DNA of 64,000 nt, from positions 32,001 to 96,000 of the forward strand of contig CAWKHF010000006.1 in assembly GCA_963849325.1 (NCBI GenBank), read 5' to 3'. Below are positions 1-64,000 of this stretch, piece after piece. Each line of letters begins with the position of its first letter. Position 1 is the stretch's first letter. The notes under the pieces are model-generated. The model was given only the letters and a program-made list of their open reading frames with translations, was not told the origin of the DNA and searched no databases. The DNA is from an uncultured Planctomycetota bacterium. GTDB taxonomy: Bacteria > Planctomycetota > Planctomycetia > Gemmatales > Gemmataceae. The translations under genes and the position numbers were made by a program.

Positions 1-236
1 GGCCGATAGCGCACGCTCTGCACGCTCTGCAGGGGATACTGCCGGAGCAGCAATCTCCGGTCGCCGTTGCCGTTGTACAGTTCGTCGTAGGACGCCGTCA
101 CGAAGCGGCGCTTGCAATACTTCTCGATGGCGTCCGAGTACGCCGTGATGAGCGCCTGCACGGTCGCATTGCCCGAGGCCAGGCCGTTCAGGTTCAGGTC
201 CGCCCGCGCTTCGGTGATGAGGTCTTTCGCGGCCAT
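1..236 (-). CDS. Phage head-tail connector/adaptor (gp6-like), runs off window edge
   Basis: Translated by hand from ATG at 236: MAAKDLITEARADLNLNGLASGNATVQALITAYSDAIEKYCKRRFVTASYDELYNGNGDRRLLLRQYPLQSVQSVRYR. The 'LI.A.S..IE.YC.R.F...YDE.Y.G' pattern and position downstream of capsid genes fit an adaptor. Confidence 0.7.
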   Translation of the reverse strand, partial: MAAKDLITEARADLNLNGLASGNATVQALITAYSDAIEKYCKRRFVTASYDELYNGNGDRRLLLRQYPLQSVQSVRYR

Positions 237-257
237 TGTCCGTCTCCGTACACAGGG

Positions 258-1046
258 TCAGGGCGTTCCCCATCGGCTGCGGGCGTAGGCGAGCCATGCA
301 GACAATTGCCAGGCCGGCAAGGGGTAATTGCAAACCACGACCTCGCCGATGTCGCCGGCGTAGAAGTCCGCCCCGCCGCGCGAACCCACTTCGAGGACGT
401 TGGAGGGATAACTCGCCAGGCTGCTCGTGTCCGGGCTGGTCACCGTCCCGGCCCCGTCCACGTCGAGGCTGCTGGCCTGGGCGGACTGGTCGAACTGGGC
501 GTGGTAGCAGTGCCAGCCCGAACTGGCCGAGCCAAAATCGAGTGTTCCCACTCCATCATCGATTAACCATTCGGGGGTGACTCCGCTGCTGTTACAGCGA
601 AATTCTCGTTTGACTTCGTGGGTGACCACGATCATCCCAAAGGCATCCGCCGCGCTCCGGCTGGTGACAACGAGAATGGTTTGACCCGTCTCGCCGCTGA
701 ATCCTTGAGGCGACGCCTGGCTCAGCCAGGTAGATGTCCCATCGAAGCGCACCACGTTTTGTCCATTCTGGATCGCTCGTTTGAGTGCGGGGCGGTCGGC
801 GCTCGTGGTCTGCGTGACGTGGTTGCCGTGACCGGATTGGTCTTGCCACAAGCCAATCGGATCGCCGTCGGCCATGGCCGGCGTCGTACCGCCGCTGTCC
901 TGGTACAGTCCTCGGTCGGCCAAAAGCCAGAGGACGGGTTTCAGCTGCAAGGGAGTGAAGCCGGCGAAGGTCGGACGCAGCCCCGTGTTCGGACTGGCGG
1001 CCCAGGCGGCGTTCCCCGTCATTTCCAGGCGGTGCCTGCTTGCCAT
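258..1046 (-). CDS. LamG/concanavalin-like beta-sandwich protein, putative head spike/fibre
   Basis: ORF 258..1109, ATG at 1046 with RBS GAGGA. Motifs WLLAD, WQDQSGHGNHVTQ, RFDG and GDIGEVVVCN are typical of LamG-like phage structural domains. Confidence 0.6.
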   Translation of the reverse strand: MASRHRLEMTGNAAWAASPNTGLRPTFAGFTPLQLKPVLWLLADRGLYQDSGGTTPAMADGDPIGLWQDQSGHGNHVTQTTSADRPALKRAIQNGQNVVRFDGTSTWLSQASPQGFSGETGQTILVVTSRSAADAFGMIVVTHEVKREFRCNSSGVTPEWLIDDGVGTLDFGSASSGWHCYHAQFDQSAQASSLDVDGAGTVTSPDTSSLASYPSNVLEVGSRGGADFYAGDIGEVVVCNYPLPAWQLSAWLAYARSRWGTP

Positions 1047-1056
1047 GTCGGTCCTC

Positions 1057-1323
1057 TCATTGCACGGAGATCCAGTTGACGTTGCCGGTCGCGGACGCGG
1101 TTTTGGCATAGACCTGGCTGACGTTGCCGCACGGGATGGACAGGGCCTGGCCGGGTTGGAGGACGAAATACTGGTTCGTCGCGTCGCCGACGAGGACGTT
1201 CACGGAGTTGCCGGGATCGTTTTGCACGACCACGGAGCTGCACGGTTGGCTGCCCAGTGCTGCCGCCGTGGTCGTGGCCGCCAGTTGGCCGGCCTTGGGA
1301 TTATCGCCGGAAGAAAGAGACAT
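1057..1323 (-). CDS. Small beta-rich protein, putative head decoration/spike base
   Basis: 88 aa from ATG 1323 with RBS GGAGG; VVVQNDPGNSVNVLVGD...LQPGQALSI; lies within the capsid operon. Confidence 0.5.
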   Translation of the reverse strand: MSLSSGDNPKAGQLAATTTAAALGSQPCSSVVVQNDPGNSVNVLVGDATNQYFVLQPGQALSIPCGNVSQVYAKTASATGNVNWISVQ

Positions 1324-1346
1324 TTTACACCTCCGTTGCCCTATTC

Positions 1347-1398
1347 GTTTCGCCGCGACGCGCAACGGAGCGCGCTCCGTTGCGCGTCGCGGCGAAAC
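1347..1398. repeat. REP-like palindrome, family A (GTTTCGCCGCGACGCGCA.CGGAGCG), inside the phage-like operon
   Basis: Perfect 52-bp palindrome; related copies at 19893, 22681, 24603, 55292 and 61866. Confidence 0.9.
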
Positions 1399-1853
1399 TC
1401 AGTTGACCACGGTTTGACTGACCACGCTGGCGTCGTTCTGGCGCTGCCCGGTTTGTGGTCGGCCTCGTCGCCGAAGCCGACGACGGCGATCGGGATGGTC
1501 GGACTGGTGCCGCCCACGGTGCAGACGGCCTGGAGGCGGACATGGCGGGCGCCGCTGTTGAGCTGGTCGGCCCGAATCTCCAGCGTCGCTTGTTTGCTCG
1601 CCGCCGTCACGGTGGCGCTGGGGATGACGGCGTTGTTGGTCCACGTCGTTCCGTCCGGACTGTCCTGGATTTGCAGGGCGGCCGACAGCGTTGGACTGGT
1701 GCCACCGAAAACGCCCGTCTCGAAGAGGAAGAGGGCGCGGTGGAAGACGGACATATCGACCTTGCCACTGGTGACGGTCGCGGTCCCGGTCAGCGTTTGC
1801 GGCGATACGGGCGCCGCGAGGCCCAGGCGCTGCGTGAGTTGTTCGGTATACAT
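1399..1853 (-). CDS. Putative capsid cement/decoration protein (frameshift near 1440)
   Basis: MYTEQLTQRLG...LQIQDSPDGTTWT...RHVRLQAV, continuing in the 1399..1644 frame (QNDASVVSQTVVN*); RBS AGGAG; directly follows the major capsid gene. Confidence 0.6.
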
Positions 1854-1866
1854 GCGGACTCCTGAG

Positions 1867-1978
1867 TAGGGTTTAGGGTTTAGGGTTTAGGGTTTAGGGT
1901 TTAGGGGTTTGGGATACAGGGGACGGGCGCGGCCTGTTGATCTTCACCCTAAACCCTAAACCCTAAACCCTAAACCCT
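1867..1978. repeat. Inverted heptamer array (TTTAGGG)5 ... (CCCTAAA)4
   Basis: TTTAGGG x5 at 1872-1906 and CCCTAAA x4 at 1947-1974, beginning 2 nt after the MCP stop codon. Confidence 0.95.
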
Positions 1979-1979
1979 G

Positions 1980-3295
1980 TCAGTTGAGGGCGACAAACGG
2001 CGAGACCTGCGTCGCTGGAGTCTTGCAGGGTGATGGGTTTTTCGATCCACGGCTGACCGTCCACGCGCTCCAGAGACGCGCCACGTCATCTGGTTCTTGA
2101 GGAAATTCACGTGTTCCGAGGCGGCGATCTCGATCTGCATGCGATCGCCGACGACGTACAGCGACGGATCGAGCAGCATCAGGTCGCCCTTGGTGCCCAG
2201 GGCCGGCAGCTTCTCGCTCGGGAAGGCCGGTCGGCCCAGCAGCGACCACACCGGCGATTTCGTCGCGCCCTGATCGATGCTGATGAAGATGGCCCGGTTG
2301 GCGCCGTCCTTGAGCTGCAACAGCTGCGGCACCACGCTGGGCGAGAACACCCAGATGGCCGTGCTCCACGACGACGGCAGCAGCTTCGACCACATGGTCG
2401 CCACGTCGTTGAAGCTGACCTGGTTGTTGGTGTCGCGCGTCTTGGTCAGCGTCGCTCCGGCCGTGAGCATGCCCTGCGGCTTGCCGGCGCCGTTGCCCTG
2501 CAAGAAGGCGTACTCCTCGAACCAGGCGATCGACTTGGCGAACAGCGTCATCAGGAACTTTTCCAGGCCGAGGATGCTGTCTTGCAGCAGCACGTTGGAG
2601 CTGACGCAGTAGCCGGATAGCTCCCACGCTTTCAGCTCCATCTGCTTGAACTGCGGTTCCGTCTCCTGGCGCGTCTGCGCCTCGGCCGTCCAGTACATCT
2701 GCAAGCCGCCGAAGAATGGTGAGACGCCGGCGCTCTGGGTGGTGGTGATGTCCAGGTAGGGGATTTGCAAGCTGGCCCCGGCCATCGGAATAACGAAGGT
2801 GCGCGGCCGGATGAACGTCATCTCGGCGACGATGCTCATGAGCTGCTCGAACAGCTCCGGCGGCACCGTGTAGCCGCCGCTGACGCCGGACGACTCGGCC
2901 AGCGCCGCCTTCGTCTGCCAGGCGACGAAGTTGCTGCCGTAATGCTTCTCCAGGTAGCGGGCGTCATTGCGAGCGCAGGCCAGCAGCCAGTCGCCGAAGC
3001 ACTTGCCCGGATCGCCGCTGCCGCCGGCGCCGAAGAGGGCCGGCAGGGCGTGCTTGCGGGCCAGACCCTGGGCCTGGCCGAATTGTTTCAGCGCCTCGTT
3101 GACGATGGTGTCCAGGCCGCGCGTGAAGCCGGACAGGGTGCTCTCCATCGCCTTGGTCACCAGCGGGGCGATCGGATCGTCGCTGACGGCCTTGGCGATG
3201 CCGGTGGCGATCAGCTGCCGGCCCTCGGCCTCGCCGAGATGGATGCGTTCGCCGGCCTTCTTGCCGAGGAAGTCTTTCAGTAGTTCGACAAACAT
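1980..3295 (-). CDS. HK97-fold major capsid protein (frameshift near 2070)
   Basis: ATG 3295 (MFVELLKDF); GGYTVPPE, 'AFLQGNGAGKPQGML', LLGRPAFPSE, GDLMLLD; C-terminus SPFVALN* in the 1980..2627 frame. Confidence 0.92.
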
Positions 3296-3434
3296 GGGGG
3301 ATGCTCTCGGAGGTCCACGGATGGGAGGAGGGATCACGAAATCATCCGTCCATCTCGGAGGGGGACCGGCTGAACGCTTGGCGTCGTCCTCCGCCGGCCC
3401 GCCCGGACGGCTTCGATGAGGCAGGAATTGTATC

Positions 3435-4296
3435 TTACACCCGGCCAATCGATTTGTACCAGGTCTCTTTTATCGCTTTTTGGGCTAATGCCGGAAAGTC
3501 GATGGCAGCGATCCGGCGGAGAACGTCATTCTCGATCTCGCTCAGCGACGTGAACGGGAGGATGCGCTCGTGGGCGCCGCCGTCGCCGTCGCCGAACAGT
3601 TGTTTGTTCAGTCCCAGTGCCGTCAGCACGTCGTCGCTGAGTTCCAGGCTGCCCTTGGCGACGCTTTCGACCAGGGCGTCCTGATTGGCCGGCAGGAAGA
3701 CGCAGGCGTATTCGAGCAGCAGCCATTCGTCGATGACCAACCCGACGGCGTTGCCCCAGCCGTTCTTGTGTACTTCCTTGCTGTCGGGGACGTGCGCCTT
3801 GACCGGCAGAAAGCCGATGGACTTGCCTTGCAGCAATCCAGCCTGAATGAGAGCGAACACCTGGTCGGACGGCCACGGGTCTTGCGCCGGCCACGTCTGG
3901 GGCCGCGCGGGGTAGACGGTCTTGGCCTTGACGCCGACGCGGGCGCCGTCTTTGACGCGCTTGCGCCACAGCGATTTGCCCACCGGCGGCAGAGAGTAGG
4001 CATGGCCGAGCGTGACGATGGGGTTGGCCTGGAACTGCGCATCGTTCATGCCCCTGGCGAGGACCACTTCGCCGGTGCGGTCGGGGCTTTCGCTGCTGAT
4101 CCAGCTCGACGTCGCTGCGTTCGCCGGGGTTGATCTCCGTCGCCGCCTTGGTGGTGACGAGATGGCGATACTCGTACTCCGGCGTGCGCGGCAGCGTCTT
4201 GAGCAGCGTGTCGAGTGCATGGGCGGCGCGGTCGAGCATGGGGAAGCCGAGCGGCCCCTCGACCGGGCCGTAGTGCGAGGTGAGGAAATCGGGCAT
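3435..4296 (-). CDS. HK97-family prohead protease (frameshift near 4108)
   Basis: MPDFLTSHYG... joins SWISSESPDRTGEVV...LGHAY...KSIGF...LLEYACVFLPANQDA. Candidate catalytic His and Ser are present; lies between portal and MCP. Confidence 0.85.
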
Positions 4297-4308
4297 GATG
4301 AGCAAACC

Positions 4309-5715
4309 TCAATCGAGTTTCGGATTGTCTTCAATGGGCGTATCCGGTTGGGGCGGCCGAGCGCGTCCGCTGTGGGGCATCTCATCTTGGCGCGGCATGT
4401 CGGTGCGTTCCCATTGCAGCGGCAGCCACGGCACATCGCCCCACGGTACCGGCGGCAGGCCGCGCTCGCTGCGGATCTCGTTGATCGACACCACGCCGTA
4501 CTTGAGGTCGGCGATCTGCTGTTCCACCAGCAAGTTCTGATCGACCGGCACCGGATCTTCGCTGGCGAGGAACAGTCGGCCGGTCGGGTCGAACCGCGGC
4601 ACCAGTTGGGCGTTGAGCTTTTCGTCGCGGCGCTCCAGGCGCGGACCGATGGCCAGGCTCATGTGCTGGCTTTGCGACGCTTGCAAGTTGGCCAGGTTCG
4701 TCTGCGAGGTCAGGAAGGCAATCGGGACATGGAAGGCGTTGGCGATGTCATTTTTCGTCGCCGCCATGTCGGCCAGGGCGGCGAGGTCGCCCATCGACTG
4801 GTTGAGCAGCGACACCTTCAGCGACGACTCGGCCACGACCACCTTGCCCGTACCGCCCCGACGGAAGCGGTTGTTCCACTGCGTTTCGAGGCGGTCGCGC
4901 TCCTCCTCGCCCATGACTTCGTCGGGCGAGACGATGGCGTCGGGGATGGCATGGTTCTCGAACTTGGCCTTCTTGAAGGCGGCGTATTCGCTGGTGAGGG
5001 CGGCCTGCTCGAAGCAGGCCCGCAACGGCGACAGGCCGCTGGTGTACGGGTCGCGCGGATCGGGATAGGCGAAGTGGATGACCTGTTCCGGGGCGAAGTG
5101 CTCCTCACTACGGCCATTGCGATAGAGGTAGTAATCCACCAGGTTCGGGCTGTTGGGATCGCGGCGCGGCGTGACATTCTGCGACGGCAAGATCCAGATG
5201 GCGCGCGGCACGTTCCGCACCGGATCGAGGTCGAGATACCAGTAGGCGCTGCCGTGGACCTCCTGATACAGCGTGGTCAACTCCCAGAGATCAAATGCGG
5301 TGTGTGCCTGATTGGCGTACTGGAGCAAGGTCAACAGCGGGTGGTCGGTGACTTCCTCAATGCGGGCGGCGCTCTTGGTGCGCGTAGGCAGATGCGGCAG
5401 CGAACGCAGGCGGCGCTCTGTCCGCGGCGATAGTGCTTTCGTCAGACACTTCGGCCGCGGCTGATTGTGTTCGGTAATGACATACAAACGCGGTGGATAA
5501 TTGGCGCAGGTGGCGGCGTTGACGCTGGCGCAGGTCCAGGCGGTGTTCTTCAACTCCGCCAGGATCTCATTCGGCGTCGGTTGTCGGTTGCGCCGGTAGC
5601 TATCGACGAAGCTGGTGCCGGTCCACTGCGAGCCGGCCAGCGCGAACGGCATGCTCTTGGGCCGCACCCACTGGGCCAACCGCAGCAGCGTTTGGGCGAG
5701 GAGAGTACGCATCAT
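4309..5715 (-). CDS. Phage portal protein (HK97 family)
   Basis: HPLLTLL, HGSAYWY, VIHF, GLSPLRA, FENHAIP, IANAFHVP, SINEIRSERGLPPVPWGD; ATGA overlap with the terminase stop at 5712-5715. Confidence 0.92.
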   Translation of the reverse strand: MMRTLLAQTLLRLAQWVRPKSMPFALAGSQWTGTSFVDSYRRNRQPTPNEILAELKNTAWTCASVNAATCANYPPRLYVITEHNQPRPKCLTKALSPRTERRLRSLPHLPTRTKSAARIEEVTDHPLLTLLQYANQAHTAFDLWELTTLYQEVHGSAYWYLDLDPVRNVPRAIWILPSQNVTPRRDPNSPNLVDYYLYRNGRSEEHFAPEQVIHFAYPDPRDPYTSGLSPLRACFEQAALTSEYAAFKKAKFENHAIPDAIVSPDEVMGEEERDRLETQWNNRFRRGGTGKVVVAESSLKVSLLNQSMGDLAALADMAATKNDIANAFHVPIAFLTSQTNLANLQASQSQHMSLAIGPRLERRDEKLNAQLVPRFDPTGRLFLASEDPVPVDQNLLVEQQIADLKYGVVSINEIRSERGLPPVPWGDVPWLPLQWERTDMPRQDEMPHSGRARPPQPDTPIEDNPKLD

Positions 5716-7004
5716 GACAGCTTGGTCCACAAGTCCTCAGGATCGATGCCCTGGTCCACAACCGGCTTCCGGTCGCCGTGCTCGCCGGAGCGCTTGCGAA
5801 GCCGGGCGATGAAGTGCGCGTCCAGGCGCGAGATGAGATAGCGCAGGGCGCCCAGGGCGTGATTGTGGTCGTCCACCGGGTTTTCGCCGCGCAGGAGGCG
5901 CTCGGCCGCCGTGGGATAGCGATACAGCCGCGCTTCGCGGAGAAGGTTGGGGCAGGCGTCGCGCCGCACCTTGAGCCGGCCGGTGCGCAGACGCGCCGCG
6001 ACGGCGGCGATGCCCGGCCGAATGTCGTTATCGCCGCGGCGGACGACCCGGCCGCTCGCTCGCAATTCCTCGATCTCGGTACGGCCGGCGGGATCGGCGT
6101 ACCACATCACCTCGCCCAGCTCGCGCAGGGCGGCGGCGTGTTCGTGCAGCGGCGTCTCACGGCGGTAGCGCTCGCCAGCGATCCACAGCACGTCATCGCG
6201 GTCGAGCACGCCCCACACCGCCGCGAACGGATTGCGCCAGCCGAAATCGATGCCGCCGACCAGCCGGCCAGAGACCTCCGGCCAATCGTCCACCAGTGCC
6301 TGCTCGAAATCGGGATAAACCAGACCTTCGAGAGCGGTAAAGAGACATTCGTATTCCTGCTGCACCCACGACAGGCCCATCGCGCGCGTCTCCTCGGCGA
6401 TGAACGACGGCGTGATGCGGGGGCAATCGCGCCAGGTGATGCGGACCTTTTTCCACGGCCCCTCGCTCTCCCACTCCTGCCAGAACCAGCCGCGTTGGCC
6501 GAACGGCGTGCTCAGGGCGACGAGCCGTCCCTGCGACACGGCGAGCATGGGGCGGACGCTGCGATACAGGTCGTCGGGGATGCGGGCGGCCTCGTCGAGC
6601 ACCAGCAGGTTGACGCCGCCGAAGGAGCGGATGGTGCCTTCGCGTCCGGGCAGACAGAGGACGCGCGAACCGTTGGCCAACTCCAGGCGCAGCTGCGTCT
6701 GCTGTCGCGCCGGCAGCGGTTTGCCCAGCGCCTTGTAGGCGTCGAGCACCTTGCGGAAAATCTCGCTGCTCTGCCGCTGCGACGGCGACAACAGCAGCAC
6801 CAGCGCGCCGGCCGTGAACAGGGCCGTGTGCAGCGCCAGGGCGCTGACGACGGTGCTCTTGCCGCTCTGGCGGCTGCAATTGAGTAAAATTTGACGCTCG
6901 GCGGACAAGAGGAATGCTCGCTGCCAGGGGTCGGGAGGGATGCCACGGGCCTCGAGAATGCGGGAGGGATCGAGGGCCAGGGCGAGCAGATGTTGCAGGT
7001 CCAC
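5712..7004 (-). CDS. terL: Terminase large subunit
   Basis: Q motif DPWQ, Walker A CSRQSGKS, Walker B LLVLDEA, STP coupling motif, QEYEC, nuclease GIDFG and DPA; probable GTG start at 7004. Confidence 0.92.
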   Translation of the reverse strand: MDLQHLLALALDPSRILEARGIPPDPWQRAFLLSAERQILLNCSRQSGKSTVVSALALHTALFTAGALVLLLSPSQRQSSEIFRKVLDAYKALGKPLPARQQTQLRLELANGSRVLCLPGREGTIRSFGGVNLLVLDEAARIPDDLYRSVRPMLAVSQGRLVALSTPFGQRGWFWQEWESEGPWKKVRITWRDCPRITPSFIAEETRAMGLSWVQQEYECLFTALEGLVYPDFEQALVDDWPEVSGRLVGGIDFGWRNPFAAVWGVLDRDDVLWIAGERYRRETPLHEHAAALRELGEVMWYADPAGRTEIEELRASGRVVRRGDNDIRPGIAAVAARLRTGRLKVRRDACPNLLREARLYRYPTAAERLLRGENPVDDHNHALGALRYLISRLDAHFIARLRKRSGEHGDRKPVVDQGIDPEDLWTKLS

Positions 7005-7149
7005 AACTTCGATACTATCCTGATGAAGGGGGTTGTTAAGAGAGCAGATTTGACGATTTTCCTGGGTTTTTTCCGCCCGTCCAATCGGCGAGGTGGTGTA
7101 GAATGAGAGAGCGACTCGTGGGGGATGGATAGATCGCGGAGGTGCTGCG

Positions 7150-7392
7150 ATGCCGGTGCTCCATCTGAAAGACATGCCGAACGAGGTTTACGAACGGCTT
7201 CGGCAACTCGCCGCGGTTCATCAAAGTAGTCCGGAAGCGGAAGCGGTTCGTCTACTCTGCTATCTTCTACTCGAACATCCGTCCGATCGTTCCCAGGCGG
7301 AACTCCTGGCCGAGCTGCGCCGCTGTAGTTTTACTCCGCCGCCCGGCACGCCGGACAGCGTCGCGCTGCTGGCGGAGGACCGGGGACGATGA
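7150..7392 (+). CDS. FitA/Arc-like ribbon-helix-helix antitoxin
   Basis: MPVLHLKDMPNEVYERLRQLAAVHQSSPEAEA; RBS GGAGG; C-terminal 'DSVALLAEDR'; ATGA overlap with a PIN-like start. Confidence 0.7.
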   Translation: MPVLHLKDMPNEVYERLRQLAAVHQSSPEAEAVRLLCYLLLEHPSDRSQAELLAELRRCSFTPPPGTPDSVALLAEDRGR

Positions 7393-7486
7393 TTGCCAGC
7401 CCCATCGCGTGCGTGGTGGATGCCAGCGTGGCCATCAAGCTGGTCATCACGGAACCTCTGTCGAATGAAGCCTTGAAGCGAACAAC
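7389..7486 (+). pseudogene. Truncated PIN/VapC toxin (N-terminal fragment only)
   Basis: MIASPIACVVDASVAIKLVITEPLSNEA is a PIN N-terminus; the ORF then runs into a family-B palindrome at 7487 and the convergent DUF1080 gene. Confidence 0.7.
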
Positions 7487-7530
7487 GAGCCTGAAGCGTA
7501 AGCGAAGAGCTTCGCTTACGCTTCCGGCTC
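7487..7530. repeat. REP-like palindrome, family B (GAGCCTGAAGCGTAAGCGAAG)
   Basis: Related copies at 41165-41218, 59399-59475 and 60528-60578. Confidence 0.85.
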
Positions 7531-7551
7531 GGAGAGGAATGCCTACGTCTA

Positions 7552-8202
7552 TCAAGGGGCCGATCGCAGCTCCACGATGGTGATGTCCTTGAACCACACC
7601 TCCGCCGGGCCGCCGCCGTGAATCTGCAGGCCAATCCGCCCCTGCTGGGGGATTTTCTCGTCTTTCTCCGTGTAATCGACGGCGAGCACGCCATTGATGA
7701 AGGTACGAAGGCGTCGGCCCTCGGCCCGGATCTCATATTCGTTCCAGTCGCCGCGCCGCAGCACCTTGTTGATCTTCTCCATGTCCGACTGCGCCAGCAC
7801 CTTTTTCCGCCGCGATTCGTCGTAAATGCAGCCCCACCAGCTCGGGTCGCCGAGGTCGGCCTGGTAACCGATCATCTCGCTGCCCTCCGGCGCACGCTGG
7901 CTGCGGAACTGCACGCCGGAGTTGACGAAGCCCTTCGTGGAGTTGCCCAGGAGCTTGAATTTCAGACGCAGGACGAAGTCACCGTAGCTGCGCTTGGTGG
8001 CGAGAAATTCGTTGCGGGGGACTTTCTTCGTCCGCGAACCGCCGACGATACAGCCGTCCTCGATGCGCCACGTCGTCTTGGTGTCGCCGTCCCAGCCGTC
8101 GAAGGTCTTGCCGTCGAACAGGGACACGGGCTTGTCCTCGGCAGAGGCGGCGACGCCGGCGAGGGCGAGGGCGAGAAGGATGACCGTGGTAAGTTTCCGC
8201 AT
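7552..8202 (-). CDS. DUF1080 (3-keto-disaccharide hydrolase-like) secreted protein
   Basis: Signal peptide; SLFDGKTFDGW, NSGVQFRS, DWNEYEI, GRIGLQIH, VWFKDI. Confidence 0.9.
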   Translation of the reverse strand: MRKLTTVILLALALAGVAASAEDKPVSLFDGKTFDGWDGDTKTTWRIEDGCIVGGSRTKKVPRNEFLATKRSYGDFVLRLKFKLLGNSTKGFVNSGVQFRSQRAPEGSEMIGYQADLGDPSWWGCIYDESRRKKVLAQSDMEKINKVLRRGDWNEYEIRAEGRRLRTFINGVLAVDYTEKDEKIPQQGRIGLQIHGGGPAEVWFKDITIVELRSAP

Positions 8203-8281
8203 GTTCCATCTCCCGGGTTCGGACCAGCGTTCGTGGTTGAGACGGGCGGTATTCTATGGCGCCGAACAACTCAAGATCCAT

Positions 8282-10033
8282 TCACGGGCCCGCCGGGGCA
8301 TCCCCCATGTCCCGCCGAACCGCATCGGTTTGCGGCAACACCGTCCGCCGCTCCGCGAGCCATCGTCCGAACAGACCGGACTTCCCCAGGCTGACGAGCA
8401 CGGCCAGGGCGAACAGGGCCAGGCCCCAGGCGATCTGGTCCAGGCCCATGACGATCTGTCTCAGCCAGCCGTAGCCGCGTCCGCCGGCCACGGACAGCCA
8501 GCAGACCACGATCAGCGCGGCCGCCGCCACCGAGAAGCGTTGGCCGAGCAGTCGGCCGTATCCCGCCAGGAGAACGGCCAGGACCAGTGGATAAAGCGCC
8601 ATCACCCACGATGGCAGACTCGCCGGCCGATCCACTCCGTCAAAGATCACGGCCAGGCCGGCCAGCAGCACCAGGACGGAGCCGGCCAGGCGCAGCCAAC
8701 GGGCCAGCGTATCGTCGAAGGCGGCGCCAACGACGAGCAGGACGAACAGGGCCAGGTGGAAGAGGACCGGGTCGAGCAAGGCGACGGGGGCGGTTTCCTT
8801 CGGCACGGCCAGGGCCGCGATGCCGCCCAGTCCGCCGGCGAGGAGCCAGCGCCAGGACTGGCGGCGCCGCAGTCCCAGCTCCAGTTGCAAGACAGCGGCG
8901 GCCAACAGCGGCGTCGGGCGCGGGGAGACCAGTTCATGCCGATCCAGCGTATCCGGGCCGACGACGGCCAGTGCAATCAGCGCCGCCGTCAACGCCTCGG
9001 TGGCCAGTGACACGCGACGCAGCGCCGCGTACCCGTAGAACCCCGCCGACATCAGCAGCGTCACGGACAGCGGATCGTCCACTCGGGCGGCGAACAGCGC
9101 CAGGAATTGACGATAAATCGGATCGTCACGGTGTCCGACCACGGTCAGGACGATGAGGACGGCCGGGAGGACCAGCGCCGTCCCGAGCACACCGGGGCGG
9201 CGCACGACGAGACCGGCTTCCAGCAGGAGCACGGCGAGGGCCAGCCCAAAAGGCACCAGGAAGAAGGGACCAAAGACCAGGTAGTCGCGGTCGTCGGCGC
9301 TGAGCAGCTGCATCGACCAGCACAGCAGGAAGGACCGCGCCGGGACCGCCAGACCGAGCAGTCCAAACAGCACCCAGGGGTACAGCGGCCAGCGCCAGGG
9401 GCTGCCGTTGTCGCGGACGTAGTCGGGGCCGCGCCGGACGGCCGGCAACAGTGTCAGGAAAACGAGGCCGGCCAGCGGCGCGAAGGCGAATAGGCCCCAC
9501 ATCAACGCCTCGCTCCGCGGATCGGCCAGCAGGGGGCGCAGGGCCAGCGGGTAGAGGAAGAACAATCCGAGGACCAGGTAATACGGCCCGCGAAACCACG
9601 CCGGCAGTATAAGTCGAGTGCCACGCAACAATCCCTCACTCACCACGACCGTGAAAAAAAGACCCGTAAGATAGCAAATCAACCCTCGTTCCGGGTCGAG
9701 GACGAGCACCTCGTCGAACGTCACCGACGTGGCCAGAAACATCAGCACAACCAGGAGCAGCACGGTCCGCACGTCGTCCCAGACGTTGCCGAACCGCACC
9801 AGCAGGCAGGCGGTGATGGCCAACAGCAGGGTGTAGCCGGCCAGCCCGGACATCAGCGCCCAGGTATCCACTTCCCGCGACTGCGCCCCGAAGGACATCC
9901 ACAGGCCAATAAGGAAAAGGCCGGCGCTGAGGACGTAAAAGGGATTGCTGGTGCAGACCCAGCGGAGCAAACCTCGCCCGCCCCGAACCGAGGGCGGCGC
10001 GGACGTGACTCGGACATCGATGTGTGGCGTCAT
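8282..10033 (-). CDS. Polytopic membrane protein, unknown function
   Basis: About 580 aa with many hydrophobic segments; NPFYVLSA motif; start chosen at MTPHID. Confidence 0.75.
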   Translation of the reverse strand: MTPHIDVRVTSAPPSVRGGRGLLRWVCTSNPFYVLSAGLFLIGLWMSFGAQSREVDTWALMSGLAGYTLLLAITACLLVRFGNVWDDVRTVLLLVVLMFLATSVTFDEVLVLDPERGLICYLTGLFFTVVVSEGLLRGTRLILPAWFRGPYYLVLGLFFLYPLALRPLLADPRSEALMWGLFAFAPLAGLVFLTLLPAVRRGPDYVRDNGSPWRWPLYPWVLFGLLGLAVPARSFLLCWSMQLLSADDRDYLVFGPFFLVPFGLALAVLLLEAGLVVRRPGVLGTALVLPAVLIVLTVVGHRDDPIYRQFLALFAARVDDPLSVTLLMSAGFYGYAALRRVSLATEALTAALIALAVVGPDTLDRHELVSPRPTPLLAAAVLQLELGLRRRQSWRWLLAGGLGGIAALAVPKETAPVALLDPVLFHLALFVLLVVGAAFDDTLARWLRLAGSVLVLLAGLAVIFDGVDRPASLPSWVMALYPLVLAVLLAGYGRLLGQRFSVAAAALIVVCWLSVAGGRGYGWLRQIVMGLDQIAWGLALFALAVLVSLGKSGLFGRWLAERRTVLPQTDAVRRDMGDAPAGP

Positions 10034-10295
10034 GACAGGGGCCTCCGGACGTGATGGGATCGACCGCGGACCCCAGACCAGAGATGATGAGACCGACAAG
10101 GCTGAGGCCCGACCGTATCGGCATCATACCCCGCCTCGCCGGGCGAACGCAACATTTGACCCCCTTGCAATCCTGTCCTACAGTTCGACAGGAACAGACT
10201 GATTCGCAACCCCCTCCCTCCCCTCGTCCCGGCAGTCTGTGCTTTCGCCACAATCTCCCGTCGCTTGAAGAGACTCGTGGAGGAGCTTTTCTTTT

Positions 10296-12257
10296 ATGCG
10301 ACGCACCACCCTGTTCGCGGGGGTGCGGGCGCCGAGGGAGCTGCGCGCCCGCCGTTTTCGTCTCGGCCTGGAAATCCTGGAAGATCGCCTCCTGCCGTCG
10401 GGCAATCCGCTCGACGCCTTCGCCGGTTTCGCCAACCCCGGCGTCGAGCTGGCCTCCGCCGGCCTGATGTCGCCGGCGGGCGGTACGGGACAGCCCTACG
10501 GCTTCAGTCCCCAGCAGATCAGCCAGGCTTACGGTTTCAACCTCATCACCTTTAACAACGGCAGCGTCGCGGGCAACGGCGCCAGCCAAACCATCGCCAT
10601 CATCGACGCCTACAATCAGCCCAACATCGCCGGAGATTTGCAGGCGTTCGACTCCATGTACGGACTGCCGGCCCCGCCGAATTTTCGCGTGGTCAACCAG
10701 AACGGCGGCGGCCCTTTGCCCGCGACCGATACGGGTTGGGGTCTGGAGATCAGCCTCGACGTGGAATGGGCGCATGCCGTGGCGCCGCAGGCCAACATCC
10801 TGCTCGTCGAGGCCAACAGCAACAGCACGCCGGACCTGCTGGCGGCGGTCAACTATGCCCGCAATCAGCCGAACGTGTCGGTCGTGTCGATGAGCTGGGG
10901 CGGCGGCGAATGGAGCGACGAAGCCTCGTATGACAGCTATTTCACCACGCCGGCCGGACACACGGGTGTCACGTTCGTGGCCTCCAGCGGCGACAACGGC
11001 TCCGGCGGCGCACCGTTGTTTCCGTCGATCTCCACCAACGTCCTGGCCGTCGGCGGCACGCAGTTGAACACCGACAGCGCGGGCAATTACCAGGGCGAGT
11101 CGGCCTGGAGCGGCAGCGGCGGCGGCATCAGTGCCTACCAATCGCAGCCGGGCTACCAGCGCGGCGTGGTGACGCAAACCAGCAGTCGCCGCGCCGTGCC
11201 GGACGTCTCCTACGACGCCTCCACCAGCACGCCGTTCGCCGTCTACGATTCGTCGGGTTACAGCGGCTGGTTGGCGGTCGGCGGCACCAGTGCGGGAGCG
11301 CCGCAGTGGGCTGGCCTCCTGGCCATCGCCAATCAGGGCCGCGCCCTGGCCGGCGAGGGCACACTCGACGGCGCCACGCAAACCCTGCCGATGCTGTATC
11401 AGCTACCGCAGAGCGATTTCCACGACGTCCTCAGCGGCAGCAACGGTGGTTATTTGGCCGGCACCGGCTACGATCTCGTCACGGGCCGCGGTTCGCCGCT
11501 GGCGAACCTGGTGGTCTCCGGCCTGGTCGGCAGCACGTCCGCCAACCCGCCGTGGGTCGTCACGCCGGCCAGCGCCACGTCTAACTCGGTGACGGGCACC
11601 ACGACCGGCCTGAGCGTTCGCGGCAACGACGACGGCGGCGCCGGCAGCCTGACGTACACGTGGTCGGTCCTCAGTGGGCCGGCCGGCGCCGCGGCGCCGA
11701 CGTTCACTGTCAACGGTAGCAACGCGGCCCAGAACACGACGGCCCTCTTTTCGCAGGCCGGCACCTACACCTTCCAGGTTGCCATCCGCGATGCCGCCGG
11801 CCTGGCCGTCACCAGTGATGTCACGGTGACGGTGAACCAGACCTGGAGCAGCGTCCTCGTCACGCCCGGCAGCTCCAGCGTGAGTACGGGTGGCGTCGTG
11901 CAGCTCACGGCCCTCGCTCGCGATCAGTTCGGCAACGCCATGAGTCAGCAGCCGACGTGGACGTGGACGCTCTCCGGCCCCGGCTCCCTGTCCGGCAACG
12001 GCGTCTATGTCGCCCCGTCCGCCGGCAGCGGCAACGCCGTCGTGCAAGCCTCCGCCGCCGGTATGTCCGGCTCCGCATCGGTTTCGTTCGCGGCCCCGAC
12101 GCCGCCTCCTTCCAGCCCGCCCAGCCCGCCCAGTCCGCCGGTCGCGTCCAGTCCCTGGGCCGCCTGGCTGCGGCTCATCGACCAGTTCATCGCTCAGTTC
12201 TCGTACTTCCAATCCTTCTGGCAATCGCTGTTCGGCGGGCGGCCGAGTGCCGGCTAA
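10296..12257 (+). CDS. S53 (sedolisin/kumamolisin) peptidase with LEPRxLL-type N-terminus, PKD and Ig-like domains
   Basis: LEILEDRLLPS; catalytic motifs EISLDVE, SSGDNG, GGTSAGAP; GYDLVTGRGSP; C-terminal GTYTFQV (PKD-like). Confidence 0.9.
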   Translation: MRRTTLFAGVRAPRELRARRFRLGLEILEDRLLPSGNPLDAFAGFANPGVELASAGLMSPAGGTGQPYGFSPQQISQAYGFNLITFNNGSVAGNGASQTIAIIDAYNQPNIAGDLQAFDSMYGLPAPPNFRVVNQNGGGPLPATDTGWGLEISLDVEWAHAVAPQANILLVEANSNSTPDLLAAVNYARNQPNVSVVSMSWGGGEWSDEASYDSYFTTPAGHTGVTFVASSGDNGSGGAPLFPSISTNVLAVGGTQLNTDSAGNYQGESAWSGSGGGISAYQSQPGYQRGVVTQTSSRRAVPDVSYDASTSTPFAVYDSSGYSGWLAVGGTSAGAPQWAGLLAIANQGRALAGEGTLDGATQTLPMLYQLPQSDFHDVLSGSNGGYLAGTGYDLVTGRGSPLANLVVSGLVGSTSANPPWVVTPASATSNSVTGTTTGLSVRGNDDGGAGSLTYTWSVLSGPAGAAAPTFTVNGSNAAQNTTALFSQAGTYTFQVAIRDAAGLAVTSDVTVTVNQTWSSVLVTPGSSSVSTGGVVQLTALARDQFGNAMSQQPTWTWTLSGPGSLSGNGVYVAPSAGSGNAVVQASAAGMSGSASVSFAAPTPPPSSPPSPPSPPVASSPWAAWLRLIDQFIAQFSYFQSFWQSLFGGRPSAG

Positions 12258-12262
12258 AAAAA

Positions 12263-12355
12263 TGAACCACGGATAACACGGATAACACGGATAAAGACAA
12301 AAGGAAGAAAGTTTTCTTTGTCTTTATCCGTGTTATCCGTGTTATCCGTGGTTCA
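12263..12355. repeat. Inverted 9-mer array (CACGGATAA)3 ... (TTATCCGTG)3 forming a hairpin
   Basis: 39-bp arms at 12263-12301 and 12317-12355, just after the S53 stop codon. Confidence 0.9.
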
Positions 12356-12401
12356 ATTGCTTTCTTGAAACCGCAGGGGGAGCAAGCGGGTATTTTCTTT
12401 C

Positions 12402-13610
12402 ATGGCCGACCGCTTCGATGCTCTGCCCGTCCGCGATAACCCCGGCGTCATCCTGGAAGTATTGCCCGGCGACGACCGGCCGCCGCGATCCGGTGCTGCG
12501 TGTGCTGTTGTTCGGCTGGGAGTGGGTGCGAGCCGTTGGATCAATGCTGGAATGGCTGTTCGGCGTCGCGGTGCTGATGGTCGGTCTGGCGGCGCTCGCC
12601 GCCCTGCCGGTGCTGCAATTCCTCAGCCTGGGCTATCTGCTGGAAGCCGGCGCCCGGGTGGCACGGTGCGGACGCCTGCGCGACGGCTTCATCGGCGTGC
12701 GCCTGGCGGCCCGATTGGGGGGCGTCGTGCTGGGCATCTGGCTCATGCTGCTGCCGGTTCGCCTGGTCGCGGACACTGGCCCACTCGGCGCACGTCATCG
12801 ACCCCGGCGGCCGCGTGGCCGCCGGCTGGCGCATCGGCCTGCTCGTGCTCATCGGCTTGACGGCGTTCCACGTCGGCACCGCCTGCGCGCGGCGGCCGAC
12901 TGCGTTACTTTCTTCTGGCCGTTCAATTTCCTCTGGGTGCTGCGCCGCCTCGTTCGCGGCGGCTACTACGCCGAGGCACGCGATGCCGTCTGGGACGTCG
13001 CACGATCACTGCGTCTGCCGTACTATTTCTGGCTGGGCTTCCGCGGCTTCGTCGGCGCGCTGGCCTGGCTGGCCCTGCCGGTCACGCTGCTCGCCCTCGG
13101 CCAAGGCCGCTCTCCGTTCGCTTTCCTGATCGGCTTGCAGGGGCGCTGTTGCTGGCGCTCGTGCTGCTGTACCTGCCCTTCTTGCAGATGCGTCTGGCCG
13201 TCACCAATCGCCTGTCGGCGGTCTTCGAGTTCGGGGCGGTGCGCGAGGAGTTTCGCCGGGCGCCGTGGGCCTACGCCTTCGCCTTCCTGGCGACGCTGCT
13301 GTTCGCCCTGCCGCTGTACCTGCTCAAGATCGAGATGGTGCCGCGCGAGGCCGCCTGGCTGCCGAGCCTGGTGTTCATCCTCTTCATCTTCCCGGCGCGT
13401 CTGCTGACCGGCTGGGCCGTGTCGCGCGCTCGCCATCGTCGGACGCCGCGCCATTGGTTCTTCCGCTGGACCGGCCGTCTGCCGCTCGTCCCCGCGGCGC
13501 TGTTCTACGTGCTCATCGTCTTCTTCACGCAGTACACCAGCTGGAACGGCGTCTGGAGCCTGTACGAGCAGCACGCCTTCCTCGTGCCGGTGCCGTTCTT
13601 CGGGATGTGA
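12402..13610 (+). CDS. Membrane protein (several frameshifts)
   Basis: Pieces in ORFs 12402, 12418, 12815 and 13149 join into one hydrophobic protein (LQFLSLGYLLEA...LPLYLLKIE...YEQHAFLVPVPF). Confidence 0.7.
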
Positions 13611-13740
13611 TGCCACTCCGGGCACTTCTTCCCGGTCGGCGACGACTCGAAGAATGGATCGCCGGCAACCTGAAAAAGAGACCGCGCCGGGTCGAAATTT
13701 CCTTGACGGCTGCGCAAGGTTGCGGATAGATAAGGATAGC

Positions 13741-14020
13741 CGTGCTAGGTCGCGCACGCCCTTGCTAGATCGCGCAGACCCGTGCTAAATAGCTCCACAC
13801 AATAGCGAAAGTGGCTGAGGTCCAGCTTCGTTGACAATTAGCAGCTACCAAACGCAGGAAAATCCGGCATTTTTGCGGTTGAGCGCCGAACTTTCGGCGC
13901 TGATACTCAACAACACACTTTCGCTATTGTGTGGTTCTATTTAGGTTGCGCAGCAGCCGTGCTAGGTCGCGCAGACCCTTGCTAGATCGCACACGTGCGC
14001 GATATAATCAGATGTTCGGC
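13741..14020 (+). promoter_or_regulatory. Putative attI-like/Pc leader of the cassette array
   Basis: 20-bp direct repeats (C[G/T]TGCTAG[G/A]TCGCGCA...) at 13741 and 13958; 29-bp inverted repeat 13785-13813/13916-13944; TTGCTA-18-TATAAT (13979-14008) ending at core site GTTCGGC 14014-14020. Confidence 0.5.
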
Positions 14021-14220
14021 CCGGCAAGCCCGGCTCCCGGGGAGGCAAAAAGTGGCCGGAGGGGGTTGCGGTCAAGCCCCCGGCGCGATAAGGTGCTCGG
14101 TTGGAGGCGACTATGCCGAACCAGGGCGCATCACACCGCCTGTCCGAGTAGGTGATCGAGCAAGTTCCCCCGAACTCTCGGGTGAATCCCGGTTCAATCC
14201 TGTTAACAAGGGAGATAGAG

Positions 14221-14688
14221 ATGAAGACGCTAAAGGCAATCGCAGCACAGTTATTGCACCGCCAGGTTAAAGTAGAAAGAATCAAGTCAGAGATGGCCAA
14301 ATTTGATGGCTTGAAGAGTACAAAGGAACTAGTTGACCACATTAAGCCGGGAGATTTTGGGGATAATTTTCAATGGAAATCATGGAGTTGGGGTCGATTG
14401 ACTTCGGGTGACTGCGCTTGTGTAAATTTAGGACTTGTCATTAATAACGAAGGTAATTTCGGTTTTTCGTGTAACTTAATTTCAGGTGATCCTGGTGATG
14501 ACTCATGGGGCATTCTTCACTTTGATTTTTACGAAGATAACGGTGTATTGTTATGGACGTCAGGTCAATTTTGGAGTCCTACCATAAATAGTAGTGGCGG
14601 AGATGGAGATGAGTGGGCTTCCAGTAGTGGCTTCCCTCTGTATCTGTTTGATTATATAGCCTTCGTATCGGTGACTTATCACTGTTAA
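14221..14688 (+). CDS. Low-GC hypothetical cassette protein (possibly DUF6294-like)
   Basis: RBS AAGGGAG before ATG 14221; visibly AT-richer than the flanks; WSW..L.SGDC...DDSW...C-terminal HC resembles DUF6294 as recalled. Confidence 0.65.
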   Translation: MKTLKAIAAQLLHRQVKVERIKSEMAKFDGLKSTKELVDHIKPGDFGDNFQWKSWSWGRLTSGDCACVNLGLVINNEGNFGFSCNLISGDPGDDSWGILHFDFYEDNGVLLWTSGQFWSPTINSSGGDGDEWASSSGFPLYLFDYIAFVSVTYHC

Positions 14689-14892
14689 CAAGCGAGTCCC
14701 ACGAAAGTGCTATGCGGGGAGAGGAAGGTAACAGTTTACTTTTCTCCAATCAAACTCACCTCTTGCGTTGAAAATTTACTTGCCCGCTTGGCTCGACTCA
14801 GCCGGACGCAACCGCAGAGATGCAATGCGGTACCCTGGTGATTGCTCCCGGGCGGAGAAAAGGGGTCGGGAGTCGAATTAAGACTAAAACGA

Positions 14893-14988
14893 GCCGAATA
14901 ATCCTCTGCAGCGGACGCGGCGGCGATAACGATTATTCGAGGTATGTCGCCTTGCCCGCCGCCGCGCCGCTGAGCTATGACGTTCGCC
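14893..14988 (+). mobile_element. Integron attC site
   Basis: R'' GCCGAAT, L'' CTGCAGCGG-A-CGCGGCGGCG, L' side CGCCGCCGCG-CCGCTGAG, R' GTTCGCC. Pairing leaves the canonical two unpaired bases. Confidence 0.85.
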
Positions 14989-14991
14989 ACC

Positions 14992-15471
14992 ATGCCTGAG
15001 CGAGTCTACATCGAGACCACTTTTGTCAGCTACTTGACAGCACGGCCCAGCCGCGACGTGGTCATTGCCGGGCACCAGCAAATCACCCACGAATGGTGGG
15101 ATACTCGCAGGACGAACTACGAGCTTTGCGTATCGCAGCTCGTTCTCGACGAGGCAGGGGCTGGTGATGCGCAGGCTGCCCAAGAACGGTTTTTGGTGTT
15201 ACAGCCCATGCTGGTGCTCGAAATGACGACGGATGCGCTGGAGTTGGCGAAGGAATTGCTTCAAGCAGGAGCGTTGCCAGCGCAGGCGGCCGACGACGCA
15301 CTGCACATCGCGGTTGCGGCCACGAAGAGGGTGCCCTATCTGTTGACGTGGAATTGCCGCCACTTGGCTAATGCCGTGATGCGACCCGCGATCGAATCCG
15401 TTTGCACAGCCAAGGGATTCAAGGCCCCTATCATCTGTACGCCCGAAGAACTACTGGAGGCCAAACCATGA
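14992..15471 (+). CDS. PIN-domain (VapC-like) toxin, cassette-borne
   Basis: VYIETTFVSYL...SQLVLDEA...DALHIAVA...LLTWNCRHLAN; ATG lies 3 nt after the attC R' box. Confidence 0.88.
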   Translation: MPERVYIETTFVSYLTARPSRDVVIAGHQQITHEWWDTRRTNYELCVSQLVLDEAGAGDAQAAQERFLVLQPMLVLEMTTDALELAKELLQAGALPAQAADDALHIAVAATKRVPYLLTWNCRHLANAVMRPAIESVCTAKGFKAPIICTPEELLEAKP

Positions 15472-15710
15472 ACGATCCAATTGTCGATGAAGTTCGCCGG
15501 GTACGTGACGCGCACGCTGCTCGCTTCAACTATGATCCGGACGCCATTTTCCAGGACATCAAGGAGCGAGAAAAGAAGAGCGGCCTCCAGTTCGTTGGGG
15601 GCATCGCTCGTCAGCCTGTGCCGCCCCAGGCGCTGCAGCCGACCGAGGCCGCCACTTCGGTTCCTCCTGATTCAACGTCGCCGGAAGCGGCCCCGGCGGC
15701 TGAGCTTTAG
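15468..15710 (+). CDS. Small PIN-partner (putative antitoxin); C-terminus reads through attC
   Basis: MNDPIVDEVRRVRDAHAARFNYD; ATGA overlap with the PIN gene. Confidence 0.7.
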   Translation: MNDPIVDEVRRVRDAHAARFNYDPDAIFQDIKEREKKSGLQFVGGIARQPVPPQALQPTEAATSVPPDSTSPEAAPAAEL

Positions 15711-15718
15711 TGTTCGGC
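15620..15718 (+). mobile_element. Integron attC site (R'' degenerate)
   Basis: GCCGCCC-CAGGCG-CTGCAGCCG-A-CCGAGGCCGC ... GCGGCCCCGG-CGGCTGAG-CTTTAGT-GTTCGGC. Confidence 0.8.
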
Positions 15719-15815
15719 CGAGTCTCTTTTGGGTTCGCTTGTTGCTCGTCAGGGCGATGAACGTTAGGATTTTGGGTAGACGAAGTATGACCACTACCCC
15801 AAGGGGATTGGAACG

Positions 15816-16034
15816 ATGACGCAGTTACTGGAACAAGCCCTCACCGAAGTCAAGAAGCTTCCCGAACCGGAGCAAGACGCGATTGCGTCGCTGATTCTCG
15901 ATGAACTCTCCGACGAACGGCGTTGGCAGGAAAGCTTCACCCGTTCGCAGGACCAGTTGGCGCGCCTGGCCGCGAAAGTGCGCGAGGATATTCGAGCTGG
16001 TCGGGTCCGGAGCGGAGGCTTCGATCAGCTGTGA
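15816..16034 (+). CDS. Putative antitoxin
   Basis: MTQLLEQALTEVKKLPEPEQDAIASLIL...W..SF; GTGA overlap with the downstream toxin. Confidence 0.75.
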   Translation: MTQLLEQALTEVKKLPEPEQDAIASLILDELSDERRWQESFTRSQDQLARLAAKVREDIRAGRVRSGGFDQL

Positions 16035-16294
16035 ATTCGCAACTCACGTCCGACTTTTTGGCTTGCTTTGCCAAGTTGCCCGAGGCCGTCAAGGAGCAAG
16101 CCCGTCGGTGCTACCAGATGTGGCGCGACAACCCAGCCCATCCGAGCTTGCACTTCAAGCGGATTCACGGCCAGGAAGGACTGTATTCGGTTCGCGTCGG
16201 CTTGGGGTGGCGAGCCTTGGGTCTTGTGGAGGGCAACACGATCTCCTGGTTCTGGATCGGGTCGCATGCGGAGTACGATACGCTCATCAGTTGA
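16031..16294 (+). CDS. RelE/ParE-like toxin
   Basis: GTG start; F..LP..VKEQA...NPAHPSLHFK...YSVRVG..WRALG...WFWIGSHAEYD. Confidence 0.8.
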   Translation: MNSQLTSDFLACFAKLPEAVKEQARRCYQMWRDNPAHPSLHFKRIHGQEGLYSVRVGLGWRALGLVEGNTISWFWIGSHAEYDTLIS

Positions 16295-16301
16295 AGGCAA
16301 G

Positions 16302-16320
16302 GCCGAACCATTTGCTGCAG
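16302..16320 (+). mobile_element. Truncated attC (R'' and start of L'' only)
   Basis: GCCGAAC-CATTTG-CTGCAG followed by unrelated sequence; GGCCGAAC is the exact complement of the cassette's 5' GTTCGGCC at 15712. Confidence 0.7.
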
Positions 16321-16540
16321 ATGTAACGTCCCCTGTCAAGTCCCGTCCCCGTGAGGACGGTCGGTAAGAACGGTTCCGCACACCTTCACGGCGTGCAACC
16401 CGGACGGCTCCCGCCCGGTGGCGGGTTCACGACACCGATGATACTCATGCGGTCATGGTAGCAAAGGAGGGCAACCGTAAGGGAGCGGTTTTAGTGAGTT
16501 TTCCCCTCCCTTACGGTCGCGGCTCGGCTGGTCATTCGTC

Positions 16541-17815
16541 TCACACCTTCTCCGGCAACACAAACGGTGGCCGATACGTCCGGCCGAGCAGCTGGTTGGC
16601 CTCGGCGTCGCCGCGCAGCGTCTCCGTCGAGGCGTCGAAGGTCAGACGGCGGCCGACGCGGTAGGCGATGTTGCCCAGGTGACACAGGCGCGTGCTCTTG
16701 TGCCCCTCCTCGATGTCGGCGTTGGGCCGTTTGTGACTGCGAATGCAGTCGAGGAAGTTGCGCAGGTGCGGCGCCTCGATCTCCGATGCCTTGTCCGACG
16801 CCTCGACGCCGTCCTGGACGTGCCAGCCTTTTTTATCGAAGACGAGCGTGCCCTTCTCGCCGTACAGGATGACGCCGGACGGCTCACCCTCGGCGCCGGT
16901 CTTCGACCAGATGCGATGCTCCCATACGACGGTCGTGCCGGGGAAGTCGAAGACGGCGACCTGCGTGTCGGGCGTCTGCTGATCGTCGTCGTAGAAGAGC
17001 TTGCCGCCGCCGCACGAGATGGCTCGCGGCGCGTCCAGGCCGAGCACCATGCGAGCCACGTCGAGCATGTGAATGCCGTTGTTGCCCAGCTCGCCGGTGC
17101 CGTAGTCCCAGTTCCAGTGCCAGTTGTAATGGAAGCGATTGGGGTTGAACGGCCGCTTCGGCGCCGGCCCGAGCCAGAGGTCGTAATCGACGCCGGCCGG
17201 CACGGCAGCGTCGGCCTTGTGGCCGATGGTCTTGCGATGGCCGGCGATCCAGGTGCGGACGAACGGCACCTTGCCGAGCTTGCCGGAGCGCACGAACTCG
17301 GCGGCGCTTTGGAAGTGCGCGCCGCTGCGCCGCTGCGTGCCGACCTGCACGACGCGGTCGTACTTGCGAGCGGCCTCGACCATGCGGCGGCCCTCGATCA
17401 GGTTGTGCGAGACCGGCTTCTCGACGTAGACGTGCTTGCCGGCCTGGCAGGCCCAGATGGTCGCCAGGGCGTGCCAGTGGTCCGGCGTGGCGATGGCGAC
17501 GGCGTGGATGTCGCGGTCGTCGAAGATGCGGCGGAGGTCTTGCACGACCTTCGGTGTCCGTTTTTGCTTGGAGCTGACGACCTTCAGGGCACGGTTCGCC
17601 GCGTTCTCGTCGGGATCGCAGAGGGCGGCGATCTCGACATCATCGCGGGACGAGAAGCCTTGCAGCAGACCGCGACCGCGGCCGTTGACGCCGAGGACGG
17701 CCATGACGATCTTCTCGTTGGGCTTGTCGGCGGCGCCGGCGGCGGTGACGGCCGACAGGGCGGCCACGGAGGCGGCGGAGGTTTGCAGGAAGCGACGGCG
17801 GTTGAGTGCGGACAT
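16541..17815 (-). CDS. Gfo/Idh/MocA oxidoreductase with Tat signal
   Basis: NRRRFL, GVNGRG, ATPDHWH, VYVEKP, QVGTQRRS, DYDLWLGPAP. Confidence 0.92.
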   Translation of the reverse strand: MSALNRRRFLQTSAASVAALSAVTAAGAADKPNEKIVMAVLGVNGRGRGLLQGFSSRDDVEIAALCDPDENAANRALKVVSSKQKRTPKVVQDLRRIFDDRDIHAVAIATPDHWHALATIWACQAGKHVYVEKPVSHNLIEGRRMVEAARKYDRVVQVGTQRRSGAHFQSAAEFVRSGKLGKVPFVRTWIAGHRKTIGHKADAAVPAGVDYDLWLGPAPKRPFNPNRFHYNWHWNWDYGTGELGNNGIHMLDVARMVLGLDAPRAISCGGGKLFYDDDQQTPDTQVAVFDFPGTTVVWEHRIWSKTGAEGEPSGVILYGEKGTLVFDKKGWHVQDGVEASDKASEIEAPHLRNFLDCIRSHKRPNADIEEGHKSTRLCHLGNIAYRVGRRLTFDASTETLRGDAEANQLLGRTYRPPFVLPEKV

Positions 17816-17879
17816 GGTTGGTCTCCGGTTGCGAGGCGGAAGGCGTGATGCAGCGAGTTTATCCCCTTGGCCGCCGCTG

Positions 17880-18688
17880 TCAAGCGCGGCCGCGAAGTTG
17901 CTCGGCCAGCCAGGTCGATTCTTCTTCGGTCAACGCCGGCTGCAAAGGACGCGAGTAATCGAACTCGATTGGTCATAATGGGAGCGGGCATAGATGGCCG
18001 CCACCAGAGGTTGAAGATCGAGCCGAATATCCGCGTCCGGGAGGAGCGAGGGGAATGGGAATGGCCGGCAGGGGTTGCTGGAAATGAGCCGGCCAGACTG
18101 TGCAGTAGGGCGCGCGTTGCTGCCGGCAGACGAGCAACGTGTAAGGACTGTTCGGCCACGGCGGTCATCATCGGCATACGTTCGCCGCCGCGAAGCAAAT
18201 CCAGTTCGACGAGATTGGCGACGCCCAGCAGCAGCGCCTGGCGCTTGCGGAGATAGAGCTTCCAGCCCTTCGAGCCGCGCCGTTTATTCGAGGGCGACAA
18301 CACCTCGATGCACGTGACCAGGCGCTGTTCGGCATCGTGTTCGATGGATTTCAATGAACGTCTCGCGGAAGGGTTCGGCCACGAATGCTTGCATGGTCAC
18401 CGCCTCCGGATTCGTCCGCCGCTTCGGCGACGCGGTCGAGGCACGCTTCGCGAGCGGATTCGCTCGCGGAAGTCGTCAACGCCAACATCGGGCAGAAAGG
18501 GATGGAACTCCTTGCCTTCCGCACCGGCGAAGGCGATGTAGGAGCGCTCACCCAACCGCACGAAATATGTTCTGGGGCACTACGGCGGCGAGAGCGCGCT
18601 CGATCTCGGCGATCAGCTTGGGATGAAAATCCTCCCACAGGCCGCACGCCTCGATGAAAGGATCCATCCCAGGAAAGGGAGATGGCAT
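17880..18688 (-). CDS. DUF4058 family protein (multiple frameshifts)
   Basis: Hand translation MPSPFLGMDPFIEACGLWEDFH...; LVTCIEVLSPSNKR, NLVELDLLRGG. Confidence 0.75.
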
Positions 18689-18718
18689 GAGAGTATCTCC
18701 GTTCGGATGAAAAGGAGA

Positions 18719-19875
<1,157 letters not shown>

Positions 19876-19892
19876 AGCTGATCCTCCTTGTC

Positions 19893-19950
19893 GTTTAGCC
19901 GCGACGCGCAGCGGAGCGCGGGAATCTCCGCGCTCCGCTGCGCGTCGCGG

Positions 19951-19956
<6 letters not shown>
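19893..19956. repeat. REP-like palindrome, family A; overlaps the cbs stop codon
   Basis: GTTTAGCCGCGACGCGCAGCGGAGCGCG...CGCGCTCCGCTGCGCGTCGCGGCTAAAC. Confidence 0.9.
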
Positions 19957-21305
<1,349 letters not shown>

Positions 21306-21393
21306 CGGCTCCCCTTTCCTGTTGTGGGCGCTGTCCCACCTGGGGTTTGTATTCTGGCCGCCTCGGGGGCATTCGGGCAAGGGGAGTCTCTTT

Positions 21394-21484
21394 CCTCCCC
21401 TCTCCCCCGCTTCGGGGGAGAGGGGGCGGCTCCTCCCCCTCACCCCCTACCCCTCTCCCCCTGAGTACAGGGGGAGAGGGGAGA
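21394..21484. repeat. C/G-rich palindromic repeat, family C (CCCCTCACCCC...CCCTCTCCCC...GGGGAGAGGGG)
   Basis: Two adjacent hairpins; related copies at 27175-27290 and 54276-54328. Confidence 0.8.
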
Positions 21485-21635
21485 AAGCGAACCGCCTCCT
21501 TAGCGGGTTGTGTAGAGGAGCGTCGGCCCCGCGCCGAAAATGCGGGGGCGCACCAATTGCCCCCATGCCGAATCGTCGTTAGGATGGGAGCGGTTACCCT
21601 CGCTTCGGGATTCCGAGAATAGATCGTAGGTGGGC

Positions 21636-22638
21636 ATGGGTCTCGCTCCACAAACGGTCGCGCTGTTGCAAGCGGCCCGGCAGCTGGTCCACACGCTGCC
21701 GGCCGACGCCGTCCTGCTGCTGGCGGAAACCGACCTCGACTGGGAGTCCGTCCTGCAACACCTGGACGGCTGCCGACTGCTGGTCGCCGCCGAGGACGGC
21801 CCGCTGACGGCGCGCCTCAAGGCGCGGCCCAACCTGACCGTCCTCGACATCGATCCGGGCCCGACGCCGACGCAGGAACGCATGAGCCTGGCCCTGCTCG
21901 AAGCGGTGCGCAGCGACAAGCTCCGTCAAGGCGCCGACGTCGTCGCCCTGTACAACGGCATCGAGGCCGACGAGGACCGCAACGAGCCGATCGACACCCT
22001 CAGCGTCATCCACCTCGGCGAACACCTGGAACGGCTGACGGCGTCAGGACCTGCGCAAGCTCGATACGCAGGTGCCGCTGGAGACGCTGCGGGCGGTGGT
22101 CGATCTGGCCGTGGAGATCGGCCGCGAGGGCCGCGAGGGCCACCCGGTCGGCACCATGTTCGTCGTCGGCGACACGCGCAAGGTGCTGACCATGTCGCGG
22201 CCGATGAACTTCAATCCGTTCCGCGGTTACAGCGCCGAGGAGCGCGACATCCGCGATCCCAACGTCCGCGAACAGATCAAGGACATCGCCCAGCTGGAAG
22301 GGGCCATCATCATTCGCCGCGACGGCGTGGCGGTGGCCGCCTGCATGCGCATCGAGGCGCCGGACAAGGGCTTCACGCTGAGCAAGGGGCTGGGCACGCG
22401 CCACGCCGCCGCCGCCGCCATCAGCAAGAGCACCAAGGCCATCGCCGTCACCGTCAGCCAGTCGTCCGGCACCGTGCGTCTGTTCCAGAACGGCGAGGTC
22501 GTGCTGCACGTCGAGCCGCTGGCCCGGCCGGTGACGTGGGGCCGCTTCCACATGGAGTCGCGCGATCCCAATGGCCTCAATCGCGGCCTCGCCGGCCGGC
22601 CCGTTCCCGTCGCCGAGCGCACCACGACTCCGCCGTGA
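21636..22638 (+). CDS. DisA_N/diadenylate-cyclase domain protein with N-terminal extension (DacZ-like), frameshift near 22045
   Basis: LAVEIGREGREGHPVGTMFVVGD, NPFRGY, AQLEGAIII, GLGTRHAAAAAIS, VSQSSGTV. Confidence 0.85.
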
Positions 22639-22680
22639 GGACGCGGCACGGAGGGCGGGGTCAAGGCGGCCGGGCGCTTG

Positions 22681-22743
22681 GTTTAGCCGCGACGCGCAGC
22701 GGAGCGCGGGCAGCCCGCGCTCCGCTGCGCGTCGCGGCTAAAC
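22681..22743. repeat. REP-like palindrome, family A
   Basis: Same arms as the 19893 copy. Confidence 0.9.
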
Positions 22744-22790
22744 GAGAAGGAATAATTGGACGAGTCCGAAACCTCAAGGAGTTTTTTCCC

Positions 22791-24589
22791 ATGAATCGCT
22801 TGCGAATCTCCCGGATGACAACGGCCTGCTTGATGGCGCTGACAGCCGTCGGCACGGCCCGATCGGCGCCGGCGCCGTCGGAGCGTTCCGGACTCGATCA
22901 GGTGCCGGCCACGTCGCCGATCGTCATTCACGTTCGCGGCGTCCAGGGCACGCGCGACCGCTTTGTCGCCATGATGGAAAAAGCCCTGCCGCAGGTGCTC
23001 AAGAAGTTCCAGCCGCAGATGGACGACGCCCTCAAAAATGGCATCGAGGGACGCAAGCTCCGTGGACTGGTCAAGGATGGACCCATCTTCCTCGCCTTTA
23101 CCGACATGCCCAAGCCCCGAGACAATCCGCCCAAGATGGCCATTATCGTCGCCGTCAGCAATTACAAGGAATTCCGTGATAACGTGCTGACCGAGGACGA
23201 ACGCAACGGCATCAAGGCCAACGGCAACGGCGTCGAGGCAGTCGTCATCAAGAACGAGACCACCTACTTCGTCGATCGCAAGGGCTACGCCATCGTCACG
23301 CCGAATGAGGAGGTGGCCAACTCGTTCACCAAGAAGCAGCCCGGACTGGACGGCAAGCTGAGCAAGGAGCAAGCCGCCAAGCTGCTGAGCGCCAACGTCG
23401 GCGTCTACGTCGCCGTGGACGCGCTGAGCAAGGAGTACGCCGAGCAGATGAAGCAGGCCCGGCAGGGGCTGGAGCAACTCATCGACCTGGGCGCCGCCCA
23501 GGCCGGCAAGTCCGAGAAGACCGCCATCGAGATGGCCAAGAAGCTGATCGGACCCGTTTTCCAGGCCGTCGAGGACAGCCAGGGCGTCCTGCTGACGCTG
23601 GAGTTTCGGCCCGGCGGCCTGGCCCTGCATGGGCAGAGCGAGGTTCGTGCCGGCAGCCCGACGGGACAGTTCTTGCAAGACTCACGGCCGGCGGCGTTCC
23701 AGGAGCTGGCCCTCATGCCCGACGGCCGAACGTACTACACCGCGATGAAGACGACTTCGAGACTGTACAAGAACCTCGGCTCGTTCCTGCTCGGCATCCT
23801 GCCGGACAAGGACAGTCCCGAGGCGAAAGAGGTATCGGCCGCTCTGGAGGAGATGGCCAAGGCCGGGCCGGGCGTGCGCCTGGACGCCTTTTCGCTGCCG
23901 CCGGCGGGTCTGCAAGTGACGCAGTACGACGATCCGGCCAAGGCGGTCGCCGCCCAGCTCAAGCTCGTCAAGGCGATGGGGCCCGGCGGCACCATCCAGT
24001 CCGGCGTCCTCAAGGACAAGCCGGTCGTCAAGAACGCCGCCGAGAAGTACGGCGACTTTGAGCTGCACTCGGTGCAGATGGTGTGGGACCTGGACAAGAT
24101 GGCCGAGTCCGCCGCCGCCCTCCAGGGCGACGACGCGAAAAAGAAGGTCGTCGAGGGGCTGAAAGGACTGATGGGCGAGAAGCTCAACTTCTGGCTCGGC
24201 CACGACGGCAAGTCGGTCGTGCAGGTCATGGCCCCGGATTGGCCGGCCGCGCGCAAATCCTCGACCAGTATTTCAAGAACAAAAAGACGATCGGCGACGT
24301 GGCGGCATTCCGCGACGTGCGCAAGGAGATGCCGGCCCGAGCGTCCTTCCTGGGCCTGATCGATGCGGTGCAGTACCTGGGCACCGTGGCGGACGTACTC
24401 AAGCCGATGTTCGGCCAACTCATGCAACTGCCACCGGGTTGGCCAAACATGCCGGGCAAGGGCACGGCGTCCTTCATCGGCGTGTCCGTCACCTTGCAGC
24501 CGCAGCGCGGCGGCTTCGACACGTTCGTCTCGGCCGCCGCCGTTCAGGAGTTCTACAAGGCGTTCATCAAGCCGCTCACCGGGGAGTGA
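22791..24589 (+). CDS. Secreted hypothetical protein (frameshift near 24255)
   Basis: RBS AAGGAG; signal peptide MNRLRISRMTTACLMALTAVGTARS; C-terminus in the 24083..24589 frame. Confidence 0.75.
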
Positions 24590-24602
24590 ACGCCCGGAGG
24601 GG

Positions 24603-24654
24603 TCATTCGTTTCGCCGCGACGCGCAGCGGAGCGCGTCGCGGCGAAACGAATGA
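24603..24654. repeat. REP-like palindrome, family A (internally shortened)
   Basis: TCATTCGTTTCGCCGCGACGCG...CGCGTCGCGGCGAAACGAATGA. Confidence 0.85.
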
Positions 24655-24680
24655 AATTGGCGCGTGGGGAGATCGCCTGT

Positions 24681-27158
24681 ATGCCTCGGCTCATTCGGCG
24701 AAGTGCTCCGTGGTTGGTGGTGTTGACCGTCCTGGCCGCGGCGACCGCGCAGCCGCCGCGGCCCGCCGCGCGCGCCGAGAAGCGGCAGGAGACGAAGTCG
24801 GGCGTGCGCGTCGAGGAAGCGCCGGAGACAGACGAGGACACGCTCAAGGCCGCCGGCCTGGGCACCGACGCGCCGGCGCTCTTGGCCTTCTTCCGCGCCC
24901 GCAGCCGAACCGAGGTGGACCGCGATCACCTGCGCCACCTGCTGCGCCAGTTCGCCGACGCCCCTCCCCAGGAACGCGGGTCGGCGACGGCGGAGCTGCT
25001 CGGCCTGGGGCCGCTCGCCCTGCCGGGACTGCGGCAGGTCGCCAATGATCTCGATCATCCCGAGGCCGCCGAGCGAGCGAGGCGCTGTCTGCCCTGGCTC
25101 GAAGGGCCGTCCAGCTACAAGCTGCTGATCGCCGCGGCGCGCGTGCTGGCCGCGCGCAAGCCCGAGGGCGCCGCCGCCGCGCTTCTGGAATATCTGCCCT
25201 CGGCCGAGGAGGCCGAGGTGATCGTCGCCGTCAACACCGCTCTCGCCGCCGTCGCCGCTCCGCAAGGCAAGCCCGATCCGGCGCTGTTGCGCGGCCTGAG
25301 CGATCGTGTGGGCGTCCGCCGCGCCGCCGCCGGCATCGCCCTGAGCCGGGCCGCGCCGCCCGACCAGGTGCCCGCCGTCCGCAATCTCCTCAAAGATCCG
25401 GCATCCGGCGTGCGTCTGCGCACCGCCCTGGCCCTGGCCGAGGCCCACGATGCCGAGTCCATCCCCGTCCTTATCGACCTGCTGCTCGATCTGCCGATGG
25501 AGCAGCGTCAGCGCGTCGAGGAGTTTCTGACGCAGTTGGCCGGCGAATGGGCGCCGGTGCTGCCGCCGCAGAGCGAGGACCGCATCGCCCGCCGCATCCG
25601 CCACGACGCCTGGACGGCCTGGTGGCGCAATGCCGACGGCTCCTCGCTCCTGGCCGCTGTCCGCGAACACACGCTCACCGCCGAGGGACGAACGCGCATC
25701 GCCAGCCTGATCGCCCGGCTGGCCAGCGAGGAATTCACGGCCCGCGAAGGCGCCTCCAAGGAATTGTTTGCCCTGGGTCGCATCAGTCTGCCGCAGCTGG
25801 GCGAGGCGGCCCGGGACAAGGATTCCGAGGTCTCGCGCCGCGCCAAACTGCTGATGGACCGTATCGAGCAGGAGCCGGCCCACCGGCTGCCGGCCGCCGC
25901 CGTCCGACTGTTGGCCGTGCGCAAGCCGCCCGGCTCGGTCGAGGCCCTCCTCGCCTACCTGCCGTACGCGCCGGGCGAAACGATGTCCATCGAGGTGAAA
26001 AACTCGCTGGCCGTCCTGGCCCAGCACGACGGCAAACCCGACCCGGTGCTGCTCCGCGCCCTGGCCGACGCCGACGCCGCCGTCCGCGCCACCGCCGCCG
26101 AGGCGCTGGTCAAGGGCGGCGGACTCGAAGGACTTGCCGTCGTCCGCAAGCTGCTGACGGACCCCGCTCCGTCCGTCCGTCTCCGCGTCGCGCTGGCCCT
26201 GGCGGTGGCCCGCGACCGCGACGGCGTGCCGGTGCTGATTGACCTGCTCGCCACTCTCTCCGGCGATCAGCTGGGGCAGATCGAGGACGTCTTGCACCAA
26301 CTGGCCGGCGATACCAGCCCCGAGGTGTCGCTGGGCGACAAGCCGGAAGAACGCAAGAAGTGCCGCGATGCCTGGGCCGCCTGGTGGAAGATCAACGCCG
26401 GCCGCGTCGATCTGGCTCGGCTGACCGTTCGGCCCTGGTTCGGCTACACGGTCATCTGCGACCTCAACGGCAACCGCGTCTTCGAGGTGGATCGCCACGG
26501 CAAGCAGCGTTGGCTCATCAACAATGCCGGCGGGCCGGCCGACGCTCGCATTCTGCCCGGCAACCGCGTCCTCATCGCCGAGTACGGCGCCGACCGCGTC
26601 ACCGAGCGCGACTTCAAGGGCAACATCCTCTGGGAGCGGCGCGTTCCCAATCCGATCAACGTGCAGCGCCTGGCCAACGGCAACACCTTCGTCGCCACGA
26701 TCAACGGGCCGATCTTCGAGATCGACCGCAGCGGCAAGGAGGTGTCGCAGATCCACAACCTGCCCGGCAACACGCTGGCCGCCGCGCGCTCGCGCCGCGG
26801 CACCGTCGTCGGCCTGACACAGAGCGGCCAGTGCATCATCATGGATGCGAGCGGCAAACAATTGCGAACGTTCGCGTCGGGTCAGAACGCCCGTTCCCTG
26901 GGCGGCATCGATCTGCTGCCCAATGGACGCATTCTCGTGGCGCAGGCGGGCCGCAACAAGGTGGTGGAGTTCGACAGCGAAGGCAAGACGATCCTGGAGG
27001 TCGAAGCGCCCGGCGCGATGGCGGCGACGGGGCTGCCTAGCGGACGAATTCTGGTGGCCACGCAAGGAGGCCAGCGCGTCTACGAAGTGGATCGCGCCGG
27101 TAAGATTGTCTGGGAATACGGCGGCGCCGGTCAAGTTTTCCGTGCTCGGCAGCGCTGA
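24681..27158 (+). CDS. Secreted HEAT-repeat plus beta-propeller protein, paralogue 1
   Basis: Signal peptide; HEAT motifs (LLKDPASGVRLRTALAL, IPVLIDLL); propeller repeats (LPGNRVLIAE, RVYEVDRAGKIVW). Confidence 0.85.
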   Translation: MPRLIRRSAPWLVVLTVLAAATAQPPRPAARAEKRQETKSGVRVEEAPETDEDTLKAAGLGTDAPALLAFFRARSRTEVDRDHLRHLLRQFADAPPQERGSATAELLGLGPLALPGLRQVANDLDHPEAAERARRCLPWLEGPSSYKLLIAAARVLAARKPEGAAAALLEYLPSAEEAEVIVAVNTALAAVAAPQGKPDPALLRGLSDRVGVRRAAAGIALSRAAPPDQVPAVRNLLKDPASGVRLRTALALAEAHDAESIPVLIDLLLDLPMEQRQRVEEFLTQLAGEWAPVLPPQSEDRIARRIRHDAWTAWWRNADGSSLLAAVREHTLTAEGRTRIASLIARLASEEFTAREGASKELFALGRISLPQLGEAARDKDSEVSRRAKLLMDRIEQEPAHRLPAAAVRLLAVRKPPGSVEALLAYLPYAPGETMSIEVKNSLAVLAQHDGKPDPVLLRALADADAAVRATAAEALVKGGGLEGLAVVRKLLTDPAPSVRLRVALALAVARDRDGVPVLIDLLATLSGDQLGQIEDVLHQLAGDTSPEVSLGDKPEERKKCRDAWAAWWKINAGRVDLARLTVRPWFGYTVICDLNGNRVFEVDRHGKQRWLINNAGGPADARILPGNRVLIAEYGADRVTERDFKGNILWERRVPNPINVQRLANGNTFVATINGPIFEIDRSGKEVSQIHNLPGNTLAAARSRRGTVVGLTQSGQCIIMDASGKQLRTFASGQNARSLGGIDLLPNGRILVAQAGRNKVVEFDSEGKTILEVEAPGAMAATGLPSGRILVATQGGQRVYEVDRAGKIVWEYGGAGQVFRARQR

Positions 27159-27174
27159 GAGTCTGTCCGGTAAG

Positions 27175-27290
27175 CCCCTCTCCCCCGGTACTCCGGGGGA
27201 GAGGGGTTGGGGTGAGGGGGTGCGTTTTCCGCGAGTTTCTCGCCCCCTCACCCCCAACCCCTCTCCCCCGAGTACGGGGGAGAGGGGGGG
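27175..27290. repeat. Family C palindromic repeat (nested hairpins)
   Basis: CCCCTCTCCCCCGGTACTCCGGGGGAGAGGGG...CCCCTCACCCCCAACCCCTCTCCCCCGAGTACGGGGGAGAGGGG. Confidence 0.85.
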
Positions 27291-27350
27291 CTTGTGGGAC
27301 AGACTCTGAGAGAAGTTATCCCTGGATGCGCCTTTTTTGGAGTCGCCTGC

Positions 27351-29765
27351 ATGAATCGGCTCATCAGGTGTGTGGCTCCCTGGCTGATAGCGTTGACCAT
27401 CGTATCCACTGTTTCGCCGAGCGTGCGCGCCGAGAGCCGAGACGACGAGCAGACGCTGCACGACGCCGGCCTGGCCGGCGATGGTCCCGCGCTGTTGGCC
27501 TTCTTCCACGCGCGGGCGCGAACCGACGTCGATCCCGATCGCCTTCGCGTCTTGCTCCGCCAGTTCGCCGCTTCTTCCAACCGCGAGCGCAGCCTGGCCA
27601 CGGCCGAATTTCTCGGTCTGGGTTCGCTCGCCGTGCCCGTGCTGCGCCGCGCCGTCAACGACCTCAACGAGCCGGAGGTCGCCCGCCGCGCGGCCCACTG
27701 CCTGCGCTGGCTGGAAGGTCCACCCGCCTCGACGCTGCCGGCCGCCGCCGCCCGCGTGCTGGCCGAACACAAGCCCGAAGGCGGCGCCGAGGCGCTGCTG
27801 GACTACCTGCCGTTCGCCGACAATGCCGAGGTGCTGCGGGCCGTCACCGCTGCTCTCGCCGCCGTTGCCGCTCCCAACGGCAAGCCCGAGCCATCGCTGC
27901 TGCGCGGCCTGAACGATCCGATCGCCGTTCGCCGCGCCGTCGCTGGCGTCGCCCTGTGCCGCGCCAATCCGCCCGACCAGATCCCCGCCGTCCGCCATCT
28001 CCTCAAAGATCCAGCTCCGGGTGTGCGTCTGCGCACCGCCCTGGCCCTGGCGGAGTCCCACGACGCCGAAGCCATCCCGGTACTTATTGAACTGCTGGCG
28101 GATTTGCCCATCGAGCCGCGGCATCGCGTTGAGGAGTTTCTGACGCAGTTGGCTGGCGAGTCGGCGCCGGCCGCCCACTTCCAGGGCGAGGACGAGATCG
28201 CCCGCAAGATCCGCCGCGACGCCTGGGCCGCCTGGTGGCGCAACACCGACGGCGACGCCCTGCTGGCCGCCATCCGCAAACGGACGTTGACGGCCGAGGA
28301 CCGCGACAAGATCCGCGGCCTGCTCGCCAAGCTCGGCTCGGAGGACTTCGCTTCGCGGGAGGCGGCCTCGAAGGAACTGTTCGCTCTCGGTCGCCGGAGC
28401 CTGCCGCAGCTGCGCGAAGCGACCACGGACAAGGACGCCGAGGTATCGCGTCGCGCCAAGCACTTGATCGAGCGCATTGAGTTGGAGCCGTCGTATCACT
28501 TGCCGGCGGCGGCTCTTCGCTTGTTGGCGGTTCGCAAGCCGGCCGGCTCGGTCGAGGCGCTGCTGGCTTATCTGCCCTACGCCGAGGACGAAACCTTCAG
28601 CGCCGAGGCGCGGAAATCTCTCCTCGTCCTGGCCCTGCGCGAGGGCAAGCTCGATGCCGCTCTGGTACGCGCCCTGTCGGATACCCAAGCGGCGATCCGC
28701 TCCACGGCGGCGGAGGCGTTGGCCAAAGGCGGCGGCGAGGCGGGGCGCAAGGCCGTCCGCAAGTTGCTCACGGATGCCGTGCCCGAGGTGCGCCTGCGCG
28801 TCGCCCTGGCCCTGGCCCGGGTCAAGGAGCGCGCGGCCATCCCCGTGATGATTGATCTGCTCCCCGTGCTGCCGGGCGAATACGTCGGACAGGTGGAGGA
28901 AGCCCTTTATCAACTGGCCGGCGACACGGCCCCGCAAGTCGCGCTGGGCACGGAGTCGGCCGACCGCCGCAAATGCCGCGATGCCTGGGCCGCCTGGTGG
29001 AAAGTCAACGCTCCGCTCGTCGATCTCGGACGCTTGACCGAGAGTCCGTTGCTCGGCTACACGCTCATCTGCGATGCCGACCGCGTTGTGGAGGTCGATC
29101 GGCAGGGCAAGACGCGCTGGAGCATCGGCAACTTGCAGTTCCCCACCGACGCCTGGGTGCTGCCCGGCAATCGCGTCCTCATCACCGAGTGGAACGCTTG
29201 CCGCGTCACGGAACGCGACAGGAAAGGCAACGTCCTGTGGAAGAAAGACGGACTGCCCAGCAACCCCGTCTACGCGCAACGCTTGCCCAATGGCCATACG
29301 TTCATTGCCGTTAAAACGGGTCTGATGCTCGAAGTGGATCGTGCCGGTAAAGAGATTTATAAGATCGACAAAATACCCGACGTGCTGTACGCCTATCGCT
29401 CGCGGCGAGGCAACATCGTCTGCCTGACGCAAAAAGGCCAATGTCTTACCTTGGACACGACCGGCAACCCGCTGCGGAATTTCGCTATCCAATACCCCAT
29501 CGTCGCACGAGGCGGTCTCGATCTGCTGTCGGATGGCCGCATACTCATCGCTTCCGAGCAGGCGGGCAAAGTGATGGAGTACGATAGCCAGGGCAAACGG
29601 CTGCACGAATGGGACGTGCCGCAGGCAACGACGGCGACCGGCTTGCCCAACGGCCACCTTCTCGTCTCCAGTCAAAATGTCAACCGGGTCGTCGAACTGG
29701 ATCGTGCGGGAAAAATCGTCTGGGAACAAACCAACGTCGCGGCTTATCGAGCGCGGCGAAGATGA
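27351..29765 (+). CDS. Secreted HEAT-repeat plus beta-propeller protein, paralogue 2
   Basis: MNRLIRCVAPWLIALTIV; colinear with paralogue 1; ends YRARRR. Confidence 0.87.
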   Translation: MNRLIRCVAPWLIALTIVSTVSPSVRAESRDDEQTLHDAGLAGDGPALLAFFHARARTDVDPDRLRVLLRQFAASSNRERSLATAEFLGLGSLAVPVLRRAVNDLNEPEVARRAAHCLRWLEGPPASTLPAAAARVLAEHKPEGGAEALLDYLPFADNAEVLRAVTAALAAVAAPNGKPEPSLLRGLNDPIAVRRAVAGVALCRANPPDQIPAVRHLLKDPAPGVRLRTALALAESHDAEAIPVLIELLADLPIEPRHRVEEFLTQLAGESAPAAHFQGEDEIARKIRRDAWAAWWRNTDGDALLAAIRKRTLTAEDRDKIRGLLAKLGSEDFASREAASKELFALGRRSLPQLREATTDKDAEVSRRAKHLIERIELEPSYHLPAAALRLLAVRKPAGSVEALLAYLPYAEDETFSAEARKSLLVLALREGKLDAALVRALSDTQAAIRSTAAEALAKGGGEAGRKAVRKLLTDAVPEVRLRVALALARVKERAAIPVMIDLLPVLPGEYVGQVEEALYQLAGDTAPQVALGTESADRRKCRDAWAAWWKVNAPLVDLGRLTESPLLGYTLICDADRVVEVDRQGKTRWSIGNLQFPTDAWVLPGNRVLITEWNACRVTERDRKGNVLWKKDGLPSNPVYAQRLPNGHTFIAVKTGLMLEVDRAGKEIYKIDKIPDVLYAYRSRRGNIVCLTQKGQCLTLDTTGNPLRNFAIQYPIVARGGLDLLSDGRILIASEQAGKVMEYDSQGKRLHEWDVPQATTATGLPNGHLLVSSQNVNRVVELDRAGKIVWEQTNVAAYRARRR

Positions 29766-29779
29766 CACGGTGAGGAGAG

Positions 29780-32241
29780 ATGGACATGCTGCGAAAGTCT
29801 GGTATCGGAATGGCGGTCCTTTCCGTCATGGTCACCGTGTCCTCCGCAAGGACGGAACCCCCGTCGGCGCAGGCGCGCTCCGCCCTCGCTCCCGTGGCCG
29901 ACAAGAACGACGAGCAGACGCTGCACGAGGCCGGTCTGTCCAGCGATGGCGCCGCTCTCCTTGCCTACTTCCACGCGCGCGCACGCACCGACATCGAACC
30001 GGACCACCTCCGCATCCTGCTCCGCCAGTTCGCCGCTCCTTCCAACCGCGAGCGCAGCTTGGCCACGGCCGAATTTCTCGGCCTGGGTCCGCTCGCCGTG
30101 CCCGTCCTGCGCCGCGCCGCCAACGACCTCAACGAGCCGGAGGTCGCCCGCCGCGCGGCCCACTGCCTGCGCTGGCTGGAAGGTCCGCCGGCCTCGACGC
30201 TGCCGGCCGCCGCCGCCCGCGTCCTGGCCCAACGCCAGCCCGAAGGCGGCGCCGCGGCGCTGCTGGACTACCTGCCGTTCGCCGACAATGCCGAAGTGCT
30301 GCGGGCCGTCACCGCCGCTCTCGCCGCCGTCGCCGCTCCCCACGGCAAGCCGGAGCCGTCGCTGCTGCGCGGCCTGAACGATCCGATCGCCGTTCGCCGT
30401 GCCGCCGCCGGCGTCGCCCTGTGCCGCGTCAATCCGCCTGACCAGATCCCCGCCGTCCGCCATCTCCTCCAAGATCCAGCTCCGGGCGTGCGTCTGCGCG
30501 CCGCTCTGGCCCTGGCGGAGTCCCACGACGCCGAAGCCATCCCGATACTTATTGAACTGCTGGCGGATTTGCCCATCGAGCCGCGGCATCGCGTTGAGGA
30601 GTTTCTGACGCAGTTGGCCGGCGAATGGGCGCCGGCCGCCCACTTCCAGGGCGAGGACGAGATCGCCCGCAAGATCCGCCGCGACGCCTGGGCCGCCTGG
30701 TGGCGCAACACCGACGGCGACGCTCTGCTGGCCGCCATCCGCAAACGGACGCGGACGACCGAGGACCGCGACAAGATCCGCGGCCTGCTCGCCAAGCTCG
30801 GCTCGGAGGACTTCGCTTCGCGGGAAGCGGCGACGACGGAACTGTTCGCCCTGGGTCGCCGCAGTTTGCCGCAGCTGCGCGAAGCGGCCCAAAGCAAGGA
30901 TGCCGAGATAGCGCACCGGGCCAGGGAGTTGACGGAGCGCATCGAGCAGGAGCCGAGCCATCGTCTGCCGGCGGCGGCGATCCGTCTGCTGGCCATGCGC
31001 AAGCCGGCCGGCTCGGTCGGAGCGCTCCTGGCCTACCTGCCCTTCGCCGAGGACGAGAACCTTGTCGCCGAGGTACAGAAGTCGCTGACCGCCCTGGCCC
31101 GGCGCGACGGCAAGCTCGACCCGATGCTGGTGCGGACCCTGGCGGACCCTCAGCCGCATGCTGCGGGCGACGGCGGCGGAGGCGTTGGCCAAGGGCGGCG
31201 GCGCCGACGGCCGCGACGCCGCCCGCAAGCTGCTCAAGGACGCGACGCCCACCGTCCGCCTGCGCACCGCCCTCGCCTTGGCGATGGTCAAGGACGGCGA
31301 AGGCGTTCCGGTATTGATCGACCTGCTCACCGTCCTGTCGGCCGACCACGTGGGGCAGGCCGAGGACGCTCTGTACCAGCTGGCCGGCGACACGGCCCCG
31401 GAAGTGTCGCTGGGCACCGAGGCGGCCGAGAAAAAGAAGTGCCGCGATGCCTGGGCCGCCTGGTGGAAAGTCAACGCCGCCCGCGTCGATCTGGGCCGGC
31501 TAACGTCGCGCGTCTGGCTGGGCTACACGCTGCTGTGCGATTGCAGCAACAACCGCGTCTACGAGGTCAACCGCGACGGCAAACAGCGCTGGTCCATCAA
31601 CAACGTCCCCTTCCCCGTGGACGCCTGGGTGCTGCCGGGCAATCGCGTCCTCATCGCCGAGTACAACGGCCGGCAGCATCACCGAGCGCGATTTCAAGGG
31701 CAAGGTGTTCTGGTCCAAGGAAGGTCTGCCCAGCCAGCCGGTCAACGTGCAGCGGCTGCGCAGCGGCAACACCTTCATCGCCACCGATTCGCAGCTTGTG
31801 GAGGTGGACCGCACCGGCAAGGAAGTGTACGCGATCCACAACGTGCCCGGCGGCATCACCGCCGCCTATCGGCGCGCAACGGCAACATCGTCTGTTCTGA
31901 CCCAGAACGGCCAGTGCGTGCTCATGGACACGACCGGCAAGCAGCTCAAGAGCTTCGCGTCCAACCGGCAAGCCGGTTGGACCAGCGGCATCGACCTGCT
32001 GGCCAACGGCCACATCCTCATCACCCAGCCGGATCGCAACAAGGTGGCGGAGTACGACCGCCAAGGGAAATTGATCGTGGAAGTGGATGCGCCGATGGCG
32101 ACGACGGCGACGGGCCTGCCCAACGGCCACTTCCTGGTGGCCAGTCACCAGGGCCAGCGCGCCTTCGAGGTGGACCGCGCCGGCAAGGTCGTCTGGGAGT
32201 ACAAGGGGGGCGGCAACATTTTCCGGGCGCGGCGGCGCTGA
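29780..32241 (+). CDS. Secreted HEAT-repeat plus beta-propeller protein, paralogue 3 (frameshifts near 31155 and 31670)
   Basis: ORFs 29780, 31158 and 31705 join colinearly with paralogue 2; ends FRARRR. Confidence 0.85.
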
Positions 32242-32732
32242 ACGCCGAGCCGCGAGGCGGCTTCCGCGTCACCGACCCACCCTCGAACCGCCACCACCAT
32301 CCGCGCCATCCGGAAGACAGGATCGCTCTCCGGATTGAAGATACAAAAAAGACCTGTTAAATCGAATAGAAATGCGCGAAATCAGGAGGGCGGAGATGGG
32401 AGGGTGGACTCCGCCACCTTGCAGGAGGAAGTCTCACGCCCCCCTGACGACTCGCGCATGGATAGGGACCTGTGGGCAGGGCCGTCGTGGTCCTCTGCCG
32501 GAATAGAGACAGCGACGACCGTCCGGCATCCCACTTTTTTCCGGCGGCGATTTCGCGGGGAATGTTCTTGATGGGGGGAATAGACAGCCCGGAAGGGCTG
32601 GGCTAACGAGACAAAGCCAACGCTCCCGCAAGCCACGCACGCGCCTCTCGCAAAAAGCGCGAAACTCCATCGAGGTGGCTGAGGCTTCCGCTTGCTACAA
32701 TGCCAATGGCGCCTTACGCGGAGGAGCCGGAC

Positions 32733-33479
32733 ATGCCGTTGCTGGACCACTTTAACCCGCCGCTGAACCGCACGCATCCCTGGCGCAGCTTCCACGGCGC
32801 CTGGGCCGCGGCCATGGCCCGTCTGCTCAACCAGGGCATTTTGCCTCCCGGCTATTACGCCGTCCCCCTTGCCGATCGGGTAGGTGCCATCGAGATCGAT
32901 GTGGCCACCTTGCGCGAGCACGAGATGCCGCAAGCCGCAAGCGGGACCGCATCGCCTCAGACGTGGGCGCCGCCGGCCCCTGGCCTGGCGGTCGCCGTCG
33001 AGATACCCGCGGTCGATGCGGTCGAGGTCCAGGTGTTTGCCGACGAGGATGACCCGCTCCTGATGGCCGCCATTGAGTTACTCAGCCCGCGCAACAAGGA
33101 CCGCCCCCAGGCCCGGCAAGCCTTCGCCGTCAAGTGCGTCGGCTACTTGCAGCAGGGCAGCAGTGTCGTGGTCGTGGATACCGTGACCACGCGGCGGGCG
33201 GATTGCAACGCCGTCATCCTGTCTCTCCTCGGAGTCGATGCCGGCACGGCAATGCCGGCGGGCCTCTCCGCCGTGTCCTACCGGGCCATCGGCCGCGAAG
33301 AGGAAACGCAACAACTCGAGCTCTGGCCCGCGCCGCTCGCCCTGGGACAGACCCTGCCGACCCTTCCCCTGTGGATCGCCGCCGATTTCTCCGTGCCCCT
33401 CGACCTGGACGCCAGCTACCAGACGGCGTGCCAGGATCTTCGCATCAATCCAACTACGCTTCGGCCCTTTCCCAACTAG
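32733..33479 (+). CDS. DUF4058 family protein
   Basis: RBS GAGGAG; MPLLDHFNPPL...W.SFHGAW, AAIELLSPRNKDRP, LPTLPLW, LDLDASY. Confidence 0.8.
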   Translation: MPLLDHFNPPLNRTHPWRSFHGAWAAAMARLLNQGILPPGYYAVPLADRVGAIEIDVATLREHEMPQAASGTASPQTWAPPAPGLAVAVEIPAVDAVEVQVFADEDDPLLMAAIELLSPRNKDRPQARQAFAVKCVGYLQQGSSVVVVDTVTTRRADCNAVILSLLGVDAGTAMPAGLSAVSYRAIGREEETQQLELWPAPLALGQTLPTLPLWIAADFSVPLDLDASYQTACQDLRINPTTLRPFPN

Positions 33480-33546
33480 CCCCGAGCGCAAGCGACGGGT
33501 AGGAAAACCCGTCGCTTGCGCTCGGGGCTGGTCGGGAAACCGATTC

Positions 33547-34983
33547 TCAGCGCCGGCGATTCTTGTGCGTCTTCTTCGGCCGCGGCGTGGCCTCTTCTCG
33601 ACCGAGAAGGATGCCCTGTTCCTGTAGTTTGCGGCGGTCGGCATCGCCGAGGGCGGCGCGGGCGAACGCCACGGTCGTCTCGTTGAGCTTTTCCGCTTGC
33701 CGGCCGAGGGCGGCGAGGACGCGGTCAGCGGCAGTCGCATCGGGACAGCGCAGCACCGTGGCCGGCTCGACCGACACCGTGCGCACCCAGCCAGCCCACT
33801 CGCGCACTTCATGAGCCACGTTGCCCGGCAGCGGCGTGCTGCTGTGGCGCTGCAAGCGGTCGAGCATCTCCGCGCCGCTCAGGCCGGCCGTGACCGCCTT
33901 CACGACCGAGGCGCGGGTGATGCGCAGCGTCACGGCGCCGCCGCCGCTGCGCTCCTTGATGCGCTCGCAGAACGGGGCCAGCTCGGCGAGCGGTGCCAGG
34001 TCCATGCCGATGACGACGACGCTGAAATCCGGCTGCACGACGACGCGCGTGGCGACAGCGGGAGACGGCGGCGTTTCCTCGGCCGAGGGTTGCCGGCCGA
34101 AATACGTGTCCAGCCGCGGCCGCCGCGCGATCAGCAGCTCGCCGTCGGCGCCGCAGCCGGCTTGCAGACAGCCCAGCGACACCAGGCGATTGCTCACCAG
34201 CTGGCCCAGCAGGTGGCGGGCCGCCTCGTGCAGCTGTTCCTCCAGGGGAGCCAGCAAGCGGCCGGACAGGCGCACCTGCACTTCCTCCGGCTTGCGTCCC
34301 AGCAACAGCGGATTGTGCGGGCCGAAAGCGGCGTGAGCGATGAAGTCATCCAGCCGGAAAAAGATACCGACCGGCAGTTCGCGGAAGGCGGCGAACAGCG
34401 CCTCGCGCAGGGGCTGTCGCTGTCCGGGCGTCAGCGGAGAAGGACGATCGCTGCCGTGCCCGGCCCTCACGGGCAAGGCAACGATCGAGGCACCCAGGAA
34501 GAGGCCGTCATCGTAGTAGTGGCTCCAGTAGGGGAGCAATTCGTCCGGCCGCTCCACGTCGCGCAGCGATTCGTACAGGAAGGCGTATTGCTCCTCGATC
34601 CGCCGCGCCAGCCAGCGCCGTCCGGTCGCGCTCAGGTCGAGCCAGCGATGATCGCCCTCTTTCTTCTCCGTTGTTAGTTGCAACCGTTTGGCCCAGTGCA
34701 GGGCGATCTCCAGGCGACGCTCCGGCGTCAGGTTGTACGTGTCCGTCAGCCAGCCGGGCAGCGGCTCCAGGACGGACGTGAATCGCTCCGTCTCTTTCTG
34801 GAACAGGCTGCGGTCCTGGCGCAGACGGGCGCGGCCGCCGGCCAACTCCAGCAGGACGGCGCGGAGGTCGGGGACATCGGTGCCGCCCTCCGGTCCCGGC
34901 TCCAGCGGCGGCGCACACGACTCCAGAGGCGGACGCTGGACGGGACGGCCGGCCTGTTCGCGGCCCCACCAGTTGTACAGCAT
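33547..34983 (-). CDS. Helicase_C_3 (XPB-N/p52-clutch-like) domain protein
   Basis: VVVQPDFSVVV...LAPFCE...LRITRASVVKAVTAGLSGAEMLDRLQRHSSTPLPGNVAHEVREW; no helicase motifs. Confidence 0.8.
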   Translation of the reverse strand: MLYNWWGREQAGRPVQRPPLESCAPPLEPGPEGGTDVPDLRAVLLELAGGRARLRQDRSLFQKETERFTSVLEPLPGWLTDTYNLTPERRLEIALHWAKRLQLTTEKKEGDHRWLDLSATGRRWLARRIEEQYAFLYESLRDVERPDELLPYWSHYYDDGLFLGASIVALPVRAGHGSDRPSPLTPGQRQPLREALFAAFRELPVGIFFRLDDFIAHAAFGPHNPLLLGRKPEEVQVRLSGRLLAPLEEQLHEAARHLLGQLVSNRLVSLGCLQAGCGADGELLIARRPRLDTYFGRQPSAEETPPSPAVATRVVVQPDFSVVVIGMDLAPLAELAPFCERIKERSGGGAVTLRITRASVVKAVTAGLSGAEMLDRLQRHSSTPLPGNVAHEVREWAGWVRTVSVEPATVLRCPDATAADRVLAALGRQAEKLNETTVAFARAALGDADRRKLQEQGILLGREEATPRPKKTHKNRRR

Positions 34984-35009
34984 CGTCCGATCCTCCCGCG
35001 CCGGTTAAA

Positions 35010-35113
35010 GAGCCTCACGCCAAGGCGCAAAGGACGCAAAGAAAGACCGGAATAATACAGAGAGGGACTTCTTTTCTTTCTCTTGGCGCTCTTTGCGCCT
35101 TTGCGTGAGGCTC
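35010..35113. repeat. Imperfect inverted 9-mer (CGCAAAG-type) hairpin
   Basis: GAGCCTCACGCCAAGGCGCAAAGGACGCAAAG ... CTTGGCGCTCTTTGCGCCTTTGCGTGAGGCTC. Confidence 0.7.
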
Positions 35114-35185
35114 TTTTTATTGTAGCTATCACGGAAGGGAATCGACCGAGAGTATCGGGAGCCGCACGCGGCGCAGAGGTCTCTC

Positions 35186-35815
35186 ATGCACCATCCCATC
35201 CGGTTGGCCGTATTGCTCAGCGGCGGCGGCACGACGCTGCAAAACTTGCTCGACCGCATCGCCGCCGGCGCCTTGGCGGCGGAAATCGCCGTCGTCGTCT
35301 CCAGCAAGGCCGACGCCCTCGGTCTGGACCGTGCTCGATCAGCCGGCGTACACGCCGTCGCGGTCGAGCGCAAATCCTGCGCCTCGCGCGAGGAGTTCAG
35401 CGCCCGCATCTTCGCCCACTGCCGGCAAGCCGACGTCGATCTCGTCTGCCTGGCTGGCTTCCTCCAGCTCCTGCCCATCCCCGACGATTTCCACAACCGC
35501 GTCCTGAACATCCATCCGGCGCTGATCCCGGCCTTTTGCGGCAAGGGTTTCCACGGCGCGGCGGTCCATCGTGCCGCCCTGGAGATGGGCGTCAAGGTCT
35601 CCGGCTGCACGGTCCATTTCGCCGATAACGAGTACGACCACGGCCCCATCGTCTCGCAGCGCGTGGTGCCGGTCCTCGACGACGACACGCCCGAGAGCCT
35701 GGCGGCGCGCGTCTTCGCCCAGGAGTGCGAGGCGTACCCCGAAGCGATCCAATGGTTTGCGCAGGGACGCTTGCGCGTCGAGGGACGGCGAGTCTTCGTC
35801 AGTTCTGAGTTCTGA
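35186..35815 (+). CDS. purN: Phosphoribosylglycinamide formyltransferase
   Basis: LAVLLSGGGTTLQ, LAGF, LNIHPALIP, SGCTVHF, YDHGPI. Confidence 0.95.
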   Translation: MHHPIRLAVLLSGGGTTLQNLLDRIAAGALAAEIAVVVSSKADALGLDRARSAGVHAVAVERKSCASREEFSARIFAHCRQADVDLVCLAGFLQLLPIPDDFHNRVLNIHPALIPAFCGKGFHGAAVHRAALEMGVKVSGCTVHFADNEYDHGPIVSQRVVPVLDDDTPESLAARVFAQECEAYPEAIQWFAQGRLRVEGRRVFVSSEF

Positions 35816-35884
35816 GTTCTGAGTTCTGAGTGAAAGAAGAAGTCTTGTTTTTCACTCAGAACTCAGAACTCAGAACTCAGAACT
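35801..35884. repeat. Inverted heptamer array (AGTTCTG)4 ... (CAGAACT)4
   Basis: Read directly from sequence; the purN TGA (35813-35815) lies in the left arm. Confidence 0.92.
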
Positions 35885-35971
35885 TTTGGCGAAGAACTCA
35901 GAACTGATTTTTGTGAACTACACTTGCGGCAGGCAGAGTCGCCATTCCCCGCGATCCCGGGAAGATACTCC

Positions 35972-37438
35972 ATGCTCGGCCGTGTGTTCATGGGACGGTA
36001 TGAGACCATCCGCCTGCTCGGCGAAGGCGGGATGGGCCGGGTTTACCTGGCTCGTCAGCTCGACCTGGGACGGCAGGTGGTGGTCAAGGTCATGCACGAC
36101 CACATCGCCGCCGACCCCAAGTTCCGCGAGCGCTTCACGCGCGAAACGCTGCTGATGGCCCGCTTCCAGCACCCCTACGCCGTCACGCTTTACGATGCCT
36201 CGCTGAACGACCCGCAAGGCCCGTGCATCGTCATGGAGTACATTCGCGGCGTCACCCTCGACCAGCTACTGCAAAGCAACGGCCGGCTCACGCCGGCTCG
36301 CGTCGGCCGGCTGCTGTACCAGCTGTGCGAGGTGCTGCAAGCCGCTCATGGCCTGGGCATCATCCACCGCGACCTGAAGCCGGCCAACCTGATGATCGTC
36401 GATCCGGACACGCCCTACGAGATGCTCAAGGTCATGGACTTCGGCCTGGCCAAGATGCTGACGCCGGACCAGTTCGCCAAGATCACGCAGACGCACACCG
36501 AGTTCGCCGTCGGCACGCCCGGCTACATGTGTCCCGAGCAGGCGCGCGGCGACGAGATGGACGGCCGCGGCGATTTGTACAGCGTCGGCGTCATCCTCTA
36601 CGAGCTGCTGACCGGCCGGCTGCCGTTCGCCGGCTGTTCGACGATGGACCTGCTGTTGGCCCACGTGACCGAGGAGCCGCCGCCGTTTTCGTTCTCGGCC
36701 GCCGACGTCGAGGTGTCACCCGGCATCGAGGACGTGGTGCGGATGTGCCTGTCCAAAAGCGCGGAGGATCGACCGCGCTGCGCCCGTGAACTGGCCGAGC
36801 GTTTCGAGCAGGCCCTGACCTGCGAGAGGACCGCCGCCGTCCCGCCGCCCGCCGTGGCCCCCTCGGCGCGGTTGCGGTCGGCGACCGGCGCTCCGCCGGT
36901 CGCCGACCGGACCAGTGTCTCGCCGATCCATCCGAAGACCGAACCTCGGCCGGCCCATCTGGACCGCACGGTCCAGGTGCCGGTCCCATCTCCGCCGCCC
37001 GTCGAGGAGGCGGCCGACGACCGCGAGCCACAGGATCCGTTCGCCGTCGTCCACCGTCTGGAAGCGTGGATGCCCGAGAGCATCGCCACCTACAAGCTGC
37101 GCGGCTTCATCCACGATGTCGGCGGCGAGATGATCGAGAGTGTGCCCGGCCGCATCCATGTCCGCGTCGGCGGCAAGGGCAGCAGCTACGCGGCGCCGCG
37201 CCAGGGTCTGTCCTGGCTGGGCCTGGGTCGCCGCGGCGGCCCGATCGACATGGAGCTGTACCTCGACCACGCCGACGCCGACCGCCAAAATCAACTCCGC
37301 ATCACCGTCATCTTCCGCTCGTCCGGCACCGATCTCAACGCCAGCCCCGCCTGGCGCAACGTCTGCACGCACATCTTCTGCGACCTGCGCGGCTATCTCA
37401 TGGGACAGACCGGCACCGTCCACACCGTCGCCGAGTGA
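35972..37438 (+). CDS. Ser/Thr protein kinase (Hanks type), cytoplasmic
   Basis: LGEGGMGRVY, VVVK, HRDLKPAN, DFGLAK, GTPGYMCPE, DLYSVG. Confidence 0.95.
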   Translation: MLGRVFMGRYETIRLLGEGGMGRVYLARQLDLGRQVVVKVMHDHIAADPKFRERFTRETLLMARFQHPYAVTLYDASLNDPQGPCIVMEYIRGVTLDQLLQSNGRLTPARVGRLLYQLCEVLQAAHGLGIIHRDLKPANLMIVDPDTPYEMLKVMDFGLAKMLTPDQFAKITQTHTEFAVGTPGYMCPEQARGDEMDGRGDLYSVGVILYELLTGRLPFAGCSTMDLLLAHVTEEPPPFSFSAADVEVSPGIEDVVRMCLSKSAEDRPRCARELAERFEQALTCERTAAVPPPAVAPSARLRSATGAPPVADRTSVSPIHPKTEPRPAHLDRTVQVPVPSPPPVEEAADDREPQDPFAVVHRLEAWMPESIATYKLRGFIHDVGGEMIESVPGRIHVRVGGKGSSYAAPRQGLSWLGLGRRGGPIDMELYLDHADADRQNQLRITVIFRSSGTDLNASPAWRNVCTHIFCDLRGYLMGQTGTVHTVAE

Positions 37439-37444
37439 TTTCTG

Positions 37445-37559
37445 GGCGAACGGCCGGCGTCAGCCGGCTGGTTTGGCCCGCACCAGCCGGCTGACGCCGG
37501 CCGTTCGCCATCCCAAACGACAGAGGGGAGCCGGATTGGCTCCCCTCTGTCGTTTGGGA
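37445..37559. terminator. Two adjacent long hairpins between convergent genes
   Basis: GGCGAACGGCCGGCGTCAGCCGGCTGGT/ACCAGCCGGCTGACGCCGGCCGTTCGCC and TCCCAAACGACAGAGGGGAGCC/GGCTCCCCTCTGTCGTTTGGGA. Confidence 0.6.
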
Positions 37560-37579
37560 AATGGCGAGTCGTGCCCGCG

Positions 37580-38341
37580 TTAGCGGCTGGCGACGCCGGC
37601 CAGGCTGTCGGCGTCGAGCGTGACGCGCGTCTCATCGCCGGCCCGCACCGCGACTTCCTTGCTGACCGTCACCGGCTTGCCGTCCTGGACGAACTGCGCC
37701 GTCACGGTGTAGTGGAACTCACGGCCGGCCTCCAGGGCGGGAGAGACGAACACGCGCTGCGTCGAGGTCGAGGTGGTGACCTCGCCGTCGATGGTCAGAC
37801 GCGCAGTCGGCCGGCACGCTGACGACCAGGGTCGCCGAGGCGGCGTTGTCCAGGCTCGTCTTCTTGGGCGTCGGGTTCGGAGTGGGATTGGGGGTCGGGT
37901 TGACCGGGGTGCCGGTGCCCATCGGGGCGCCGATGCCGACGCCGCCTACGCGCAGCCGTAGCCATAGCCGCCACCGTAGCAGCCGCCGTAGTAGGCGCCG
38001 CCGTAGCAACCGCAGCAGCTATAGCCGCCGTAGCAGCCACAGCAACCGCCGCGATTGCGACTGTGATGCTTGCCGCCGCCGGAGCAACCCATGCAGCTGG
38101 AGCCGTAGCAGCCGCCGTAGCAGCCCATGCAGCTGGAGCCGCGACTGTGGTGCTTGCCGCCGCCCATGCAGCTGGAGCCGTAGCAGCCGCCGTAGCAGCC
38201 CATGCAGCTGGAGCCGCCGTGGTGCTTGCCGCCGCCGTTGCAGCTGTAGCCCGAGCAGCCACCGTTGCAGCCGCCGCCGAACATACCGGCCGGCATGTCC
38301 GCGCCGCCCGTCATCGCCATCAACAACACAACACTGTACAT
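37580..38341 (-). CDS. TIGR03000-domain protein with Cys/Gly/His-rich repeats (frameshifts near 37950 and 37805)
   Basis: MYSVVLLMAM signal; GCYGGCYG repeats; ATLVVSVPAD.RLTIDG..T.STS..RVFVSPALEAG..FHYTV. Confidence 0.85.
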
Positions 38342-38743
38342 CGTGCAACGCCTCCCAGTACTGAAAGGAACTCAATCGACCTCGTTACGCGTAAGCCCTC
38401 ACATGGGCTTGGAACCCTCGATAACGCGCGGCACGGAACGCACCTTCCACGGGCGCAGGACGGTGCCGCCTGCGATTTGCCTCTCCCCTCCTCCGGTTCC
38501 GTGGTAGGTAAACGGGAGAAGATGCGTAAACCTGATAATATGGTAAATCTGGAACGAATAGCGGTCAATGAGGATCGAGCCAATCCGAGCGTCGATCCTC
38601 CTTTCCGGTTCCGGTTGCGCCGACTGTGCGGGCTTCAACGGCGCTTCCATCCGAGAGAGAGCCTTCCCGACCGAATTTCCCTCGCGTACAATCAAGGCCG
38701 CTCCAGCCAACCGGCGTCTCTTCTTCCGAATCGAGGTCCTGTC

Positions 38744-40306
38744 ATGACGAGTCTGTATCCGATGCTTCTGTGCCTGCTGCTGCCCGGAGAGCCGGGCATC
38801 GAGGCCGATGTCGTTATCCGCGGCGCCACGCTGTACGACGGCAGCGGCGCGGCCGGCGTCGTTGGCGACCTGGCCGTGCGCGGCGAGCGCATCGTCGCGG
38901 TCGGCCGCTTCACCGTCGCCGGCCAGCCGCGCATCCTCGACGCTAAGGGCTTGGTGATCGCGCCTGGCTTCATCGATCTGCACACGCACAGCGATTACCC
39001 GCTGCAAAAAGCGGCCACGCGGGCCAATCGCTGCTATCTGCACCAGGGCGTGACGACGGTTGTCACCGGCAACTGCGGTTCCGGGCCGGTCGATACGGGA
39101 GCGTATTATCGGACTTTGGAGAAAGGCAAAGTAGGCAGTAACGTCCTCCATCAAGTGCCGCACAATGACGTGCGCCGGCAGGTGATGGGCAATGCCAACC
39201 GCAAGCCGACGGCCGAGGAGCTGCGGCGCATGGAAGAACGGGTCGATCAGGCCATGAAGGACGGCGCCTGGGGCCTGTCCACCGGCCTGATCTACAACCC
39301 CGGCACCTATTCCAAGACGGACGAGCTGATCGCGCTGGCGAAGGTAGCGGCGCGGCACGGCGGCTTTTACGCCAGCCACATCCGCAGCGAGGGCACGGAT
39401 GTGCTGACCGCCCTCGACGAGGCGCTGACGATCGGCCGCGAGGCGGGCTTGCCGGTCCACATCTCGCACCTGAAGGCGTCCGGCCGCCGCGCCTGGGGGC
39501 TAGCCGCCGACGAGATTGCCCTGATCGCCAAGGCGCGGCAGGCCGGACAGGCCGTCAGTGCCGACCAGTACCCTTACGTCGCCAGCAGCACGAGCCTGGC
39601 GGCCACGCTGGTCCCGGCCTCCTTCCGCGAGGGGGCGCGCAAGGACTATCTGGCTCGGCTGAACGACCCGGAACAATCGGCCCGGCTGCGCAAGATCATC
39701 GCGGACGGGCTGAAGCGGCGGCGCGGCGGCAAGGACGTCCGCATCGCTCGCTACACGCCGAAGCCGGCCTGGCAGGGCAAGGACCTGGCCGCCATCGCCG
39801 AGATGGAGAAGAAGCCCGCCGCCGACGTCGTCCTGGAGATCGAGCGTCACGGCGGCGCTCAGATCGTCAACTTCGGCATGAGCGAGGAGGACGTGCGTCT
39901 GATCATGCGTCAGCCATTCGTGGCCACGGCCAGCGACGGCGCCTCGATGCTGCCCTCGGCGGACACGGTGCCGCACCCGCGCAGTTACGGCTGTTTCCCG
40001 CGCAAGATCGGCCGCTACGCCCTGGAGGACAAGGTCATCACGCTGGAGCACGCCCTCCGCAGCGCCAGCGGTCTGCCGGCGGACGTGCTGCATCTGCCTG
40101 AGCGCGGCTACCTGAAGACGGGCTATTTCGCCGACGTGGTTGTGTTCGATCCGAAAACGTTCCGCGACCGTGCGACGTTCGACAAGCCGCACCAGTACGC
40201 GACCGGCGTGCGTTACCTGTTCGTCAATGGCAAACTGGCGATTGACGAGGGCCAATTCACCGGCGTCCTGGCGGGTCAGGTGTTGCGGCACCAGAGCAAG
40301 GAATAA
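38744..40306 (+). CDS. N-acyl-D-amino-acid deacylase (D-aminoacylase family)
   Basis: PGFIDLHTHSD, GNCG, GLSTGLIY, HIRSE, HISHLK, HPRSYGCFPR. Confidence 0.92.
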   Translation: MTSLYPMLLCLLLPGEPGIEADVVIRGATLYDGSGAAGVVGDLAVRGERIVAVGRFTVAGQPRILDAKGLVIAPGFIDLHTHSDYPLQKAATRANRCYLHQGVTTVVTGNCGSGPVDTGAYYRTLEKGKVGSNVLHQVPHNDVRRQVMGNANRKPTAEELRRMEERVDQAMKDGAWGLSTGLIYNPGTYSKTDELIALAKVAARHGGFYASHIRSEGTDVLTALDEALTIGREAGLPVHISHLKASGRRAWGLAADEIALIAKARQAGQAVSADQYPYVASSTSLAATLVPASFREGARKDYLARLNDPEQSARLRKIIADGLKRRRGGKDVRIARYTPKPAWQGKDLAAIAEMEKKPAADVVLEIERHGGAQIVNFGMSEEDVRLIMRQPFVATASDGASMLPSADTVPHPRSYGCFPRKIGRYALEDKVITLEHALRSASGLPADVLHLPERGYLKTGYFADVVVFDPKTFRDRATFDKPHQYATGVRYLFVNGKLAIDEGQFTGVLAGQVLRHQSKE

Positions 40307-40693
<387 letters not shown>

Positions 40694-40773
40694 CCACGCG
40701 GCTTGGCGATCTTCGCGCCACGATGTAGAATCGTCGCCACGCCGTATTCTTCTAACCTGGTAGGGAGTTATTC

Positions 40774-41145
40774 ATGCGGCCGATCGTTGTGCTTCGTATC
40801 GCTTGTGTCGCGGGGCTTCTGCTGGCGTGCGGCTGTTCGTCCAGCAACAAGGGGAAGATCGAGGGAACGAAATGGACGTCCCTGGCCACGACGGTGAAGG
40901 GCAATGCCCTCCCGGCGGGTGCGCTGAAGCTGGAATTCGGCCAGGACGGCAGCCTGGTTTACAAAGGGGGTCCGCAAACGTACACCGGCACATACTCGTT
41001 GGGGATGGGTCCGACCGTGACCTTGAAGCTCAATCAAGACCTGGCTGGGAGAAAAAATCACGCCGAAAAGATCATCATCAACGGCGATCAATTGACCATG
41101 ACGGATTCCGACGGCACCCAGGTGACCTTTCAAAAGGTGAAATGA
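40774..41145 (+). CDS. Lipoprotein, unknown function
   Basis: Lipobox-like LLLACGC; KIEGTKW; RBS GGGAG. Confidence 0.75.
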   Translation: MRPIVVLRIACVAGLLLACGCSSSNKGKIEGTKWTSLATTVKGNALPAGALKLEFGQDGSLVYKGGPQTYTGTYSLGMGPTVTLKLNQDLAGRKNHAEKIIINGDQLTMTDSDGTQVTFQKVK

Positions 41146-41164
41146 CCTCGCAAGCGAGCTTCTC

Positions 41165-41218
41165 TCCGAGCCTGAAGCGTAAGCGAAGAGTGCTCTTCGC
41201 TTACGCTTCAGGCTCGGA
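41165..41218. repeat. REP-like palindrome, family B
   Basis: TCCGAGCCTGAAGCGTAAGCGAAGAG-TG-CTCTTCGCTTACGCTTCAGGCTCGGA. Confidence 0.9.
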
Positions 41219-41295
41219 AAAAGCGAAGCGATCATTCGTGACCTATGCTTGCGCGGAGTGTTCGCCCTATCCGGGTCTGCGCGGAGGTTTCGTTC

Positions 41296-41394
41296 ATGCA
41301 CCATTTGCCTTTGCCCGTTCTGTTCGGCGTGGTCGGCGTCCTGCTGGTTGTGGCCATCTACTTCGCCTGGGGCCGCAAGTTCGGCAAGCCGTAG
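41296..41394 (+). CDS. 32-aa single-TM small protein
   Basis: GGAGG at 41283; MHHLPLPVLFGVVGVLLVVAIYFAWGRKFGKP*; below the ORF-track length cutoff. Confidence 0.6.
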   Translation: MHHLPLPVLFGVVGVLLVVAIYFAWGRKFGKP

Positions 41395-41487
41395 CTACAA
41401 TGAGGAATGCGGTGAGCAGGGTGCAATTCGACTGACGAATTTGCCTTCCGTTACCCTGCTGCCGTCTCCCTCGCTTGCGGCGGCCTC

Positions 41488-42615
41488 ATGGACGGCATTT
41501 ATCTCGACAACAACGCCACCACGCCCCTGCTGCCCGCGGTGGGCGACGCCATGCGTCCGTATCTCACCGAGGTTTTCGGCAACCCCGCCAGCGCTCATGC
41601 CGTCGGTCGCCGCGCTCGCCGCGCCCTGGAGGACGCCCGCGAATCCGTGGCCGCCCATCTCGACGCCCATCCCGACGAAGTCCTTTTCACCAGCGGCGCC
41701 ACCGAGGCGAACAATCTCGCCCTGTTCGGCCTGTCGGGGGAGCCGCCCGCCCACCTGCTCGCCAGCCCCGTCGAACACCCCTCCGTCGCCGAGCCGCTGC
41801 GCCGCCTGGCCGAGTCCGGCTTCGCGCTCGACTACCTACCCGTCGATGCCGGCGGCCGCGCCCCCGCTGGCGCCCTGTCCGGCGCCCTGCGCTCCGACAC
41901 GCGCCTCGTCGCCGTCATGCTGGCCAACCACGAGACCGGGGCCGTGCAGCCCGTCCGCGCCCTGACCGAACTGCTGAATGACCGTGCCCTGTTTCACTGC
42001 GACGCCGTGCAGGCCGCCGGCAAGATCGACGTTTCCTTTCACGCCCTCGGCGTCGATACCCTGACGATCAGCGCCCACAAATTCCACGGGCCACAAGGCG
42101 TCGGCGCGCTGCTGGTACGTCGGGGAGTGAAACTGCGGCCGCGGACGTGGGGAGGACATCAGCAGCACGGCCGCCGGCCCGGCACGGAGCCGGTCGCCCT
42201 GGCCGTCGGCCTGGCCTGTGCCCTCGATCACGCCTGCCGCGACAGGAACGATCGCCTGGCCCAAGTCCGCCGCCTCCGTGAACGCTTCCTCGATCAGCTG
42301 CGGACGAACGTCGCCCCCGTCGTCGTCAACGGACCCGACGACGGCATTCCGCACACGATTAACGTGTCGTTTCCGGGATTGAAGGCCGACCTGCTGCTGA
42401 TGAACCTCGACCTCGCCGGCGTCGCCTGCTCGACGGGTTCGGCGTGTTCGAGCGGCTCGCTCTTGCCCTCGCCGGTGCTGCAAGCGATGGGCGTACCCGA
42501 CGCCGTGCTGCGCTCGGCGATGCGCTTCAGTCTCAGTCCGCTGCTGACGCCGGAGGAGATCGACGAAGCCACCCGCCGCATCGCCGTCGTTGTCGCGCGC
42601 CTGCGACGAGGATGA
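41488..42615 (+). CDS. Cysteine desulfurase (IscS/NifS family)
   Basis: IYLDNNATTP, FTSGATEANN, HCDAVQ, SAHKFHGP, STGSACSS. Confidence 0.93.
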   Translation: MDGIYLDNNATTPLLPAVGDAMRPYLTEVFGNPASAHAVGRRARRALEDARESVAAHLDAHPDEVLFTSGATEANNLALFGLSGEPPAHLLASPVEHPSVAEPLRRLAESGFALDYLPVDAGGRAPAGALSGALRSDTRLVAVMLANHETGAVQPVRALTELLNDRALFHCDAVQAAGKIDVSFHALGVDTLTISAHKFHGPQGVGALLVRRGVKLRPRTWGGHQQHGRRPGTEPVALAVGLACALDHACRDRNDRLAQVRRLRERFLDQLRTNVAPVVVNGPDDGIPHTINVSFPGLKADLLLMNLDLAGVACSTGSACSSGSLLPSPVLQAMGVPDAVLRSAMRFSLSPLLTPEEIDEATRRIAVVVARLRRG

Positions 42616-42619
42616 GACC

Positions 42620-43225
42620 TCACGGCAGCAAGTCCCCGACTGGGATGGTCGCCACCGCCGCTCCGTCCAGTGTCAATGGGATGTCATCGCCGAGGCGCCG
42701 ATCCTGCCGCTGGGCATAGGCCGGTGTCGCCGTGGGGCCGGAGGGATCTGTGTAAACCTCCACCTGGTGATCGACGAGATTGACGATCCAGTAATAAGGT
42801 ATACTGGCCCGCGCGTAGATGCGTCCCTTATCCGCGCGGTCGCCAGCCAGCGTCGTATCGGCCACCTCGATCACCACGCCGACATCCGAGGGGCCCGGAT
42901 GGCGCGAGGAGTAGCTGCGGGCGTTTCCTCGGACGATCGCGCCGTCCGGTTCCGGTTCGCTTCCGCCCAGTGTGACGGCGGACTGCATTCGCAAGCACCA
43001 GCCCCCGGGCAGCAATCGCGGCAATGTATCCTGAATGAGCTGCAAAGCCGCGTCGTGGGGGGGATTGCGAGACATCTTGTGTACCAGATAGCCTTCCAGC
43101 AGTTCGAGATTGTCGTCCTCCGTGAGGATGCCGATCTCGATCAGCTTGTGATACTCGGCCACGCTGAAGCGGTGAAATCCGGCCATGGTGCCCTGCCAGG
43201 GTAGAGAAATCGTTTGCGTTGTCAT
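42620..43225 (-). CDS. Uma2/DUF820 family endonuclease-like protein
   Basis: HRFSVAEY, LELLEG, EPEPD, VIEVAD, K..IYA, YWIVNL. Confidence 0.9.
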   Translation of the reverse strand: MTTQTISLPWQGTMAGFHRFSVAEYHKLIEIGILTEDDNLELLEGYLVHKMSRNPPHDAALQLIQDTLPRLLPGGWCLRMQSAVTLGGSEPEPDGAIVRGNARSYSSRHPGPSDVGVVIEVADTTLAGDRADKGRIYARASIPYYWIVNLVDHQVEVYTDPSGPTATPAYAQRQDRRLGDDIPLTLDGAAVATIPVGDLLP

Positions 43226-43449
43226 GGCTCCCTCCGCGCTGGTTCGCCGCCTGTTGTACCACGCCGCCAGCGCCGGCCGCAACCGAAGTCCTCGTTCTCC
43301 TATTCGGCTGCGGTCACAACCATGCGGATGGGCCGTAAGATAGGCAGGGGAGAAGGCGGCTCGCGGGTTGACCGCGGACTGAACTCCCCTCGCCGTCACG
43401 GCCGGCGAAGAGAACAACCGCCTTTCAACCCTTCTCGGAGGCCCCGTCC

Positions 43450-44310
43450 ATGTTGCACTCGCTATCCGCCTCGAAGTATGAGTTGCTGTCGCGCGCCGCC
43501 GTCTACTTGCGTCTGCCCTCGTCTCCGCATCGGTCGCCGGAAGTGCTGGCGGACGGCACGGGTCTGCGCTGCCCGCTCTCCGGCCGGGAGTATCCTGTTC
43601 GCAATGGCGTTCTCGACCTGATCGGACAAGAGCCGAACTTGACGGTCAGCCAGAAAGCGCTCAATACCCGCGCGGCGGCGTGGCTGTACGATCGGTTGCG
43701 CTCGACGGCCCTGCTTCGGCTGCTCGGGATTCCGAGCTTCGCCGTCGAGATCGCTTCCATCCAGCGGAAGCAGCGCATCGTGCCGGGTGACGTGGTCCTC
43801 GACCTGGCCTGCGGGCACGGCAATTTCACCGCCGAACTGGCGCGGCGAGTGGCCCCAAGCGGACTGGTACTCGGCATGGATCTCTCTCCGGCCATGCTGG
43901 CACGGGCGGCGGCGCGGGTCCGGCAGCGGCGGCTGGACAACGTCCTGCTGGTGCGCGGCGACGCCCTGAACCTGCCGCTGGCCGACACCTGCTTGGCCAA
44001 GATCAATTGCTCGGGCGGCTTCCACCAGTTCCCCGACCTGCCCCGCGCCCTGGCCGAGATCGCCCGCGTCAGCCGCCCCGGCGCGACGCTGACGGCCTCG
44101 ACGTTCGCGGCGGGTCCGCCCGAAGCCAACGTCTCCTTTCACGCCCGCGCCCACGCACGGTTCAAGAACTGGCTCCATCGCCGCTACCAATGCCATTTCC
44201 TCTCGCTGGTCCGGCTGGGCGAACAGCTGGCGGCGGTGGGTTATGGCGAGTATCAATGGTCGCTGCCGGGCGGATGGTTTGGATACACCTCGGCCCGGTT
44301 CGTCTCGTGA
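43450..44310 (+). CDS. SAM-dependent methyltransferase
   Basis: VLDLACGHG, GMDLS, RGDALNLP, ALAEIARVSRPG. Confidence 0.88.
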   Translation: MLHSLSASKYELLSRAAVYLRLPSSPHRSPEVLADGTGLRCPLSGREYPVRNGVLDLIGQEPNLTVSQKALNTRAAAWLYDRLRSTALLRLLGIPSFAVEIASIQRKQRIVPGDVVLDLACGHGNFTAELARRVAPSGLVLGMDLSPAMLARAAARVRQRRLDNVLLVRGDALNLPLADTCLAKINCSGGFHQFPDLPRALAEIARVSRPGATLTASTFAAGPPEANVSFHARAHARFKNWLHRRYQCHFLSLVRLGEQLAAVGYGEYQWSLPGGWFGYTSARFVS

Positions 44311-44358
44311 AAGATCCCCAAGCGGAGCCGCAGGGACCGGCTTCGTCTTTTTTCGCCC

Positions 44359-44700
44359 TTATTCGGAAGACGACGCCATGTTCCGCTCGGCCTTTTGTCG
44401 CCTTTTTTCCTCAATCCATTGCTGAGCCGCTCTCACCTGATCCACGGCCGGGGGCAATCCCGCGATGGAGCGCATGCAGGACGGATCATAGCGATGAGCG
44501 AAATCCAACATCTCCTCGAGTATCTCCTCGGGGAGATGGCTCAGAACGAGGTCCGGATGGTCCGGGTCAAGCATATGCAGGCAATCCATCATGACTTGAT
44601 ACCCCGTTATCGCGCCATCCCGATACATCTCGATCAGCTCGTCTACCATCCCATATCTCATCTCATTCTGGCCACTAATCGTTGCTTTACCTCCAATCAT
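44359..44700 (-). CDS. Hypothetical protein, last in the XPB gene run
   Basis: RBS GAGGTG before ATG 44700; MIGGK...MVDELIEMYRDG...; lower GC than flanks. Confidence 0.55.
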   Translation of the reverse strand: MIGGKATISGQNEMRYGMVDELIEMYRDGAITGYQVMMDCLHMLDPDHPDLVLSHLPEEILEEMLDFAHRYDPSCMRSIAGLPPAVDQVRAAQQWIEEKRRQKAERNMASSSE

Positions 44701-44762
44701 GCTCACCTCAGACTCACAACACCATTGACAGCCTCCGGTGTTGCCGAACGACCATTTTACGT

Positions 44763-46932
44763 CTACTCCAGCGCGATCCCAGCGTCGTGCAACCGTTGAC
44801 GCAACGTCTCCGCGTTCTCCTCGGCGACCACCAGCGCCGTCGGCCCCAGTCGCTCCGCGATCAGCTCGCGCGTCTGCGGCCACTGCATCAGGCCGTCGGC
44901 CAATTCCGCCGTGGCAACGTGCAGCACCAGATGCCGCCGCAGACGCGGCGGCTCCCCCTGTCCCGCCGTCAGCAGCAGCCGCGCCGCCGCCGGCAGCGGC
45001 TGGCCGGCACGCTGCCCGAACCACGTCTCCAGCGACGGCAGCGTCATCCCCGCCGCACGTCCCGCCAACAGCGAGGCCGGCGTCAGCCGGTATTGGCGCC
45101 GGCCGTTGGCCGTCGTGCCGCCGACCAGCTCGGCGAAGCGCGGCAGCTCCGTCTCCAGCAGCAGGTCCGAACGCGCCAGGTCCACCGACAGCGTCACGCC
45201 GTCCGGCTCGACGTGGACGCACTTCTCCGGCGGCAGGGCGTAATCGCGCGTGCCGGTCAGGCGGAAGTGGCGGAACTCGATGGCCTCCTCGCTGGCGACC
45301 ACGGCCAGCGTGTCGGCGAGGCGGACGGCCGGCAGGCCGCGCGCCAGCGCCTCGTTCAGGTCGTCGGCGCTGCCGAACTCCAGCAGCGTCGCCGACGGAT
45401 AGACCGTGATGCGATCGCGCTTGTTCGCCCAGGTCCGCAGCGAATCGAGCACGGCCGGCGGCACGCCGCGCGTGCCGTGCTGCTCCAGGGTCAGGCGGAT
45501 GCTGTCGAACGTCTGGCCCGCCTCCAGGGCGCGGTAGACCGTCTCCGGCTGCAGTTGCAGCGTGCAGGCGGCGCCGAGGTTCTCCCAGGCGGCGAACTGC
45601 GTCAGCCGGGCGATCAGGCCGCTCGTCAATCCCTGGCGATAGGCGAGGATCTCCAGGTTCGGCTGCACCAGCAGCGTCTGCGTGTGTACCGCCTCCAGGG
45701 CCGGCGCCTCGCCCAGTCCCAGCAGCCAGCGGCCCGGTCGGCGACAGTCGCACGCGCCACGCACCCTCGTCGCCGCGCACGGCCTGCACCAGCCGCAGAT
45801 GGTAGGCCACGCCGAGCAGGAACGTCTCCAGCCACGGCTTCTGCCGCGACGGCCGCAGCGATTCGCTCGTCCAGTACGGATGCTGCTCGAAGAGCCACGC
45901 TTCCACCGTCTCCGGCCGCACCCAGCCGTCTTCCGGCAGGCGCGCCAGCAGCAGGAAGGCGAGCAGGTACGCCGACGGGAACGGGTTGCCGGGCGGCGTC
46001 TCGCCGCCGCGCCAGCCGTCCAGCGGGTTCCAGGTGGACAGCCGCGGCAGATCGACCCACAGCGATTCCAGCGCCGCCGTCAGTACCCTTGTCCCACGCC
46101 GGCGGCAGTGGCCCGGCACGCAGCTCGCCCTCGACGTCCTCGACCATGCCTTCCAGCTCGGCCAGCGCGATGGCCAGGAAAGCCGAGGTCCGGCACGTCC
46201 GCCAGGCGCTCCGCCGGCGGGGCGTTGAGCAGAGGGTCTTGCTGGAGCCGCTCGAGGTCGCGCTTGAAGAAGCCGCCCTGCTGCGTCCGCCGCAGCGGCG
46301 CGCCGGCCACCTGCTGCCACAGCACCGCCAGACGCAGCAGCCATTCCAGCCCGTCCGCTTCCTGAGGGCGAACGGCCGGCGTCAGCCGGCCGACGCCGGC
46401 CGTTCGCTCGCTCTCGGAGAGATCGGGCAAGCCGAGGTCTTCGCCGATGGCGCGGACGGCGATCGGCGGCGGCGTGAACACCGCAAGCCCGCCGGTCCCG
46501 GCGCCGCCAGCCATTGCTCGAAACTCTTGATCTTACGGCTCGTCCCGCCGTTGCGTCCCGGCTCGCCCTCGGCGCCGTGCAGGCGCGGATAGAGCAAGCC
46601 CGCCTCCAGCAGGTCGAACACGGGTTGCAGGCCGTCGGTCTGTCCCAGCGCGATCGCCATCTCGACGAGGTTGCCGAGGTTCCAGCACGGTTGCCGGCTG
46701 TGGCCGATCAGCGCCAGCACCTGGCGGGCGGCCGGCGTCAGGTCTTGCAAGCGGCGGTCGAGGACGACGGGATTGGACGGGACGGCGACGCCGCGGTCGA
46801 TCAGTTCCTCGACCGGCCACTGGTTGCGCGGCTTGACGAGCGTGCGGCCACCTGACGCAGCAGCGCCTCGTCGTAGCACGCCAGCGTCTGCCGCTGTAAG
46901 TCGGACCAGAAGGCAGGATCGACAACAGGCAT
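44763..46932 (-). CDS. Large protein with two Helicase_C_3 (p52-clutch-like) domains (several frameshifts)
   Basis: Joined from frames 46382, 46080, 44359 and 44763; LLVQPNLEILAY...PETVYRALEAG...VPPAVLDSLRTW and a second copy YRLTPASLLAG..AG...QPLP. Confidence 0.8.
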
Positions 46933-46978
46933 CTCATGTTCGTCCGTCGTAGGGTGGACCGAGCTTGCGCGGCCCACC

Positions 46979-47224
46979 TTACTGACTGCGGACTTGCGGC
47001 GTGTGTCCCATCTTCTGCAGTTCCTGGACCACGGCCTCGACGCGGCCCGGCCGGATGAGCAGGACGCGATCGGTCAGCCGGCCGACGATGTCCTGAGCCA
47101 GTTTCTTGCGGGCCAGCAGTTCCTCGGCCAGCACGGCGTCCTCGGTCTGCACCAGGCAGACGCGGCGGTGCAGCTTGACCGGGATGCGAGCGCCCGCCGC
47201 AGGGCGAACCGGATCGTTCAGCAT
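46979..47224 (-). CDS. Small protein homologous to the C-terminal domain of the Helicase_C_3 proteins (p8/Tfb5-like?)
   Basis: RRVCLVQTEDAVLAEELL...IVGRLTDRVLLIRPGRVEAVVQELQKMG aligns by eye to RRHLVLHVATAELADGLM...IAERLGPTALVVAEENAETLRQRLHDAG. Confidence 0.7.
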   Translation of the reverse strand: MLNDPVRPAAGARIPVKLHRRVCLVQTEDAVLAEELLARKKLAQDIVGRLTDRVLLIRPGRVEAVVQELQKMGHTPQVRSQ

Positions 47225-47252
47225 CAGGGAGTTTTCCTCTTTCAACACTCAT

Positions 47253-47352
47253 TGAAAAGTGAAAAGTGAAAAATAAAAAGTGAAAATTGTCCGGATGAAC
47301 AACATCCGCCGTTCATTTTTCACTTTTTAATTTTTATTTTTCACTTTTCCAT
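47253..47352. repeat. Inverted heptamer array (TGAAAAG)n ... (TTTTCAC)n
   Basis: AT-rich degenerate heptamers on both arms, just downstream of the XPB stop codon. Confidence 0.8.
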
Positions 47353-47359
47353 TTCTTCT

Positions 47360-49132
47360 TCACCCTGCGGCGCGTGCTTCCTCCAGCATCTCCGCGCCGT
47401 CGACGATCTGATAGCTGTAGCCCTGCTCGGTCAGGAACAGCTGCCGATGGTGGGCGAAGTCCTGTTCGCGGGTATCGCGGCTGACCAGCGTGTAAAAGTG
47501 GGCCACCTCGCCGCCGCTCTTGGGCCGAAGGATGCGGCCCAGCCGCTGCGCTTCTTCCTGGCGCGAGCCGAACGTGCCCGACACCTGGATCAGCACGTTG
47601 GCGTCGGGCAGGTCGAGGGCGAAGTTGCCGACCTTCGACAGGATCAGCGAACGGACCTCGCCGTGGCGGAACTTGTTGTACAGCTCCTCGCGCTCGCTGT
47701 TGCTGGTCTGCCCGGTGATGAGCGGGATGTTGAAGCGCTTGCGCAGCTGGCGCAGCTGCTTGAGATACTGGCCGATGATGAGCACGCGGCTGTCCGCGAT
47801 AGCGATCGAGCAGACAGGCGACGACGTCGTCCTTGGCCGGGTTCTCGCTGGCGATGCGGTACTTGTTGCGCCACTCGGCGACGGCGTACTCCATGCGCAG
47901 CGGCTCGGGCATGGCGACGCGCACCTCGGCGCAGGTCGCCTCGGCGATCCAGCCTTTCGTCTCCAGCTCGCGCCAGGGCACGTCGTACTTCTTCGGGCCG
48001 ATGAGGCTGAAGACGTCGGCCTCACGGCCATCCTCGCGCACCAGCGTGGCCGTCAGGCCAAGCCGCCGCCGCGCCTGGATGTGGGCCGTGACGCGGAACA
48101 CCGGCGCCGGCAGCAGATGGACCTCGTCGTAGATGATGAGGCCCCAGTCGCGCTGGTCGAACAGGCGAAAGTGCGGAAATTCCTCGCTCTTGTCCGGCCG
48201 ATAGGTGAGGATCTGGTAGGTGGCCAGCGTGACGGGGCCGATGTCCTTGGTCTCGCCGGTGTACTCGGCGACCTGGTCCTCGGCGAGGTCGGTCTTGTCG
48301 AGGATCTCGCGGTGCCACTGCTTGACGGCGGTGATGCCGGTGGTCAGCACGAGGGTGGAGCGCTGCATCAGCGGCCATGGCGGCGATGCCGACGATGGTC
48401 TTGCCGGCGCCGCAGGGCAGCACGATGACGCCGCTGCCGCCGCGCACGTCGCCGCCGGCGTAGAAGATGTCGGCCGCGTCGCGCTGGTAATCGCGGACGT
48501 GAAACGGCAGACCGCTGCGGGCGAGGGTGCGCAGGTGGATCGGCAGGGCGGCGCCTTCGGTGTAGCCGGCCAGGTCCTCGGCCGGATAGCCGACGGCGAT
48601 GAGCGCCTGCTTGAGCACGCCGCGATGGCCGGGGTCGATGAGGAAGCTGGTAGCGTCGAGCCGTTCGCCGAGGTAATCGCGCACCTCGCGGCTGCCGGGC
48701 CAACTCCTCCAGCAGCGGCCCGTCCTCGCAGACCAGCCGCAAGGCGGACAGCGCCCCTCCTCTCTCGTCTCCTCTGGAGGCAGAGGGGCACGTTCGAGCT
48801 TGACGCGGCCGTAGCGGCTGACCAGCTCGGCGATGTCGGGGGCGAGGTTGGACGGCAGAGGGAACTTGCTGTAGCGGCGCAGCACGTCGAGCATGGCCGT
48901 CGGCGCTCATGCCGGCGGCGGCGGCGTTCCACAGCGACAGCGGCGTCAGGCGATAGGTATGGATGTGTTCGGGACTTTTCTCCAGCTCGGCGAAGGGAGC
49001 CAGGGCGTCGCGGGCCTCGGCGTAGCGGGGGTTATCGACCTCGACCAGGACGGAGCGGTCGCCCTGGACGATGAGAGGGTTGCTGGGGTCGTAATGGTGC
49101 TCAACGCCTCGGGGCGTCCCTGACTTTTGCAC
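47360..49132 (-). CDS. xpb: XPB/Rad25/Ssl2-family SF2 helicase (several frameshifts)
   Basis: N-terminal PLIVQGDRSVLVE...FAELEKSPEHIHTYRLTPLSLWNA; RDYQ, LPCGAGKT, DEVH, GLTATLVRED (RED motif), SRQEEAQRLGRILR. Confidence 0.93.
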
Positions 49133-49248
49133 AGCCTTCCCCTCCCCCGCTCCCGTCAAGGTCCGACGGAGCGCCAAAAAGCGCATCGTAGTGGGTTCGG
49201 ACAGGCCACGCAAGGCGAGATGACGGGCGACTCGGAAGGGAGCGCGGC

Positions 49249-49500
49249 TCAGTAACCCGCGCGGACTTGCTGGCGTTCTTCCAGCAACTCCGAGGCGCGG
49301 TAAACGGAGCGGCGCAGCAGGCCGACGATGCTCCAGCCGCTCAACATGCCGAGTACGAACGTGGCACCCACCACCAGAGGGATGCTCTTGGTAACGTGCC
49401 AGTTAAGAAAGGTCACGGTCACGTCGTGCTGGTTCTGGTAGATAAAGACACCGACGGCCCCGGCGAACACCACCAGGAAAAGGAAGCACAAGAAACGCAT
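49249..49500 (-). CDS. LapA/DUF1049-like small membrane protein
   Basis: TM-QN...V.V.FL.W...P-TM pattern; RBS GAGGGAGG. Confidence 0.7.
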   Translation of the reverse strand: MRFLCFLFLVVFAGAVGVFIYQNQHDVTVTFLNWHVTKSIPLVVGATFVLGMLSGWSIVGLLRRSVYRASELLEERQQVRAGY

Positions 49501-49683
49501 GGGAAGACCCTCCCTCGGTACGGCCCGGAGTAACCCTCCAGGTCCGATAGGGAGATGAGCAAATGGTGCGCCGATGAGGAGCGACGGACGGCCGCGCCTT
49601 CTGCCTCGGGGCGGAGGGCCGATTGGCACGGTCCATGCGTCCTTGTTTCGCCTGCATCGCCCCAGCCAAGCTAAGGGACCGAC

Positions 49684-50248
49684 GTGAGCAAACGAGTCCA
49701 GCGATCGACGCCGGCCGTGCTGACCGTCGGTCATTCGTCGCGGTCGCGGGAAGATTTCCTGGAATTACTTCGCGCCGATGAGGTAGGCCAGGTGATCGAC
49801 GTGCGCAAGATGCCGGGTTCGACGGCCCATCCGCATTTCAACGAGGAGGCGCTGTCGGCCGCCCTGGCCGAAGCCGGCATCGGCTACGTCCACGTCCCGG
49901 CCCTCGGCGGCCTGCGTCGGCCGCGCGTCGATTCGCCCAACGGCGGCTGGCGCAACCGCTCCTTTCAGGGCTATGCCGATTACATGCAGACGGAGGATTT
50001 CGAGGCGGGACTGCAAGCGGTGATCGAGGCGGCACGACGGCGGCGCGTGGCGCTGATGCTGCGCCGAGGCGGTGCCGTGGCGCTGCCATCGCTCGCTGAT
50101 CGCCGACGCCCTCGTGGCTCGCGGCATCCCGGTCGAGCACATCCTGAGTGCCACCCGTCGGCAGCCGCATACGCTGCGACCGTTCGCCCACGTCCACGGA
50201 ACGCACGTCACCTATCCACCCGAAGCCGGCGCGTCCGCATCCGAATGA
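49684..50248 (+). CDS. DUF488 family protein (frameshift near 50060)
   Basis: LTVGHSSRS, IDVR..PGS..HPHFN, LGGLR, YADYM, then C.EAVPWRCHRSLIAD. Confidence 0.88.
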
Positions 50249-50577
50249 CCGTCGGGCCGCGTGAGGGACTCCAGACCTCGGCGAACCTCTTCCGGCTCGG
50301 GCCGAGCCAGCTGCATCACCACCTGACCGTCGCGCAGGAAGACGAGGTTCGGCCAGAGCTTGACGCGGAAGGAACGCCCCAGCGGCCGACCCTTGCCGTC
50401 CTCGACCTTGATGTGACGGACCTCGGGGAAATCCGCCAACAGCGTTTCCAGCGGTCGCTGAAGCGCCTGGCAGTAACCGCACCAGCCGGTGCCGAATTCG
50501 AGCAGGACCGGCCCACTCAGGCGGTCGATCTCGTCGCGGGTCGGTTCCGGCTTGCTGTAGTCGTTGTCGAAGGACAT
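50212..50577 (-). CDS. Thioredoxin-family protein
   Basis: EFGTGWCGYC; FRVKLWPNLVF. Confidence 0.88.
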   Translation of the reverse strand: MSFDNDYSKPEPTRDEIDRLSGPVLLEFGTGWCGYCQALQRPLETLLADFPEVRHIKVEDGKGRPLGRSFRVKLWPNLVFLRDGQVVMQLARPEPEEVRRGLESLTRPDGHSDADAPASGG

Positions 50578-50618
50578 GGTATCACCTCGCCGAGAAAGGG
50601 ACTGCGGCCCCTTTCTCG

Positions 50619-50918
50619 TTATTCTTCGCTTGCTCCGGGGCGGCGAGGAGCGTAGCGAGCCCTCAATACATAGACGATGCGCTCTTCCGGGTGGACCTCG
50701 AAAGTAACCGTGAGAGGCGCAACAATTAGGACGCGCTCGAAATCGCCTCGCGATTCGCCACGGGTCTCGGGATCGGCCGCGAGAGTTCGGTCGATTTCTG
50801 TCATGGCCGTTGTGAGGGCCGAAACATCCTCACCCCGTTGCATGGCGGCCAGCACGAGAGAGGCTAACGTCTTCTCGATCAGCGATCGCTTCCAGATGAC
50901 CGTGTAGGGCTTGTTCAT
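50619..50918 (-). CDS. Putative RelE/ParE-like toxin
   Basis: YTVIW...IDRTLAADP..RGESR...RVLIVAPLTVTFEV...RIVYVL; ATGA-coupled to the upstream small ORF. Confidence 0.55.
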   Translation of the reverse strand: MNKPYTVIWKRSLIEKTLASLVLAAMQRGEDVSALTTAMTEIDRTLAADPETRGESRGDFERVLIVAPLTVTFEVHPEERIVYVLRARYAPRRPGASEE

Positions 50919-51181
50919 GACGGACACCGGCCGGAACGGACCAGTTCCTCCAGATAGGCAATGGCCTCGGCCGTGCTCATCCCTCCCGGTTCCTGGCGCA
51001 GCCGTTTCAATTCCTCCTCGTCGTCGAACAGCGATTTGGCCCAGCTGTAGAGCAGCTTCTGATAAATGTCGGCCGGCAGAAAATGCCCCAGCGTTCGCCC
51101 GCTTTCATCACAGACTTCCCACTCAACGTCGAGGTCGCGCAGGCGGACGCGCAGGTCGGTATCCAATATCAACTTCTGCAT
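50915..51181 (-). CDS. Putative antitoxin
   Basis: MQKLILD...EVCDESGRTLGHF...STAEAIAYL; RBS AAGGAG. Confidence 0.55.
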   Translation of the reverse strand: MQKLILDTDLRVRLRDLDVEWEVCDESGRTLGHFLPADIYQKLLYSWAKSLFDDEEELKRLRQEPGGMSTAEAIAYLEELVRSGRCPS

Positions 51182-51241
51182 GATGGATCTCCTTTGTCGT
51201 GGAACCTCATCTCTACCTGGGACACAGCCGACCAACCGGCT

Positions 51242-51538
51242 TCACCACGAGATGCCCTTGAGTTCCGGCGGAAAGAGCGGCCGATTCGAGGTACGGGAGG
51301 CGTCGAGACTGCGGAGGAACTCCTCGTTCGCGGCCTCCTCTTCCGGAGTAAGGGCCGCGTCTTCCTCCATCCATTGCTTTAGCAGGGCGATGGCGGCCGC
51401 GCGGCGTGCGTCTAACGGCGGCGGCAGGTGCTCGTCGAGCAGTCGCAACACTACCGATTCGGCCGACTGTCCGCGGCGCTCGGCTTCTTGACGCAGACGC
51501 TCTTGCAATTCCGGACACAAAGTGAGTTGAAGCGTCAT
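51242..51538 (-). CDS. RHH/CopG-like antitoxin-type protein without adjacent toxin
   Basis: MTLQLTLCPELQERLRQEAERRGQSAESVVLRLL; RBS GGAGG. Confidence 0.6.
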   Translation of the reverse strand: MTLQLTLCPELQERLRQEAERRGQSAESVVLRLLDEHLPPPLDARRAAAIALLKQWMEEDAALTPEEEAANEEFLRSLDASRTSNRPLFPPELKGISW

Positions 51539-51735
51539 CGGTCTTCCTCCAGGTACGATCCTTCGATCCCCATTCTACCCGGTCCACGCCAGCGGAGCCA
51601 CGGAGCGAATCCGCGGATCGACCCGGTTCCCCTTTGCCACGTCGGCCGGGAAGGAGTATGATGCCGTTACTCCACCCAAGCATCGGAGCGCGGCGGACGG
51701 CGTGACGGGGTTCTCGCACGCGGGAGGACGCAAAC

Positions 51736-51972
51736 ATGATCGTCAATGACAAACGCGAGGTGTCCGGCCAAAGCCAGCGGGCCCACGAACTTCTGCTGGC
51801 GCATCTGCGGGCGGCCGACGCTCCGTCCTGGCCCGGCGCGGATGGCGTGACGCTCGAAGAAGTCCTTCTCAGTTATCCGCAGGCCGCCGCCGAAGGACTC
51901 GTCCCCGACCTGCGGACGCTGATCGAGCAGAACCCCGAGCTGGCCAACGTCCTGCGCGATTTCTTCGATTAA
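51736..51972 (+). CDS. Small hypothetical protein
   Basis: RBS GGAGG; C-terminal PDLRTLIEQNPELANVLRDFF. Confidence 0.6.
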   Translation: MIVNDKREVSGQSQRAHELLLAHLRAADAPSWPGADGVTLEEVLLSYPQAAAEGLVPDLRTLIEQNPELANVLRDFFD

Positions 51973-52041
51973 AACGATGCCTAGGTCGCCGCTCCGGTCA
52001 ACACGCCCTGCAACCGCGCCTCGACGTGTCCGCCATTTCCT

Positions 52042-53509
52042 TCAGGCCATCAGCCGCGCCATCAACTCCCGCTCCGCTTGAGCGCTGATGGCGAGCAAGA
52101 GTAAATCGAGGGGCAAAGTCCCAATCCCCCCGGTACTTTTTCCGGCGCGCGGGGAAGGAGGTCGGGGGCGACCAGGAAAGCGCGGCCCTGGAAGCGCGGG
52201 AACCGCTCCACGAACGCTTGCAAGCCCCTGCGGTGGTGGGAACCGGAGGAGCCGATCTCGAAGGCCAGCGGACGCTCCGGGTGATCGTAGATGAGATCGA
52301 TTTCCTCGTTCCCTTGTCTCCAGTGGTACACGCGAACCTGGCCTTGCTGACTGAGGGCGTGCAAATGACCGGCCACCAAGTTTTCCAGGAGTAATCCCAT
52401 CTCCGCGGCGTCGTTCAAGGGGGCGAGGCCGCGCTGCAGCGCGGCATTGCGCACGGCCCCATCGACGAAGTACAGCTTGCGGCCGCGCTTCTGCTTGGAC
52501 GCCTCGCTCCCGGAGTAGTTCTCCAAGCTGAACACCAGAAAGGCGCGCTCCAGGTAAGCGAGATAGCGATCGAACGTCGGCTGAGAGAGGCCATCGAGTC
52601 CTTGGCAGATCGTCTTGGGAGATAAAACCCCCGTGACCTGGCCCGCCAGCGTGTAAAGCATCCGCTCCAGGAGCTTCGGACTTTGCACGCCAAACGTCTG
52701 GGGGATGTCTTTGTAAATGGCCCGCTCAACGGCGTCGTTGCGCAAGGTGCGCTGCGATTGGAGCAGGACCGATTGCTCGTCGCTGGGATGGTCCTTGCCG
52801 CCGATGAGCAATTCGGGAAACCCTCCGGTCAAGAGAAAACGGCGGCGAAGGTCGGCCAGGCCGCTCACGGCCGGACCCTCCACGATGCAGGCGTCGATGG
52901 TTTCGGCCAGGGAAGCCCCCACGGGGACCGTCACGGAACGGCCCAACAAATCGAGGTATTCGGTGAACAGGTAGGGAGCGAGATATTGTTCCTCCCACCG
53001 GCCGACACCGCTTTCCAACCGGCGATCGCGCAAGGCCGCCGTCGAGCTGGAGGAGCCGAGAATGCGGAGGGGCCAGGTTTCATCGTAAAAAGTCTTCAGC
53101 CAGAGGTCCCACTTGTCCGCGTAGGTCAGTTCGTCCAGAAAGAGGTAAGCTGGGTCGGCGGTCGTCGTGAAGATGGAACGAACTAACTCTCCAAGCGGGA
53201 TCTCCATCAGCAGAGGGTGATCCAGTCGCAGCCACCAGAGCCGTTGACGCGGCACTCCCTCCGCTAAGAGATGCTTGACGGTCTGGTACATGGAGGTGGT
53301 CTTGCCGACCCGGCGTGGACCGAGAACCAATTGGAATCGGCGTGGCTTCTCGCGCGCAGCCTTTGCCACAAGGAACGCACGAGCGGTCTTTCGACTTGCC
53401 GCGCCCAGGCATCCGGTACTTTGCCGTCGTGGTGCCAGGGGTTTTGCTCGTTGAAGACCTGCTCGTAATCCGCAACACTCGGTCGCCAAGTTGGGTGCCG
53501 AGAAGCCAT
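52042..53509 (-). CDS. AAA_14 + DUF4143-type ATPase (frameshifts near 53380 and 52130)
   Basis: EQNPW, GPRRVGKT, LFLDE, GSSS, TGGFPE, KLYFVD, LLENLV, YHWR...EEIDLI...AFEI. Confidence 0.88.
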
Positions 53510-53667
53510 GCAGATTAGCTTAAATATTTATTCTAAATCGTCAATAGCATAATCCATGTGAATTCTATTTGCAAATTAAGCATCAATTGGGTGAGAAAGT
53601 GAAGTTTATTGGGGTCTCCAAAAGGCACCTAAGTGATACCCCCAGTTGAAGGCCACCCCGCTTTCCC

Positions 53668-55237
53668 TCACGTCTCCGTGAGGACGCCCTGCAACCGCGC
53701 CTTCGACGTGTCCGCCACCTCCTGATGCAGCGATTGACCGTGCGCGTCCATCGTCACCACGGCGGGGAAGTCCTTGACGCGCAGCACCCACACCGCCTCG
53801 GGACTGCCGAACTTCTCCTTCAGATGCACGCCCTCGACCTTCTCGACGCAGCGCGCGTAAATCTGCGCCGCGCCGCCGATGGCGTGCAGGTAGACGCAGC
53901 CGTGTTCCCGGCACGCTTGCAGCGTCTTGGCGCCCATGCCGCCCTTACCGATGACGGCCTTGATGCCATAGCGCCCAATGATGTCGGCCTGGTACGGCTC
54001 CTCGCGGATCGACGTCGTCGGCCCCGCCGCGATGACGCGATAAGAATCCTTCTCTTCGAGCACCACGGGGCCGCAGTGGTAGAGGATGCCATCCTTCAGC
54101 ATCGGCAGATCGCCGCCCTTGCACAGGTACTTGTGGACCTCATCGCGGCCGGTGTAGACGGTGCCGCTCAGTAAGACGATGTCGCCGGCCTTCAGCTTGC
54201 GCACGTCGGCCTCGCTTAGCGGCGTGGTCAGCGCGATCGCCTTCTGACCGCTGGCGCCGAGGTCGAGCAACTCGACCCCCTCACCCCCACCCTCTCCCCC
54301 TGGAGGGGGAGAGGGCAGGGTGAGGGGGTCGAACTCGCCGCGAGCCTGGTAGGGCCAGTCAACCACGTCGCCGACGGTATCGAGCACGACGCCGCGGCGG
54401 CGGTAGGCCCAGCACATGTACGCGATGCTGACGAAGAACGACGCCGGCAGACGATTGCGCGCGCCAACCTTGCAACTGCCGACCGTCAGCTTGCCGCCGA
54501 AGCCCATCGGGCCGATGGCGAGCTGGTTGGCCTCGTCGAGAATGCGTGCCTCCAGGGCCGCCAGCTCCGGCACCGGGTTGGTATCGTCCAGCTCGCGCAG
54601 CAGCTGCTCCTTGGCGAACTCGTAGCCAGTGGCGCGATCGCCGCCGACGCAGACGCCGAGGAAACCGGGTCCGCAGCCCTTGCCCTGAGCGTTCCACACG
54701 GCATCGAGGATGCAGGCGCGCACGCCGTCGAGGTCGCGGTCGCAGCGCTTGCCGCCCAGCGTCGCCGGCAGCGAATACTGGGCGCTCATGTTCTCGCAAC
54801 CGCCGCCCTTGAGGACAAGGCGGATGTCGATGGTGTCCTGGCGATGCTGGTGCCAGTGGAAGACCGGACTGCCGGGACCGAGGTTGTTGCCGGTGTTCTT
54901 GCCGGTGACGCTATCGACCGAGTTTTGCCGCAGGTAGCCCTTGGCCGTGGCCTCGACGACGGCCTCGCGGCACAGCTCCTCCAGCTCCAGCTGATCGAAG
55001 CCGACCGGCGTTCGCACGTAAAACGTGATGGTGCCGGTGTCCTGGCAGATGGGAGGCGCTGAGCCGCTTGGCCAGGCCAATGTTCTGCGACACCAGGTCC
55101 AGCGCCAGGCTGGCCTTGGAGCCTTGCTGTTCGAGGGCGCGATGCATCTCGAGGACCTGCGTCACATCCGGCGGCAGGAACGCGGAGGTGCGGCGGATCA
55201 GTTCGAGGACATGGGCGTGGAACTTGCTGGCGCTCAT
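53668..55237 (-). CDS. fumA: Class I (Fe-S) fumarate hydratase, fused alpha/beta domains (frameshift near 55065)
   Basis: ICQDTG, LRQNSV, KGGGCEN, GPMGFGG, TGRD, AGPTTS, IGKGGMG. Confidence 0.9.
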
Positions 55238-55291
55238 GGGAGACGATCTCCAGGTATGTGGGCGGCTATCATCATCCTATGCACGAAGAGA

Positions 55292-55360
55292 TGATCGTTT
55301 AGCCGCGACGCGCAGCGGAGCGCGCGACGCGCTCCGCTGCGCGTCGCGGCTAAACGATCA
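55292..55360. repeat. REP-like palindrome, family A
   Basis: Arms as in the 19893 copy; includes the TGA of the 55358 gene. Confidence 0.9.
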
Positions 55361-57049
55361 CTCCCCCGCCGGCACGTCCACCTGCACGGCCTGCAAAACC
55401 TCCTTGCTCTTGTCGTCCTGGATGAAGGCGACGACCTTGAGGTGCCGCAAGTTCAACGGCCGTTCGTCGTCCAAAAACGGCTGGTCCTTGGCGGACTTGT
55501 CGAGGTAATTCCTCAGCGTCTTCTTCACGTCGGCGACATCGACGGCGACTTTCTTGCTCGCCGTCGCCTCCAGCAAGGCGAAGCCCTTGACGCCGCCGGG
55601 AAAGGACCGCACGACGTGATGGTGCAGACGCTGGCGATTGCGGCCGGGATAGCGCACCACTTCCTCGACCAGGGCGAAGTGCAGCCGTACCCGGTCGCCG
55701 GGCTTGTCGAGATCGCTCACCTCGGCCGCCAGCTCGATTTTGTCGCCGGTGCGCCGCACGTCCAGCTTGAGGTTGGCCCCGGCATTCTTTTGCAGCCGTT
55801 CGTCGAGTTGTTTGCGGAGTGCATCGTAGCTCTCCTGGCTGTCTCCGGCGCCGCCACCCAGCAACTCGGTCGGCCGACCGTCGAGGAAGGCCGTCGGCGT
55901 GCCTTCGATGGCCTTGCCATAGTATTCCGATCGTGCCACGCTGTCGGCGTTGGTCAGCGGGTCCGGGCCGGGAACGTGCAGGTGATACTGCAACAGCACA
56001 ACGTCGCTGGTCTTGTAGGTCTTCAGGACGGCGTCGAAGGCGATGTCGGCGGCCACGCACGGCGGACACTGGGCGCCGGTGAACAGCTCCAGCAGGACAA
56101 CGCGGTCACTGCCGCGCTGGCGGCGCGGCGGCGCGGCCGGCTGGAAGGGGATGGCGTTCCTGGCGAACTCCTCATCGAGCTGATTATCCAGCTTGGCGAG
56201 GCGAGCGTGTACCGCGCGGGCCTCGCCGTCCTTGCCGGCCTTGGCCAGCGCACGGGCCAGGATCTTGAGGACGGCGGCTTGCTGCTCCAGCGGATCGGTC
56301 GGGGCGAGTTGCTTCTCCGCCTTTTGAGCGTACTCCAGGGCCAGTTCGGCGTGCCGGCCGGCCGACAGCAGCGCGCGGGCGACCGCGAAGGCGGCGTGTA
56401 GCTCCAGCTCGCGGCCATAGCGCGCCGCTTCCTGGAGGTACGAGTCCGCGGCGGCACGGACTTTCTCCGCCGCGCCGCCGGAGACGGCCAGATCGACGAG
56501 CAACTCGGCCGCGGCCAGCGCCACCGGCTCGCCGACATGCTTCTTCGCCAACTCCTTCAACCCCTCTTGCTGCTTGCGCGCGTCCTTGACCTCTTGCAGC
56601 CGAACGAACTCGTCGAAGCCGGGGCTGTCCTTGACGGCGTCCTTCTCGGCGAGGCTCGTCTGTTCGGTGCGTTCCAGGATCAGCGGATCGACCTCTCCGG
56701 GTCCGGCATGGACGGAGCCGAGCAGTTTTTTCGACTTTTCCTCTCCCTTTGGGGCGTAGCCGATCAGGTGCAGCGGCGTGCCGCGCACGCGCAGCGTGAA
56801 GCGGAGCGAACGCGCTTCGACCGCGACGTCCTCCAGGCGGGCGTCCTTGATCGCGGCGGGCGCGAGCACCTGGATCGCCGGCTTGTCGCCCTTGTCCTCG
56901 ACCCGGACGAGGGCGAGAGTGATCTCCTTGCCCTCGCTGACGACGGTGACTTTCCAGTTGCCGGCCAGCGGCGCCGCCGCCGGCGCGGCCGGGGCCAGTC
57001 CGACGACCGCTACCACGAGAATCGACCATTTCTTCCACGCCTTGCCCAT
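55358..57049 (-). CDS. Secreted helical-repeat plus thioredoxin-fold (CPPC) protein
   Basis: Signal peptide; LLELFTGAQCPPCVAAD, YHLH.PGPDP, GTPT, VVAFIQD. Confidence 0.82.
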   Translation of the reverse strand: MGKAWKKWSILVVAVVGLAPAAPAAAPLAGNWKVTVVSEGKEITLALVRVEDKGDKPAIQVLAPAAIKDARLEDVAVEARSLRFTLRVRGTPLHLIGYAPKGEEKSKKLLGSVHAGPGEVDPLILERTEQTSLAEKDAVKDSPGFDEFVRLQEVKDARKQQEGLKELAKKHVGEPVALAAAELLVDLAVSGGAAEKVRAAADSYLQEAARYGRELELHAAFAVARALLSAGRHAELALEYAQKAEKQLAPTDPLEQQAAVLKILARALAKAGKDGEARAVHARLAKLDNQLDEEFARNAIPFQPAAPPRRQRGSDRVVLLELFTGAQCPPCVAADIAFDAVLKTYKTSDVVLLQYHLHVPGPDPLTNADSVARSEYYGKAIEGTPTAFLDGRPTELLGGGAGDSQESYDALRKQLDERLQKNAGANLKLDVRRTGDKIELAAEVSDLDKPGDRVRLHFALVEEVVRYPGRNRQRLHHHVVRSFPGGVKGFALLEATASKKVAVDVADVKKTLRNYLDKSAKDQPFLDDERPLNLRHLKVVAFIQDDKSKEVLQAVQVDVPAGE

Positions 57050-57205
57050 GACGATCTCCTTGCTTGGCCGATCCGCGCGGCCGCGGGTCGGCTGGGTCCA
57101 TTCGGGTCGCCCTGGCTGTTTTATGACTTCACGGCTCGCCCGCGCCGGCCGGAGTGCTAGGATAGCGTCAACGTTCCTCGATCTCGATTCCGGAAAGGAC
57201 TACCC

Positions 57206-58030
57206 ATGACCTCTCCCGCCTCCGCCGCCAGCCGTATCGTCGCGCTGTGGCGTTATCCGGTCAAATCGATGCAGGGCGAGGAGCTGAACGCCAGCGCCGT
57301 CAGCGAGCGCGGCCTGCTCGGCGATCGAGCCTACGCCCTGGTCGATGCCCGCGACGGCAAGATCGGCAGCGCCAAGAACCCGCGCAAATGGCCGAACCTG
57401 TTCGCCTTCCAGGCCGCCTACCGCGAGCCGCCGCGTCCAGGCGCCGCCGTCCCGCCCGTCCACATCACCCTGCCGGATGGCACGCGCACCAGCAGCGCCG
57501 AGCCGGGCCTGTCGGCGATGCTGGCGCCGATCCTCGGCCGGGACGTGGCGCTGCACGCGGCGGCGCCGGACAAGCCGATCCTGGAGGAGTATTGGCCGGA
57601 CCTGGAAGGACTGGATCACCGCGACGCCGTCACCGACGAGACGATGCCGGCGGGCACGTTCTTCGACCTCGCCCCCGTCCATCTGCTGACGACGGCGACC
57701 CTCGACCGTCTCCGCGCCCTGTATCCGCAGGGGCGCTTCGAGACGCGCCGCTTCCGTCCCAACATCGTGGTACACGTGGACGGCGCCCAGCCGGCGTTCG
57801 TGGAGAATGACTGGGTGGGGCGGACGCTGCGGCTGGGTTCGGAGGTGCGGCTGAAGATCACGAAGCCGTGCGGGCGCTGCGTCATGACGACGCTGCCGCA
57901 GTCGGATTTGCCGAACGATCCTGGCATCCTGCGGACGGCCGTGCAGCAGAACAAGGGCCACGTCGGCGTCTACGCCACCGTCCTGCACGGCGGCACCGTC
58001 CGCCGCGGCGACGCCGTCCAGTTGGAGTAG
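57206..58030 (+). CDS. MOSC domain protein
   Basis: RYPVKSMQGE, GDR, RRFRPNI, PCGRCVMTT, GVYA. Confidence 0.92.
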   Translation: MTSPASAASRIVALWRYPVKSMQGEELNASAVSERGLLGDRAYALVDARDGKIGSAKNPRKWPNLFAFQAAYREPPRPGAAVPPVHITLPDGTRTSSAEPGLSAMLAPILGRDVALHAAAPDKPILEEYWPDLEGLDHRDAVTDETMPAGTFFDLAPVHLLTTATLDRLRALYPQGRFETRRFRPNIVVHVDGAQPAFVENDWVGRTLRLGSEVRLKITKPCGRCVMTTLPQSDLPNDPGILRTAVQQNKGHVGVYATVLHGGTVRRGDAVQLE

Positions 58031-58036
58031 TCGGCC

Positions 58037-58390
58037 TCAACCCTGGCTGGCGGAGGCCGAGATCCTGGACCTCGTTGTACGCCAGGGTCTTGTCGAAGTG
58101 GACCCCGATGCAGTGCGTGCCGTCGGCTAGCGCCGCGCACCAGCGGACGCGGGCCGACAGGGTCAGCGGCCGCACGTGCCACGGTCCCTCCACGCTCAGG
58201 GTGACTTCCTGCCCGCTGTCCAGCGGCGACGCGACCACGAGACGGGCGCCGTCGGTGGACACGTCGAGCAGCGCCGCGCCATATCCGCTCCCATCCCCCA
58301 CGATCCCTTCTGGCAACGCACCTTGACCATGCTCTTGGAGAGTCGCCGGCGCGAACGGCGGCGGTTGGACGGATCGGTTGGCTGGCTCAT
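58037..58390 (-). CDS. PilZ domain protein (frameshifted; 3' end uncertain)
   Basis: NRRRSRR (RxxxR) and DVSTDGA (DxSxxG), ARVRW, IGVHF; RBS GGAGG. Confidence 0.8.
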
Positions 58391-58631
58391 GACGGACCTC
58401 CCGCCACAAGCGTAGGTCACGAACCGAGAGCGAGCAACCAGCCCTCTCCGGTCGCCAAACCCCCCACAATTAGGGAACGGATGTTCACAAAAACAACTTT
58501 CTTGAAAAAAAATGGAAAAATAGTCGGAATTCTTGTCCGATTTCGCGCGCCGATTTCGATGGAATATATAGCGGAACATTTCTCTTCGACGCCGCGGCGT
58601 CGGACCCTCCCCCTCCAAGCAGGAGCGAGCC

Positions 58632-58838
58632 ATGAATACGGATGAGTTTCTGCGTATGCTGACGAGCATCAGCAAGCGTCTGGCCACCCTCGGCGATCAA
58701 GCCCACGAGACGCGCGAACAGGCCCAGCACACCCTCGACCGGATCTATCTGCTGCGCGAAGACGTCGAACAACTACGGCGCCGGCTGTTGGCCGAGGGGG
58801 AGACGCCGACGCCGGCGCTCTCGGAGGGTCGGCGCTGA
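58632..58838 (+). CDS. Small coiled-coil protein
   Basis: RBS AGGAG; heptad-like Leu spacing. Confidence 0.55.
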   Translation: MNTDEFLRMLTSISKRLATLGDQAHETREQAQHTLDRIYLLREDVEQLRRRLLAEGETPTPALSEGRR

Positions 58839-58864
58839 GCGTCAAGCAAAGATACAATGGGGAT

Positions 58865-59306
58865 TACGCCCGGCAGGATTCGAACCTGCGACCACCGGTT
58901 TCTTGCCACGACGAGTTTCCCCGCCGCCCTGGAGCGTTCGTGGTCTGGACTGTCTCTTCGCCATGCCATCGTGGTGTAGGCGGTGACCGTACAGTCTCTG
59001 CACAAGGAACTGACTTGAACCGTAGGAGGCGCGATGACCACAGCAGCTTCAAATCAACTCTTGCTCAGGATTGCCGTGGCCGTAGGTCCGTTCCGCAGCC
59101 GAAAGGCCCGGAACTCGAAACTCTCCTGACGTTCCCTGGCGGTCCAGAGGAGCAACGTCCTGGCTCCTCGGGTACCGTGGAGGATTCGATCGCGGATTTG
59201 GTACGGCTTTAGGTTTTCCTGATCAGGTCACATTCATCGCGCGGTTTCCCCTCGCGATGCCCAATTACCTAGGAAACCGATGCTCTATCCCCTGAGCTAC
59301 GGGCGC
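58865..59306 (-). tRNA. tRNA-Arg(CCT) interrupted by an intron; exons 59271-59306 and 58865-58901; CCA not encoded
   Basis: Spliced: GCGCCCGTAGCTCAGGGGATAGAGCATCGGTTTCCT|AAACCGGTGGTCGCAGGTTCGAATCCTGCCGGGCGTA, a 73-nt cloverleaf. Confidence 0.95.
58902..59270 (-). ncRNA. Group I self-splicing intron, 369 nt
   Basis: 5' splice after U with U.G pair in P1 (CCU-AG-GUAA-UU-GGG); terminal G; P3 GUGACC/GGUCAC; Q AAUCCUGAGC; R GCAGAGACUGUA; S AAGAGACAGUCC. Confidence 0.93.
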
Positions 59307-59398
59307 GTCCGCTCGGAGACGGATGTCTCCGAATAGCGGGACACTTCCTTTATATCACTCCGGCCGGCGGCAACAATGTCGTGCTCAGGGATCATTTT

Positions 59399-59475
59399 CA
59401 TCCGAGCCTGAAGCGTAAGCGAAGAGGACGATACCCTTGGGTTATCGTCCTCTTCGCTTACGCTTCAGGCTCGGA
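59399..59475. repeat. REP-like palindrome, family B
   Basis: CCGAGCCTGAAGCGTAAGCGAAGAGGACGATA...TATCGTCCTCTTCGCTTACGCTTCAGGCTCGG. Confidence 0.9.
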
Positions 59476-59500
59476 TGGTTTTTTCCGTTCGTCCTTCGCT

Positions 59501-60403
59501 TCACGGGTTCGCGGGCGTCTCTTCGAGGATCGGCACCTCTTCCTTCTCCTCCTTGTCCGCGCGGCGGACGGCTGGCGTCTCCTTGTCGAAGCGTCCGGGG
59601 ACTTGCACTTCCTCCTTGCCGGCGCGTCCGGGGGGAGGGAGCGTCTCGGGGGAGGGAGCGGACGGGGGCGGCTCCTCGACCACGCGCAGGATGGCGCGGA
59701 AGCCGAAATCCTTGTGCGGCACGGCGCGGAACGGCTTCATGACCGTGTTCCAGCGCGAGTCGAATTTCGGGTCGGGGTCGAAGTCGGCGGCGGCGGAGCC
59801 GGGATGGCAACGACTCTTCTGCTGGTTGGCGTTGAGGGCGAAGGTTTGGTGCAGGCAGTAGGCGCCGGGCGTGGCCGGCACCTCCATCGGCCCAACACGG
59901 TCGTTGACGAGCAGGTTCTGGCCGCCGGCGACGCTGTGCGGCTTGACGCAGACGTTGAGCAGCTGCTGGCCGGCGAACTGGACGCAGGCGCAGCCGGCAC
60001 CGTGGTCCGCCGTGCCGCCTTCCGGCAGGGTCGAGTTCAGACAGCCGATGGCCCAGGCCGCCAGCGTCAGCCGCGGCGGCCGCAGACCCTTGCGCGTCGG
60101 CACGATCTCGAAATCCTGGTTCAGATCGAACTGCATCGACGCCGAGTCGGCCTGGTGCTCGGAGCCGGCGACCACGGCGCCGCGCATCAGCACCATGATC
60201 AGGTTCGGCTCCAGCTGCGTGACCTGGATGAAGCCGCCGCCGGTCTGGGCCTCCTTGCTCTTCTCCGGTGTCACCACGGCGCTGCGCGAGCGGAGGAGGA
60301 TCGCATAAGGCGGCTCCGGCGCGGCCGACCGGACAGGACCGGACAGCAAAGGCAGGCAAGCGGCGCAGACCAACAACAATGGGACCGCCGACGTTCGCAC
60401 CAT
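59501..60403 (-). CDS. Secreted hypothetical protein
   Basis: RBS AAGGAG; signal peptide MVRTSAVPLLLVCAAC; Pro/Glu-rich tail. Confidence 0.7.
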   Translation of the reverse strand: MVRTSAVPLLLVCAACLPLLSGPVRSAAPEPPYAILLRSRSAVVTPEKSKEAQTGGGFIQVTQLEPNLIMVLMRGAVVAGSEHQADSASMQFDLNQDFEIVPTRKGLRPPRLTLAAWAIGCLNSTLPEGGTADHGAGCACVQFAGQQLLNVCVKPHSVAGGQNLLVNDRVGPMEVPATPGAYCLHQTFALNANQQKSRCHPGSAAADFDPDPKFDSRWNTVMKPFRAVPHKDFGFRAILRVVEEPPPSAPSPETLPPPGRAGKEEVQVPGRFDKETPAVRRADKEEKEEVPILEETPANP

Positions 60404-60527
60404 ATTGGCTCCTTCCCCTCTTCGCGGCCGAGCCTTCGCCAGGCTCCTCTCTTCCTTCGGTATCGATTTCATCGGCCGTCCGGTGGTGCGGCTTACAGGA
60501 TTTTTTCCGAAGATTTCGGCGCAGGAA

Positions 60528-60578
60528 CCGAGCCTGAAGCGTCCGCGAAGACAATCTTCGCTGACGCTTCAGGCTCGG
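60528..60578. repeat. REP-like palindrome, family B variant, downstream of recA
   Basis: CCGAGCCTGAAGCGTC.GCGAAGA...TCTTCGC.GACGCTTCAGGCTCGG. Confidence 0.8.
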
Positions 60579-60597
60579 ACAATCAAGGCCTCGATGC

Positions 60598-61706
60598 TCA
60601 CTCCGACGACGATGCGGCCCGACGGCGCGAACCTTTGGAGGTCGTCTCCGGCTCGGCCGGAGCGGGCGCCGGTTCCGCCGTCTGACCGTCGCTGTCGGCG
60701 ACGGCGCCGGCCGGCGTCAGCAGGCCGCGCTTCTCCAGCACCTTGCGGCTGATCTCTTCAACCAGGGCCGGATTGTCGCGCAGGAACTGCTTGGCGTTCT
60801 CGCGGCCATTGCCCAGGCGAATGTCGCCGTAACTGTGATGGCCGCCGCTCTTCTGAATGATCTCGTCCTCGATGCCCAGGTCGATCAGGTCGCCCTCGCG
60901 GCTGATGCCGCGGTCGTGCATCAGGTCGAACTCGGCCTGCCGGAACGGCGGCGCCACCTTGTTCTTGACCACGCGCACCTTGGTCCGCGAGCCGACCGTC
61001 ACGTCGCCTTCCTTGATGCCCGTCACCTTGCGGACGTCCAGGCGAACCGAGCTGTAGAACTTCAGGGCCAAACCGCCGGAGGTCGTCTCGGGATTGCCGA
61101 ACATGACGCCGATCTTCTGGCGGATCTGGTTGATGAAGATCATGCAGGTGCGCGTCCGAGCGATGGTCGGATTGAGGATGCGCAGGGCCTGGCTCATGAG
61201 GCGGGCCTGGATGCCGACGTGCGAATCGCCGATCTCGCCCTCGATCTCGGCCGCGGCACCAGGGCGGCCACGGAGTCGATGACGATCAGATCGACGGCAT
61301 TGGACTTGACCAGCATCTCGGCGATGCGCAGCGCCTCCTCGGCGTGGCCGGGCTGGCTGACGAGCAGGCTTTCCAGATCGACGCCGAGGCGCTTGGCCCA
61401 GCCGGGATCGAGGGCGTGCTCGGCGTCGATGTAGGCGGCGACGCCGCCCTGCTTCTGCGCGTTGGCCACCGCATGCAGGGCCACCGTCGTCTTGCCGCTG
61501 GACTCCGGCCCGAAAATCTCGATGATGCGGCCGCGCGGCAAACCGCGCCCGCCCAGGGCGATGTCCAGACTCAGCGCCCCGGTCGGAATGCCCTGCACGT
61601 CCAGGTGCGAGCTTTCGCCCAGCTGCATGATCGAGCCTTTGCCGATGTCCTTCTCGATCTGCGCCAGTACGTTCTTCAGTTCCTTGCTCTGCGACGGTTC
61701 GGCCAT
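60598..61706 (-). CDS. recA: Recombinase A (frameshift near 61255)
   Basis: [58 protein letters not shown]. Confidence 0.97.
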
Positions 61707-61865
61707 GTTTTTCCCCTCGTGAATCGATGGATGGCAGCGACGGCTGCTGGTATTCCGGATCGGTTTTTTGCCCCGTGTAACTGTACAGATGTTAGTATAA
61801 CGGAGGCTGTGCGTCCTACCAGGTTAGCAGAGAAAAATCTCCAACATAGGCACGTCCCGGAACAC

Positions 61866-61938
61866 CCTCGTTTCGCCGCGACGCGCAGCGGAGCGCGGGA
61901 CTCTCCCGCGCTCCGCTGCGCGTCGCGGCGAAACGAGG
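61866..61938. repeat. REP-like palindrome, family A
   Basis: CCTCGTTTCGCCGCGACGCGCAGCGGAGCGCGGGA...TCCCGCGCTCCGCTGCGCGTCGCGGCGAAACGAGG. Confidence 0.9.
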
Positions 61939-62028
61939 AAGCCATTGAGGAAACATTCGACACCGGCTCCGCGGCGAGATAGGATGAGGGTCAAGACAGC
62001 GGAACCTCCCTTCCCAGCGGAGGAACTC

Positions 62029-64000
62029 ATGATCGTCTTTGCCTGCGCCGGCTGCAAGCAGAACCTTCGCGTGGATGCCGTCTTCGCCGGCCAGCGGGTC
62101 CGTTGTCCTCGTTGTGGGCAGGTCAATGTGGCGCCCGCCCTCACCCCCGAACCCTCCGAACCGTCTTCTCCTCTCCGGGCGACGCCGGCCCTGGCCGACA
62201 CGGTCGCCTCGTTGCCAGCCCCCGTAGACCCTTCCAGCGCCGAGTCCGCAACGCTGTCCTCGCAGGCGCCGGCGCAGCAGCAGGAGACGACGGTCGCGGC
62301 GCCGATGGCGATTCCGGTTGCCGCTCCCCTCGCGTCGGACCTTCGAGGCAAGCTGGCCGGCATCCTGGCGCCGCCGCAACGGCCCGACGAGATCGGCCGC
62401 CTGGGCGGCTATCGCGTGCTGAAAGTGCTCGGCGCCGGCGGCATGGGCGTTGTCTTCCTGGCCGAGGACGTACAGCTCAAGCGGCCGGTGGCCCTCAAGG
62501 CGATGCTGCCCACCTTGGCCGAGGAGACGACGCATCGGCAGCGCTTCCTGCGCAAGGCGCAAGCCGCCGCCGCCGTCGAACACGATCATGTTGTGCCCAT
62601 CTTTCAAGTCGGTCAGGATCGCGGCGTGCCCTTTTTGGCCATGCCTCTGCTCAAGGGCGAATCGCTGGAGGCGCGATTGCGGCGCGAGGGCAAGTTGTCC
62701 CTGGCCGAGGTAGTGCGGATCGGCCGGGAGATCGCCGAGGGGTTGGCCGCCGCCCACGAGCGCGGCCTGGTCCACCGCGACATCAAGCCGGGCAATGTCT
62801 GGCTGGAGGGCGACAAGGGCCGGGTCAAGATCCTCGATTTCGGCCTGGCGCGGGCGCTGGAGGATGGCGCCCCGCTGACGCAGCCCGGCGCGGTGCTGGG
62901 CACGCCGGCGTACATGGCGCCGGAGCAGGTCAACGCCGACCGGGTGGACCATCGCGCCGACCTGTTCAGCCTGGGTTGTGTCCTCTATCGCCTGGCCACC
63001 GGCAAGTTGGCCTTCCGCGGCACCGATCCCCTCACGACGTTCACGGCCGTCCTCACCCAACAGCCGCCCGACCCGCGCCAGCTCAACCCGGACCTGCCGC
63101 CGACCCTGGCCGATCTCATCGTGCGCCTGCTGGCCAAGGATCCCGCCGACCGTCCTCCCTCCGCCCGAGCCGTGGCGGACGAGCTGCTCGACCTGGCGGG
63201 AGAACGAACCGAGGCGTTGCCTTCCCCTCGGACGACCGGCGCAAGCGCTTCCCCGTTGCGGTCGGTCGCTCCCGCCGACGGGTGGGGGTGGTGGTCGTGC
63301 TGGCCTTGTTCGGCCTGGCGGGCATCACGGCGGCCCTCGCCGTCTATCGCATCCACACCGATACGGGCGAGCTGGTCATCCAGACCCACGACGACGACGT
63401 CGAGGTGGTCATCAAGCAGGGCGGCAAGGTCGTCCGCGTGATCGACACGCGAACCGGCAAGTCGATCGAGTTGAAGTCCGGCGAATACGAGTTGGAGTTG
63501 AAGGGGAGACCGAGCGGATTGAAGCTGGACCTGAGCAAAGTAACGCTCAAGCGAGGCCAGACGGTGCTGGCGACCATCGAGAAGAATGGGCCGGTCGCCA
63601 AGAAGCCGGCCAAGGGAGAAGTACTCGTCGCCAAGGACGGCAGCGGTTCGTACACCTCGCTGCGTCAGGCCGTGCTGGAGGCCAAGGCCGGCGCCATTCT
63701 TCGCGTCCGCCCCGGAACCTATAACGAGGAGGAAATCGTCGTCCACCGGAACTTGACCATCGTCGGCGACGGACCCGGCGGGGGAGTCGTGATCGAGTTC
63801 GCCAAGGATAGCCCGAATGGCTTTCACTTGCTGGCCGAACGCGCGATTCTGCGCAACCTGACGGTTCGCAGTCCCCAGGGCAGCGCCGTCTGGACGGACA
63901 GCGGCAAACACGTCCTGGAGGATTGCGTCTTCACCAGCCGCAACGAGAACAAGGGCGAGGAGGCGTCCGTGGTGGTACAGGCGCCGGCTTCCCTTGTCCT
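62029..64000 (+). CDS. Zn-ribbon Ser/Thr kinase with TM helix and extracellular beta-helix region (frameshifted, runs off edge)
   Basis: CAGC/CPRC; LGAGGMGVV, HRDIKPGN, DFGLAR, GTPAYMAPE; then VAKDGSGSYTSLRQAV...VRPGTYNE (pectin-lyase-like). Confidence 0.88.

Follow-up and report, generated by a model that had tools for sequence, protein, structure and literature searches.

A three-gene operon of a soil planctomycete probably encodes a bacterial equivalent of TFIIH's XPB-p52-p8 translocase sub-module. The operon lies on the minus strand of the stretch of 64,000 nucleotides that was analysed (the window), where open reading frames and tblastn with the proteins of relatives identified the three co-oriented genes that the initial annotation of this DNA had described, namely those for an XPB helicase, a small protein of 81 codons, and a large protein of ~720 codons. 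In eukaryotic TFIIH, the clutch domain of p52 is structurally homologous to the N-terminal domain (NTD) of XPB and binds it, while the C-terminal domain (CTD) of p52 has the p8 fold and dimerises with p8. The operon comprises the following features:

47360..49132, minus strand: XPB (ERCC3/Rad25-type) helicase gene in four frame segments; tblastn with the XPB of intact relatives spans 49096-47363
49105 or 49132 and 47362-47360, minus strand: ends of XPB, i.e., likely start GTG 49105 or GTG 49132, and stop 47362-47360
48790..49075, minus strand: N-terminal domain of XPB (Helicase_C_3), interrupted near 48897 by a 1-bp indel (PF13625 1-56 with 72.5 bits and 56-92 with 30.7 bits, in two frames)
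48411-48397, minus strand: XPB Walker A, GAGKT
48128-48117, minus strand: XPB DEVH
48030..48038, minus strand: XPB RED motif, directly after helicase motif III (TAT), with TATLVRED at 48053-48030
47548-47525, minus strand: XPB motif VI (QRLGRILR)
46979..47224, minus strand: gene of the p8/Tfb5-like small protein, 81 aa, intact
44763..46932, minus strand: gene of the p52/Tfb2-like protein, ~720 codons in five or six frame segments; tblastn with intact relatives (731 and 739 aa) spans 46932-44769
45417..45689, minus strand: unit 1 of the large protein, clutch-like/XPB-NTD-like (model residues 416-506)
45252..45407, minus strand: alpha/beta module that follows unit 1 and corresponds to the p52 CTD; the small protein is predicted to dock here (model residues ~510-561)
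44957..45227, minus strand: unit 2, a second XPB-NTD-like domain that eukaryotic p52 is without (model residues ~570-660)
44778..44948, minus strand: C-terminal alpha/beta module, closest sequence relative of the small protein (model residues 663-719)

The helicase is a genuine XPB. Its intact orthologue in a relative from the same genus scores 867.1 bits on the NCBIfam equivalog model NF045503, which has a curated cut-off of 610 bits for the whole protein, and the window's own XPB scores 325.5, 231.7, 151.6, and 87.1 bits in its separate frame pieces, on which Pfam detects Helicase_C_3, ResIII, and ERCC3_RAD25_C. The RED motif that had been reported for this helicase was located within TAT-LV-RED, and the SF2 motifs I, II, III, and VI are present. 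The actinobacterial XPB (Rv0861c) presumably has a Helicase_C_3 neighbour.

The large protein is a relative of p52/Tfb2 in both sequence and fold, over nearly all of p52's length. The best natural PDB matches of a family profile built from 104 members are yeast Tfb2 (E 1.6e-4), human p52 (E 1.6e-3), and C. thermophilum p52 (E 0.011), whereas XPB itself is matched at an E of only ~1, and a profile of 14 sequences gave the same outcome. A p52 motif that the initial annotation had cited is reproduced by the computed alignment, which covers the clutch (yeast Tfb2 337-467; human p52 306-403 with query 405-496). When the AF2 model of a relative's large protein (pLDDT 92.2, pTM 0.79) was compared with the PDB by Foldseek, ranks 1-19 were all p52/Tfb2 chains over 350-574 columns, and the 27 matches at E≤0.001 were without exception TFIIH p52/Tfb2 chains (ranks 1-19, 22, and 26) or XPB chains, with p52/Tfb2 matches extending over 350-597 columns at E from 1.6e-8 upward. 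VIA-align superposed model residues 89-561 on residues 31-459 of human p52 (9pd3_D; Z 14.8, 292 aligned, 19% identity), and according to both programs the model has the domain order of p52, i.e., NTD, middle domains, clutch, and CTD. Over whole chains, the different arrangement of the domains keeps the TM-scores to p52 low, at 0.15-0.33, with an rmsd of 13-19 Å. The p52/Tfb2 likeness originally suggested for this protein is borne out by a profile match as well as by a p52-like whole fold. Since the Pfam models Tfb2 and Tfb2_C, which we take to be PF03849 and PF18307, gave no match at E≤10 in three full-length members, where Helicase_C_3 was the only model to match, we use the label p52-like and refrain from assigning the protein to these families. 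A profile search for the p52-like family returned 4234 representative proteins at E≤0.001.

Both of the Helicase_C_3-like units previously proposed for the large protein were recovered, at different levels of detection. Unit 1 scores 45 bits on PF13625 (Helicase_C_3) in the genome search (45674-45342) and 69.8 bits on a 333-aa piece, against a Pfam cut-off of 34.2 bits; unit 2 (45158-44850) remains under this cut-off with 28.6 bits, but hhalign supports it as an internal repeat of unit 1 (427-535 with 580-692, 89.5%, E 2e-6), and profile positions 582-708 of the large protein match XPB NTDs. In the model, each unit is closed by a beta-alpha-beta-beta-alpha module, which agrees with the small alpha/beta domain that had been placed behind each of them. 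VIA alignments of whole p52 chains stop at model residues 559-561, corresponding to p52 457-459. The proposed equivalence to p52 clutch and CTD holds for unit 1 with its module (model ~80-561) and does not extend to unit 2, which is an extra domain absent from p52. The C-terminal module of the protein aligns with Tfb5 (3dom_B) at a VIA Z of 6.5 and an rmsd of 2.2 Å over 56 of 58 residues.

The 81-aa protein reproduces this terminal alpha/beta module as a free-standing unit, and its fold is matched best by Tfb5. The ORF had been described as a stand-alone copy of the domain that follows both units; hhalign upholds this for the C-terminal module (94.7%, E 6.3e-8) and not for the module after unit 1 (1.7%, not significant). 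The AF2 model of the small protein (pLDDT 79.7; elements E23-26, H30-43, E46-49, E54-57, and H62-71) shows p8's beta-alpha-beta-beta-alpha fold, and yeast Tfb5 occupies Foldseek ranks 1-4 (probability 0.99, TM on the target 0.63-0.69, rmsd 2.6-2.8 Å), as expected from the p8 likeness first proposed, with E-values of 0.066-0.11 that are short of the 0.001 line. A Foldseek-independent search placed Tfb5 at rank 7 with a Z of 6.2, which is level with generic ferredoxin-like folds and not distinctive by itself, and a search of the PDB with the small-protein profile listed Tfb5 at full length with an E of just 0.7-1.2. The Pfam model of Tfb5, presumably PF06331 (p8/Tfb5), did not match, as no family was found at E≤0.1 for the window copy or at E≤10 for that of a relative, and for this reason the protein is labelled p8-like and not filed as a family member. 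Its homologues form 2377 clusters, none of them named. The ORF is under purifying selection, with synonymous/non-synonymous counts of 14/4, 22/3, and 32/9 relative to three relatives.

A complex of the small with the large protein was predicted with ipSAE values of 0.81, 0.79, and 0.82 in three runs, compared to 0.00 for the best of three controls; this outcome may be due to the model having memorised the solved Tfb5-Tfb2C complex. Of 80 solved complexes, 58 attain this ipSAE mark, as do 2 of 110 mismatched pairs, counts that hold only roughly because our own alignments were used. At least 90% of the contacts are common to the runs, the partner pLDDT is at least 79, and the predicted interface on the large protein comprises residues 505-566. 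Pairing of the small protein with a module of p8 fold is hence predicted as had been envisaged, on the p52-CTD-equivalent module after unit 1 and not on the C-terminal module that is its closest sequence relative.

The position of the small ORF beside xpb, to which the initial annotation had attached weight, recurs in related genomes: it sits between xpb and the large gene, in the order XPB-small-large, in 58 of 69 Gemmatales loci. The same order is found in 7 of 10 loci of distant planctomycete families, with small proteins of only 25-33% identity, and in one lineage the small and large genes are fused (90% cluster, n = 32; 826 aa in 12 of the 15 members listed). In one relative (G013) the small gene lies beside the large gene with XPB 2 Mb off. 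A Uma2-family ORF is located 1.3 kb from the operon on the same strand, in a position that is not conserved in relatives. Across the phylum, the model of the small gene matches just 14 of 301 sampled genomes, and 17 of another 20 XPB/p52-like loci have the two large genes directly adjacent, with no small ORF between them. The small gene does not belong to the XPB/p52-like system in general.

This patchy distribution, together with the fact that the bacterial C-terminal module, and not Tfb5 (E ~1), is the closest relative detectable for the small protein, makes it a serious possibility, to which we nevertheless give somewhat less than even chances, that the small gene is an independent, lineage-specific duplicate of the large protein's terminal module, so that p8 would be a parallel and not an orthologue and an XPB-p52-p8-like way of working would have arisen by convergence. 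Against such an origin, the small protein and yeast Tfb5 are 30-32% identical in the structure-based alignment, while the other listed folds do not exceed 20%, and the predicted docking is at p8's site instead of on the protein's own closest relative. Independent duplication is a matter of ancestry alone and would not conflict with the mechanism of a TFIIH-like sub-module. We consider it rather doubtful that the XPB-p52-p8 module predates the eukaryotes as a three-part bacterial operon, with the small protein a true p8/TTDA orthologue and with the p52 CTD and p8 descending from tandem modules such as those seen here. If this were true, bacterial XPB alone would be inactive or mis-regulated, which would explain weak in-vitro activity.

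The likeness to p52 might also stem from shared old domains and not from a shared mechanism, in which case the large protein would be an XPB-NTD paralogue with winged helices that has a DNA-binding or regulatory role near XPB without clamping it, and the small protein a generic alpha/beta dimerisation module. The detection of Helicase_C_3 alone by Pfam is in keeping with this, as are the fit of unit 1 to the human XPB NTD (residues 71-163; VIA Z 15.7, rmsd 1.7 Å, 91 aligned), which is no worse than that to p52, and the matches of the middle domains to PadR-type and forkhead-type winged helices (Z 7-8.5); moreover, a paralogue of the large protein at 33547-34983 stands without an XPB neighbour, and in three relatives (G013, G027, and G030) XPB and the large gene are not linked. 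We regard this explanation as improbable, however, as the alignments with p52 run through nearly the whole chain with the order of domains unchanged (31-459 of the 462 residues of human p52; 105-493 in C. thermophilum) and p52 chains rank above XPB chains in the Foldseek and HMM searches. Co-occurrence of XPB and the p52-like protein is near-perfect as well, with both found in 132 of 144 carriers: in the phylum sample of 301 genomes, compared by hand, 141 have XPB, 135 have the p52-like protein, nine have XPB only, and three have the p52-like protein only. For 36 of the first 40 genomes in the match list, again compared by hand, the two matches share a contig and lie within ~3.5 kb of each other.

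Compared to two relatives, the operon contains 1-bp indels at ~48897, 48750 (two), 48685, 48372, and 47799, and further ones at ~46840, 46482, 46180, 46085, and 45733. We read the frameshifts in XPB and the large gene as assembly errors rather than marks of pseudogenes, and expect an unbroken operon in the organism itself, because rpoB and one gyrA copy are likewise split in the same assembly (into four and eight pieces, respectively) and because short-read relatives carry intact versions of the XPB gene and the large gene. Decay of the XPB gene and the large gene into pseudogenes could be argued from the ~ten frameshifts within 4.2 kb next to two neighbouring genes (1.1 and 0.9 kb) that are unbroken, but it is very unlikely given that the lesions are 1-bp indels only, that the segments are without in-frame stops, that the protein of the C-terminal segment is 87% identical to relatives, and that rpoB and gyrA, which are split in the same manner, are essential. 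The assembly consists of 14 contigs yet is just 84.7% complete, and split frames also occur in other few-contig assemblies of the genus (G002 and G007). Hardly any credence can be given to an anti-phage defence or other accessory system around an XPB-like helicase, since the partial PADLOC matches of the helicase core (PbeA, 62.7 bits, and HmaA) are set against no PADLOC family for the large and small proteins, XPB over the NF045503 cut-off in 35 and the large gene in 36 of 41 relatives, a small protein with 66-96% identity for 10 of the 11 relatives that were aligned from across the order (44% and 32% in the two most distant), and flanking genes that vary, with no mobile-element genes seen beside the operon.

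In the preferred explanation, a bacterial counterpart of the TFIIH translocase sub-module, the small protein would, according to the predicted complex, add its first strands to the beta-sheet of the module after the clutch-like unit, that is, at the position of the p52 CTD and at p8's binding site. By analogy with TFIIH, the clutch-like unit or units may grip the XPB N-terminal domain as a pseudo-symmetric pair, and the paired small modules may rest on the second RecA lobe. Together, the partners would set the rate of XPB ATPase and double-strand DNA translocation for a DNA-opening task, most likely in repair. We infer from the same parallel both the binding of XPB by its partners and their effect on its activity.

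A widespread bacterial p52-like family that is tightly coupled to XPB, with a p8-like third subunit in some lineages, would mean that bacterial XPB should be studied with its partners and not alone. The operon would also be a small model system for the tuning of XPB by p52 and p8 (the TTD-A protein), and it is relevant to the origin of the TFIIH translocase module. Our literature searches found no description of an XPB-p52-p8-like three-part module in bacteria, and the role of bacterial XPB is described as elusive in the available sections of a 2026 paper (PMC13024598).

Among the known prokaryotic systems, the mycobacterial XPB Rv0861c is a bacterial XPB of the same short type, and the portions of its study at hand covered no partner (PMC3353954). 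In archaeal XPB-Bax1, a prokaryotic XPB is likewise encoded beside a dedicated partner, and the nuclease Bax1, according to the sections available, binds the thumb motif and HD2 and modulates XPB (PMC13024598). The planctomycete partner differs in being p52-like, in having no Pfam-detectable nuclease domain, and in that it should, by analogy, bind the XPB N-terminal domain; Pfam detected no nuclease domain in either of the partners or in the ORFs on both sides of the operon. In eukaryotes, XPB-p52-p8 (Ssl2-Tfb2-Tfb5) is described, in the parts of the reports consulted, as the translocase sub-module of TFIIH (PDB 6NMI, 6TRS, and 3DOM; PMC6422496, PMC7708078). In contrast to TFIIH, the planctomycete module is bacterial and contained in a single operon, which itself has no sign of XPD, p44, p34, p62, or a kinase module; its large protein is ~270 residues longer than p52 and ends in the second XPB-NTD-like unit, the Pfam Tfb2 and Tfb5 models miss its partners, and most planctomycete versions of the pair are without the small subunit. 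Common to both are an XPB motor whose N-terminal domain is of the Helicase_C_3 type, a large partner with helical and winged-helix domains at the N-terminus, an XPB-NTD-fold clutch, and a small alpha/beta module in p52 order, and a tiny partner of p8 fold, here predicted to pair with the module after the clutch-like unit, which suggests that a three-part module of the XPB-p52-p8 kind is not only eukaryotic.

Three co-oriented genes, encoding an XPB helicase, a small protein and a large protein, occupy 49132-44763 on the minus strand, as the initial annotation had described, and are arranged as follows:

49132-44763, minus strand: three-gene row in the order XPB, small gene, large gene
47224-46979, minus strand: small gene, 81 codons, or 89 codons if started at the GTG at 47248
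46932 (start ATG), minus strand: large gene, approximately 720 codons

The intergenic gaps measure 135 nt between XPB and the small gene and 46 nt between the small and the large gene, and a promoter/terminator scan gave no terminator-like sites on the operon strand within the three genes. Across 44200-49800, the scan gave no promoter-like sites and four terminator-like sites versus 2.5 expected, i.e., chance level. A LapA-like ORF (49249-49734) and a 113-aa ORF (44359-44700) were rejected as operon members because neither accompanies the operon at the other loci fetched. A Uma2-family ORF (putative restriction-endonuclease-like; 42620-43417, minus strand) is found 1.3 kb downstream, and its position beside the operon is not conserved in the other loci.

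Neither XPB nor the large gene can be read without changing frame: XPB falls into four frame segments, the large gene into five or six. DNA alignment with two same-genus relatives placed single-base indels at approximately 48897, 48750 (two), 48685, 48372, 47799, 46840, 46482, 46180, 46085, and 45733. These frameshifts are assembly errors, because in the same assembly (G000), outside the window, rpoB is likewise split into four frame pieces (G000:C1:334967-338611) and one gyrA copy into eight (G000:C14:48379-50982), because a completeness of 84.7% is low for an assembly (8.16 Mb) of as few as 14 contigs, and because no stops occur inside the frame segments. Further grounds are that the large gene is also frame-split in the few-contig same-genus assemblies G002 and G007 but open, with 730-780 codons, in many-contig assemblies of relatives, and that its C-terminal segment retains 87% protein identity to relatives. 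Among public sequencing runs the best contained at most 0.10 of the sampled words from 44700-49200, and the indels were therefore judged through the relatives together with rpoB and gyrA; scanning GC3 along the window for frame switches proved too noisy to number the frameshifts. Single-base indel errors are many across the whole assembly, and since rpoB and gyrA are also split, its broken genes should not be read as pseudogenes. The DUF488 gene at 49684-50655 (plus strand) probably bears another such artefact in its long tail, as the domain covers only residues 23-126 of the 323-codon open frame. The window sequence was left unrepaired, and the intact orthologues at locus L014 of the relative G006 (XPB 573 aa, small protein 81 aa, large protein 731 aa) served as stand-ins for the analysis.

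The identity of XPB is established. The stand-in scored 867 bits against NCBIfam NF045503 (“DNA repair helicase XPB”; cut-off 610) and has the Pfam domains Helicase_C_3 (residues 9-142), ResIII, and ERCC3_RAD25_C in that order. The window's own sequence encodes GAGKT, DEVH, TAT-LV-RED, and QRLGRILR, which bears out the RED motif reported initially.

The large protein, annotated as “hypothetical protein” in public sources, matched Helicase_C_3 alone in Pfam (to E≤10), NCBIfam, and PADLOC, with no match to Tfb2. Among 1.84 billion representative proteins, profile searching counted 4234 family members at E≤0.001, of which 2020 passed E≤1e-10 and 481 passed E≤1e-30. When a profile of 104 family members was compared with all PDB sequences, the best natural match was yeast Tfb2 (E 1.6e-4), followed by human p52/GTF2H4 (E 1.6e-3, query 405-496 on p52 306-403) and C. 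thermophilum p52 (E 0.011), with XPB chains reaching E ~1 at best. The aligned human stretch is the XPB-binding “clutch”, since the p52 description in Greber et al. (PMC6422496) places that domain at residues 306-399, and the LPPxVxDxxRxW segment of the p52 motif given in the initial annotation falls inside the computed Tfb2 alignment. Matches to de novo TIM-barrels in the PDB (E 7.5e-5) stemmed from a repeated 26-residue stretch, of which no copy passes alone, and were set aside.

The fold agrees with the profile. The AlphaFold2 model of the large protein (mean pLDDT 92.2, pTM 0.79) gave 27 Foldseek matches in the PDB at E≤0.001, every one of them a TFIIH chain: p52/Tfb2 chains took ranks 1-19, 22, and 26, with E from 1.6e-8 over 350-597 alignment columns, and the remaining six were XPB chains. 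Differences in domain placement keep the whole-chain TM-scores low (0.15-0.33). With VIA-align, model residues 89-561 were co-linear with human p52 31-459 (Z 14.8, 292 aligned, 19% identity) and residues 57-561 matched C. thermophilum p52 105-493. The first of the two XPB-NTD-like units (unit 1, residues 416-506) superposed on human XPB NTD 71-163 with Z 15.7 and an rmsd of 1.7 Å. Homology to p52 and a shared fold are thereby established; in the predicted model, residues ~80-561 correspond to p52, and the alpha/beta module at ~510-561 stands where p52 has its C-terminal domain (CTD). Units 1 and 2 are repeats of each other within the protein (hhalign 89.5%, E 2e-6), unit 2 scoring 28.6 bits against Helicase_C_3, which is under the cut-off, and the last 57 residues of unit 2 align with Tfb5 (VIA-align Z 6.5, rmsd 2.2 Å, 56/58 aligned). 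The window also encodes a shorter second p52-like paralogue at 33547-34983 (minus strand), whose open frame spans 478 aa. At residues 314-425 it has a single Helicase_C_3 unit (53.6 bits), and no XPB gene adjoins it. A paralogue of ~700-840 aa is present in relatives as well, among the weaker matches, and the paralogue region of the window is flanked by genes for a HEAT-repeat protein (29780-31900, plus strand) and a Ser/Thr protein kinase (35924-37438, plus strand).

The small ORF is a real gene. Its product has 2377 homologous clusters at 90% identity, and its differences from three relatives fall mostly at third codon positions, with synonymous/non-synonymous codon changes of 14/4, 22/3, and 32/9. 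No family was found for it in Pfam (to E≤10, Tfb5 included), NCBIfam, or PADLOC, and in the ESM Atlas it matched nothing but planctomycete clusters without a name, apart from one weak lead (0.80) pointing to a Helicase_C_3 cluster. The small protein is homologous to the terminal module of the large protein: hhalign paired the two at 94.7% (E 6.3e-8), versus 1.7% for the module after unit 1, and the small-protein HMM also matched, at its C-terminal end, a p52-like protein of another family (E 1.5e-9) and, more weakly, the C-part of XPB NTDs. Its AlphaFold2 model (pLDDT 79.7) has a beta-alpha-beta-beta-alpha order. The likeness to p8 proposed for this ORF held in structural comparison, where yeast Tfb5 filled Foldseek ranks 1-4 in the PDB (prob 0.99, E 0.066-0.11, rmsd 2.6-2.8 Å, 30-32% identity) and human p8 appeared at ranks 41 and 47. 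A Foldseek-independent search placed Tfb5 at rank 7 (Z 6.2) amid generic ferredoxin-like folds, for which reason this fold alone is not distinctive, and gave C. thermophilum p8 a Z of 5.5 and the Tfb2 CTD a Z of 5.0. The small-protein profile listed Tfb5 over its whole length among PDB sequences, at E 0.7-1.2 only. Fold and profile evidence, rather than Pfam membership, supports the p52/p8-like reading, in which these partners would contact XPB.

Complex prediction with the small protein and large-protein residues 395-731, both supplied as alignments, gave ipSAE values of 0.81, 0.79, and 0.82 in three runs, the best of three controls reaching 0.00. Such an ipSAE was attained for 58 of 80 solved complexes and for 2 of 110 mismatched pairs, counts that are rough here since our own alignments were used, and the pass may be due to likeness, as the Tfb5-Tfb2C complex is already solved. 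The runs share at least 90% of contacts, with a partner pLDDT of at least 79. The predicted interface is formed by large-protein residues 505-566, i.e., the module after unit 1, with strand pairing of 516-520 with small-protein residues 16-19 and of 509-512 with 25-27; it differs from the small protein's closest sequence relative, the C-terminal module. The prediction supports, but does not show, binding of the small protein to the p52-CTD-equivalent module.

The gene order is conserved. It is complete in 58 of 69 Gemmatales loci, which were found through the small protein with one narrow peptide pattern and thus comprise Gemmatales-type records only, silent on other phyla; XPB was located in 60 of these loci, the large gene in 65, and at least three of the 11 incomplete loci are cut by contig ends. 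In a sample of 301 genomes of the phylum, the small-protein model matched 14, and seven of ten more distant loci fetched from it keep the three-gene order with small proteins only 25-33% identical. One lineage (relative G026, protein P0145) has the small gene joined to the large gene at the latter's 5' end:

L022:2036-4516, minus strand: small-large fusion, 826-aa protein

The 90% cluster of this fusion has 32 members on separate metagenome contigs, and 12 of the 15 listed measure 826 aa. In the relative G013, the small gene is next to the large gene and XPB lies 2 Mb off. By hand comparison, XPB occurs in 141 of the 301 genomes and the large family in 135, with both in 132, XPB alone in nine, and the large family alone in three, counts drawn from kin that are not independent; one genome tallied as XPB-only (G101) does have the large gene by HMM search. 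For 36 of the 40 genomes that head the match list, the XPB and large-family matches share a contig and lie within ~3.5 kb of each other. At 17 of 20 further planctomycete loci outside Gemmatales (L122-L141), XPB and a p52-like gene directly adjoin or overlap, leaving no small ORF between them, two of the 20 having a clear small ORF and one a weak one; the three-part form is therefore confined to certain lineages, as an elaboration of a two-gene pair that is common. Where the small ORF is lacking, the C-terminal module possibly pairs in cis with the module that follows unit 1. The planctomycete genome G330 has two separate pairs of XPB and p52-like genes (G330:C6:44820-48968 and G330:C145:2847-6581).

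The small protein is predicted to dock at the p52-CTD-equivalent module. By analogy with TFIIH, as described in PMC6422496 and PMC7708078, a clutch-like unit would form a pair with XPB's NTD and the small modules would lean on RecA2 and the thumb, and the partners may raise and cap the XPB ATPase. For C. thermophilum p52 and p8, stimulation in successive steps has been reported. For the cellular task we favour DNA repair, which is suggested by the role of XPB elsewhere and by the housekeeping-like distribution. Full-text searches of the main text of freely accessible papers yielded no account of p52 or p8 homologues in bacteria. PMC13024598 calls the function of bacterial XPB elusive and describes a TFIIH-like assembly as absent from archaea. 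Our claim is confined to an XPB-p52-p8 sub-module and does not extend to a “TFIIH core”. Compared with TFIIH, the predicted docking site of the small protein is the place of p8 on p52, and the large protein has an extra second XPB-NTD-like unit (residues ~570-731) that p52 is without.
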